A model generated the notes under the pieces. The model was given only the letters and a program-made list of their open reading frames with translations. It searched no databases and had not been told where the DNA came from. A program made the position numbers and the translations under genes. 45,739 nucleotides of DNA from an uncultured Erysipelotrichaceae bacterium. Lineage in GTDB: Bacteria; Bacillota_I; Bacilli_A; RFN20; CAG-826. The DNA lies in NCBI GenBank assembly GCA_946183085.1, contig CAMGZU010000003.1:1-45739 (forward strand). The letters are read 5' to 3'. Shown here piece after piece: positions 1 through 45,739 of this stretch. Numbering within the stretch: the first letter of the stretch is position 1; every line of letters begins with the position of its first letter.

Positions 1-2079
1 TCTCGTTGCAGCGACCAATGCCACTTCTTTGGGATTCCCAAGCTTTTGATACAAAGAATCGCTTAAGAGGCATTCTTCGACGCCGACGGGTTTCCTTCCA
101 GAGGCGACACTCTCTGGCAAAGGTTCCAGACGGAGCCCGCCCAAACTCGCTTGGAGCAACCCGCCATCATAAATGCCTTTCGGTAAGGCGAACTCGGCAT
201 CTTTTTCCTCAATGGAAAGATCGCTATAGGAATCGATCACGACATCGAGTTCTTCGGATGTCGCAGCCAAAAAGAATTTCGAGACAAAACCCATCGCCAT
301 CGAGGATGCCGGCGCCCAATAGGATCCTGGCGTCGTCAAAACCCGCCCGCGCAATTCGGAGCTCGCCCGGGCCACTTCTTCGATCGCGTTATAAGGGATG
401 CCGAACTTATCCGCGACGAAGGGATAGACCCTTCTTTCATCGAACTCCTCATCCAGCACCCATCTGCGAAATAAGGAATCCGTATAAATAGATTCGGTCC
501 TCAGTTTTTTCAAAAAAGAGGTAACGTCCCCCTTAATTTTCAAAAAAGGGCGACGATAAAGCGTCCAAGGGTAGTCGGTTGTTTTCCGAACTTCACTTGC
601 CGGGAAGCGCATCGATTCCTCGTAGACGAAATGGGCCCAGTTTGGGTTGGAATGAATCAAAAAAGGCGTATCGGATTCCACCACAGCGACCACGCGGAAC
701 ATCTGCTCATCTTCGTAAGCCCACTCGTAATGGGCGAAGGAGAAAATGGAGGTCAGGCCAAATCGCTCGATGTAGTTGCCTAAGCTCTCATAATTCCGAA
801 GAATCTCTAGCCCGAAGCAAAGCTGAAACATGTCGCTATAGGGAAGAGCGAGAATCAAACTGTCGTCCTCCATCTCCTTGGGCTTTTTGGGATAGAAGAC
901 CATCTCCGAACAATCTTCTAACGATCGATATTCCGAAAAGCTTCTCGCGGAGAAAGAAGGCACGACGATTTCCTTCAGCCCTTTGGGCACGGACATTTTG
1001 TTTTGATCGGCGAAGATCTCCTCAAAATTGGCGATGTATTGGATGCCAACGCTACTGACTTCCTCTTTAAAGTCTTTTGCGAGTTCCAATGTTTCTTCAT
1101 AGGAATAAGGAGCTTCGTTACGAACCACCGCTTCGCCCGAAGCCAAAGGGCTCATCACGACCGCGCCGGAAGGCAATAAGGAGGAAAAAGCGTAATCCAA
1201 TTCGCCACGGATGCCCTGCGAGACATAAAGCGTCGCCCCTAAACCAATCAACCCGAGGGAGATCATTGAGATGGCCAGCAAAGACCTTTTTCGCTTGGCG
1301 AGCATCAAACGGAAGGCATGGCCAAGCAAAAAGAGCCCAGGAACCCGCGACTCCTTCCTTTTCTCATGGAGACGGATCGCGATCTCGTGCTCGCCTTCCG
1401 CCGATGTTTGGTTTTCCAAAACCCCTGAAAGCAGACCATCTTTGAGCAGATAGATTCGATCGGCAAAACGTTCGACCAACGGCCTGTCGTGGCTTACGAG
1501 AATAACAAGCTTCCTTTGGGAAATCTGTTTCAACAAGCGCATCACGTGCTCACCGCTTCTTTCGTCAAGGGCCCCGGTCGGCTCATCGCAAAGAAGAACA
1601 TCGGGATCATTGGCGAGCGCTCTCGCCAAACAAACCCTTTGTTTTTCTCCGCCCGATAAGGTGTTCACGCTTTGCTTGGCTTTGTTTTGAAGTCCGACAT
1701 AAGTAAGCAAATCCAAAGCGCGCCGGATCTGTTTCTTCTTCGGCGATTCGTTGACCGCCTCGATCGGCAGCAAGACGTTCGCCAAAACCGTCTCGCTTTC
1801 CAACAGACGGAAGGTTTGAAAGAGATAACCGATATGTTGGAGGCGGTATTCGCGCTTGTCTTGCTCGCTTAGCGAATGAAGGCGAACCCTGCCGATTCGG
1901 TAGGAACCGCTATAGCCATCATCAATGCCAGAAAGCACGTTCAGAAGCGTGGTTTTTCCACAGCCCGACTGACCAAGCAAAGCGAAAAGGCCATGGCGGG
2001 GAAGGTCCAGTGAAATCCCTTTGAGAACCTTTTGATTGCCAAATGAGCGTTTGATGTTGAGAAGGCTAAGGTAATTCAT
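1..2079 (-). CDS. ABC transporter ATP-binding/permease fusion (MacB/FtsX-like), 3'-partial
   Basis: Missing from the ORF track because it runs off the left edge. Manual translation from ATG 2079 (ATGA overlap with the upstream stop) gives MNYLSLLNIKRSFGNQKVLKG, Walker A GQSGCGKT, LSGGEKQ and Walker B LLCDEPTGALD, followed by TM segments. I found no in-frame stop. Confidence 0.9.
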   Translation of the reverse strand, partial: MNYLSLLNIKRSFGNQKVLKGISLDLPRHGLFALLGQSGCGKTTLLNVLSGIDDGYSGSYRIGRVRLHSLSEQDKREYRLQHIGYLFQTFRLLESETVLANVLLPIEAVNESPKKKQIRRALDLLTYVGLQNKAKQSVNTLSGGEKQRVCLARALANDPDVLLCDEPTGALDERSGEHVMRLLKQISQRKLVILVSHDRPLVERFADRIYLLKDGLLSGVLENQTSAEGEHEIAIRLHEKRKESRVPGLFLLGHAFRLMLAKRKRSLLAISMISLGLIGLGATLYVSQGIRGELDYAFSSLLPSGAVVMSPLASGEAVVRNEAPYSYEETLELAKDFKEEVSSVGIQYIANFEEIFADQNKMSVPKGLKEIVVPSFSARSFSEYRSLEDCSEMVFYPKKPKEMEDDSLILALPYSDMFQLCFGLEILRNYESLGNYIERFGLTSIFSFAHYEWAYEDEQMFRVVAVVESDTPFLIHSNPNWAHFVYEESMRFPASEVRKTTDYPWTLYRRPFLKIKGDVTSFLKKLRTESIYTDSLFRRWVLDEEFDERRVYPFVADKFGIPYNAIEEVARASSELRGRVLTTPGSYWAPASSMAMGFVSKFFLAATSEELDVVIDSYSDLSIEEKDAEFALPKGIYDGGLLQASLGGLRLEPLPESVASGRKPVGVEECLLSDSLYQKLGNPKEVALVAATR

Positions 2080-4088
2080 TCGTCTCTTAACACCTCCGCG
2101 ACAGGGGCATTCTTCATGAAATGCAAAGGAATGAAGGTCGCCAAAGTGGAGAGAAGCCCGGCTGCCGCCAACACGAGAAGCGGCATTAAAAACGGAACCC
2201 CATAGAAGCGAACGATCGGGATTGAGATCAGCCCATGAAGGCCAAATCTTTTCCCTAGGTATTGGTTGACGAGTTGAGATGCCGGATAGGATAAAACAAG
2301 CGCAAAAACGGCACCGATTAGGGAAATAACGAGGTTTTCGCGAAGATAAATGAGCTGGATGTCCCCGCCTCTTGCCCCAAGAGAAAGCAAGGTTGCGTTT
2401 TCTTTTCTTTGCCGCATGAAAACCGAAAAGGCGCTCATGCCGATGATGAACGCGACCCCCACCGCCGCGATCGCCAAAAACGCCATCAAGGACATGGTGA
2501 AAGCCTGGGTTAGGTTTCCGAATGCCTCGCGCCGGGCAAAACAGGCGTTCTCAACCGCGAATCGCTCGTCGAGTTTCCTGGATTGGATCCGCTTTGCATC
2601 CGCAAGCGAATCCGGGAACAAAAGATAATCGTATCCAGTCGCGGGGTTATCTCCCGGAAGCATATCGATAAAAGAATCGATGGTGGTTTCTTCTCCCAAA
2701 AGAGCAGAAATATTCGGAAGTTTAACGGTCGCCATCGTTCCAGCAAGCCCTGGATAACGGTAATAGAGCCTTGGCGAATTCAAAAAAGCGAATTCGCCCA
2801 TCACCCCGGCGATGGTATAGGAGAAAGGCAACAGCCCTTGGTCCGTAGCCCCCTTGTAATGAATAAGGTAAGGAATCTCGAAACGAACCTCGTCCCCGAC
2901 TCTCGCTTTCGGAAAAGCGTCCATGAAAGCTTGATTGGCATAAAGAAGAGCGTCTTCTTCCCTCATCTTTCCTTCGTGAGGCATGGCCTCGCCAAGAGCA
3001 AACGAATACACGCCCGCGAAGGAAACGCCGTCTTGCTCTTCCTCATTGAGGCGAAACGTGTGATAGGAAGGCACAAAATACGAGTAGTCGTTTTCGATGC
3101 TATAGCCCTTATCGCCAAAAAGATCGACGATCGTTTCACGTGTCGGACGGTTGGAGCGGACGAGCTTTAGGGGAGAATTCTCATTCTCGATATACGTTTT
3201 CTCGCGGATCGTGAAAGAAAAGACGTCCAAGGCCTGAAGGGATCGTTCTTCCAAAGCCGAAGAGCTCCCATAAGAGAAACCAACGCCGAGGAGCAAGGCC
3301 AATAAACCAACCGAAGAGGCAAGAAAGCCAACGCCATCCAAGACATAGTTTTTCTTGAGGTTTCGAATGGTGAAGCGGCGGCTCCAACGACTCGATCTCA
3401 CGCTCTTTTTGAGATGCCCGGCACCTTTCTTTTTCTCGAAGGTTTCGTCGACGCGCCCCTCTTGGATATGGATTTGCCGGTCGCAATACTCATCAACCAA
3501 AGCTTGGTTATGGGAAACCATCAAAACCAAGCGCTCCTTGGCGACTTCCTTGAGGATCTCCATCGTGGCTTTGGCGTTCTTCTCATCCAATGCGCCGGTC
3601 GGCTCGTCGCAAAGAAGAAGCGAAGGGTCATTTATGAGCGCACGACAAATGGCGACGCGTTGTTTCTCGCCACCCGAAAGGACGTCGATCTTCGTGTTTT
3701 GCTTTGCCGATAGCCCAAAGCGGTTTAACAAAGCACGCGCTTTCTCCTTCGCTTTCTTCTCTTTGCCCTTCATTAGGCCGGGAAGCATCACGTTTTCAAG
3801 TGCGCTCACTCCGGATAGCAAATTGTAATGCTGATAGATAAAACCAATCTTGCTCAAACGATAATCGGCGCGTTGCGGCTCATCCATCGTTCCCAAGGAA
3901 ATGCCATCGATCTTAATGCTTCCTTTGGTGGGTTTCAAAAATCCGGCGATCAGATTCAGAATCGTCGATTTCCCCGATCCCGACTTGCCAAGCAAGGCGA
4001 CCATCCCCTTCTCTGGCAAAGCGAAAGTCACGCCTTTCAAGGCATAGGAGTCGCCGAATTTCATTTTGACGTTTCGTAGTTCTACCAA
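2076..4088 (-). CDS. ABC transporter ATP-binding/permease fusion (MacB/FtsX-like)
   Basis: GKSGSGKS, LSGGEKQR, LCDEPTGALD, then one TM, a large extracellular loop and three C-terminal TMs with the FtsX-type RQRKENATLLSLGA. TTG start with GAGGG 8 nt upstream. Confidence 0.9.
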   Translation of the reverse strand: MVELRNVKMKFGDSYALKGVTFALPEKGMVALLGKSGSGKSTILNLIAGFLKPTKGSIKIDGISLGTMDEPQRADYRLSKIGFIYQHYNLLSGVSALENVMLPGLMKGKEKKAKEKARALLNRFGLSAKQNTKIDVLSGGEKQRVAICRALINDPSLLLCDEPTGALDEKNAKATMEILKEVAKERLVLMVSHNQALVDEYCDRQIHIQEGRVDETFEKKKGAGHLKKSVRSSRWSRRFTIRNLKKNYVLDGVGFLASSVGLLALLLGVGFSYGSSSALEERSLQALDVFSFTIREKTYIENENSPLKLVRSNRPTRETIVDLFGDKGYSIENDYSYFVPSYHTFRLNEEEQDGVSFAGVYSFALGEAMPHEGKMREEDALLYANQAFMDAFPKARVGDEVRFEIPYLIHYKGATDQGLLPFSYTIAGVMGEFAFLNSPRLYYRYPGLAGTMATVKLPNISALLGEETTIDSFIDMLPGDNPATGYDYLLFPDSLADAKRIQSRKLDERFAVENACFARREAFGNLTQAFTMSLMAFLAIAAVGVAFIIGMSAFSVFMRQRKENATLLSLGARGGDIQLIYLRENLVISLIGAVFALVLSYPASQLVNQYLGKRFGLHGLISIPIVRFYGVPFLMPLLVLAAAGLLSTLATFIPLHFMKNAPVAEVLRDE

Positions 4089-4119
4089 AAGAAAAGCCCT
4101 CTATTACTTAATAGGGGGC
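4087..4119 (-). terminator. Intrinsic terminator-like hairpin after DUF951
   Basis: GCCCCCTATTA-AG-TAATAGAGGGC followed by TTTTCTTTT on the minus strand. Confidence 0.6.
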
Positions 4120-4135
4120 AAATCGGCATTTGGTA

Positions 4136-4357
4136 TTAACGAATTTCAATTGGGCCCTCGTGAGAGGCGAGAACACGGGCGATTCTGTGGTTGAATGCAT
4201 CGCGGTCCATCATGATGATGTTCCCGCATCCGAGGCACTTGATTTTGATGTCGGCGCCGACGCGGACGATTTGAAATCTCTTGCTCTTCCCCTTGCAGGG
4301 ATGGGCCTTCTTCATCTGCACCTCGTCGTAGAGCTTGTAGCTCGGGCTCACTTCCAC
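4136..4357 (-). CDS. DUF951 family protein (YyzM-like)
   Basis: 73 aa with MKKAHPC...RVGADIKIKCLGCG...M pattern. GTG start overlaps the fhs stop. Confidence 0.85.
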   Translation of the reverse strand: MEVSPSYKLYDEVQMKKAHPCKGKSKRFQIVRVGADIKIKCLGCGNIIMMDRDAFNHRIARVLASHEGPIEIR

Positions 4358-5967
4358 GGGAGCTCCTCCATCTTAACGGCCGCCGGGACCTTCGGGAGGC
4401 CAGGCATCGTGAGGATCTTGCCGGTCAAAGGGACGACGAAGTTCGCGCCGGCCGAGAGGTTGACCTCGCGGATGGTGATCGGGAAGCCGCTTGGGGCGCC
4501 GAGGACGCTCGCGTCGTCGGTGACGGAGGCCGGGGTCTTCGCCATGCAGACGTAAGCGGAGCCGAAGCCGAGCTTCTCGTAGGCGTCGAGCTGCTCCAGG
4601 GCCTTCTCGGTGTAGATGACCTCGCCCGCGCGGTAGATCTCCTTCGCGATGGTCTCGATTTTCTCCTTCAAAGGACGGTCGAGCTCATAGATCGGGTGGT
4701 AATGGGATTCGGTTTCGGCGAGGGCCTTCTGGACCTTTTTGGCCAGGTCGATGGCGCCCTCCCCGCCCTTGAGGAAGCCGTCGAGGAAGGAGACGGTGTA
4801 GCCCTCCTTCTCGCACCAGGACTCCAGATATTCGATTTCTGCGGGGGTATCGCTCGCGAAATGGTTGATGGCGACGATGACGGGAAGCCCGAATTTCTCC
4901 ATGTTCTCGAGGTGGCGCTTGAGGTTGGAGACGCCGTTTTTGAGGGCCTCGACGTTCTCCTCGGCGAGGGATTCGTAGGGCTGGCCGCCGTGCATCTTGA
5001 GCGCGCGGATGGTCGCGACGACGACGGTGAGGTCGGGCCTAAAGCCGGCCTCTCGGCACTTGATGTCGAGGAACTTCTCCGCGCCAAGGTCGGCGCCGAA
5101 GCCGGCCTCGGTGACGACGATCGGGGCGAGCTTGAGGGCCAATTTGGTGGCGAGGATCGAGTTGCAGCCGTGGGCGATGTTCGCGAAGGGGCCGCCGTGG
5201 ATGAGGGCTGGGTTCCCTTCGCCCGTCTGGACGAGGTTGGGCTTAAGGGCCTCTTTCATTAAGCGCATGATCGCGTGGGTGATCTGGAGGTCTTTGACCG
5301 TGATGGGCTTGCCCGATTTGTCGTAGGCGACGATGATGCGGCTAAGCCTCTCGAGGAAGTCCTCCTCGCTCTTCGCGAGGCAGAGGATCGCCATCATCTC
5401 CGAGGCGACCGTGATGACAAAATGGTCCTGGCGCGGGGTGCCTTTGGGGTCCCCTTCCGCGACCTCGATGGTGCGGAGCGCGCGGTCGTTCATGTCCATC
5501 GCTCTGGTCCAGACGACGCGGTCCGGGTCGATGTTGAGCGGGTTGCCCTGGTAGATGGAGTTGTCGATGACGGCGGAGATGAGGTTGATGGAGCTGGTCA
5601 GCGCGTGCATGTCGCCCGTGAAGTGGAGGTTGATCTCCTCCTGGGGCTCGACGGTGACCTTGCCGCCGCCAGTGGCGCCGCCCTTGATGCCGAAGACGGG
5701 CCCGAGAGAGGGCTCCCGCAGGCAAAGCATCGCCTTCTGGCCGATCTTCCCGAAGCCCTCGGTCAGGGCGATGGAGGTCGTGGTCTTGCCTTCGCCGGCC
5801 TTCGTCGGGGTGATGGCGGTGACCAAGACGAGCTTGCCGTTCGGGCGGTCCTTGATCTCGTCGTATAGGGCCATGTCGATCTTGGCCTTGGTGTGGCCGT
5901 AGGGCTCGACGTATTTGGCGGGGATGCCCGCCTTCTTTGCAATTTCGGTGATTTCCAAAAGATCCAT
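4348..5967 (-). CDS. fhs: Formate--tetrahydrofolate ligase
   Basis: AITPTKAGEGKTTT, LREPSLGPVFGIKGGATGGG, HGGPFANIAHGCNS, TEAGFGADLGAEKF, TMPGLPKVPAA. SD GGAGAG. Confidence 0.98.
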   Translation of the reverse strand: MDLLEITEIAKKAGIPAKYVEPYGHTKAKIDMALYDEIKDRPNGKLVLVTAITPTKAGEGKTTTSIALTEGFGKIGQKAMLCLREPSLGPVFGIKGGATGGGKVTVEPQEEINLHFTGDMHALTSSINLISAVIDNSIYQGNPLNIDPDRVVWTRAMDMNDRALRTIEVAEGDPKGTPRQDHFVITVASEMMAILCLAKSEEDFLERLSRIIVAYDKSGKPITVKDLQITHAIMRLMKEALKPNLVQTGEGNPALIHGGPFANIAHGCNSILATKLALKLAPIVVTEAGFGADLGAEKFLDIKCREAGFRPDLTVVVATIRALKMHGGQPYESLAEENVEALKNGVSNLKRHLENMEKFGLPVIVAINHFASDTPAEIEYLESWCEKEGYTVSFLDGFLKGGEGAIDLAKKVQKALAETESHYHPIYELDRPLKEKIETIAKEIYRAGEVIYTEKALEQLDAYEKLGFGSAYVCMAKTPASVTDDASVLGAPSGFPITIREVNLSAGANFVVPLTGKILTMPGLPKVPAAVKMEELPWK

Positions 5968-6046
5968 AGTCTCTCTCCTGGCGTCTTTTCGCTATTTGAT
6001 AGATTAGTCGCTTTCCTCTTCTTTTAGAAGAGATAAAAGAGGTTTT

Positions 6047-6916
6047 TTATCGTCCGAGGCGCTTGAGGATGTCCTCCAACCCATCCACCCATTCGATTTC
6101 GAATTGATGGGCGAAGAACGTGTCCTGCCTTTTGACGTAATGGCGAGTGTTCTTCTTAATCTCCTCTTTGCATTCCTCGAGGCTCTTTTCGCCATCGAAA
6201 TACGGGAAGAGCTCCTTGACGCCGATCGCTTGGAACGCTCGGCAGGAGCGGCCATATTTCTCGATGAGCCTCTTATCTTCTTCGACAAGGCCTTCCTCGA
6301 ACATCTTATCGACGCGTTTCTCCACTTTGGCGTAGAGCTCGTCGCGTTCAGGCTTCAAGCCGAAGAAACGAACCGGGTAAATCGGCTTGTGCTCCTGCTT
6401 GCTGAGGTACTCGGTTTTCGTGATTCCTTTGGCGCGAAAGATCTCCAAGGCACGACGAACGCGCGGCCGATTGTTCGGATGAAGTTTCTTCGCTTCTTCC
6501 GGATCCACTTTCTCGAGTTCATGGAAGAGCGCTTGATCATCGAGGGCGTCAAGATCGCTCATATCGACCTCGGGCCACTCCTCGAATTCGTAATCAAAAA
6601 GGCCAGCGCGGATATAAAGGCCCGTCCCGCCGGCAAGAATCGGCGTCTTGCCGCGCGAAAGGACTTCTTCGATGCACGTACGCAGGGCTTTTTGGTATTG
6701 ATAGACGTCATAATCCTCGGTCAGGGGGACGAAATCAAAGAGATGATGGGGAGCGCTTTCCCGCATCGCTTTGCTGGGTTTGGCGGTTGCAATGCTGAGC
6801 TCTTGGTACAGCTGAAAAGCATCGGCATTGATGACTTCTCCGCCGATTCGTTTGGCCAAAGCGATGGCAAGTTCGCTTTTGCCGCTTCCCGTTGCGCCCG
6901 CGATCACCAGAATCAT
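6047..6916 (-). CDS. miaA: tRNA (adenosine(37)-N6)-dimethylallyltransferase
   Basis: GATGSGKS, INADAFQLY, TAKP, GGTGLY, LHPNN, QAIGVKE, TRHYVKRQ. Confidence 0.97.
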   Translation of the reverse strand: MILVIAGATGSGKSELAIALAKRIGGEVINADAFQLYQELSIATAKPSKAMRESAPHHLFDFVPLTEDYDVYQYQKALRTCIEEVLSRGKTPILAGGTGLYIRAGLFDYEFEEWPEVDMSDLDALDDQALFHELEKVDPEEAKKLHPNNRPRVRRALEIFRAKGITKTEYLSKQEHKPIYPVRFFGLKPERDELYAKVEKRVDKMFEEGLVEEDKRLIEKYGRSCRAFQAIGVKELFPYFDGEKSLEECKEEIKKNTRHYVKRQDTFFAHQFEIEWVDGLEDILKRLGR

Positions 6917-8655
6917 TCCAAGGTCTCTTTCACTTCCAATAAGATGCGTTCCACGTCGTCATGGATGGCATTGTAGTTTTCGACGAGCGGATGGTGTTTC
7001 AAAGCTTCCTGCAGTTGGAGATACTCTTTTTTGGCTTTGGCATACTTCACATCATCGCCGATCGACGCGGTCATATCACGCTGGGCTGACATGATCTTCG
7101 CCCTAAGGTCAACAAGGGTTGAATCCTTTTGGATCGCCTCGTCCAAAGAGAGGAATTCGGCGATCACGTCCTCTTTCTTTAAGGCACTCGCTAAGCTTTT
7201 CGCCTTGGAGATCAGCGGATCTTCCAAAAGCTCGCCGACCAGATAATGGCAATGGTTCTCGACGATCTTTAGCTTCACGATTTCGCCTTCTAGATAAGCA
7301 GGCCCTTTGAAGTTCACAAGCTTGCTTCCTTCGGTATAGCCTGAAAGAATCGAAGGATCTTTTTTCGAGGGTCCTTCCACCAAGACGTCCACTTCTTTGC
7401 CAAGGAGTTTGGCGCTGGCGGCATTGGTGGATTCTTCGATCACCTTAAGTAGGCGGTTGAAGCGTTCGTGTTTGTCTTCATCGCTCACGTTATCGATCAT
7501 CTTCGCGGCGGGCGTGCCTTTCCTTGGCGAATAGATGAAGGTGAAGGCGGAGTCATAGCCGACCTTCTGGGCGAGGGTCAAAGTATCTTCGAATTGCTCG
7601 GCGGTCTCATTGGGGAATCCGACGATGATGTCCGTGGTGATCGCGCAGCCTGGAATCTTCGTGCGGATCTTGTCGACAAGCTCCAAATACGATTCACGGG
7701 TATAACGCCTTCCCATCAAGCGAAGGACTTCGGTGTTGCCCGACTGCACTGGCAAATGGATGCATTTCATTATGTTTGGGTAACGGGCGATGACGTCCAG
7801 CATGTCGTCCGAGAAATCCCAAGGATGGCTGGTCATGAAACGCAAACGTGGAATCCCGAGCTTCGCCACCTCTTCCAAGCAGGTCGCGAAATTGGTTCCG
7901 TCATGGAAGTCTTTGCCATAGGAATTGACGTTTTGCCCCAAGAGGGTGATTTGGGTATAGCCCGCATCCACAAGTTCTTTGCACTCTTTCAAAACATCCG
8001 CCAAAGGACGGCTTCTTTCGCGCCCTCTGGTATAAGGAACGATGCAATACGTGCAGAACTTATCGCAGCCATACATTATGTTCACGTAGGCTTTGTGTTT
8101 ATCCAAACGCTCGGAGGGGAGATTCTCGATGATGTCGCCCGCGAAAGAAAGAACGGAGACGATGTCTTTCTTCGTCGCGAGGTGTTTATCGATGAGTTCC
8201 AACACTTTGGAGAGGTTATGGGTCCCAAAGACCAAATTAAGATAGGGATAGCGGCTCGTAAGCTTCTCCGCGACACCTTCTTCCTGCATCATGCAGCCGC
8301 AGATGCCAAGGATGAAGTCTTTGTCGGCTTTGTGGTTCTTCTTGAATTTGCCGATCTCGCCATAGACTTTGTCCTCCGCATTCTCGCGGACGGCGCAGGT
8401 GTTGATGATGACGAGGTTCGCCTCTTCTTCCACATCGGTGCGGACAAAGCCAGCCATGCTCAAATAGCCCGCTAAGATCTCCTCGTCGCGGACATTGGCT
8501 TGGCATCCGAAGGTTTTGATCAGGAATTTGCGGCCTTTTGCGAATTCTCTGACGCGCGGGGAGACCACGACGTCTTCGTAGATCAGATTCGGTTTTGCAA
8601 CGCGGTCCCTCGCCTTGGAAAGGTCGGGAAGAGATTCAAATACTCGCTTCGCCAT
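6913..8655 (-). CDS. miaB: tRNA-2-methylthio-N6-dimethylallyladenosine synthase with a C-terminal RicA/YmcA-like domain
   Basis: TFGCQAN, NTCAVRE, CGC, radical-SAM GCDKFCTYC, LLGQNVNSY and a TRAM domain, then 102 extra helical aa. Start moved to ATG 8655 (SD GGAGG). Confidence 0.95.
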   Translation of the reverse strand: MAKRVFESLPDLSKARDRVAKPNLIYEDVVVSPRVREFAKGRKFLIKTFGCQANVRDEEILAGYLSMAGFVRTDVEEEANLVIINTCAVRENAEDKVYGEIGKFKKNHKADKDFILGICGCMMQEEGVAEKLTSRYPYLNLVFGTHNLSKVLELIDKHLATKKDIVSVLSFAGDIIENLPSERLDKHKAYVNIMYGCDKFCTYCIVPYTRGRERSRPLADVLKECKELVDAGYTQITLLGQNVNSYGKDFHDGTNFATCLEEVAKLGIPRLRFMTSHPWDFSDDMLDVIARYPNIMKCIHLPVQSGNTEVLRLMGRRYTRESYLELVDKIRTKIPGCAITTDIIVGFPNETAEQFEDTLTLAQKVGYDSAFTFIYSPRKGTPAAKMIDNVSDEDKHERFNRLLKVIEESTNAASAKLLGKEVDVLVEGPSKKDPSILSGYTEGSKLVNFKGPAYLEGEIVKLKIVENHCHYLVGELLEDPLISKAKSLASALKKEDVIAEFLSLDEAIQKDSTLVDLRAKIMSAQRDMTASIGDDVKYAKAKKEYLQLQEALKHHPLVENYNAIHDDVERILLEVKETLE

Positions 8656-9445
8656 AGAACTCGTTTCCTCCAATGTATTGTACGGGGCGGATGAAGTGGC
8701 ATGCGCCCGTTTCGTCGTCAAACTCCATCCAAACAAAGCAAACCACAGGTTTGGCGTCTTCGTCTAGGGAGAGTTTGTTGTCTTTGCCATAGATCATCTT
8801 CTCAATCGCGCCTTCCACATTGAAGCCAATGATCGAATCGTCGGCCCCACACATTCCGGCATCGCTTAAGAAACCAGTGCCTTTTGGGAAGATGCGCGCG
8901 TCATTGGTCTGCACGTGGGTGTGGGTGCCGATCACCGCGCTGACCTGCCCATCAAAGAAATGGCCAAAGAGCTGCTTTTCGGACGTGGACTCCGCATGAT
9001 AATCGACGATATGAATGTCCGCTTTCTCCTCGTGATCTAGGACCTCACGGAGGGCGATATAAGGCACGCGGACGTCTTCTTTCATGAATGCCGTGCCCAA
9101 GAGATTGGTGACGCGGATACTCACGCCATCGCAATCGAAGACGGCGCTTCCGACGCCCTTATCGAAGCTTAAAAGATTCAGTGGGCGGATCAAACGGTCC
9201 GCGTCCTCGATATAATCCTCGATCTGTTTCTTGGAATTCCAATGGTTGCCGAGGGTGACGCAATCGACGCCCGCGTCAATCAAATCGAGGTAATCCCGTT
9301 CCGTAATCCCTTTGCCGCGCGAGACGTTCTCGCCGTTGGCGATGATGAAATCGGCCTCGTATTTTTGGGCCAGTTTAGGCAAAAGGGAGGCAACGGCCTC
9401 AAGGCCGAGCCTCCCAACAATGTCACCGAAGAACAATATCTTCAT
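8636..9445 (-). CDS. ymdB: YmdB/TIGR00282 metallophosphoesterase (2',3'-cyclic nucleotide phosphodiesterase)
   Basis: GDIVG, NGEN, TLGNH, DYHAESTSEK, GTHTHVQT, SDAGMCG. Directly downstream of rny as in Bacillus. Confidence 0.95.
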   Translation of the reverse strand: MKILFFGDIVGRLGLEAVASLLPKLAQKYEADFIIANGENVSRGKGITERDYLDLIDAGVDCVTLGNHWNSKKQIEDYIEDADRLIRPLNLLSFDKGVGSAVFDCDGVSIRVTNLLGTAFMKEDVRVPYIALREVLDHEEKADIHIVDYHAESTSEKQLFGHFFDGQVSAVIGTHTHVQTNDARIFPKGTGFLSDAGMCGADDSIIGFNVEGAIEKMIYGKDNKLSLDEDAKPVVCFVWMEFDDETGACHFIRPVQYIGGNEFYGEASI

Positions 9446-9472
9446 GGGGATAAACCCCTTTCTAAGCCGAGG

Positions 9473-11053
9473 TTATTTTGCGGTCTCGACGGCCCGATAT
9501 TCGCGGATGATGGAGATCTTGATCTGACCAGGATAGGTCATCTCATTCTCAATCTTCTCGCGCATTTTCTGCGACATGAGAACGGCTTCTTGGTCGCTCA
9601 CCTTCTCAGGAATGACCATGACGCGGATCTCGCGGCCCGATTGCATCGCAAAGGCCTGGGAGACGCCGTCGAAGGATTTGGCGATCGACTCAAGCTGCTC
9701 GATGCGCTTGATATAGGTCTCAAGGGTTTCGCTTCTCGCACCCGGACGGGCGGCGGATAAGGTATCGCCAGCCTGGACGAGGTGGGAGATGACGAATTTG
9801 GCTTCAACGTCGCCATGGTGCGATTCGATCGCGTTGATGACGACTTCCGGCTCGCCATATTTCTTCGCAAGGCGGGCGCCGAGTTCGACGTGGCTGCCTT
9901 CTTGCTCGAAGTCGATGGCTTTACCGATGTCATGGAGGAGGCCAGCGCGTTTGGCTAAGGTCTGATCCAAGCCAAGCTCGGCGGCCATGATGCCGGATAA
10001 ATAAGCGACTTCCATCGAGTGATCGAGGACGTTCTGACCATAGGAGGTGCGGTAATGGAGGCGGCCGATATAAGTGACGAGTTCGCGGTTGATGCGCGGG
10101 AGGCCGAGCTTGAAGACGGCGTCTTCGCCATACTTCTGGCAGCTTTCTTCGACTTCCTTTTTGCACTTTTCGGCGACCTCTTCGATGCGGCCCGGCTGGA
10201 TGCGGCCATCCTTGATTAAGTATTCAAGGGTGCGGCGCGCGATCTCGCGGCGGATCGGGTCGAAGCAGGAAACGGTGATGACTTCGGGGGTGTCGTCGAC
10301 GACGAGGTCAACGCCCAAAGAGGTCTCTAAGGCGTGGATGTTGCGACCTTCGCGGCCGATGATGCGGCCTTTGAGTTCGTCCGAGGGAAGGGCGACGACC
10401 GAGACGGTGCGTTCGCTCGTGACGTCTTGCGCGTATTTGGCGCAGGCGAGAGCGAGGAGGTCGCGGGCTTTCGCTTCCGCGGTCTCTTTGGCTTCGTCTT
10501 CCGCGTTGCGGATATAGGAAGCGATCTCCATCGACATCTTGCTTTCGACGCGGGCCATGATTTCGTCATGGGCCTCTTTGGTCGACATGCCGGCAACCTT
10601 TTCAAGCTCTTTGATAATGGCGTCAATCTGCTGGTCTAAGACTTCCTGACGTTTCTGAACCTGAGCGAGGCGGGTGTTGAGGGATTCGTTCTTGGCTTCA
10701 AGAGCGTTCTCTTTCTGGATGAGGGCGGTGTCACGCTGATCGATGGCTTGCTCACGGAGAGAAAGCTTCTGCTCTTGCGCGCTTAATTCGCCTTTGCGGC
10801 TGCGGATGTCGTTCTCAGCCTGCTGACGCGCTTCGAAGGCGGCCTGCTTGGCGTCGATTTCGGCATTCTTTTGGATGCGTTCGGCCTGGATCTTGGCATC
10901 GTGGATGATTTGCTTCGCATCGCGCTGGGCGCGACCTTTCGCGTTCTTGTTGATGAGGAACGTCACCAAAACAGCCACACCGGCACCAACGACGACGCCG
11001 GCGATTGCAAGACCTACTGTAAGACCAACATCCACCAAAACTGGGATAAACAT
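9473..11053 (-). CDS. rny: Ribonuclease Y
   Basis: N-terminal TM, coiled coil, KH motif KGRIIGREGRNI, HD motif LLHDIGKA, DTLSAARPGAR. Start at ATG 11053 (SD AAGGAG). Confidence 0.98.
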   Translation of the reverse strand: MFIPVLVDVGLTVGLAIAGVVVGAGVAVLVTFLINKNAKGRAQRDAKQIIHDAKIQAERIQKNAEIDAKQAAFEARQQAENDIRSRKGELSAQEQKLSLREQAIDQRDTALIQKENALEAKNESLNTRLAQVQKRQEVLDQQIDAIIKELEKVAGMSTKEAHDEIMARVESKMSMEIASYIRNAEDEAKETAEAKARDLLALACAKYAQDVTSERTVSVVALPSDELKGRIIGREGRNIHALETSLGVDLVVDDTPEVITVSCFDPIRREIARRTLEYLIKDGRIQPGRIEEVAEKCKKEVEESCQKYGEDAVFKLGLPRINRELVTYIGRLHYRTSYGQNVLDHSMEVAYLSGIMAAELGLDQTLAKRAGLLHDIGKAIDFEQEGSHVELGARLAKKYGEPEVVINAIESHHGDVEAKFVISHLVQAGDTLSAARPGARSETLETYIKRIEQLESIAKSFDGVSQAFAMQSGREIRVMVIPEKVSDQEAVLMSQKMREKIENEMTYPGQIKISIIREYRAVETAK

Positions 11054-11205
11054 TGTTGTGCTCCTTACATTACGTAAACCAAAAAAGCACTTAGAGAAAA
11101 CCCACAGCAACCAAGGGATGATGAATCTATAAGTAACGAGGCAAGCCTCGGAACATAAGGCCCAGAAGGAATCTATGGGACTAAGTACCTGAATGGTACT
11201 CGTTT

Positions 11206-11214
11206 ATTGTAGCA
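11206..11214 (-). promoter_or_regulatory. Extended -10 promoter (TGCTACAAT) for rny
   Basis: TG-n-TACAAT just downstream of the recA terminator; implies a leader of about 145 nt. Confidence 0.6.
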
Positions 11215-11253
11215 ACAAATCCCCGCCTTTTGAAACGCGAAACGCGAGAGAAG

Positions 11254-11282
11254 AAAAAAGAAGGGCCCCGTTGCCCTTCTTT
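11254..11282 (-). terminator. recA intrinsic terminator
   Basis: AAAGAAGGGC-AACGGG-GCCCTTCTTT followed by a T-rich run. Confidence 0.8.
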
Positions 11283-11296
11283 CGTTCGAAATTTGT

Positions 11297-12316
11297 TTAT
11301 TTATCGCCCTCTTGCGGTTTGGCCCAAGCTTCACGGATATGGCCTTCCAAATCCGCTCTGGCTTCTTCGTGCTGCTCGAGATACATCTTCGCGGCTTCGC
11401 GGCCATTGCCGATCTTCTCGCCGGCGACTTCGTACCAGTTGCCCGACTTGGAGATGAAGCCCATCTCAACGCCGAGATCGAGGAGCTCGCCCGTCTGGGA
11501 GATGCCTTTGCCATAGATGATTTCAATGGTGCAGTTCTTAAACGGCGAGGCGACTTTGTTCTTCACGACTTTGACTTTGACGGTGTTGCCGATCATGTCA
11601 GAGCCGCTCTTAATCGCTTCGGCGCGGCGGATGTCGATGCGGATGGTCGCATAGAACTTGAGCGCGCGGCCGCCGGTCGTGGTTTCGGGGTTGCCATACA
11701 TAACGCCGACTTTTTCGCGGAGCTGGTTGATGAAGATGACGACGCAGCCGGTCTTGTTGAGGATGCCGGCGAGCTTACGCATCGCCTTCGACATCAAGCG
11801 GGCTTGCAAGCCAACTTGGTTGTCGCTCATCACGCCGTCGAGTTCCGCTTGCGGAACAAGGGCCGCAACCGAGTCGACGATAATGATGTCGATCGCGCCA
11901 GACTGGGCAAGCATCTCGACGATTTCGAGGGCCTGTTCGCCGCTATCCGGCTGCGAAAGGATGAGCTCATCGGTATTGACGCCGAGTTTGGCGGCGTATT
12001 CCGGATCAATCGCGTGCTCGGCATCGACGAAGGCGGCGCGTCCGCCTTTCTTCTGAGCCTCGGCGATCGCGTGCAAAGCAAGGGTGGTTTTACCAGAGGA
12101 CTCCGGACCATAGATTTCGATGATCCTGCCTTTGGGATAGCCGCCGACGCCAAGCGCCTGATCGAGAAGCATGGAGCCGGAAGGGATCACGTCCACGCTC
12201 ACGTTCGGGCGGTCGCCAAGCTTCATGACCGCGCCTTTGCCATAAGCCTTCTCGATGGTCTTAAGCGCATCGGCCAAGGCTTTTTCTTTGATTTTGTTTT
12301 CGTCTTCAACACTCAT
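11297..12316 (-). CDS. recA: Recombinase RecA
   Basis: [58 protein letters not shown]. Confidence 0.99.
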
Positions 12317-12363
12317 TGTTGATTACCTCCATTAATTAGTAGTCACTTTTGACCACTTTGGAA

Positions 12364-12837
12364 TTAACTTTTTGCAATTTCGAGGAGAAATTCGATCATT
12401 TTCTCCACCGCCGCTTCGCGGATTTCGTTGCGGCTTCCCTTAAGAATAACTTGTTTGATGTAAGTTTCCTTATTGGACGCAACCGCCATATCGATTTCGC
12501 CGACGGGCGCTTCCCCGGGTTCGGCGGTCGGGCCGGCGTTCCCGGTGATCGAGATGACGTAATCGGCCTCTAGGGCTTTCTTGCCGCCTTCGGCCATCTC
12601 TTTGGCGATTTCCTTGGAGACGACGCCATAGGTGTCGATGTCCTTTTGGGATACCTCGGCCAGTTTGACCTTCACTCCCGGGTGATACGAGATGATGCCA
12701 CCCCGATAGACCTTGGAGGCGCCAGGGACGGAGCAAATCGTCGCTCCAAATAAGCCCGCCGTCATGCTTTCCACCGAGCCAAGGGTCCACCCCTTCTCTT
12801 TGAAAAGCGTTAAGAGTTCCTCGGCTTTATTTGCCAT
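12364..12837 (-). CDS. cinA: CinA C-terminal domain protein (PncC-like NMN deamidase), standalone
   Basis: VESMTAG, GVVSKEIAKEMAEG, SITGNAGP, GSRNEIR. Sits between pgsA and recA and lacks the N-terminal MoCF domain. Confidence 0.85.
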   Translation of the reverse strand: MANKAEELLTLFKEKGWTLGSVESMTAGLFGATICSVPGASKVYRGGIISYHPGVKVKLAEVSQKDIDTYGVVSKEIAKEMAEGGKKALEADYVISITGNAGPTAEPGEAPVGEIDMAVASNKETYIKQVILKGSRNEIREAAVEKMIEFLLEIAKS

Positions 12838-13522
12838 CCTTCACCTCATCGACAAGAACATGACGGTTCTGAATGACGTAGATGACGCCGGAGATGAGGG
12901 ACATAAGGGTTGCCAGATAGACGAACCACATGCAAACACGGAGCTCGGGATGCCAAGAGCCATCGAAATAGGTGAATGGCCAGCCATTCAAGAAGACGAG
13001 CGGCAGCGCGACCATTTGGAAGATGGTCTTAAGCTTGCCGAAGATGTTGGCGGCGACCACCTGCCCTTTCGAGGCGGCGACGAAGCGCATCGTATCGACG
13101 ACCAGGTCGCGGAGGATCATAAGGACGACGCAAATCCAAGGGATGAGGGCTTGGGTGTCCGCAAGCGGATGCGGCATGGAAATGGGGGCGTAATTCACAT
13201 AGAAGGGCATCGAGACCGCCAAAAGGACAAGCGAGGAATTCACGAGCATCTTGTCGGCGATCGGATCCAAGAACTTGCCCAAGGTCGTGACCTGGTGCCA
13301 CTTCCTGGCGAGATAGCCATCCAAGGCGTCCGTGGCGGCCGCGACGACAAAGACGATGCAACCAACGAGGTTCACGACATAGATGCCGCTATTGCCAAGT
13401 TGAGCGTTTGCCCAAGAGCCGCGGTTGAGGCTGGAGATCCAAGCCGCGAAATAAAAGGCGAGCAAAGCGACCACGCCGGCGATGCGGACGATGGTGATTT
13501 TGGTGGGAATATTAATCTTCAT
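12827..13522 (-). CDS. pgsA: CDP-diacylglycerol--glycerol-3-phosphate 3-phosphatidyltransferase
   Basis: NIPTKITIVR, TDALDGYLARK, LGKFLDPIADK, GKLKTIFQM. Start at ATG 13522. Confidence 0.95.
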   Translation of the reverse strand: MKINIPTKITIVRIAGVVALLAFYFAAWISSLNRGSWANAQLGNSGIYVVNLVGCIVFVVAAATDALDGYLARKWHQVTTLGKFLDPIADKMLVNSSLVLLAVSMPFYVNYAPISMPHPLADTQALIPWICVVLMILRDLVVDTMRFVAASKGQVVAANIFGKLKTIFQMVALPLVFLNGWPFTYFDGSWHPELRVCMWFVYLATLMSLISGVIYVIQNRHVLVDEVKDGK

Positions 13523-13561
13523 GCGCTTATTATAGGCGCTTGCGTGTGTTAAGAAAACTAG

Positions 13562-13614
13562 TTTTATCTCCCATGGAGATAAAAACAAAAACTCCCGTGT
13601 TGTTCGGGAGTTTT
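13562..13614 (-). terminator. rnpB terminator plus a second hairpin
   Basis: AAAACTCCCG-N7-CGGGAGTTTT followed by TGTTTTT, then the perfect 10-bp inverted repeat TTTTATCTCC-N3-GGAGATAAAA (13562-13584). Confidence 0.75.
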
Positions 13615-13619
13615 AGTGA

Positions 13620-13949
13620 GTCTCCGACCCGATAAGCCATGTTATGTCGAGGGTGGCAATTTATCTCAGGTTTCCCTGGCCCCCGCCGCTTCGATTCGCA
13701 TTGGGCGCTTCCCTTACCAAATTTAGGTTTCTCGCTTGTGGGGTTTACCGCGTTTCATCTTGATGTCGCCATCAAGCTCGTCTCTGTGGCACCTTAGGGA
13801 ACTCATTCTCAATGAGACTTCGTTCCGCCGTTACGTTCTCCAACGTACCCAAGGTTATTTCTTCCCTTGGCGCAAACACTACCGGCATCACAGCCGGTGC
13901 GAGCATGGACTTTCCTCTCCGAGATGGAGCAACCACCTGGGCCGGAGGG
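13620..13949 (-). ncRNA. rnpB: RNase P RNA, bacterial B-type
   Basis: Minus strand carries GAGGAAAGTCCATGCTC, GTGCCACAGAGACGAG, AAACGCGGTAAACCCCAC and ACATAACATGGCTTA. P1 is CTCCGGCCC/GGGTCGGAG. Lies downstream of gpsB as in Bacillus. Confidence 0.97.
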
Positions 13950-13952
13950 TTT

Positions 13953-14312
13953 TTAGAGTTTCGTCGGATCGACGCCCATCTTCCACAAGGCCCGCTCCAT
14001 CTTGTCGATGCGTTTCAGCAGGTCCATGTTCTCCGAAGTGACGTGATCCCCCTCTTTGATCCCCTCCAGCCGATTCTTCATCGAGCCATTGGAGACCTCG
14101 AGTTTTCGTTTTTCGTCTTTCACTCGCCTGTTCTCGAGTTCGAGATTGTTGATGTAGTTGGTGCTCTCTTTGACGTAATTGGCAAACGTCCGATAGTCCT
14201 GGATGACCTGATCGAGGAATTCGTCGACTTCGTCCGAATCATAGCCTTTCACGTTGGGTGTGAAGCGCTTGTTGAGGATTTTGTCGGTTGATAGAACAAG
14301 GCGGTTATCCAT
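13953..14312 (-). CDS. gpsB: GpsB/DivIVA domain protein
   Basis: ILNKRFTPNVKGYDSDEVDEFLDQVIQDY, coiled coil, C-terminal NMDLLKRIDKME. gpsB-rnpB synteny. Confidence 0.85.
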   Translation of the reverse strand: MDNRLVLSTDKILNKRFTPNVKGYDSDEVDEFLDQVIQDYRTFANYVKESTNYINNLELENRRVKDEKRKLEVSNGSMKNRLEGIKEGDHVTSENMDLLKRIDKMERALWKMGVDPTKL

Positions 14313-14365
14313 AAGAGTGCGGGCAAATTATAGAATGGCTTCCCCTTTTCTTCAATGCGCGCATG

Positions 14366-14396
14366 AAAGAAGGAGCCTCCTTTTTAGGAGACTCCT
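14366..14396 (-). terminator. Terminator of the orphan-NfeD-SPFH operon
   Basis: AGGAGTCTCCT-AAAA-AGGAGGCTCCT followed by TCTTTC. Confidence 0.65.
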
Positions 14397-14403
14397 CAAA
14401 GGG

Positions 14404-15351
14404 TTATTCCTTTTTCTCGCGAACGGTTTCCGCGATCGCCGAGGCGACCGAGCCGATCTGGGCGAGGTTGTTCGGCATGAAGATCTTGGTCGCGTTGCCA
14501 TCGGCCACCTTCTCCAAGGCTTCGTAGCCTTTGATGGTGAGAACCGATTTGTCGGCGCCGGCCTCTTTGATCATCCGGATACCGTCGGCTTCCGCTTGAC
14601 GGGTGAGGCGGATACCTTCCGCTTCGGCCTGCTTGATGTTGAGGAGCTTCTGGGCTTCACCTTCCGCGCGGCGGATGGTGGATTCCTTTTCCGCCTCGGC
14701 GTTAAGAATCATAGATTCTTTGTTACCTTCGGCGATCAAGATGGCGGACTGCTTCTGACCTTCGGCGAGCAAGACCTTTTCGCGCTTTTCGCGTTCGGCG
14801 CGCATTTGGCGTTCCATGGCCTCGCGGATGTCTTTCGGCGGAAGGATGTTCTTCACCTCGACGCGGGTGACCTTGATGCCCCAGGGGTCGGTGGCTTCGT
14901 CGAGGATGCGGCGCATCTTCTCGTTGATGAGGTCACGCGAAGTGAGCGTGCTGTCGAGATCGAGGTCGCCGATCAAGTTACGGAGCGTGGTGGCAGAGAG
15001 GTATTCAATCGCCTGATTCGGGTTTTGGACGCCATAAGCGAAGAGCTTCGGGTCGGTGACCTGATAGAAGACGATGGTGTCAATCTGCATCGTGACATTG
15101 TCACGGGTGATGACGGACTGCGGCGGGAAGTCGCGGACCTGTTCCTTCATGTCGATGCGATAGGCGACTTTGTCGATGAAAGGGACTTTGATGTGGATGC
15201 CAGTTCCCCAAGTGGTATGGTAGGCGCCCAAGCGCTCGATGATTCCCTTTTCGGTCTGGCCCATGACCTTGATGTTGGACACAAAGATGATGATGGCGAT
15301 GCCCAAGAGGACACCGATGATGATAAGAGCAATGATTGCACCCTGCGGCAT
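14404..15351 (-). CDS. SPFH/band 7/stomatin-like membrane protein (QmcA-like)
   Basis: N-terminal TM, IERLGAY, PPQSVITRDNVTMQID, TTLRNLIG, WGIKVTRVE, QMRAEREKR. Confidence 0.95.
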   Translation of the reverse strand: MPQGAIIALIIIGVLLGIAIIIFVSNIKVMGQTEKGIIERLGAYHTTWGTGIHIKVPFIDKVAYRIDMKEQVRDFPPQSVITRDNVTMQIDTIVFYQVTDPKLFAYGVQNPNQAIEYLSATTLRNLIGDLDLDSTLTSRDLINEKMRRILDEATDPWGIKVTRVEVKNILPPKDIREAMERQMRAEREKREKVLLAEGQKQSAILIAEGNKESMILNAEAEKESTIRRAEGEAQKLLNIKQAEAEGIRLTRQAEADGIRMIKEAGADKSVLTIKGYEALEKVADGNATKIFMPNNLAQIGSVASAIAETVREKKE

Positions 15352-15352
15352 T

Positions 15353-15805
15353 TTACTTTTCCTCCTCTTTTCTAACGACTAATTTTACGCCTTGAATGGC
15401 AAGGACGGTAACAATCTCGTCTTCGATGAGCTCTTCCCCTTCTTTTTCGGGGATGGCCGACCACTTTTTGCCATCGACGAAGACCTCACCCGGCTGGCGG
15501 AGATTGCCAGAGATGGTCACGACCGCTTTCTTGCCGATGATCTCGTCGACGTTGGTTTTGACGAGGTCGTGCTTCATGAATTTCTTCAAGAAGGGTCGGA
15601 GCAAGATGAAGGCGCTGGCCGAGATGACCACGAAGATGATGACTTCCACCCACCAAGGAACGTTGGGGATGAAGGAGACCACGAGGGCAATCAAGGCGCC
15701 CGCGGCGAACCAGACGCTGACAAGGTCGTTGGTGACCGCCTCGACAATGACGGCGATCACGACGGCGGCAAGCCAGACAATCCACATATACGTTTCGATG
15801 CTCAT
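15353..15805 (-). CDS. NfeD family protein (short NfeD1b/YbbJ type)
   Basis: Three to four TMs, then an OB-fold region TNVDEIIGKKAVV...GEVFVDGKKWSA...GVKLVV. Directly upstream of SPFH. Confidence 0.92.
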   Translation of the reverse strand: MSIETYMWIVWLAAVVIAVIVEAVTNDLVSVWFAAGALIALVVSFIPNVPWWVEVIIFVVISASAFILLRPFLKKFMKHDLVKTNVDEIIGKKAVVTISGNLRQPGEVFVDGKKWSAIPEKEGEELIEDEIVTVLAIQGVKLVVRKEEEK

Positions 15806-16179
15806 TGTTTGCTTTCCTTTCCGGTCTTGATGACCAATAGGTTTTCTTTTTCGAGGAATTCGCTCTCGAATTGCATCGGCTTATCGCTGAGCTCTAAGCC
15901 CAAGGCCGCCCCGATCTGGGACATGAGTCCGGTGGACGATATGCGGGCGTATGACTTCTTACAAGCGATCTTGTAGATGCCTTCGCCCCCGCTCGTATCG
16001 CTATCCGCTTCGTTTTTCGTCAAAGGCCGGATGACGACGTTCTTATCGTCATTTAAGCCGATGCGCACAACGTAGGCGTGCTCGAAGGGGATGGCGGCAA
16101 CCGCATTGAGGGTCAAATTCGTTTTGTAGAACGTCGCCAATCCGGTTTTCGTTTTTTCATCGAACCAAGTGATTTGCAT
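15802..16179 (-). CDS. Hypothetical 125-aa protein, predicted tandem AbrB/MraZ-like swapped-hairpin fold
   Basis: SD GGAGG 8 nt before ATG 16179; ATGA overlap with nfeD. The ORF is well supported; the fold is an inference from the (beta-beta-alpha-beta-beta)x2 pattern. Confidence 0.8.
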   Translation of the reverse strand: MQITWFDEKTKTGLATFYKTNLTLNAVAAIPFEHAYVVRIGLNDDKNVVIRPLTKNEADSDTSGGEGIYKIACKKSYARISSTGLMSQIGAALGLELSDKPMQFESEFLEKENLLVIKTGKESKQ

Positions 16180-16208
16180 AGGCAGCACCTCCTTTTCCTT
16201 CATTATCC

Positions 16209-16248
16209 ATACTTTTCAAAGTTTTTCAATACGTTTCAATACTTTTCG
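16209..16248. repeat. Four tandem 10-bp direct repeats (consensus ATACTTTTCA)
   Basis: ATACTTTTCA / AAGTTTTTCA / ATACGTTTCA / ATACTTTTCG in the divergent promoter region. They overlap a minus-strand TTGAAA-16-GATAAT promoter (16229-16202). Confidence 0.85.
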
Positions 16249-16285
16249 TTCAACCTCGGAAAAATCTTCCGTTATAATGGTTGCC

Positions 16286-17014
16286 GTGAAACAGCTAGAG
16301 AAAGCCCTAAGGGGCAAACGGGTCTTGGTCTTCTTGGACCTCGAAGGAACGCAATTCAGCCATGAAATGATTGAAATCGGCGCTTACAAAGCCTACCTTC
16401 GTGACGATCTCACCATCCGGAAGATCATGGGTGGATTCAAATACTACGTAAAGCCAAAGTCCCACATCGGCCATGTCGTCACCAACTTAACCGGCATCAC
16501 CGAGAAGCTCATCGAAGAAAAAGGCGTCCCCTACCGCGTCGTGCAGCAAGCCTTCCGCAAATACGTCGGCAAGGACTGGGACAAATGCCTTTTCGTCACC
16601 TTCGGCAACCACGACTGCCGCATCATCTCCCAATCGGCGGAGAACAACATGGATGCCTCAATGGAACAGGCGCGCTACGTCATCCATCATGCCTGGGACT
16701 ATAGCGAGTTCATCGCTCGCTTCATCCGCGATGACAAAGGCAACAATTACTCCTTATCCAATTATCTGAAGCTCTTCGGCGTCGATTTCGAAGGCCAGAA
16801 GCACGACGCCCTTGCCGATGCTTATAACCTCATCGACCTTTATAAAGCCTTCTTGGCCAAACCCGAGATCGTCATGCGCGAATACGAGAAAACCCTCGGC
16901 CTAAGCCGCAACCACTTCCCCGAGCCAGTCCGTCAGGTCATGGCCAAGCTTTCGCAAGGCGAAGCGGTCTCCCCCGAAGAATACGCCTCTTACATCAAGG
17001 AATATCTCCAATGA
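16286..17014 (+). CDS. DEDDh 3'-5' exonuclease (KapD/Eri1-like)
   Basis: ExoI FLDLEGT...EMIEIGA, LTGIT, FGNHD, ExoIII HDALADA. Start is GTG 16286 (leaderless) or ATG 16277. Confidence 0.85.
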   Translation: MKQLEKALRGKRVLVFLDLEGTQFSHEMIEIGAYKAYLRDDLTIRKIMGGFKYYVKPKSHIGHVVTNLTGITEKLIEEKGVPYRVVQQAFRKYVGKDWDKCLFVTFGNHDCRIISQSAENNMDASMEQARYVIHHAWDYSEFIARFIRDDKGNNYSLSNYLKLFGVDFEGQKHDALADAYNLIDLYKAFLAKPEIVMREYEKTLGLSRNHFPEPVRQVMAKLSQGEAVSPEEYASYIKEYLQ

Positions 17015-17610
17015 CGATTCGTTACCCAAAAGGCGTCCATCCCAAAGCCTCGGGCGAAGTGAAGAAACGCACCGCGAAGAAATACAGCCCGAAGATCTCC
17101 ACCGCCAACCGCGGCATGGCTTTTGAGAAGGCGATCAACGAATCCAATCAGTACTACATCGACCACGATCGCGCAGTCATCACAAAACGCCCAACCCCAA
17201 TCAACATCGTCAAGGTCGATTACAGCAAAGGGGCTAAAATCACCCAAGCCTATTTTGAAACGCAATCCACCACCGACTATAACGGCGTTTATAAGGGGCG
17301 TTATCTCGATTTCGAGGCAAAGAGCACGGTTTCCCGGACCTCGTTTCCCTTAAGCAACATCCCCAAGCAGCAAATCGATCATTTGGAGCGTGTCCTCGCC
17401 CATGGAGGCATCGCTTTCTTCCTGATTCAATGCGTGAGCCTCAACGAAACTTATCTGCTCCCTGCTTCTTACGTTGTTTCCTTTTGGAAAGAAAGACCGA
17501 GGGAATCGATCCCCTTTGACGAATTGAAAAAGAACGGCTACCTCGTCAAAGAAGGTTATTCGCCCCGTTATGATTACCTACCTTTGGTAGACGAAGTCTT
17601 TTTGAAATAA
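17011..17610 (+). CDS. recU: Holliday junction resolvase RecU
   Basis: NRGMAFE, KRPTPINIV, STTDYNGVYKGRYLDFEAKST, QQIDHL. Confidence 0.98.
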   Translation: MTIRYPKGVHPKASGEVKKRTAKKYSPKISTANRGMAFEKAINESNQYYIDHDRAVITKRPTPINIVKVDYSKGAKITQAYFETQSTTDYNGVYKGRYLDFEAKSTVSRTSFPLSNIPKQQIDHLERVLAHGGIAFFLIQCVSLNETYLLPASYVVSFWKERPRESIPFDELKKNGYLVKEGYSPRYDYLPLVDEVFLK

Positions 17611-18221
17611 GCGCAGTGCTCGTGCAGCCTGCATTTTTCGCATTCTGGCTTTTGGGCGTGGCAGATCGCGCGGCCAAAAGCGATGGTCCGATGATGGAGG
17701 TCGATCCACATTTCCTTCGGGAACTTCTTTTCCAATTTCTTTTCGATGATGAGTGGGTCATCCCCTTCTTTGGCAAAACCAAGGCGTTTGGAAACGCGGG
17801 CCACATGGGTGTCCACCGCATAAGCGGGACGGGAAGAGAGCTCCATCAAGGAGACGTTGGCGGTCTTCACGCCGACGCCAGGCAAAAGAACGAGGTCTTC
17901 GAAAACAAGCGGCACCTCGCCGCCATGCTTTTCGACGCAGGCTTTTCCCAAAGCGATCAGGTTCTTCGCTTTGTTTCGATATAGACCCAAGGAAGCGATG
18001 ATTTTTTCGATGTCTTCTTGCTTCGCCTGAGCGAGGGCTGTTGGGTTTGGATAAGCGGAAAAGAGCGCGGGCGTGACTTTATTAACGCTCATATCATTGG
18101 TTTGGGCGCTCAGCAAAACCGCGCAGACGCATTCGTAGGCGTTATGAAAGTTCAAGGTGCATCCGGCGTCGGGGAATCTCTCGGCCAGAAAGGAAGCAAA
18201 ATCTTCAGTCTTCGTCGTCAT
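17574..18221 (-). CDS. nth: Endonuclease III
   Basis: LLSAQTND, HhH LPGVGVKTAN, AVDTHVARV, 4Fe-4S motif CHAQKPECEKC...C. Confidence 0.97.
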   Translation of the reverse strand: MTTKTEDFASFLAERFPDAGCTLNFHNAYECVCAVLLSAQTNDMSVNKVTPALFSAYPNPTALAQAKQEDIEKIIASLGLYRNKAKNLIALGKACVEKHGGEVPLVFEDLVLLPGVGVKTANVSLMELSSRPAYAVDTHVARVSKRLGFAKEGDDPLIIEKKLEKKFPKEMWIDLHHRTIAFGRAICHAQKPECEKCRLHEHCAYFKKTSSTKGR

Positions 18222-18864
18222 CTTTGACCCATTTCGTCTTAGCGATTTCGATGGTGCGTTCGATGTCGGCGCTCCAGCGGGAGCTCACGCCGGTATAGCC
18301 TTCTTTGGAGATGTCTTCCCTCGCTCGGTTCGAGCGAAGGATCTTATCAATGGATTTGATGGTCTTCTTGCCGGCGGCAAGCGCGTCTTCCAAAGCGTCT
18401 TTGATGGTTTTGACGCCATAGGCATCGTCCAACCAATTCGCGATGAATTCCTTTTCGATCGGAGATAAGGCTCTCGCCAAACGCTTTTCAAAATAGGCAT
18501 AGAGGTCGCTCAGTTCCGCGTTGCGTTCCGCGGCGTTGAGGTTCTGACGGTTTTGGGTCAAAGCCTTCTCGAATTCGGCATAGAGTTTGGTCTCAAGCGG
18601 CTTCAAGGAGGTCCTCATTTCGCCGCCCGTGACTTCGTATTCCAAGTAGTTGCGTTTCACAAGCCCGACCATCGTCGCGTCGATCTCTTTGGCTTTGCGG
18701 TTCATCTTTAACGCCAAAAGATCCGCGGTGACCAAGCGGTTCCCCTGCTTCAAAAGATGGTCGATCATGAGGCAGACCATAACATCTTCTTCGCTCAAAC
18801 CGAGTTTTTTGTAACTATCCAATAAGAGGAAGCGGAAATCGAGGGCAAATTGAGAGGTCGTCAT
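18205..18864 (-). CDS. dnaD: DnaD domain replication protein
   Basis: N-terminal winged helix (YKKLGLSEED), C-terminal FEKRLARALSPIEKEFIANW...IDKIL. dnaD-nth synteny. Confidence 0.85.
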   Translation of the reverse strand: MTTSQFALDFRFLLLDSYKKLGLSEEDVMVCLMIDHLLKQGNRLVTADLLALKMNRKAKEIDATMVGLVKRNYLEYEVTGGEMRTSLKPLETKLYAEFEKALTQNRQNLNAAERNAELSDLYAYFEKRLARALSPIEKEFIANWLDDAYGVKTIKDALEDALAAGKKTIKSIDKILRSNRAREDISKEGYTGVSSRWSADIERTIEIAKTKWVKDDDED

Positions 18865-18876
18865 AGTGAGATAATC

Positions 18877-19485
18877 TTATTCCTTTTCCTTCAGGCGTTC
18901 CATCCGGACTTTGTCCGGGTTGAGGAGAGAAAGGAGGTGCTCCCCTTCTTTCATCGCTTTCGCGGTGTTTTCCTCAACGACAAAGCCAAACTTCTTGGCG
19001 AAGCGTTCCGCCCGCAAGATGCGAAGAGGGTCTTCCTCGATGCGTTTTTTGGGATCGCCGATAAAGCGGATGATTCCTTTTTCGAGGTCGCTTAGCCCTC
19101 CATGGAAATCATAGATATGGTCGTCACGGTCGATGTAAATGGCGTTGATGGTGAAATCCCGACGCCAGGAATCTTCTTTCGGGTCGGCGATGAATTCGAT
19201 TTTGCTGGGATGGCGATGATCGACGTATTCCCCTTCTTTCCGCAAAGTCGTTATGTCGATTTCGACGCCGTCCTCAAAGATTTTGATCGAGCCAAAGCGC
19301 GCGAAATCAAAACGGGCGTCCGGCAGGAATTTCCTCATGTCGTCCGGTTTGGCGTCCGTGACGAAATCAAAGTCGGTGTAAGGCTGCTCCAAGAGATAAT
19401 CTCTTGCGGTGCCGCCGACCATATAAAGATGGAAGCCATGCTCCCCGAAGATCTTCGCGTATTTCAAAAAGCGTTGGTCGTTCAC
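18877..19485 (-). CDS. cca: Class II CCA-adding tRNA nucleotidyltransferase, unusually short (about 200 aa)
   Basis: VGGTARD, DFD, TTLRKE...Y.DHRHP, EDSWRRDFTINA, EDPLRILRA. Start is GTG 19485 or TTG 19491. Confidence 0.88.
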   Translation of the reverse strand: MNDQRFLKYAKIFGEHGFHLYMVGGTARDYLLEQPYTDFDFVTDAKPDDMRKFLPDARFDFARFGSIKIFEDGVEIDITTLRKEGEYVDHRHPSKIEFIADPKEDSWRRDFTINAIYIDRDDHIYDFHGGLSDLEKGIIRFIGDPKKRIEEDPLRILRAERFAKKFGFVVEENTAKAMKEGEHLLSLLNPDKVRMERLKEKE

Positions 19486-19507
19486 GGTCAAAGTCTAGCA
19501 CATAGAA

Positions 19508-19534
19508 AGAAAAGGGGCACCGAAGTGTCCCTTT
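19508..19534 (-). terminator. hup terminator
   Basis: AAAGGGACAC-TTCG-GTGCCCCTTT followed by TCTTT; C(UUCG)G tetraloop. Confidence 0.85.
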
Positions 19535-19553
19535 GGAATTGCTTAACTTAGGA

Positions 19554-19823
19554 TTAAAGCTTTTCTTTGAGCGCTTTGCTCGGCTTGAACGCGACAGTCT
19601 TGCTGGCCGCGATGGTGATCTTTTCGTGGGTGGTCGGGTTGGAGCCTTCGCGGGCTTTTCTTTCCTTCTTCACGAAGCCACCAAAGCCGGAGATTTTGAC
19701 TTCCTCGCCTTTGATGAGAGCGGCTTCGACTTCGTCAAGGAGAGTGTTGACGATGTCTTCGGTCTCCTTTTTGGAAGCGCCGACTTTCTCAGAAACGACG
19801 GCAATCAATTCAGCTTTGTTCAT
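19554..19823 (-). CDS. hup: DNA-binding protein HU
   Basis: MNKAELI, ISGFGGF, RKAREGSNPTT, FKPSKALKE. SD GGAGG. Confidence 0.97.
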   Translation of the reverse strand: MNKAELIAVVSEKVGASKKETEDIVNTLLDEVEAALIKGEEVKISGFGGFVKKERKAREGSNPTTHEKITIAASKTVAFKPSKALKEKL

Positions 19824-19930
19824 TGGAATGTCCTCCTGTGGTGCTAAATGTAACCTAAAAGTAGCATACCATCGAAACTAATTCAAAGTTTTTCGGCATT
19901 TTTTTGTGAAAAACCATTTTTTTCATGTTC

Positions 19931-19958
19931 AAAAAAGCCCAATTCGATGGAATCGGGC
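19931..19958 (-). terminator. der terminator
   Basis: GCCCGATTC-CATC-GAATTGGGC followed by TTTTTT. Confidence 0.8.
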
Positions 19959-19978
19959 CTTTTCAATTTTGTAAGCGG

Positions 19979-21283
19979 TTACTTCCTTTGACGATAAATT
20001 ATGTTCAATGGCGACCCTTCAAAGTCGAACGTTTCGCGCATGCGGTTCTCCAAATAACGGGTATAGGAGAAATGGGCGAACTTTGGATCGTTGCAGAACA
20101 TGACGAAGGTCGGCGGAGCCACGGCGACTTGCGAAGCGTAGACGATCTTCAGGCGGCCATGGTTGAATTCTGGGGTCGGGTTCATCGCTTGAGCGTCTAA
20201 GACGATCTTGTTCAAGACCGAGGTTGAGACGCGGCGATGGAACGATTCATGGGCTTTTTGGATGGCTGGCAGGATTGCGCTTAAGCCCCTGCCCGTTTTG
20301 GCGGAGACAAACAAAACGGTCGCGTAATCCAAGAATTTGAAGCGGGTCGCGATGTCTTTCGTAAATTCTTCTTGGGTTTGACCGGTTGCCGCGAGATCCC
20401 ACTTGTTCACGACGAGGATGACGGCTTTTTTCTTATCGATGGCATAGCCGACGACATGGGCGTCTTGCTCACGGATGCCGGTTTCGGTGTCGATCAAAAG
20501 AAGAACAACTTCGCTGCGATCGATCGCGCTTAACGCGCGGATGGCCGCATATTTGTCGATGGCTTCGTAAATCATGCCGCGCTTCACCAAGCCGGCGGTA
20601 TCGATTAAGACATAGTCTTGGCCATCTTTTCGGAAAGGGGTGTCGATCGAATCACGGGTTGTGCCCGAGATGTCTTTGACGATGGAACGCTCTTTCCCAA
20701 GGATCGCGTTGGACAAAGAGGATTTGCCGACGTTTGGCCTACCGATCAAAGAGAAGGTGATGGCTTCCCCATAATCCGGGGTTTCTTTCTCGGGGAGCAT
20801 CGAGACGATCTTGTCCAAAAGGTCGCCGATTCCAATGCCATGCTCACCGCTGACGGCCATCGGCTCGCCAAGGCCAAAGGCATAGAAATCGGTGGTCGCG
20901 GCAATGTCTTCGATGCGGTCGATTTTGTTGACGGCGACGATGACGGGCTTATCGCTCTTATAGAGCATCTTGGCGACGACTTCATCATCACCGGTTACAC
21001 CTTTTTTGCCATCCACGACGAAAACGATGAGATCTGCCTCGTCCAAAGCGAGCTGCACTTGGGCGCGAATCTCAACTTGGAATGGGGCGTTTTTGACCTC
21101 GACGCCGCCAGTATCGATGATGGTGAAAGACTTGGTCAGCCATTCACAGGTGCCATAGATGCGGTCGCGGGTCACCCCTGGGGTATCTTCGACGATGGCT
21201 TTCCTCGCGCCGACAAAGCGATTGAAAATCGTGCTTTTGCCTGCGTTAGGAGAGCCGACCAAACAAACGGTTCCTAGTGACAT
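19979..21283 (-). CDS. der: Ribosome biogenesis GTPase Der (EngA)
   Basis: Two G domains (GSPNAGKS and GRPNVGKS), DTGG, DTAG, C-terminal KH-like region PPTFVMF. Confidence 0.98.
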   Translation of the reverse strand: MSLGTVCLVGSPNAGKSTIFNRFVGARKAIVEDTPGVTRDRIYGTCEWLTKSFTIIDTGGVEVKNAPFQVEIRAQVQLALDEADLIVFVVDGKKGVTGDDEVVAKMLYKSDKPVIVAVNKIDRIEDIAATTDFYAFGLGEPMAVSGEHGIGIGDLLDKIVSMLPEKETPDYGEAITFSLIGRPNVGKSSLSNAILGKERSIVKDISGTTRDSIDTPFRKDGQDYVLIDTAGLVKRGMIYEAIDKYAAIRALSAIDRSEVVLLLIDTETGIREQDAHVVGYAIDKKKAVILVVNKWDLAATGQTQEEFTKDIATRFKFLDYATVLFVSAKTGRGLSAILPAIQKAHESFHRRVSTSVLNKIVLDAQAMNPTPEFNHGRLKIVYASQVAVAPPTFVMFCNDPKFAHFSYTRYLENRMRETFDFEGSPLNIIYRQRK

Positions 21284-21960
21284 GGAATCTCCAATCCGGT
21301 TTTATCGGAAACGATTTTTAAGACGGCATCCACCGCTTCATCGATGGACATAAAGCTGGTATCAAGGAGCACGGAATCGCTGGCAGGCTTCAACGGCGCG
21401 AAGTCGCGATGCGAGTCGATGTAGTCGCGTTTGCGGACGTCATCTTCGACGTCTTTTAAGGAAGTTGGGATGCCTTTTGCGAGGTTTTCCTCGTAACGGC
21501 GGACCGCGCGGGTCTCAACGGAAGCAATCTGGAAAACCTTGACGTCGGCGTTTGGAAGAACATAGGTTCCAATGTCGCGGCCATCCATGACGACCGACTT
21601 GGAAGCGGCCATTTTCCTTTGCAGCTCCACAAGGGCCAAACGAATGTTTTTGTAGGAGGCAATGTAGCTGACGTTACCTGAGACGAGCGGCTCGCGGATG
21701 ACTTTGGAAACGTCCTCGCCATTGCAGATAACAACACCACCAGGGAGAAGCTCAATGTCCACCTCGGGGATCAAGGAACAGGAAGCGATCTCATCTTTCG
21801 GATCAAGGTTTTTCTTGATCACGGCGTAAGTGAAAGCGCGGTACATCGCGCCAGTGTCGATGTAGGTGAAACCAAGGATTTGGGCGACGCGCTTTGCGAC
21901 CGTGCTTTTGCCGGCGGCCGCTGGCCCGTCGATGGCGACAGAGATTGCTTTTTGCTTCAT
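21274..21960 (-). CDS. cmk: Cytidylate kinase
   Basis: AIDGPAAAGKST, DTGAMYRA, VMDGRDIGT, RDYIDSHR. Confidence 0.98.
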   Translation of the reverse strand: MKQKAISVAIDGPAAAGKSTVAKRVAQILGFTYIDTGAMYRAFTYAVIKKNLDPKDEIASCSLIPEVDIELLPGGVVICNGEDVSKVIREPLVSGNVSYIASYKNIRLALVELQRKMAASKSVVMDGRDIGTYVLPNADVKVFQIASVETRAVRRYEENLAKGIPTSLKDVEDDVRKRDYIDSHRDFAPLKPASDSVLLDTSFMSIDEAVDAVLKIVSDKTGLEIPCH

Positions 21961-21964
21961 TGCT

Positions 21965-22306
21965 TTAACTCCTTGCTGTGATAGAGAAATACCAGATGAG
22001 GAAGAGGGCGATGGTCACAAGGAGGGCGAGGGTTTTGATTCCGATGCCAATCCATCTTCTTTTTCGATAGGCGCGATAAGGCGAAACGCGCTTTTTCGTG
22101 AACGCGGGAGCCTCTTTGCCCTCGGCGGATTGCAGGATATCCCCGAAGCTGATCGCGCTTGAAGCGCGCTCCGCCCGCTCAAGGATTTCAAGGTCTTGTT
22201 CGGAAAGCGAACGAAGGCGCTTGATCGGGGCATTGGGGAAAGCGTCGTCCCGCATCTGCTTGATTTCTTCGCGATAGCGGCGATAACGTTCCTTCCTTGT
22301 TTCCAT
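21965..22306 (-). CDS. Hypothetical protein with a C-terminal membrane anchor
   Basis: 113 aa, charged N-terminus METRKERYRRYREEI and one C-terminal TM. Extended -10 TGCTAGAAT at 22316-22324; co-oriented with cmk. Confidence 0.8.
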   Translation of the reverse strand: METRKERYRRYREEIKQMRDDAFPNAPIKRLRSLSEQDLEILERAERASSAISFGDILQSAEGKEAPAFTKKRVSPYRAYRKRRWIGIGIKTLALLVTIALFLIWYFSITARS

Positions 22307-22439
22307 ACCTTGGCTATTCTAGCAAAAGAGCACCCTCGTTAAAACGAGGAAGCAACGAAAAGAGGAAAGCGTTTGGGAAAAAGGGCTACCCCAATTTGAC
22401 GCTTGGTTTATAATGACTTTGTTTTTGGAGGTAAAAAAC

Positions 22440-22625
22440 ATGCCGAACGTCAAAGTCGATAAAGATCTTTGCATCGCTTGCGGTCTCTGTGTTGGCACCT
22501 GCCCGTCCGTCTTCTCTTTTGGAGATGATGGCAAAGCGGAAGCCGCGCCGGTCGCCGCCGAGGACGAAGCGGCCGTCGAGGAAGCCAAAGGCAGCTGCCC
22601 CGTCGGAGCCATCGTCGAGGAATAA
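22440..22625 (+). CDS. fer: Ferredoxin (single 4Fe-4S cluster)
   Basis: CIACGLCVGTCP...SCPVGAI. SD GGAGG before ATG 22440; TATAAT at 22409. Confidence 0.95.
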   Translation: MPNVKVDKDLCIACGLCVGTCPSVFSFGDDGKAEAAPVAAEDEAAVEEAKGSCPVGAIVEE

Positions 22626-22636
22626 GTCGAAAAGAG

Positions 22637-22665
22637 AAAACGGACGTTGCTGCGTCCGTTTTTTT
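22637..22665. terminator. Bidirectional terminator between fer and ribU
   Basis: AAAACGGACG-TTGCTG-CGTCCGTTTTTTT. Confidence 0.85.
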
Positions 22666-22666
22666 C

Positions 22667-23476
22667 TTACTCTTTCGGGGTTTCCTGTTTGGCCTCGATT
22701 GGCTCCACGCCTTCTATAGGCTTCGCGGCCTCAATGATCTTTGGAGCCTTTTTCTTTTTGCCCGATTTGTCGAAGCGGAGGAAGACATGAATGCTCCGAT
22801 AGACGAGGAACGTGGCAACGATTACCACCGCATCCTTTAAAGCGTTGAATGGCAATACGGCGAAGAAGGCGTAGCTCCATCCGACGTCGGTAATCGCCGG
22901 GTTGGCCATCTTGCAGATGGCGAGCAAACCTTCGAGGGGAATGCCATAAAGATTCGAATAGAACGGGATCATCACGTAGACGTTGAGGAGCATCGCCGAG
23001 AGAATCTGGATGACGGTGCCAAGGGCGAAGCCAATCGCGACCCCTTTGAGATTGCGCTTCTTATCATAGATAAGGCAAGCAGGGATTATGTAAAGGCAGC
23101 TCATAACGAAGTCCGAGAATTCGCCGACCGTATTGGTGGTCGTAAAGGGAAGCTTGATGAGGGTTTTGATGCCGATGACGGCGACGCCGGCCCATGGGCC
23201 ATAGGCATAACCGCAGATAAAGGCTGGGATTTCGTCGAAGTGAAGACTGAGGAAGGATGGGAAGAACGGCAATTTGACCGTGAAGACGTCGACGACGTAA
23301 AGGATGGTCGCAATCGCGCCAAAGATGCCGACACGAGCCATGAAACGGACGGGCGAATAAGCGACTTTCTTCTCTTCTTTGCCGGCGAGCTTCCGATACA
23401 CCTTATAGGTGAGGAAGGCCAAGATGAAGAACAAGACGACGGATAAGACCGGGCCGTATTTCTGTAAGAAATCCAT
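22667..23476 (-). CDS. ribU: ECF transporter S component, riboflavin (RibU/FmnP)
   Basis: FPSFLSLHFDEIP, GEFSDF, NVYVMIPFY, PFNALK. Controlled by an FMN riboswitch; has an extra N-terminal TM. Confidence 0.93.
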   Translation of the reverse strand: MDFLQKYGPVLSVVLFFILAFLTYKVYRKLAGKEEKKVAYSPVRFMARVGIFGAIATILYVVDVFTVKLPFFPSFLSLHFDEIPAFICGYAYGPWAGVAVIGIKTLIKLPFTTTNTVGEFSDFVMSCLYIIPACLIYDKKRNLKGVAIGFALGTVIQILSAMLLNVYVMIPFYSNLYGIPLEGLLAICKMANPAITDVGWSYAFFAVLPFNALKDAVVIVATFLVYRSIHVFLRFDKSGKKKKAPKIIEAAKPIEGVEPIEAKQETPKE

Positions 23477-23525
23477 AAAAAATCCTCCCGCTATCAAGGC
23501 GAGAGGCTCGTTCGCAAAACAAACG

Positions 23526-23643
23526 CAGCTTCTAACATCCGGACTTTACCGTTGGCTCTGGAGTTTCACCAGATCATGCCTTCCTATCGGTTGGCTCGCG
23601 GGCTTTACCGCCAGTCGACGTAATTCTCGTCGCCCTGAAGCGA
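23526..23643 (-). ncRNA. FMN riboswitch (RFN element)
   Basis: GCTTCAGGGC...ACTGGCGGTAAAGCCCGCGAG...TGATCTGGTGAAACTCCAGAGCCAACGGTAAAGTCCGGATG..AGAAGC. TATAAT at 23648-23653. Downstream hairpin CCTCTCGC/GCGGGAGG sequesters the SD. Confidence 0.97.
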
Positions 23644-23675
23644 CACCATTATAGCCCTTTAAACGGACGTTACAA

Positions 23676-24494
23676 TCACCGAACGTTCTTAAGGCTCTTG
23701 AGAAAGATTTCTTTCTCTTTCTTTGAGGCGAAGGAAAGGGTGACGGTATCCTCGCTTTCGTCTTGGATGATCGGGGAAATGAGGGACCCCGTTGATTGGT
23801 TTTGCCCCGCGAGGCGATCTTTTACCAAACGCTCGGTTTCCCGGACGGAGAGCTTCTTTTCGTAGATGGTTTTGACGATTTCGGTGATGTCATCCTGAGA
23901 CAAGGATGCAATCGCTTTCCCATGCCCATAGGAAAGCTTGCCAAGGCAGATGTCGTCTAACACCGCGTCTGGCAAACGGAGGATGCGCATCGTGTTGGTG
24001 ATTTGCGAACGGGATTGGTGAGAGAGCTTCGCCAAGGTCTCTTGGGTATAGCCATAGCGCTCGTTTAGCTCGCGGCAGATGAGGGCCATCTCTACCACAT
24101 TCGCTTCTCGTTGGTCACGAGTGTCCGCAAGGAGCATCAGCAAAACCTCCTCGTCGCTGGCTTTGACGATGACGCAAGGGAATTCGGTCAAACCTGCTTT
24201 TCTTCCGCCTTGGTAGCGTTTGCGGCCCAAGATCAATTCGTAATGGCTACGCTTTGGGCGGACGACAAGAGGCGAATAAACGCCGTTTTTGCTTAACTGC
24301 TCCGCAAACCGTTGCACGGTTTCAGCCGGAATCTTCACATTTTTGACAAACGACGTGTCGTCGATTTGCCTTGTAGGAATCTGACGAGATGGACGCGAAG
24401 AATACTCTTTTTCGAGCGTCGCGATGACGTCGTTCTCGGAGAACTTCTTGATGAGCCCGCCTAGGGTGTTGTTAAGTACCCTATCTTTTTTCAT
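23676..24494 (-). CDS. parB: ParB/Spo0J family partition protein, divergent
   Basis: GVYSPLVVRP, HTH TQETLAKLSHQSRSQITNTMR, LSYGHG, LSVRETE. Overlaps the parA end; start at ATG 24494. Confidence 0.9.
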   Translation of the reverse strand: MKKDRVLNNTLGGLIKKFSENDVIATLEKEYSSRPSRQIPTRQIDDTSFVKNVKIPAETVQRFAEQLSKNGVYSPLVVRPKRSHYELILGRKRYQGGRKAGLTEFPCVIVKASDEEVLLMLLADTRDQREANVVEMALICRELNERYGYTQETLAKLSHQSRSQITNTMRILRLPDAVLDDICLGKLSYGHGKAIASLSQDDITEIVKTIYEKKLSVRETERLVKDRLAGQNQSTGSLISPIIQDESEDTVTLSFASKKEKEIFLKSLKNVR

Positions 24495-25257
24495 TGTGAT
24501 CGATGACCTCTCTGGCGAGGGCAAAATAGGCGGAGGCGCCTTGGGAAGTCGGGCGGAACGTGGTCACCGGCTCTTGGCGGCCCTGCGATTCCGAGATCGA
24601 TTGATTGCGTGGAACGACGGTTAAGAATGTATTCTCTTTGAAGGTCTTACGGACCTGGCTTTGGATTTCGGTGCCCAAAGTGGTTCTTTGATCGTACATG
24701 GTCAATAAGAAACCTTCGATGGTGAGGCGCGGATTCATGTCATGCTGGACACGGGCGACGGTCGAGATGATCGCGGCCACCGCTTCCATCGCAAAATACT
24801 CGCACTGCACAGGGATCAAAACCGAGTCGGCCGCGACCAAAGCGTTTAAGCAAAGAAGCCCCAAGCTTGGCGGGCAATCGACGATGATATAGTCGTAATG
24901 ATTCTTAGGAAGATGGGCCAAGGCCTTCTTCAACGTCAAAAAGGGAGAGAACGTGCCATTGTGTTCCGCCTCAAATTGCGCAAGGCGAAGATTGGCAGGG
25001 ATCACATCAAGACCGTCGAAACCGGTCGTCGTGATCGCTTGGGTCGGAGTCAAGCGTTTGGAAAGAATCTCGTAGATGGTGTTTTCTTGGATGTTGATGT
25101 CGATACCAACGCCACGACCGGCATTCCCCTGTGGGTCCATATCAATCAAAAGCACTTTGCGTCCCAAACGGGCCAAAGCATGCGAGAGATTGATGGCGGT
25201 CGTGGTTTTGCCAACGCCGCCTTTTTGGTTTGCTATAGCAATAATACGGGTCATCAC
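24481..25257 (-). CDS. parA: ParA/Soj ATPase
   Basis: NQKGGVGKTTT, DMDPQGN, DCPPSLG, PVQCEYFAMEA. Confidence 0.97.
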   Translation of the reverse strand: MMTRIIAIANQKGGVGKTTTAINLSHALARLGRKVLLIDMDPQGNAGRGVGIDINIQENTIYEILSKRLTPTQAITTTGFDGLDVIPANLRLAQFEAEHNGTFSPFLTLKKALAHLPKNHYDYIIVDCPPSLGLLCLNALVAADSVLIPVQCEYFAMEAVAAIISTVARVQHDMNPRLTIEGFLLTMYDQRTTLGTEIQSQVRKTFKENTFLTVVPRNQSISESQGRQEPVTTFRPTSQGASAYFALAREVIDHNEKR

Positions 25258-25295
25258 TAAAAAATTATGCTCTTTCGTGGAACATTATCAATGTT

Positions 25296-25982
25296 TCACA
25301 AGCTATGTTTGCTGATTTGGTTCCATGGGCGCGGATAGCGAGCCATGGTTTTTTCCTGTTTCTTGAAGAAAAGGTTGATGCGCATGCCAGCGCCGCCAGG
25401 AAGTTCTTCTTTCTGAGCGTTGGAGAAGCGGGTCCTCAATAAGCGGAGGGCACGCTCGGATTCGCGAAGCTCCTCCATCCCTTTGTCGCCTTTATAGGCA
25501 AGGAGGATGCCATCCACTTTAAGAAGCGGAACGCCGAGTTCAATGATGTTTTGAAGAGCGGAGAAACCACGGGCGGTCACCATGTCGTAATGTTCGCGGA
25601 AGGTGCGGAGATCTTCGGCACGTGCGCACAAAAAGGTAACGTTTTTCGTTTCGGTCTGCTTCACGACTTCCTCCAAGAAGGAGAACTTCTTTTTGGTCGC
25701 GTCGAGCAAGGTGACGTGGAGTTCGGGGAAGCAGATGGCTAAGACCAGCCCGGGGAAGCCCGCGCCAGTGCCCATATCAATCAGGTTCTGGTTGGTGAAT
25801 TTGAAGACTTTGGAAGGGAGGAGCGAATCGTAGATATGCTTCTCGACCACTTCCTCTTCTTCGACGATGGAGGTGAGGTTGATCTTCTCGTTCCACTCCT
25901 TCAAAAGCTTCGCATAGATCCGGAGTTTTTCGATGGTGCCTTCTTCCAAGGAGAAGGCTTTTTGGAGTTCTTCGAATGTCAT
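25296..25982 (-). CDS. rsmG: 16S rRNA m7G527 methyltransferase (GidB)
   Basis: WNEKINLTSI, KHIYDS, DMGTGAGFPG, ARAED, YKG. Confidence 0.97.
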   Translation of the reverse strand: MTFEELQKAFSLEEGTIEKLRIYAKLLKEWNEKINLTSIVEEEEVVEKHIYDSLLPSKVFKFTNQNLIDMGTGAGFPGLVLAICFPELHVTLLDATKKKFSFLEEVVKQTETKNVTFLCARAEDLRTFREHYDMVTARGFSALQNIIELGVPLLKVDGILLAYKGDKGMEELRESERALRLLRTRFSNAQKEELPGGAGMRINLFFKKQEKTMARYPRPWNQISKHSL

Positions 25983-27859
25983 AGTTTTCCATCCCTCCTA
26001 AGCGTCAATAAGAGAATCGAGATGTCGGCGGGGTTCACGCCCGGGATGCGGCTCGCCTGCGCGATGGTGCGCGGCTTGACGTCATTGAGTTTCTGCCTTG
26101 CCTCCAAACGGAGCCCGCTGACATTAAGATAATCGCAATCCAAGGGAAGCGATACATTCTCTTGTTTGATGAGCGAGGCGGCTTCGCGCTCTTCCTTCTT
26201 GATGTAGCCCTCGTATTTTACGCGGGTTTCTAGCGACAAAATGTCATCGTAAGAGAAGTGAAAACCTTGCAATTCCGGCATCAATTGAGCCAAGCGGCGA
26301 TAACTGACGTGCGGCCTTTTCAAGATGTCGAGGCCATGGTAGCCATAGCCATCATAGTCATAGCCAAGCTCGGCCAAATAGTTCTTTAACCCCTCTTTGT
26401 CAGAGACGATGGTCTTATCCATCAACTCAATGGCTTTGGCGATGTCATCGTATTTCTTCTTGTAGGCCGAATAACGTTCGTCGCTAACAAGGCCGATCTG
26501 ATGGCCATATTCGGTCAAACGCTCGTCGGCGTTGTCGTGGCGGAGAAGAAGGCGATATTCAGCACGTGACGACAATAAGCGATAAGGCTCATCGGTCCCT
26601 TTGGTGACCAAATCGTCAATCATGACGCCGATATAGGATTCGTTGCGTCTCAAGATGAAGGGTTCTTTGCCAAGGATCTTGTTGCTGGCATTGATGCCCG
26701 CCATTAAGCCGAGCGCCCCCGCTTCTTCGTAGCCTGAGGTTCCGCAGATCTGTCCCGCCCCATAAAGGCCTTCGTATTTCTTAACGCGAAGAGTCGCGTC
26801 GAATTGAAGCGGCTTGATGGCGTCGTATTCAATTTGATAGGCCCACTTAAGGATCTCGGCATGTTCCAGGCCAGGGAGCGAATGGACCATCTCCAATTGG
26901 ACTTCATGCGGCATTCCGCTCGAGAAGCCTTGAAGATAAATGGATTCCCCGTCTTCAAATTCGGGCTCTAAGAAAAGCTGATGCCTTTCTTTGTCGCTGA
27001 AGCGAACGACCTTGCTTTCGATGGCCGGGCAATAACGGGGTCCGATGCCCTGGATGGTGCCATCGAAGATCGCGGATTCGGCCAAATGCTCGCGGATGAT
27101 TTCAAGCGTCTTTGGGGTCGTATAAATGAGGTAACAAGGAAGCTGTTCGCTTAGGGGAGTGAACTTCGTCGTGCTATAGGAAAAGGCGAGCTCATCGTTG
27201 CTGCCTTCTTGGATGGTTCCCTTCGAAAAATCGATGGAGGATTTTTTGATGCGCGGTGGTGTTCCCGTCTTCAAACGGAAGATCTCCACGCCCATCTTTT
27301 GTAAGGATTCCGATAAGCCCGTTGATGCTTTTTCGCCATCTGGGCCACCCGTAAATACATCTTTTCCGGAGATAATTCGGGAATCCAAATAAGTGCCGGT
27401 CGTGATGATGACGGCCTTGGAAACGATGCTTCTTCCGCTTCTGCAGATGACGCCATAAACCTTGTTTTCGTCGTGGAGGAGATCAACGACTTCTTCCTCT
27501 TCGATCGTGAGGTTTGGAGTCGCCTCGAGTACGGATTGGACATAGGCGGGATAACCCGCTTTGTCTTGCTGCGTGCGAAGGCATTGGACGCCCGGGCCTT
27601 TGCCGGTATTGAGCATCTTCACTTGCAGAGGATGATGGTCCGCGGCGATGCCCATCAAGCCGCCGAGCGCGTCGATTTCACGGACGACGACGCCTTTGGC
27701 CGAACCGCCGATGTGCGGATTGCAGGGCATGTTGGCGATCATCTTCTTATTGAGCGTAAGCAAAAGAACCCGGAGCCCAAGTCTGGCTCCGGCATAGGAG
27801 GCCTCCACGCCGGCGTGGCCGCCTCCGACAACGATGATGTCGTATTCTTTCTCGCTCAT
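25979..27859 (-). CDS. mnmG: tRNA uridine-5-carboxymethylaminomethyl modification enzyme (GidA)
   Basis: VVGGGHAGVEA, MPCNPHIGG, LKTGTPPR, GPRYCPAIE, GQICGTSGYEEA, SRAEYRLLLRHDNAD. Confidence 0.98.
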   Translation of the reverse strand: MSEKEYDIIVVGGGHAGVEASYAGARLGLRVLLLTLNKKMIANMPCNPHIGGSAKGVVVREIDALGGLMGIAADHHPLQVKMLNTGKGPGVQCLRTQQDKAGYPAYVQSVLEATPNLTIEEEEVVDLLHDENKVYGVICRSGRSIVSKAVIITTGTYLDSRIISGKDVFTGGPDGEKASTGLSESLQKMGVEIFRLKTGTPPRIKKSSIDFSKGTIQEGSNDELAFSYSTTKFTPLSEQLPCYLIYTTPKTLEIIREHLAESAIFDGTIQGIGPRYCPAIESKVVRFSDKERHQLFLEPEFEDGESIYLQGFSSGMPHEVQLEMVHSLPGLEHAEILKWAYQIEYDAIKPLQFDATLRVKKYEGLYGAGQICGTSGYEEAGALGLMAGINASNKILGKEPFILRRNESYIGVMIDDLVTKGTDEPYRLLSSRAEYRLLLRHDNADERLTEYGHQIGLVSDERYSAYKKKYDDIAKAIELMDKTIVSDKEGLKNYLAELGYDYDGYGYHGLDILKRPHVSYRRLAQLMPELQGFHFSYDDILSLETRVKYEGYIKKEEREAASLIKQENVSLPLDCDYLNVSGLRLEARQKLNDVKPRTIAQASRIPGVNPADISILLLTLRRDGKL

Positions 27860-27874
27860 TTTGGCAGTTAAGGA

Positions 27875-29272
27875 CTAACCGACGGAGCCGGTCATGTCCA
27901 TTTTAATCAATTGGTTGAGCTCGACCGCGTATTCCATCGGAAGCTCTTTGGCGAAGGGTTCGATGAAGCCCATGACGATCATTTGCATGGCGTTTTCCCT
28001 CGAAATCCCTCTCGACATCAAATAGAAGAGCTGATCTTCGTTGATCTTCGAGACGGTCGCTTCGTGTTCGATATAGGAGTCCGCGTTGCGGATCTCGTTG
28101 GTCGGGATGGTGTCCGACTTGGAATATTCATCGAGGATCAAAGTATCGCATTCCACATGGGCTTTGGAGTTTGTCGCGCCCTTTTCCATGCGGACCGTGC
28201 CGCGGAAATTGGCGACGCCGCCATTGTGGACGACGGATTTGGAGATGATGGTCGAAGACGTGTCTTTGCCTTGGTGGATCATCCTCGCGCCCGAATCCTG
28301 GAATTGGCCTTTGTTGCCAACCGCGATCGTGATGACCGTTCCTTTGGAACGATCGCCATGGAGGATGCAGGCCGGATATTTCATGGTGATGGAGGAGCCG
28401 ATGTTGCCGTCGACCCATTCCATGAAGCCATCTTCTTCGACCCTCGCCCTCTGGGTGACGAGGTTCAAGATGTTGGTCGACCAGTTCTGGATGGTGGAAT
28501 AACGGACGTGCGCGCCCTTTAAGACGACGATTTCGACGACGCCGGTATGGAAGGATTCTTTGCTATAGATCGGCGCGGTGCAGCCTTCGACGTAATGGAT
28601 GTCCGCCCCTTCGTCGGCGATGATCAAGGTTCGCTCAAACTGACCGGTCTTTTCGTTGTTGATGCGGAAATAAGACTGCAAAGGTTTCTCCAAATGCACG
28701 CCTTTTGGCACGTAGATGAAGGAGCCGCCGCTCCAGCAAGCGGAGTTCAAGGCCGCGAATTTGTTGTCGGCGATTGGGATGACGGTCGCGAAGTATTTCT
28801 TGAAGATCTCCGGGAAAAGCTTCAAGCCCATGTCGGTCGAAAGGAAGATGACGCCTTTCTCGCGGACTTCCTCAAGCATGTTGTGGTAAACGACCTCGGA
28901 TTCGTACTGCGTCGAAACGCCAGAAAGGTATTTCTGCTCCGCTTCGGGGATGCCGAGGCGCTGGAAGGTGTTTTTGACGGTCTCAGGGACGTCTTCCCAT
29001 GAGGTCTTCTCCCCTTCCGTCATGCGGGTGAAGTAGGTATAGGAATTGAAATCCATGTCGATCTTCGGGCCAAAGTTAGGCATTGGCATCTTTTCGAAGA
29101 TATGGAAAGCCTTCAAACGGAATTCGAGCATCCACTCGGGCTCTTGTTTGTAAGATGAGATGGCGCGGATGACGTCTTCGGAGAGGCCGACGCCCGTTTT
29201 TAAAATGGACGTGTCGACGTCATGGAAGCCATATTTGTATTCTTCATCAAGGAACTTCTTATCCTCGCTCAT
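27875..29272 (-). CDS. sufB: Fe-S cluster assembly scaffold SufB
   Basis: [51 protein letters not shown]. Start at ATG 29272 (SD GGAGG). Confidence 0.98.
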
Positions 29273-29717
29273 GGCAGTGCCCCTCCTTGATGATGGATTC
29301 AAACGCGTCCCAACCAATGGTGGCGCAATGGATCCTCGCGGCTTGTTTGGACGTATTCATGAAGGCCAAAGCCTCTTCCAAAACGGAGGAGTCATAGGGC
29401 TCTTCGTGAATCATGTGGTGATATTGCTCAATGATGTAGAGGGCCTCTTCGTCTTTCTTGCCAAGCAAAAGGTCGCAGATGATGTCGGTCGAGGCGGTCG
29501 AGATCGCGCAGGCGGTCCCATCCCAAAGGGCATCGGTCACGACGCCATCTTTGCTCTTAAGGTAGACGTTGATGTCGTCAATGCAGTTCACGGAAGCGCT
29601 GTGGGTGGTCGAATAATCGGCCGCGTCCTTCGGGGTCATTTTGTGACGCGGCGAAGAATAGTGATCCATGATGATTTCCCTCATGATCTGAGGCGTTAAT
29701 TCAATTGAAGAAGGCAT
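29259..29717 (-). CDS. sufU: SUF sulfur-transfer protein SufU
   Basis: [29 protein letters not shown] (three Cys plus Asp). Confidence 0.93.
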
Positions 29718-30933
29718 CGAGATAATTCCCTCCGTTCTTTACGGCATCGGCTAAAGCGTCGATGTCGTCTTTGGTCGTATAGAAATAGAAGCTGGCGCGG
29801 ATGGTGGCCGGCGTCTTCAAGAAATCATTGAGGATTTTGGCGCAGTGCTGGCCCGAGCGGCAGGCGATGCCGCGCGAATTGAGGTAGGTCGCGCCATCTT
29901 GAGCGAAAACATCCTTGATGTTAAAGGTCACGATGCCCGCTTCGCTTTTCGCGTTATAGATGATGGCGTTGCCGGTCTCTTCGAGCTTTTTGACCGCATA
30001 GGCTTTGAGTTCTTCTTCGTATTTGTTGATTTCCTCAAGGCCGATGGATTGGAGATACTCAATGGCCGCGCGAAGGCCGATGATGCCGGCAAGATGCTGG
30101 GTTCCAGCTTCAAAACGTGCCGGAGGTTCCAAGAAAGTGGCCTCGCCGCACATGTTGAATTTGTCGTTCATGCCACCGCCGCTCATATAAGGCTGGGTCT
30201 CTTCGAGGCGGCTATATTTGCCATAAAGGACGCCAATGCCGGTTGGGCCGCACATCTTGTGGCCGCTGAAGACCAAGAAATCGACATCGAGGTCTTTGAC
30301 GTCGATCTTCATATGGGGAACGGATTGCGCCCCATCCATCACGAAGATCGCGCCGTGCTCATGGGCGACTTTGGCGAGTTCTTTGATTGGAGCAATGTAG
30401 CCCAAAACGTTGGTGACGTGGGCGCAGGCGACGATTTTGGTTTTGTTTGAGATGGCGGCTTTGAGGTTTTCCACCGAAACGCGTCCCTCTTCGGTGAGCG
30501 GGACGAATTTGACGACGGCGCCCGTCACTTTGGCGGCTTTATACCATGGCAAGACGTTAGAGGCGTGCTCGGCTTCGTTTAAAAGGATCTCATCGCCTTT
30601 TTTGAGGTGTTCCATCGCCCAGCCAAAGGAAATGAGGTTCACCCCTTCGGTGGTGCCGGAGGTAAAAACGACCTCCTCAGGCTTGCAGTGGATGAGATTC
30701 GCCACCGCTTTGCGGGTCTTCATGACCTCTTGGTCCATTTGGTAGCAAAGATCATAGTCGCCACGGTGGGAATTGGAGGTCTCTTTCTTGTAATAACGCT
30801 CGATCGCCTCAATGACGCAGTCTGGCTTAAAGGTGGTCGAGGCGTTGTCGAGCCAGATGAGGGGCTTGCCCTGCATCTCGACGTGATCCCGATACATCGG
30901 GAAGTCTTTGCGAATCAAAAGTGGGTCAATCAT
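29701..30933 (-). CDS. sufS: Cysteine desulfurase SufS
   Basis: WLDNASTT, FSGHKMCGPTG, FEAGT, RSGQHCA, RASFYFY. Confidence 0.97.
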   Translation of the reverse strand: MIDPLLIRKDFPMYRDHVEMQGKPLIWLDNASTTFKPDCVIEAIERYYKKETSNSHRGDYDLCYQMDQEVMKTRKAVANLIHCKPEEVVFTSGTTEGVNLISFGWAMEHLKKGDEILLNEAEHASNVLPWYKAAKVTGAVVKFVPLTEEGRVSVENLKAAISNKTKIVACAHVTNVLGYIAPIKELAKVAHEHGAIFVMDGAQSVPHMKIDVKDLDVDFLVFSGHKMCGPTGIGVLYGKYSRLEETQPYMSGGGMNDKFNMCGEATFLEPPARFEAGTQHLAGIIGLRAAIEYLQSIGLEEINKYEEELKAYAVKKLEETGNAIIYNAKSEAGIVTFNIKDVFAQDGATYLNSRGIACRSGQHCAKILNDFLKTPATIRASFYFYTTKDDIDALADAVKNGGNYLDAFFN

Positions 30934-30934
30934 C

Positions 30935-31612
30935 TTAAATGCCTCCTTCGATCGCTTCGTCGATCTTCTTGCGGACGTCTTCGGAGACGAAGTATTGCTC
31001 GACCGGCTTCAAATAGCCAAGCGTGATCAAGCGCTTGGCGCTTTCTTCGTCGATGCCGCGGCTTAGCATATAGAAAAGATGCTCGTCGTTTAACTTGCCG
31101 ACAACCGCCGCATGGCTCGCGACGACGTCGTTTTCGTCAATGTTAAGGATCGGCTGGCATTTGCCATCGCATTCGGGGTCGAAGACGATGATTTTCGCCG
31201 CCTGATGCGTCTCGGACGAGCGGGCGTACTTCTTGATTTCGCTGACGCCGCTGAACGTTAAGCGCGACGCATCGCGGGTGATGCCATAATTCGACATCAA
31301 ACCCGAGGTATGGGGAGCCTCGTGATAAACGGAGGTCTCGTAAACTTTTTTGGAGTCGCCTTTGGTGAGGACGGCGCTATGGACTTCGGCGCTCGAACCC
31401 TCGCCTTTTAGGTGAACGTTCAAAATAAATTTCCCTTCGCCGGAAGCAAAGTCTGCCACCGCGCCGAGGAAGTGGGCGTCACGCTCAACATCCACGTCGA
31501 TTTCGAAGGTGGAAAAGACATCGAAAAGCGCAAGGTTCAACGTCAGCGATTCGCCTTCTTTGACCAAGTAGCTTGCTTTGCGTTCTTTTGGATCAACAAG
31601 AGTGATGTCCAT
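30935..31612 (-). CDS. sufD: SufD family protein, short
   Basis: PILNIDENDVVASHAAVVG, LFYMLSRGI, AKRLITLGY. Position in sufCDSUB. Confidence 0.92.
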   Translation of the reverse strand: MDITLVDPKERKASYLVKEGESLTLNLALFDVFSTFEIDVDVERDAHFLGAVADFASGEGKFILNVHLKGEGSSAEVHSAVLTKGDSKKVYETSVYHEAPHTSGLMSNYGITRDASRLTFSGVSEIKKYARSSETHQAAKIIVFDPECDGKCQPILNIDENDVVASHAAVVGKLNDEHLFYMLSRGIDEESAKRLITLGYLKPVEQYFVSEDVRKKIDEAIEGGI

Positions 31613-31617
31613 TGTCC

Positions 31618-32442
31618 TTATTTATCCTTCGTGGCTTCGCGGGTCGCGCAGACGCCAATCGAAACCTTGTTCATCGGCTGTTCTTCTTTTTCGATGGAAA
31701 TACCGAGTTCATCGCGAATCCATTCGTATCCTTGGGTATCGATCTTCTGGATGAGTTCGGGCCCGCCGTTGACCGCGATGCGGCCATTGACCATGACGGC
31801 GGCCCTCGTCGGGTGGATCATGTCATAAAGCCTGGCATAGTGGCTGACGACCAAGAAGCCGCGTCCTTTTTCCTGTTCCTCGCCGATGGCTTTGGCGACG
31901 ACTTGCATCGCGTCCACGTCAAGGCCGGAATCGATCTCGTCTAAGAGGGCGAATTTCGGTTCCAAAAGCTTCATCTGCAGGATTTCGTTGCGCTTCTTTT
32001 CGCCGCCGGAAAAGCCTTCGTTCAAATTACGGTTGCTCATCTCAAAGGGGATGTGCATCTCTTTGTAGGCGCCCTGGAGCTTGGAATAGAACTGGAAGAG
32101 CGACATCGGCTTTTCGCGGTGGGCGTTCATCGCCGCTTTCATGAAGTCGGCGGAGTTGACGCCAGGGATTTCGCTGGGATATTGCATCGCGAGGAAAATG
32201 CCTGCCTTGCTCCTCTCATCGACCGGCAAGGCAAGGACGTCGATGTCATCTAAAAAGATGCTGCCTTCGGTGACGGTGTAGTTCGGGTTGCCCATGATGG
32301 CGGCCAACAAAGTGGATTTGCCATGGCCATTCGGGCCAAGAAGAGCGAGGGTCTCGCCTTCGTTGACGGTTAAGGTTACGCCCTTCAGGATCTCGACGTC
32401 TTTGACGGAGACGTGAAGGTTTTCGATTTTCAGAGTCGACAT
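31618..32442 (-). CDS. sufC: Fe-S cluster assembly ATPase SufC
   Basis: GPNGHGKSTL, FLAMQYPSEIPGV, FSGGEKKRNE, LDEIDSGLD. Start at ATG 32442 (SD GGAGG); promoter TTGTTT-17-TAGAAT at 32495-32467. Confidence 0.97.
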   Translation of the reverse strand: MSTLKIENLHVSVKDVEILKGVTLTVNEGETLALLGPNGHGKSTLLAAIMGNPNYTVTEGSIFLDDIDVLALPVDERSKAGIFLAMQYPSEIPGVNSADFMKAAMNAHREKPMSLFQFYSKLQGAYKEMHIPFEMSNRNLNEGFSGGEKKRNEILQMKLLEPKFALLDEIDSGLDVDAMQVVAKAIGEEQEKGRGFLVVSHYARLYDMIHPTRAAVMVNGRIAVNGGPELIQKIDTQGYEWIRDELGISIEKEEQPMNKVSIGVCATREATKDK

Positions 32443-32602
32443 GAAGATGACCTCCAAAGCGGAATAATTCTAAACACCTAAGGGTGAGCAAACAATGAAA
32501 TCGATAAGAGAATTGACATCTTTTCCACCCATCCGGCCAAAACTGGCGAAATTTGGGCCCGCCTCCACGCTTTTCTAAAAGAAAAAGTCGGAAAATTCCT
32601 TG

Positions 32603-32631
32603 TTGTAACGATATTCCTAAAAGAATATCAT
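32603..32631 (+). promoter_or_regulatory. Sigma-A type promoter for the lipoprotein pair
   Basis: TTGTAA-17-TATCAT, with inverted repeat GATATTC-N6-GAATATC across the spacer. Confidence 0.55.
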
Positions 32632-32670
32632 TATCACGCTATGTCTAAAGACAAGGAGGAACGAGTCCTG

Positions 32671-34779
32671 ATGAAAAAAGCAAAACTTGCCCTCGGACTC
32701 TCGGCGGTAGCGGTCATGGCCTTAGGCCTGAGCGCTTGCAATGAGGTTACCGCCAAAGAGGGCGTGGTTCTCACTTATACGGACGCTAGCGGCAATCGTA
32801 TCGAATATACGGCCAACGACCTTCTCGGAACCTATGCTTACGGCAACACCGCCGCGAGCACTTCGTTCGACAAGGTTTATGAACTTTTGATCCGCAACTA
32901 CTACAAGAGCGCCTCGAACGATGTGAAATCCAGCATCAACACCGATGCTCAGAAGAAAGTCGACGCCATTCTCGAAAACGCCGCGAAGAACGCGAGCTCG
33001 AATGGCACCACTTACGAAGAGGAGCTTGAGAAGCTTCTCGATTCCAACAACGTCGAAAACGTCGACGAACTCTTTGAAGCCAAAGTCTATGAGGTCGAGA
33101 AGAGCCGCTACGAAGACGACTACTACAGCGACGCCAACCTCGAGGCGATGCGCGATGGCCAAGACGCGAAGGGCAACCCCTTCTTCCCCGACGTGGATGA
33201 TCCCACCCAGGCCGATGACGAAGGTTATTTGGTCGAACGCGCGCCTTACCACGTTTCACACATCCTCGTGAAACTCGATGCCGACAGCGATCTCACCCAA
33301 GGCAAGATCAGCGCCGCCGACGCCAAACAGATCGGCTACGTCATCCGCGCCCTCGCCGGCGTCAATGACAACGGCACCGCCCAAAGCGAAGAGAGCGAAC
33401 GCGACTCCTTCGGCGCCATCGCCAACCGTTTGAGCGATGACGGCTCGGCCGACAGCTATGGCGAACTCGGCATCGTCGACACCAACACCGTCTTCGAACA
33501 ATACGTTCAGGAATTCGGTCTTGGCATGTATGCCTATGACGCCATCTACAACAAGCAGACCTCGGAATACCGCGATCAGCATAAGACCAAGCTCTTGCCG
33601 GATAGCGACGTCACGTTTGGCGATCATGACGAAGCCGTCTTGGATTACTTCAAGAACCTCGGCATCGGCACCATCCCCTTCGGCGCTGCCGAAGCCCTTC
33701 TCACCACCGCGGAGATCACCGACAACAACGGCCGCTCCGTCAACGGCGGCAGCGAGGTCTTCTATCCGCGCAACATCATCTTCAACAAGTACTTCAACAA
33801 GCACAACATCGCCGTCATCACCCCGAACGAGATCCCTTATAACCTCTATAAGGACGATGCCGAGAACGTCATGAAGGAGGTCGAATTCGTTTATAACTAC
33901 GGCGGAATCTCCCTTTATGGCGTCAGCAAAGGCAACTTCGGCTACGACGACGAAGGCACCCCCAGCGCCACCTATGCCGCTTATCCTGGCTTCCAGAAAG
34001 ACACCACTGGCATCTTCGATAACGCCAGCACTGCCCAAGGCCGTTTGGCGGCTGGTCAAAACGTCTTGACCGACAAGAGCGGCCGCGTGATCCTCGTCAC
34101 CCGCGCCGGCGGCGATTCCTACCAGGGCCTCCACTTCATCATCATCGACCGTTCGGCTTTGGACCTCCATGGCTCCTCTGCCGAAAGCGGCAAAGCGATG
34201 ATGGAGCGCAGCACCTCTTCAAAAGGCGATAGCGGCTACACCGCCAACTACGCCGAACTCGAAGACTACTACACCATCTACAAGCCACAGGAAGCCAAAT
34301 ATCCTTCCTATAGCGCAGATGGCACCACCGATGCCCTCCTCACCTACAACAACTTCCTCTCGGTCGACCCGACCAACCAGGAAAAGCGTCGCCAGACGGT
34401 CCGTGAGAACATCACCACCTACAACAAGAACATCGATACCTACATCTTCCAGTCCCTCGTCTCCGAGCAGAAACTCGAATACAAGCAGGATTGGGTCAAA
34501 GACCTCATCAATTCCTACATCTCCGCGAAGCGCGATGGCACCAAGCGCGATACCCAGGAATCGTTTGAGAAGAAATGGACCACCTACGCGGAGAACCTCT
34601 CCTTGGAGCAGACCCTCCGTTATGGCCTTGACACCACCGGCGCCGTCGACTACGAAAACGACAACGGCTATGGCTATTTGATCAGCGAATTCGCGGCGAT
34701 CGGCTACGAGACCAGCTTCTCGACCAAGACCGCCTCGGGTGAACTTTATGGACGTGGAGGACCGTTCGGTACGAAGTAA
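32671..34779 (+). CDS. Very large PrsA-like parvulin foldase lipoprotein (702 aa)
   Basis: SD AAGGAGG, lipobox LSAC, parvulin motifs YHVSHILVK, FGAIANRLSDDGSADSYGELG, QEFG and YQGLHFIII. Neighbours hit and yhaM as prsA does in Bacillus. Confidence 0.7.
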   Translation: MKKAKLALGLSAVAVMALGLSACNEVTAKEGVVLTYTDASGNRIEYTANDLLGTYAYGNTAASTSFDKVYELLIRNYYKSASNDVKSSINTDAQKKVDAILENAAKNASSNGTTYEEELEKLLDSNNVENVDELFEAKVYEVEKSRYEDDYYSDANLEAMRDGQDAKGNPFFPDVDDPTQADDEGYLVERAPYHVSHILVKLDADSDLTQGKISAADAKQIGYVIRALAGVNDNGTAQSEESERDSFGAIANRLSDDGSADSYGELGIVDTNTVFEQYVQEFGLGMYAYDAIYNKQTSEYRDQHKTKLLPDSDVTFGDHDEAVLDYFKNLGIGTIPFGAAEALLTTAEITDNNGRSVNGGSEVFYPRNIIFNKYFNKHNIAVITPNEIPYNLYKDDAENVMKEVEFVYNYGGISLYGVSKGNFGYDDEGTPSATYAAYPGFQKDTTGIFDNASTAQGRLAAGQNVLTDKSGRVILVTRAGGDSYQGLHFIIIDRSALDLHGSSAESGKAMMERSTSSKGDSGYTANYAELEDYYTIYKPQEAKYPSYSADGTTDALLTYNNFLSVDPTNQEKRRQTVRENITTYNKNIDTYIFQSLVSEQKLEYKQDWVKDLINSYISAKRDGTKRDTQESFEKKWTTYAENLSLEQTLRYGLDTTGAVDYENDNGYGYLISEFAAIGYETSFSTKTASGELYGRGGPFGTK

Positions 34780-34780
34780 T

Positions 34781-36556
34781 ATGAAAAAGAAACTTTTACT
34801 TGGATTATCCCTCGTCGCCTCCCTCGCCTCCTTGGCGGGCTGCGACAGCATCGAAGCCAAACTCAAGGACTCCGACTACAAGGACACCATCCTCAAAAAC
34901 AGCGACGGATCCGACCCCAAGATCGTCAATAACGAACAAGGCAAGATCTACGACGCCCTCATCAGCGCCGGCTCGACCAATTCCGAGAAGGTCTTAAAGA
35001 ACATCCTTCTTCTCATCGCCAACAACAAGTTCGGCACCTTCTATAAGGAAGGCGACGTCGACGGCATCCGCGAGGTCGTCGCCAAGGGCGGCAGCGCCCT
35101 CACCGCTTTTGCGGAAGCCCATAAGGACGTCTATCCTAACGGCGCCTCGGACGTGACCAGGCTCCACAACTTCATCTTGGAGCGCATCAACCGCACCTTC
35201 CTCTCGGCCACCGCCAACGCCTCCTATGCGGAGAACAACAAGTTCTTCGAGGAGAAGTTCTACAAGGCCCAGCAGGAAAACCTCTACGAGCTCGGTGAGA
35301 TCGCCGATACCGATTTCAAGGGCATCGAAAACGGCAAGTCCGTCGGCGTTCAGACCATCGCCTCCATCGCCTATAACGAAGAGAACGGCTTTGGCAGCGA
35401 CATCGTGAAGAACTACTTCAACGACGACTACCTCGACATCTACAAGGACTACATCGAGAAGACCATCCTCGAGGACATGATGCGCCGCGAATTGGTCCAC
35501 CGTTACATCCTTAATAACAACTACGTCGCGCTCGGCCGCTCCGCAGCGCGTAAGGTGCAGTATGTTACTTTGGAAGACAACGCCGACTATCCCAACGCCA
35601 CCCAGTCCCTCATGGCGGCCTATTCCCGCATCGTCTTGGCCAACAAGGTCTCCAACGAAACCTTGGCCTTGAATGCGGAAGAAAAGGCGGCAATCGCGGA
35701 ATACTACGCGACCGACTACAAGGACCTCAACTTCTTGGGCGACCTCTACAAAGGCCTCTTCGATAGCTCCCTCTCCGCGAACCTCTTAAGCGCGGCCCGC
35801 AAGGTTTATACCCTCGCCGGCTTCACCGAGATCGCGCCCAGCCGCTATCCGAGCGACTTCAACTATTCCTCCCTCGTCTACGAGCAGACCACCTATGGCG
35901 GCTACATCCGCAGCTACGAGAAGATCTACGACGCCACCAACGGCTTCAAGGATCGCTACACCATCGATTCCTCCGTTTGGAGCGAGTTCACCGGCTCGAA
36001 CGCCCACTCGCCGCAGACTGGCATGAAGTTCAAGGTTCAGTCCTTGATCCCCGTCGATAAGACCTCCGAAGGGTGGTACACCGACGCGAACTTGGGCACC
36101 TATAGCTCCACCTACAAGACCCGCCTCTTCAAGAACACCGTCGCCTCCGACGTCGTCGCCGGGACCACGGGCAACGCTGCGAAGAACTATGGCTGGTACG
36201 TCGATGGCTCCTACTACTTGACCCGTGAGACCTACGAGAACACCTCGCCGAACGCGGAAGCCTCTTCCTACGATCCGACCCCATATTTGATCAAGGACGG
36301 CTCCAACTGGTACATCACCCGCGTCGATGAGGCCATCAAGAACTCGAAGATGCGCGAATCTTCCTCCGACTACTATGGCAAGGATTCCGCCATCCTCCGG
36401 GAAATCGAGACCGAAATCGGCTACATGCTCTCGGACAACTCCTCCTACGAGAAGAACGCCAACCAGCATTACGTCGAGCAAGCCGCGATCTCCTTCCACG
36501 ATCAGGCCATCTACGACTACTTCAAGACCACCTTCCCCGATCTTTTCGAAGATTAA
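34781..36556 (+). CDS. Large lipoprotein, probable degenerate PrsA-like paralog (591 aa)
   Basis: Lipobox LAGC. RKVQYVTL, NWYITRVDE and C-terminal ISFHDQAIYDY resemble PrsA elements without the catalytic His residues. Confidence 0.55.
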   Translation: MKKKLLLGLSLVASLASLAGCDSIEAKLKDSDYKDTILKNSDGSDPKIVNNEQGKIYDALISAGSTNSEKVLKNILLLIANNKFGTFYKEGDVDGIREVVAKGGSALTAFAEAHKDVYPNGASDVTRLHNFILERINRTFLSATANASYAENNKFFEEKFYKAQQENLYELGEIADTDFKGIENGKSVGVQTIASIAYNEENGFGSDIVKNYFNDDYLDIYKDYIEKTILEDMMRRELVHRYILNNNYVALGRSAARKVQYVTLEDNADYPNATQSLMAAYSRIVLANKVSNETLALNAEEKAAIAEYYATDYKDLNFLGDLYKGLFDSSLSANLLSAARKVYTLAGFTEIAPSRYPSDFNYSSLVYEQTTYGGYIRSYEKIYDATNGFKDRYTIDSSVWSEFTGSNAHSPQTGMKFKVQSLIPVDKTSEGWYTDANLGTYSSTYKTRLFKNTVASDVVAGTTGNAAKNYGWYVDGSYYLTRETYENTSPNAEASSYDPTPYLIKDGSNWYITRVDEAIKNSKMRESSSDYYGKDSAILREIETEIGYMLSDNSSYEKNANQHYVEQAAISFHDQAIYDYFKTTFPDLFED

Positions 36557-36573
36557 GGAAAAACGTCTATAAT

Positions 36574-36603
36574 AGGGGGCAGAGCAATCTGCTCCCTTTT
36601 CTT
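36574..36603 (+). terminator. Terminator after the lipoprotein pair
   Basis: AGGGGGCAGA-GCAA-TCTGCTCCCT followed by TTTCTT. Confidence 0.7.
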
Positions 36604-36619
36604 GTTAAGAGGTTCATCT

Positions 36620-37039
36620 ATGGAAGACATTTTCTGCCGAATCATCAAAGGAGAGATCCCCTCCACCAAGATCTACGAAGACGATGACGTCTTGGCCATC
36701 TTGGACATCTCGCAAACGACAAAGGGCCATACCCTCGTCATCCCGAAGCTCCACTATGACAACTTCCTCTCTTGTCCGCAGGAAGTCATGCACAAGGTCA
36801 TGGACGTCGCCCAAAGGATCGGCCAAGCCGAGATCTCCTTATTGCACGCAAGAGGCGTCAACATCCTCACCAACGTCAATGAGGCCGCTGGACAAAGCGT
36901 CATGCATTTCCACGTCCACGTCATTCCGCGTTATAACGGCGGCGAGGGCTTCCAAATCACGATGAAGGGCCAGGATACCTCCGGCATGGATTTGCCGCGT
37001 CTTGCGATGGATATCTCCAAAGCGATGAAGAAGGAATAA
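36620..37039 (+). CDS. HIT family nucleotide hydrolase
   Basis: DIFCRII, GHTLVIPK, GQSVMHFHVHVIPR (HxHxH triad). Confidence 0.95.
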   Translation: MEDIFCRIIKGEIPSTKIYEDDDVLAILDISQTTKGHTLVIPKLHYDNFLSCPQEVMHKVMDVAQRIGQAEISLLHARGVNILTNVNEAAGQSVMHFHVHVIPRYNGGEGFQITMKGQDTSGMDLPRLAMDISKAMKKE

Positions 37040-37056
37040 CGCCAACAAAGAAAAAG

Positions 37057-37085
37057 AAAACCGATGGTTCGCGCCATCGGTTTTT
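37057..37085. terminator. Bidirectional terminator between HIT and yhaM
   Basis: AAAACCGATGG-TTCGCG-CCATCGGTTTTT. Confidence 0.88.
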
Positions 37086-37098
37086 GTTATGCCTAAGC

Positions 37099-38049
37099 TT
37101 ACTTCCCTTCCTTTGTATATAAAGGTTTATAGAAGTAACGCTCGTCCATCGTGAAGAGCTTGCTGGTATATCCGCCCGGTTCCACATCGGCATACGCCTT
37201 ATCGAGGATCATCATCTTCGCGTCCATGTCGTCGATCATGTTGAGGGCCAAGGCCTCGCGGGTCAAAGGCATCACCGGGGAGCCATATTCCGGAATGCCA
37301 TGGTGCGACAAGACCATGTGTTCCATGATGACGGGGATCTCGCCCGTCATTCCGAGTTCTTTTGCGGCCATGCGGACCTCCGCCTGCATGATGGAGATGT
37401 GGCCAAGGAGCTTGCCTTCTAAGGTGAATTGGGTGGCGACGGGGCCCGAAAGCTCCACCGTCTTGCCGATGTCGTGGATCAAGGTGCCAGCGATCAAGAC
37501 GTCGCGGTTCAAAGATGGATAGATCTGGCAGACTTTCTCCGCGAGATCCGCCATCGTGAGGGAATGGTAAAGAAGGCCCGAGACGAAATTGTGGTGATTG
37601 CGGACCGCGGCGGGCCAATCGACGTATTTGGCGCGGAATTTCTGGATGATGTGACGGGTCAATTTCGCGACATCTTCGTTTTGAAGCGAATCCAAATAGG
37701 CGTCGAGCTTCTTCTCCAGTTCTATTTTCGGCACGGGCGCAGAGGGCACAAAACGCGTGAAATCGATGCCATCGCTATCAAGGATCGGCTCGCCCGAAAG
37801 CACCTTCATCTGAAGATGGTCTTTGTATTGGAGGACTTCGCCTTGGACGTTGACGATGTTGCCGGGGGCAAAGGTCTCCAAATCCTCGGGGAGCACGTCC
37901 CATTTCTTGCCATCCATCGTTCCCGTCGCATCCTGGAAGGTGATGGTCAGATAGCTTTTGCCGACCGAAGTGACGCCTTTGTTGGCGACGGTGACGAGAA
38001 ATTGGCCATAGATGCGGTCGCCGTCGATGAGTTCGCTAATCGTTTTCAT
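37099..38049 (-). CDS. yhaM: 3'-5' exoribonuclease YhaM (OB-fold plus HD)
   Basis: YLTITFQDATG, WPAAVRNHHNFVSGLLYH, LIHDIGK, LSHHGIPEYGSP, IDDMDAK. Confidence 0.95.
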   Translation of the reverse strand: MKTISELIDGDRIYGQFLVTVANKGVTSVGKSYLTITFQDATGTMDGKKWDVLPEDLETFAPGNIVNVQGEVLQYKDHLQMKVLSGEPILDSDGIDFTRFVPSAPVPKIELEKKLDAYLDSLQNEDVAKLTRHIIQKFRAKYVDWPAAVRNHHNFVSGLLYHSLTMADLAEKVCQIYPSLNRDVLIAGTLIHDIGKTVELSGPVATQFTLEGKLLGHISIMQAEVRMAAKELGMTGEIPVIMEHMVLSHHGIPEYGSPVMPLTREALALNMIDDMDAKMMILDKAYADVEPGGYTSKLFTMDERYFYKPLYTKEGK

Positions 38050-38845
38050 AGGAATCTTCCTCCGTTAATTCTTTGATGTCCTCGTAGTCGTATCCTTTGT
38101 TTAAGAGGGAGCCGACCACGCGTTTCTTTAATTCGTAGCCCCGATATTTCCGGGCATAACGCTGCTTCGCTTTATTGTAATCCACGCTCAGGCGTTTTGC
38201 TTCTTCCTTCGAAGAAGTCGGCAAGAGTTTTTGCGAAACCTCTTCCGCCAAAGCATGGTCGAATCCCCTCGCGATAAGCGCGTTCACCGCTTTGATCTTC
38301 TTCTGGCGGTTTGGAACGTTCTTATAACGGGAATTGAGGACGTTAAGGTAGCGTTCCGCGGCCTCTTTCTCTTTCTTAGGATCAATCCTTAGGTTTTGAA
38401 GGACTTCGGGATTGATGCCTTTCTTTTCTAACTCGAAGCGGATCCTCGTTTCGCCAATCGCCTTGACGCTTAAGGCTTCTTCCACATAAGCGCTCATATA
38501 GGCCTCATCGTCCAAGAAACCGAGTTGCTTCAAGCGGTAGATGACTTTGCGGATCTCTTCCACGTCCTCGGTTTTGGCTTTGAGCTTCTCTCGAACCTCA
38601 TGAACCGTATAGCTTCGATGGCTAACAAGCCCTAAGCCATAGGAATACAAAGAGGAGAGTTTCGCATCGTTTCTTATTTTGTTCCGCTCAACGTTCCCGA
38701 CTTCTTTGCCTTCGTAAAGGCGATAGTCGGTGAAGACGTCTTCGGAAACGACGATTTCCTCGTCTTCGAAAACAAGGGTGGCCTTATGGGCCTTCCATTT
38801 GATCTTAAGGAGGGTGTGGGTCTTACCAGCGTTTCCGGATGGCAC
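38036..38845 (-). CDS. recX: Regulatory protein RecX
   Basis: VSHRSYTVHEVREKL, LGFLDDEAY, IRFELEKKGI, LIARGFD, LLNKGYD. GTG start with SD GGAGG. Confidence 0.88.
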   Translation of the reverse strand: MPSGNAGKTHTLLKIKWKAHKATLVFEDEEIVVSEDVFTDYRLYEGKEVGNVERNKIRNDAKLSSLYSYGLGLVSHRSYTVHEVREKLKAKTEDVEEIRKVIYRLKQLGFLDDEAYMSAYVEEALSVKAIGETRIRFELEKKGINPEVLQNLRIDPKKEKEAAERYLNVLNSRYKNVPNRQKKIKAVNALIARGFDHALAEEVSQKLLPTSSKEEAKRLSVDYNKAKQRYARKYRGYELKKRVVGSLLNKGYDYEDIKELTEEDSYEND

Positions 38846-39998
38846 GGCGGTAGACCTCCATTACGTTATCGTGGAACGCGTCGAGCGAATAAGGCTCCAA
38901 GGCCTTGTTGGCTTGCGAGATGATGTTCTTCCTCGCGCTTGGCGAAAGATTGACGATCGCCCTTAAGCGGTCTTTGAAATCGCCAAGATCGTAGAAGAAA
39001 TAACCCGTCTTGCCATCGACGATCGTGCCCGCCAAGTTGTCGTCATAACGAGCGAGGACCACCAAGGAAGAAGCCATCGCTTCCATGAAGGTGAGGCCTT
39101 GGGTCTCGGTGATGGAGGCGGAGACGAAGCAATCCGAGATCTGATAGTAATATTGGGTCTCGTCCGGTTTGACGGGGCCGACGAAGATGACCTTCTTTTC
39201 GATGCCGAGTTCCTTGGTCAACGCTTTTAAATCATCAAGGGCGGGGCCGCCGCCGACGATCAAGAATTTGGTTGGCTTATCTTCGCCCGATTTCAGATAA
39301 TCGGCATAGCCCCTCAAACAGACGTCAATCGACTTCTCTTTGGCGACGCGGCCAAGGGAAAGAATGACGAAATCTTTTTCGTCGATCCCGAATTTCTTCC
39401 GCAAAGCCAAGGCTTCTTCCTTGGTGCCGATCTGCTCGCGGAAACGCGAGAAATCGACGCCGGTCGGGACGACGTTGATGTAAGTATCGACGCCGATGGA
39501 GCGGAGATAGTCTTTTACCTTTTCCGAGGGGGCGATGAATTCGGCCGTCTGCTCGGCCTTGAGGCGGATATAAGAGCGGACGATGCTCTTCGCGATCAAA
39601 TCAAAATGGCCTTTGGTGACGTAGTAGGTATAGTCCTCATACATCGTGTGATAGGTGTAAGCGGTCGGGACGTTGAGGCGCGAGGCGCAGATAAAGCCAA
39701 ATTGGCCCAAGCCCGCGTCGTGGTTGACGTGGATGACGTCCGGATGGAATTTCTTCACGGCCTCAAAAGCCTTCTGGTTGAAGAAGCCGGCGATGTGATA
39801 GCCATAAAGCTTCTTTAGCTCCAAACCGGGGATGCGGATGATGTCATCGTCGATCATGACATCGTTGTTCCACGGGTTGACCGTGACCACCATGCACTTA
39901 TGGCCATGATTGACCAGCGTCAAATGGAGGTTGTAGAGACTCGTGGCAACCCCATTGATGTCAGGCGGATATGTATCAGAAAACAAAACGACGTTCAT
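38823..39998 (-). CDS. GT4 glycosyltransferase, probable diacylglycerol glucosyltransferase
   Basis: FSDTYPPDINGVATS, YTYHTMYEDY, GRVAKEKSID, SASITETQGLTFMEAMAS. Confidence 0.92.
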   Translation of the reverse strand: MNVVLFSDTYPPDINGVATSLYNLHLTLVNHGHKCMVVTVNPWNNDVMIDDDIIRIPGLELKKLYGYHIAGFFNQKAFEAVKKFHPDVIHVNHDAGLGQFGFICASRLNVPTAYTYHTMYEDYTYYVTKGHFDLIAKSIVRSYIRLKAEQTAEFIAPSEKVKDYLRSIGVDTYINVVPTGVDFSRFREQIGTKEEALALRKKFGIDEKDFVILSLGRVAKEKSIDVCLRGYADYLKSGEDKPTKFLIVGGGPALDDLKALTKELGIEKKVIFVGPVKPDETQYYYQISDCFVSASITETQGLTFMEAMASSLVVLARYDDNLAGTIVDGKTGYFFYDLGDFKDRLRAIVNLSPSARKNIISQANKALEPYSLDAFHDNVMEVYRRAIRKRW

Positions 39999-39999
39999 A

Positions 40000-41394
40000 T
40001 CAATCGATGTTCAGCGTTCCCCAGCCATCGTCTTCCGATGACTTCTTCGCTCTCCTCTTCTTGATTCTCTCTTTTTTGGCTTTCTCAGTCTTTTCCCTGC
40101 CTTCGCCCTTCTTAGCATCGCCGAGGCCGGCGCTTATGGCAAGGCGCTTCTGAATCTCTTTGCGCGAAAGTTGCTTGGTCTCGTAGAGGGTATCGGCCGA
40201 ACGCTTACGTTCGTCGAAGGTCGCAAGCTGCAAGTCGACGAAGGTCTGGCGGTTGGCGAATTGGACTTCGTCGTGGGGATGCCCGCGGTAAAGCGCGGCA
40301 ACTACGCCCCCCACCAACAATACGACATAGAAGGTCATGGTGCGCCAAAGGATCTGGGCCGCGTTGATGTTGGCTTCGATGTTGTTGGCTAAAGCTTCCG
40401 GCGTATGGGCCTCAAAGAAAGCGTGGTAAAGGTAATAGAAGAAGTATTCGGAAATGCCCGCTTGGCCAGGGAGAGGGATGATGCCGGCGCACATCTGATG
40501 GAAGGAGGCCAAGAAGGTCGCGTCCATCATGTCATAGAAATTGAAACGGTAATCGGTGCCGAAAGAATTGAGGGAAAGCGCGGCGAAATACGGGATCGAA
40601 TTTCGCAAGAAGATGACCGCCAAGAAACAGATGACGATCAAAATCGTCACCGGGATGTTGGTCTGAAGACGGCGAAGCTCGATCTTGAAGTTCTCAACCT
40701 GCACGCGGAGGTTTTCCCTGGTTTTCTCCGGGTTTTTAAGAACGCGGATCTTCGCCAAGAAGCCGATGACGTAATGGAGGAAGAAATTATGGATGCGGTG
40801 CGAGAAAGACATCATGTAGAGGAAGAGGATGACGCCCAAGTTGATGACGAAGCCAAGGACGATGACCCAAACCATCGGGAGCTTGAAGTCGCCGAAGTCC
40901 AAAGGCTTTAGCCCCGCGATCATCTTGCCTTCGATGGCGAGGGTCACGATGTCAAAGCCGATCAACGAGGACTGGTAAAGGATGAACCACATGACCAAAA
41001 TGGAGGCGCCGTTGGAGATTTGGATGCCTTGGGAGCGCAGAGTGTAAACCTGCATGATCTGACCGCCGGAAGCGCTCGGGGTGACGTTGTTATAAAAAGA
41101 GCCGATCAGCGCGACCGCCATGCCCTGATGGAGATGGTAGCGGCGCGTATAGAGGCGGCAGAAGATCTTGATGATGAAGGCGTCGACGATGAAGGAAGCC
41201 AAGACGATGCCGACCATCGAGAAGACCCAAGCGACGTTGGCGCCGTTGAAGGCCTCAACGACCGAATTGAATTTGCCGCCGCTTAAGGAGATCGTAAGCG
41301 AAATCGCGGTCGCGGCGAGGACGATGAAAATATAGAGGAAGTATTTCCAGAGCCCCTTCTTGCTTTTCTTTTTCTTTTCTTCGATCTCGCTCAT
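40000..41394 (-). CDS. Lysylphosphatidylglycerol synthase TM / flippase-like membrane protein
   Basis: FYNNVTPSASGGQ, IPLPGQAGISEY, LWRTMTFY, multiple TMs. Upstream of the glycolipid GT. Confidence 0.9.
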   Translation of the reverse strand: MSEIEEKKKKSKKGLWKYFLYIFIVLAATAISLTISLSGGKFNSVVEAFNGANVAWVFSMVGIVLASFIVDAFIIKIFCRLYTRRYHLHQGMAVALIGSFYNNVTPSASGGQIMQVYTLRSQGIQISNGASILVMWFILYQSSLIGFDIVTLAIEGKMIAGLKPLDFGDFKLPMVWVIVLGFVINLGVILFLYMMSFSHRIHNFFLHYVIGFLAKIRVLKNPEKTRENLRVQVENFKIELRRLQTNIPVTILIVICFLAVIFLRNSIPYFAALSLNSFGTDYRFNFYDMMDATFLASFHQMCAGIIPLPGQAGISEYFFYYLYHAFFEAHTPEALANNIEANINAAQILWRTMTFYVVLLVGGVVAALYRGHPHDEVQFANRQTFVDLQLATFDERKRSADTLYETKQLSRKEIQKRLAISAGLGDAKKGEGREKTEKAKKERIKKRRAKKSSEDDGWGTLNID

Positions 41395-41436
41395 GCTCTT
41401 TTGCGTAGCAAAGGTATTCTAACCATCTCTTCCTTC

Positions 41437-41472
41437 AAAGAAAACGCCCCATTAATTAATAGGCGTCTTCTT
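41437..41472 (-). terminator. Cyclophilin terminator
   Basis: GACGCCTATTA-AT-TAATGGGGCGTT followed by TTCTTT. Confidence 0.65.
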
Positions 41473-41494
41473 GGCAAAAAGTATTGGTGGGTTT

Positions 41495-42004
41495 TCAAAA
41501 TGAATCGTCGATGGTCGGGAAGTCGCGCTCGGGTTCGTCCTCCACGACGACCTTTTCGATCACGACGGGCGTCAACGGACGGTCATTGCGATCGGTGCGA
41601 ACGCCGGCGATCTTATCCAAGACGTCGAAGCCTTCCACCATCGTGCCAAAGGCCGCATAGTCCCCATCAAGATGGGGAGCGTCTTTGTGCATGACGAAGA
41701 ACTGCGAGGTCGCGGAGTCTTTGTACATCGTCCTCGCCATCGAGAGAACGCCGCGCTTATGGAGCAGTTTGTTGTCGACGCCATTGGAGCGGAATTCGCC
41801 TTTGATGGTGTAGCCGACATGACGGCCTCTGGGCCTGCCATCGCCGCCTTGAATCATGAAGTTCTTGATGATGCGATGGAACGTAAGATTCTCGTAATAA
41901 CCCTTGCGGGCCAGGGAAACAAAGTTGCTGGCGGAGATCGGCGCATTCTCGTAATCGAGCGTGAAACGCATCACGCCATAATCTTTCACATAAATCGAAA
42001 CCAT
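41495..42004 (-). CDS. ppiB: Cyclophilin-type peptidyl-prolyl isomerase
   Basis: FHRIIKNFMIQGG, GVLSMAR, SATSQFF, HLDGDYAAFG. Confidence 0.95.
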   Translation of the reverse strand: MVSIYVKDYGVMRFTLDYENAPISASNFVSLARKGYYENLTFHRIIKNFMIQGGDGRPRGRHVGYTIKGEFRSNGVDNKLLHKRGVLSMARTMYKDSATSQFFVMHKDAPHLDGDYAAFGTMVEGFDVLDKIAGVRTDRNDRPLTPVVIEKVVVEDEPERDFPTIDDSF

Positions 42005-42124
42005 GGGTTTACCTCGTTTTGGAACGCGATGATTTTATCATAGTCTCGCGCGAATGGCGGAGGCGCGTTCGCTCCCGTTTGTTTTCGCGCGCGAATTCGC
42101 TACAATAGAGCATAACCTCTTGGC

Positions 42125-44914
42125 ATGAAAGCGACCCATAAAAACATCATTTCCATCCTCCTCTCGGCGGTCTGCTTGTTTTTGGGTGCGTTCGGCATCG
42201 TCCGCGATCTCATCCAGCAAAACTATAGCAATTTCGCCTTATTCTCCCGCTGGGCGGGTCTATTAATCGTCATCGGGTCCGCCATCGCGATCGTCATGAA
42301 GATCCTCACTTTCCAGAGAGAGGACATCAAAAACGGGATCGTGGATCCCATCTACCGTTTGGCGGTCACCTCGGGCGTCTTCTCAATGTTCGTGAGCCTT
42401 TTCTGGATGTCGCCGCAGCTCGGTGAGATCCAAATGACCGACCTCCAAACCTCGATTTATGACGTCATCCTGCCTTTGCTCATCGCGATCAACTACCTCT
42501 TCTTCTATGGCGAGGCGCTCAACAAAAAGAGACATTATCTTTACGCCGTCGCGGAGATCTTGATCTACATGATCTTCATCTTCGTCTATTACTTCGTCAC
42601 CGAAGTCGACCTCCCCTATTCCTTCATTGACCCGGCTCAGAGCAGCGTCTTGACCATTACGCTTTCCTCCATTGCTTTGGCCGCCATCTTCTTTTTCCTC
42701 TATGCTTTCATGTCTTACATCAACAAGAGGACTTCGAAGATCGCCTCCTTGGAAAAAGGCTCCCTTACCATCTTTGGAGTCTCCTCCATCTTGTTCAGCG
42801 TCATCTTCAATACGGGCTTCCTCATCGTTTGCCAGTTCAGCCATTTCCCGGCGCTCGTCTTCTTCGGCACGATTCTCACCTCCGCTTTGTTCGGCTTGAT
42901 TCCGGGCGTCGTCACCGCTTTTTTGAGCGGCGTCATCAGCGCCTTGATCCAGGGCAGCGCCGTCTACATCATGCTCCCCCACATGGTTCTGGCCATCGGG
43001 GCCTTCTTCGTCTCCCGTCAGGGTTTCTTTAAGAAATTACCGACCACGCTTTTGAGCAGCGTCGGCTTTGCCATTTTGGCCTATCTTCTCGACCTCATCC
43101 TCTTCGAAGCGATGAACGGCACTTCGGTCTCCTTGATCGCCAACTTGTCTACCTTCTTCCAGGGCATGGGATTCCGTAACCCCCATCCGCTTTCCATCGG
43201 TTTGGCATCCGCCTTCTACTTGGCTGATCTATTGCTTGAGGGCGCCCTTTTCTATCTCATTGCCCGCTTCGCCCCGAAAAAGCTTCTCCAAGGGGCGGAG
43301 CTTGGAACCGTCTATAGCGAAAAAGACTACAAAGCGCCGAAATTCCTCACGAACTCCTTCTCTTTGAAGACGAAGACGATGTTCATCAACGCGACGATCT
43401 TCGCCCTCATCGGCTTCGCGCTTTTCGTCTCTTCCTCCAAGATCTTCGAGCAAAACTGCGTCGAGTCTTATGACAACATCACCACCGGCTTCGCCCGCGA
43501 CGCGACCCTTCTTTTGGATGGCGACTACGTCAAATACGTCTCCGAAGCGAGCAAAGACATCGATTATCTCGATAACATCGCCGTCGCCAGCATCATGGGC
43601 GAGGAAGAGTATTACACCACCCGCGAACGTTTGGAGACGATGTATGAGAAATCCTCGGACCGTTTGACCTACGTCTACGTCCACGCCTATTTCCAAGACG
43701 AGGCAGGCAATTATTGCTACCGCGTCTTATTCGACAAAGACAGTCCTGCCGAAGACCCGACCGTCCGTCCGGGCTATGCCGATTATTTCGACACGGACAT
43801 GCTTAAATACGCGACCAAGCTTCTCGACCCCAATGACCGCGACGAGGTCGGCCCGATCATCTCCAACGGCCGCTATGGCTCTTTGATGAGCGTCTATGAG
43901 CCGATCTTCGATAGCGAGGGCAACAAGGTCGCCTATATCGGCGTTGACGTCGACATCGCGGACATCCAGAACAGCCTCAAGGTCCATAACTCCAAGATCG
44001 GCGTCCTCCTCATCGCCATCCTCCTCGTCGTTTTGTGCATCTCCTACGAATGGACCCAGGTCACGGTCATCGAGCCGATCGCGAGCCTCGCCAAACTCTC
44101 CCAAGACTTCGCGGAGAGCAATGTCACCGAATGGCGTAATGACCCCAAGAACACCGGCTTCCCGCCCATCACCTCAGGCGACGAGATCGAGACCCTTTAC
44201 CACGCCGTCAACAACACCCAGCTGACCGTCTCCGATTCCTTCAAGAAGATCGAGGCCCAGACCGAGCAGCTCCTTAAGATGGAACAGAACATGGTCTTTA
44301 CGATGGCCATCATGGTCGAAGCTCGTGACGGCAATACCGGCGGCCACATCAAGCGCACCTCCACTTACATCGGCATCCTCGCCAGGGAAATGAGGAGGCA
44401 AGGCAAGCACCTGGATGTTTTGACCGACGATTACATCGACCATTTGATCCTCGCCGCCCCGCTTCATGACGTCGGCAAGATCCGCATCCCCGACGCCATC
44501 CTCAATAAGCCAGGCAAACTCGACGACGAAGAATTCGCCAAAATGCGCCTCCACACCGTCTATGGCGCGGAGATCATCGACACCGCTTTGGAAGGCATCG
44601 AGGGCGAATCTTATCTCACCATCGCCAAAGAGATCGCCGAAGGCCACCACGAGAAATACGATGGCTCTGGCTATCCGCATCACATCAAAGGAACCGACAT
44701 CCCGCTTTCCGCCCGCTTAATGGCGGTCGCCGATGTCTTTGACGCTTTGATGAGCAAACGCCCCTACAAAGCCCCAATGAGCTTAGAACAGGCCACTTCC
44801 ATCATCGTGGAGGGCAAAGGCAAGCACTTCGACCCCGACGCGGTCGACGCCTTCTTAGGCGAGCAAGCCCAAAAGGAAATCAAAGAGACCTTGGCCACGA
44901 TCACCGAAGACTAA
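42125..44914 (+). CDS. Polytopic membrane sensor / HD-GYP phosphodiesterase
   Basis: Many N-terminal TMs, extracellular Cache-like loop, HAMP (IEPIASL...GDEIETL), HD-GYP motifs LHDVGKIRIPD and HHEKYDGSGYP, ADVFDAL...RPYK. Confidence 0.9.
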   Translation: MKATHKNIISILLSAVCLFLGAFGIVRDLIQQNYSNFALFSRWAGLLIVIGSAIAIVMKILTFQREDIKNGIVDPIYRLAVTSGVFSMFVSLFWMSPQLGEIQMTDLQTSIYDVILPLLIAINYLFFYGEALNKKRHYLYAVAEILIYMIFIFVYYFVTEVDLPYSFIDPAQSSVLTITLSSIALAAIFFFLYAFMSYINKRTSKIASLEKGSLTIFGVSSILFSVIFNTGFLIVCQFSHFPALVFFGTILTSALFGLIPGVVTAFLSGVISALIQGSAVYIMLPHMVLAIGAFFVSRQGFFKKLPTTLLSSVGFAILAYLLDLILFEAMNGTSVSLIANLSTFFQGMGFRNPHPLSIGLASAFYLADLLLEGALFYLIARFAPKKLLQGAELGTVYSEKDYKAPKFLTNSFSLKTKTMFINATIFALIGFALFVSSSKIFEQNCVESYDNITTGFARDATLLLDGDYVKYVSEASKDIDYLDNIAVASIMGEEEYYTTRERLETMYEKSSDRLTYVYVHAYFQDEAGNYCYRVLFDKDSPAEDPTVRPGYADYFDTDMLKYATKLLDPNDRDEVGPIISNGRYGSLMSVYEPIFDSEGNKVAYIGVDVDIADIQNSLKVHNSKIGVLLIAILLVVLCISYEWTQVTVIEPIASLAKLSQDFAESNVTEWRNDPKNTGFPPITSGDEIETLYHAVNNTQLTVSDSFKKIEAQTEQLLKMEQNMVFTMAIMVEARDGNTGGHIKRTSTYIGILAREMRRQGKHLDVLTDDYIDHLILAAPLHDVGKIRIPDAILNKPGKLDDEEFAKMRLHTVYGAEIIDTALEGIEGESYLTIAKEIAEGHHEKYDGSGYPHHIKGTDIPLSARLMAVADVFDALMSKRPYKAPMSLEQATSIIVEGKGKHFDPDAVDAFLGEQAQKEIKETLATITED

Positions 44915-44949
44915 AAGAGAGAGGAGCAGTTCAAATGTTCCTCTTTTTT
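44914..44949 (+). terminator. HD-GYP gene terminator
   Basis: GAGGAGCA-N7-TGTTCCTC followed by TTTTTT. Confidence 0.75.
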
Positions 44950-45027
44950 CTTCGCCAATACGAAGCGTAAATTTTGACTGTAACACATGTTACAATCACT
45001 TTTTCGTCGATGACCAGGAGGCTTTTG

Positions 45028-45058
45028 AAAAAGAAAGGCCACCCACTGAAGGATGGCC
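45028..45058 (-). terminator. Aldo/keto reductase terminator
   Basis: GGCCATCC-TTCAGT-GGGTGGCC followed by TTTCTTTTT. Confidence 0.8.
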
Positions 45059-45080
45059 GATCGTTTATGGATCGTTCTTT

Positions 45081-45739
45081 TTAGCCTAACCGTTTTCTCG
45101 TGAAGGCGATTCCCTTTAGGAAAGCCATTTCTTCTTCGCTGAGCTCGAAGTCGATCTCCTTGTTGACCTCCATGAATTCCTTGTGGGTGGTCTTAGGAAG
45201 TGGCAAGACGCCAAGCTGATAGACGAAGCGGATGCAAAGCTGTGGGATGCTCACGCCTTTCTTTTCGGCGAGCTCTTTCATCGCCTCGAGGTTGACCAAT
45301 TGGCCAGTCGCAAGCGGCGAATAGCCTTCGACCAAGATGCCTTTCTCCTTGCAGAAGGCGATGACGTCTTCTTCGATGTGGCCGATGTAGCAAGGGATCT
45401 GGTTGACCGCAGGAACAACGCCGGTTTTTTCGATGATGCTCTTCAAGTCATCGACGTTGAAGTTCGAGACGCCGATTGATTTGATCTTGCCCGCCTTCTG
45501 GGCCTCGATCATTGCTTGGAAGACCTCGGCGTTTTCTTTCTCATAACGATAGGGTTTGTTGGGGTCCCTCATCTCGCTCCAAGGTTTGGGGGCATGGATG
45601 AGCATGAGGTCAAGATAATTGACCCCAAGGCGCTTCAAGGATTCCTCGATCGCGACCTTGGCCTCCGTCCCATTTTTGATTTGGGCGGGGATTTTGGAGG
45701 TGAGGTAATACGATTCGCGCGGGAGTCTAGCAAGGGAGG
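45081..45739 (-). CDS. Aldo/keto reductase, 5'-partial
   Basis: The frame stays open to the right edge (PRESYYLTSKIP...LKRLG). YLDLMLIH, SIGVSNF, NQI, YSPL, PLPKT. Confidence 0.93.
   Translation of the reverse strand, partial: SLARLPRESYYLTSKIPAQIKNGTEAKVAIEESLKRLGVNYLDLMLIHAPKPWSEMRDPNKPYRYEKENAEVFQAMIEAQKAGKIKSIGVSNFNVDDLKSIIEKTGVVPAVNQIPCYIGHIEEDVIAFCKEKGILVEGYSPLATGQLVNLEAMKELAEKKGVSIPQLCIRFVYQLGVLPLPKTTHKEFMEVNKEIDFELSEEEMAFLKGIAFTRKRLG

What the first reader, a model, noticed from the sequence alone, without database searches (positions are those of the whole stretch)
6913..7221. MiaB fused in-frame to a RicA (YmcA/YlbF-family) domain
Seen: no stop follows the TRAM domain. The next 102 aa (DPLISKAKSLASAL...LQEALKHHPLVENY...ILLEVKETLE) follow the RicA pattern of B. 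subtilis YmcA (IVQQARNLAKMI...LQEELEEIPVIQEF). Known: ymcA directly follows miaB in Bacillus, and RicAFT is an Fe-S complex that modulates RNase Y, which is encoded two genes upstream. Inference: this Rosetta-stone fusion links tRNA methylthiolation to the Ric/RNase Y complex or to Fe-S handling.
Basis: partly seen in the sequence, partly recalled or inferred. Interest (0 to 1): 0.6.

Follow-up and report, generated by a model that had tools for sequence, protein, structure and literature searches.

The report
MiaB fused to tail-less RicA
In this uncultured gut or rumen Bacilli genome the tRNA-modifying iron-sulfur enzyme MiaB and the small RNase Y helper protein RicA, normally two overlapping neighbour genes, are one conserved protein, which suggests but does not prove that the two work together.

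Summary
Window 6916-8655 (minus strand) is one 580-aa ORF: a complete MiaB (residues 1-477) followed, after a 3-residue linker, by a complete RicA-type Com_YlbF domain (residues 480-579; DNA 6916-7221).

- **Not an assembly error.** The same in-frame fusion occurs in 28 of 29 sampled genomes of the genus and in 11 of 11 of its sister genus. Those two genera form one clade. It arose at least twice more in the family.
- **Origin.** Other genera keep the same rny-ymdB-miaB-ricA-miaA cluster, but with miaB and ricA as separate genes that overlap by a few bases. A small indel in that overlap makes the fusion.
- **Still constrained.** The tail is under purifying selection, like free RicA. It is the genome's only RicA. 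RicF and RicT are encoded elsewhere in the genome.
- **No cysteine.** The tail lacks the C-terminal Cys that ligates an Fe-S cluster in B. subtilis RicA. Free RicA across the whole family lacks it too, so a direct Fe-S role for this domain is not supported.
- **Open question.** A functional MiaB-Ric link is inferred only. One species has split the gene again, so both states are tolerated.

This scan found the same fusion earlier in at least six other genomes. I found no paper describing it.

The parts
6916..8655 (-). The whole miaB::ricA fusion gene (580 aa counted from the ATG). A TTG-initiated extension to 8736 is possible but overlaps ymdB.
   Evidence: It matches the NCBIfam MiaB equivalog TIGR01574 at 517.9 bits, cut-off 355.3.
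7225..8655 (-). MiaB part (residues 1-477): the UPF0004 domain with auxiliary-cluster Cys 51, 87 and 121; the radical SAM motif C197-x3-C201-x2-C204; and the TRAM domain at 417-477.
   Evidence: Pfam. All six Cys are invariant in 33 of 33 MiaB rows of alignment A1. AF2 full-length model: pLDDT 87.8, pTM 0.82.
7216..7224 (-). Junction (residues 478-480, L-E-D), followed by the junction proline P481. In the AF2 model the last TRAM strand ends at 476 and the first RicA helix starts at 480.
   Evidence: The junction reads GELxEDP or GELxDDP in most genomes of both genera; the junction proline is invariant and the Asp before it nearly invariant in alignment A3.
6916..7221 (-). RicA (YmcA)-type Com_YlbF domain (residues 479-580): five helices, no cysteine, ending at the family's normal C-terminus.
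   Evidence: dN/dS is 0.03-0.15 in pairs where dS is not saturated.
6913..6916 (-). ATGA overlap: the fusion gene's stop (TGA, 6913-6915) overlaps the miaA start (ATG, 6914-6916).
   Evidence: Read directly from the sequence.
6047..6916 (-). miaA (IPP transferase). It makes i6A37, the MiaB substrate.
   Evidence: Pfam IPPT, E 1.5e-75.
8636..9445 (-). ymdB (YmdB-like metallophosphoesterase).
   Evidence: Pfam YmdB, E 1e-87.
9473..11110 (-). rny (RNase Y), the first gene of the cluster. A promoter-like site lies at 11234-11206 on the minus strand.

Best explanation
This is a genuine, vertically inherited gene fusion that makes one bifunctional protein.

Shown:
- The ancestral state in this family is the cluster rny-ymdB-miaB-ricA-miaA, with the miaB stop and the ricA start overlapping by a few bases.
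- A small frame-changing indel in that overlap joined the two reading frames. This happened once in the common ancestor of this genus and its sister genus.
- It also happened independently in at least two other species.
- All MiaB catalytic cysteines are intact.
- The RicA part is full length for this family, is predicted to fold like RicA, and evolves under purifying selection at the same rate as free RicA.
- It is the only RicA-type gene in the genome. RicF and RicT are encoded elsewhere.

Inferred:
- The N-terminal part converts i6A37, made by the MiaA encoded next door, to ms2i6A37.
- The C-terminal domain pairs with RicF and then RicT, as in B. subtilis, where RicAF is needed to load RicT onto RNase Y.
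- MiaB is therefore held at the Ric complex at 1:1 with RicA in this clade.

Whether that tether is adaptive or only a tolerated result of an easy mutation is open. I lean slightly towards tolerated.
For: - Domains and scores.
- The tail is RicA-type rather than RicF-type. The second Com_YlbF gene lies next to rsmD-coaD, as ylbF does in Bacillus (ylbF position from memory).
- Conservation: 27 of 28 relatives in the genus plus this genome, 11 of 11 in the sister genus, and one species each in two further genera.
- Tree of MiaB+Rny+YmdB+MiaA, 61 rows: the two fused genera form one clade with SH-aLRT 100, and the fewest state changes is 4.
- The fused tail aligns end to end with free RicA.
- A 1-nt deletion in the ATGAGTGA overlap explains the fusion in G124.
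- dN/dS is 0.03-0.15 for the fused tail and 0.04-0.12 for free RicA in unsaturated pairs.
- Six catalytic Cys are invariant.
- Only two Com_YlbF matches in the genome, one being RicF; RicT keeps all six Cys.
- RicT is present in 23 of 24 relatives in the genus.
- RicAF is required to load RicT onto Rny in B. subtilis (PMC10470536).
Against: - No protein-level evidence exists. The full-length product, its binding to RicF/RicT and its MiaB activity are all untested.
- The RicA C141 ligand of Fe-S cluster 2 (PMC6751060) is absent, and RicF here has one C-terminal Cys rather than two. The complex may therefore be built differently from the B. subtilis one.
- G010, nested inside the genus, has split the gene again through a 16-nt insertion carrying a stop and a new ATG. 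The fusion is therefore dispensable.
- Internal initiation or cleavage that releases free RicA cannot be excluded, although no conserved internal start is visible.
Confidence: 0.8

Rival explanations
1. The fusion is adaptive because MiaB and the Ric complex really cooperate. Either MiaB is a client or partner of RicAFT (for example for supply or repair of its sacrificial auxiliary Fe-S cluster), or tRNA methylthiolation is coupled to RNase Y-dependent RNA processing. On this reading the fusion fixes an interaction that exists between the separate proteins in other Bacilli.
For: - miaB-ricA synteny is conserved across Bacilli and unexplained since 2010 (PMC2952846, PMC6751060).
- In this family the pair also sits in one cluster with rny and miaA.
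- The fusion arose at least 3 times and has been kept across two genera.
- The tail is under purifying selection.
- The linker is only about 3 residues.
Against: - Overlapping stop/start codons make fusion a one-indel event, so recurrence may reflect opportunity rather than selection.
- One fission has occurred.
- Most genera of the family, and all other Bacilli sampled, keep the genes apart.
- The tail has no Cys, so it cannot hold a cluster itself.
- No published MiaB-Ric interaction turned up in four literature searches.
Confidence: 0.3
2. The tail no longer acts as a Ric subunit. It has been co-opted as a MiaB accessory, for example as a dimerisation or tRNA-handling helical module.
For: - RicA can form homodimers (PMC6751060).
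- The tail is attached almost rigidly to the TRAM domain, which is the RNA-binding domain.
- It lacks the cluster-ligating Cys.
Against: - RicF and RicT are retained in these small genomes, and no other RicA exists to partner them.
- The tail is no more diverged than free RicA, and the Cys-bearing C-terminal extension is already missing from free RicA in the family.
Confidence: 0.1
3. The fusion is an assembly or sequencing artefact, that is, a missed base at the junction.
For: The genome is a fragmented MAG (121 contigs, 88% complete), and reads were not available.
Against: - The same in-frame junction is present in about 40 independently assembled genomes.
- Their nucleotide sequences have diverged, with dS often saturated, while the junction motif is conserved.
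Confidence: 0.01

Closest known systems
B. subtilis ymcB (miaB)-ymcA (ricA) bicistronic pair
   Same: Same two families in the same order and orientation. The pair is co-transcribed in B. subtilis and is widely conserved in Bacilli (PMC2952846, PMC6751060).
   Different: In B. subtilis these are two separate proteins. Here they form one polypeptide with a 3-residue linker, inside a compacted rny-ymdB-miaB::ricA-miaA cluster.
RicA (YmcA) of B. subtilis, PDB 2pih, 6prh, 6prk
   Same: Same Com_YlbF family: profile match of 42.5 bits over RicA residues 9-111. Same helical fold, TM 0.68-0.69. The conserved P in the HP(L/V)xxN block aligns with the P of RicA EIPVIQEF.
   Different: It has no counterpart of RicA residues about 112-143, so no C141 Fe-S ligand. 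It is not a free protein. Sequence identity is only about 16%.
MiaB, the ms2i6A37 methylthiotransferase (TIGR01574)
   Same: Full UPF0004 + radical SAM + TRAM architecture, all six cluster cysteines, and a score above the equivalog cut-off.
   Different: It carries an extra 100-aa C-terminal domain directly after the TRAM domain.

Membership tests
MiaB (TIGR01574 / UPF0004 + Radical_SAM + TRAM) | Scores above the curated equivalog cut-off | tested here: met
   517.9 bits against a cut-off of 355.3. MtaB and RimO models score below their own cut-offs.
MiaB (TIGR01574 / UPF0004 + Radical_SAM + TRAM) | Three Cys of the N-terminal auxiliary cluster, and the radical SAM CxxxCxxC motif | tested here: met
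   C51, C87, C121 and C197, C201, C204 are invariant in 33 of 33 rows.
MiaB (TIGR01574 / UPF0004 + Radical_SAM + TRAM) | Methylthiolation of i6A37 in tRNA | not testable with these tools
   Only the context fits: miaA is the next gene and overlaps by ATGA.
RicA (YmcA), Com_YlbF family PF06133 | Pfam Com_YlbF match above the gathering score | tested here: met
   34.9 bits in the full protein and 39.5 bits for the tail alone, against a cut-off of 23.9.
RicA (YmcA), Com_YlbF family PF06133 | Closer to RicA than to the paralogues RicF and YheA | tested here: met
   The profile of tails and free RicA scores 42.5 bits on RicA, 26.7 on RicF and 15.9 on YheA. The gene sits in the ymcA position after miaB, while the other Com_YlbF gene sits next to rsmD-coaD, where I recall ylbF lying in B. 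subtilis.
RicA (YmcA), Com_YlbF family PF06133 | RicA-like helical fold | tested here: met
   AF2 pLDDT 94.7. The top Foldseek hits are 2pih_A, 6prk_B and 6prh, with TM 0.61-0.69 and probability 1.00 but weak E-values of 0.006-0.012.
RicA (YmcA), Com_YlbF family PF06133 | C-terminal cysteine (C141 in B. subtilis) that ligates [4Fe-4S] cluster 2 | tested here: not met
   The tail has no Cys and ends where the helical bundle ends. Free RicA across the whole family also lacks a Cys-bearing C-terminal extension (PMC6751060).
RicA (YmcA), Com_YlbF family PF06133 | Forms RicAF and RicAFT complexes and is needed for RicT-RNase Y association | not testable with these tools
   The partner genes are present. 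RicF is 122 aa. RicT matches NF041131 at 252.5 bits and keeps the CxxxxCC...CxxxxCC cysteines. RicT is in 23 of 24 relatives in the genus.

The most novel reading that the evidence does not exclude
The fusion records a real physical partnership between MiaB and the RicAF(T) module that also exists between the separate proteins in Bacillus and Staphylococcus. If so, the RNase Y specificity complex and tRNA ms2i6A37 formation would be mechanistically coupled, for example through Ric-dependent maintenance of MiaB's sacrificial Fe-S cluster or through tRNA-modification status feeding into RNase Y targeting. That would explain the conserved miaB-ricA synteny.
Probability: 0.3. Interest if true: 0.7.

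Novelty: new variant of a known kind. Interest (0 to 1): 0.45.

Why it matters
The roles of RicA, RicF and RicT are still debated, and the conserved miaB-ricA gene pair has been called unexplained since 2010 (PMC2952846). A natural fusion that has been kept across two genera, that arose repeatedly, and that is the cell's only RicA gives a concrete hypothesis to test: MiaB and the Ric module act in physical proximity. It also shows that RicA can work with its N-terminus blocked and without the Cys ligand thought important in B. subtilis. That constrains models of the complex. The caveat is that fusions of overlapping neighbour genes arise easily and can be neutral.

Tried and rejected
- **Tail alone against PDB sequences.** No RicA hit; a profile was needed.
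- **Word-indexed homologue search on the tail.** It returned only the protein's own cluster and one fragment.
- **Exhaustive search of 50%-identity representatives.** It found mostly free RicA of about 103 aa plus a few fragments. Fused forms are probably hidden behind unfused MiaB cluster representatives, so this search cannot measure how widespread the fusion is.
- **ESM Atlas.** It listed only ordinary MiaB clusters.
- **Phylum-level survey.** It largely redrew the class-level sample and added no fusions.
- **Assembly artefact.** Rejected because of conservation across assemblies.
- **Loss of the Cys tail as a consequence of fusion.** Rejected, because free RicA in sister genera also lacks it.
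- **Relaxed selection after fusion.** Rejected.
- **Conserved internal start that would release free RicA.** None seen at the junction.
- **Domain docking of RicA on MiaB.** Could not be judged, because model coordinates and PAE are not returned.

Full report
**Observation.** On the minus strand one ORF runs from 8655 (ATG; an upstream TTG at 8736 is also open) to the stop at 6913-6915. Pfam places UPF0004 at 43-144, Radical_SAM at 191-361, TRAM at 417-477 and Com_YlbF at 482-579. The Com_YlbF match scores 34.9 bits against a gathering score of 23.9, and the tail alone scores 39.5 bits. NCBIfam calls the N-terminal part a MiaB equivalog (TIGR01574, 517.9 bits, cut-off 355.3). The neighbours are as stated: rny (9473-11110), ymdB (8636-9445), the fusion, then miaA (6047-6916). 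The miaA ATG overlaps the fusion's TGA as ATGA. A promoter-like site precedes rny.

**Is the tail RicA?** I aligned 21 fused tails with 13 free neighbours (A2) and searched PDB sequences with the profile. It matches B. subtilis RicA best (6prh_A, 42.5 bits, E 7e-10, RicA residues 9-111). RicF follows (26.7 bits), then SP1372 and YheA. The AF2 model of the tail (pLDDT 94.7, five helices) has 2pih (YmcA), 6prk_B and 6prh (RicA) as its top Foldseek hits. Their TM-scores are 0.61-0.69 and the probability is 1.00, although the E-values are weak.

The genome has only one other Com_YlbF gene. It encodes 122 aa and lies next to rsmD-coaD, where (from memory) ylbF lies in B. subtilis, so it is RicF. 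RicT is present after holB, matches NF041131 at 252.5 bits and keeps the CxxxxCC...CxxxxCC cysteines. The tail is therefore the genome's only RicA.

**Is it real?** Reads were not available, so I used independent assemblies.
- In the genus, 27 of 28 other genomes have the Com_YlbF match inside a 577-653-aa frame. For 21 of them I confirmed MiaB and RicA in one ORF inside rny-ymdB-miaB::ricA-miaA.
- I built a junction profile (A3: end of TRAM plus RicA) and ran it over 399 genomes of the class. Full-length in-frame matches occurred only in this family: this genus, a second genus (11 of 11), and one species of a third genus (G140). One species of a fourth genus (G124) had been found earlier.
- All other genera keep miaB (about 480-490 aa) and ricA (about 92-108 aa) as separate genes whose ends overlap in different frames.
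- A phylum-level draw added nothing.

**History.**
- A tree of MiaB+Rny+YmdB+MiaA (61 rows) joins the two fused genera in one clade (SH-aLRT 100). Most of their junctions read GELxEDP or GELxDDP, and the proline is invariant.
- G140 and G124 nest among unfused congeners. The fewest state changes is four.
- G124 differs from its unfused relative G048 by a 1-nt deletion inside the ATGAGTGA stop/start overlap.
- G010, nested deep in the genus, carries a 16-nt insertion that restores a TAA stop and an ATG. That is a secondary fission, not a one-base error.
- In another family (G264), miaB-TAA-ricA lie in the same frame with no spacer, one substitution away from a fusion.

**Constraint.**
- The fused tail aligns end to end with free RicA. 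Only the initiator region is replaced, by E/D-D-P.
- In pairs with unsaturated dS, dN/dS is 0.03-0.15 for fused tails, 0.04-0.12 for free RicA and 0.01-0.06 for the MiaB core. The fusion did not relax selection.
- The six MiaB cluster cysteines are invariant.
- In the full-length AF2 model (pLDDT 87.8, pTM 0.82) the last TRAM strand ends at 476 and the first RicA helix starts at 480.

**What does not fit the B. subtilis picture.** In B. subtilis, cluster 2 of RicAFT is ligated by RicT C167, RicF C134 and C146, and RicA C141 (PMC6751060). The tail here has no Cys and nothing beyond the helical bundle. The same is true of free RicA throughout the family, so this loss predates the fusion. RicF here has a single C-terminal Cys (..HPHSCGGKHA), as is common in the order.

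**Mechanism.**
- Shown: a bifunctional ORF that is conserved, under selection, and the sole RicA.
- Inferred: the MiaB part methylthiolates i6A37. The RicA part pairs with RicF and RicT and helps load RicT onto RNase Y, as in B. subtilis (PMC10470536). MiaB is thereby tethered to the Ric module.

Whether this reflects true cooperation (about 0.3) or a tolerated, easily made fusion of translationally coupled genes is open. The literature notes the synteny as unexplained (PMC2952846, PMC6751060). Four searches found no report of the fusion.

**Earlier scan notes.** Earlier notes record the same fusion in at least six other genomes, with the same conclusions. My results agree with them and were obtained independently here.

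**Organism.** Related records are titled as uncultured Erysipelotrichaceae or Bacilli MAGs, including RUG-named isolates that I take to be rumen genomes. This genome is a 1.32-Mb, 121-contig MAG.

**Verdict.** This is a real and conserved new domain architecture built from two known families. It is moderately interesting as a Rosetta-stone lead, and no function has been demonstrated.

Noticed in passing
L003:802-1947 (G000 contig C5, minus strand): RicT of this genus carries a long C-terminal low-complexity tail rich in N, Q and H, including an HHHHH run. It is 381 aa here, and the open frames are 370-460 aa across the genus. RicT in other families of the order is about 276-312 aa.
   Followed up: no
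L002:1076-1444 (G000 contig C43, minus strand): RicF ends in ..FRHPHSCGGKHA, with a single Cys flanked by His, where B. subtilis RicF has two cluster ligands (C134, C146). A single C-terminal Cys is common in the order, and some RicF have none. Fe-S cluster 2 may be ligated differently or be absent.
   Followed up: partly
L094:1630-1720 (G010, same genus): A 16-nt insertion at the junction (..GAATTGGCA TAA GAGC ATG GAT GAA AAC GAC CCT..) splits miaB and ricA again in one species nested within the fused clade.
   Followed up: yes
L087:1200-1604 (G264, another family of the class): miaB and ricA lie in the same frame, separated only by one TAA with no spacer (..QGEVI*MNAVEYK..). This arrangement is one substitution from a fusion.
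   Followed up: yes
window 8636-8736: The fusion ORF can be extended upstream to a TTG at 8736, which overlaps the 3' end of ymdB by about 100 nt. I took the ATG at 8655 as the start. It still overlaps the end of ymdB by about 20 nt, so the cluster is tightly packed and probably translationally coupled.
   Followed up: no
window 6047-11234: The cluster rny-ymdB-miaB-ricA-miaA is conserved in most sampled genera of this family (miaA follows directly in about half of them). I recall these genes as more dispersed in B. subtilis.
   Followed up: partly
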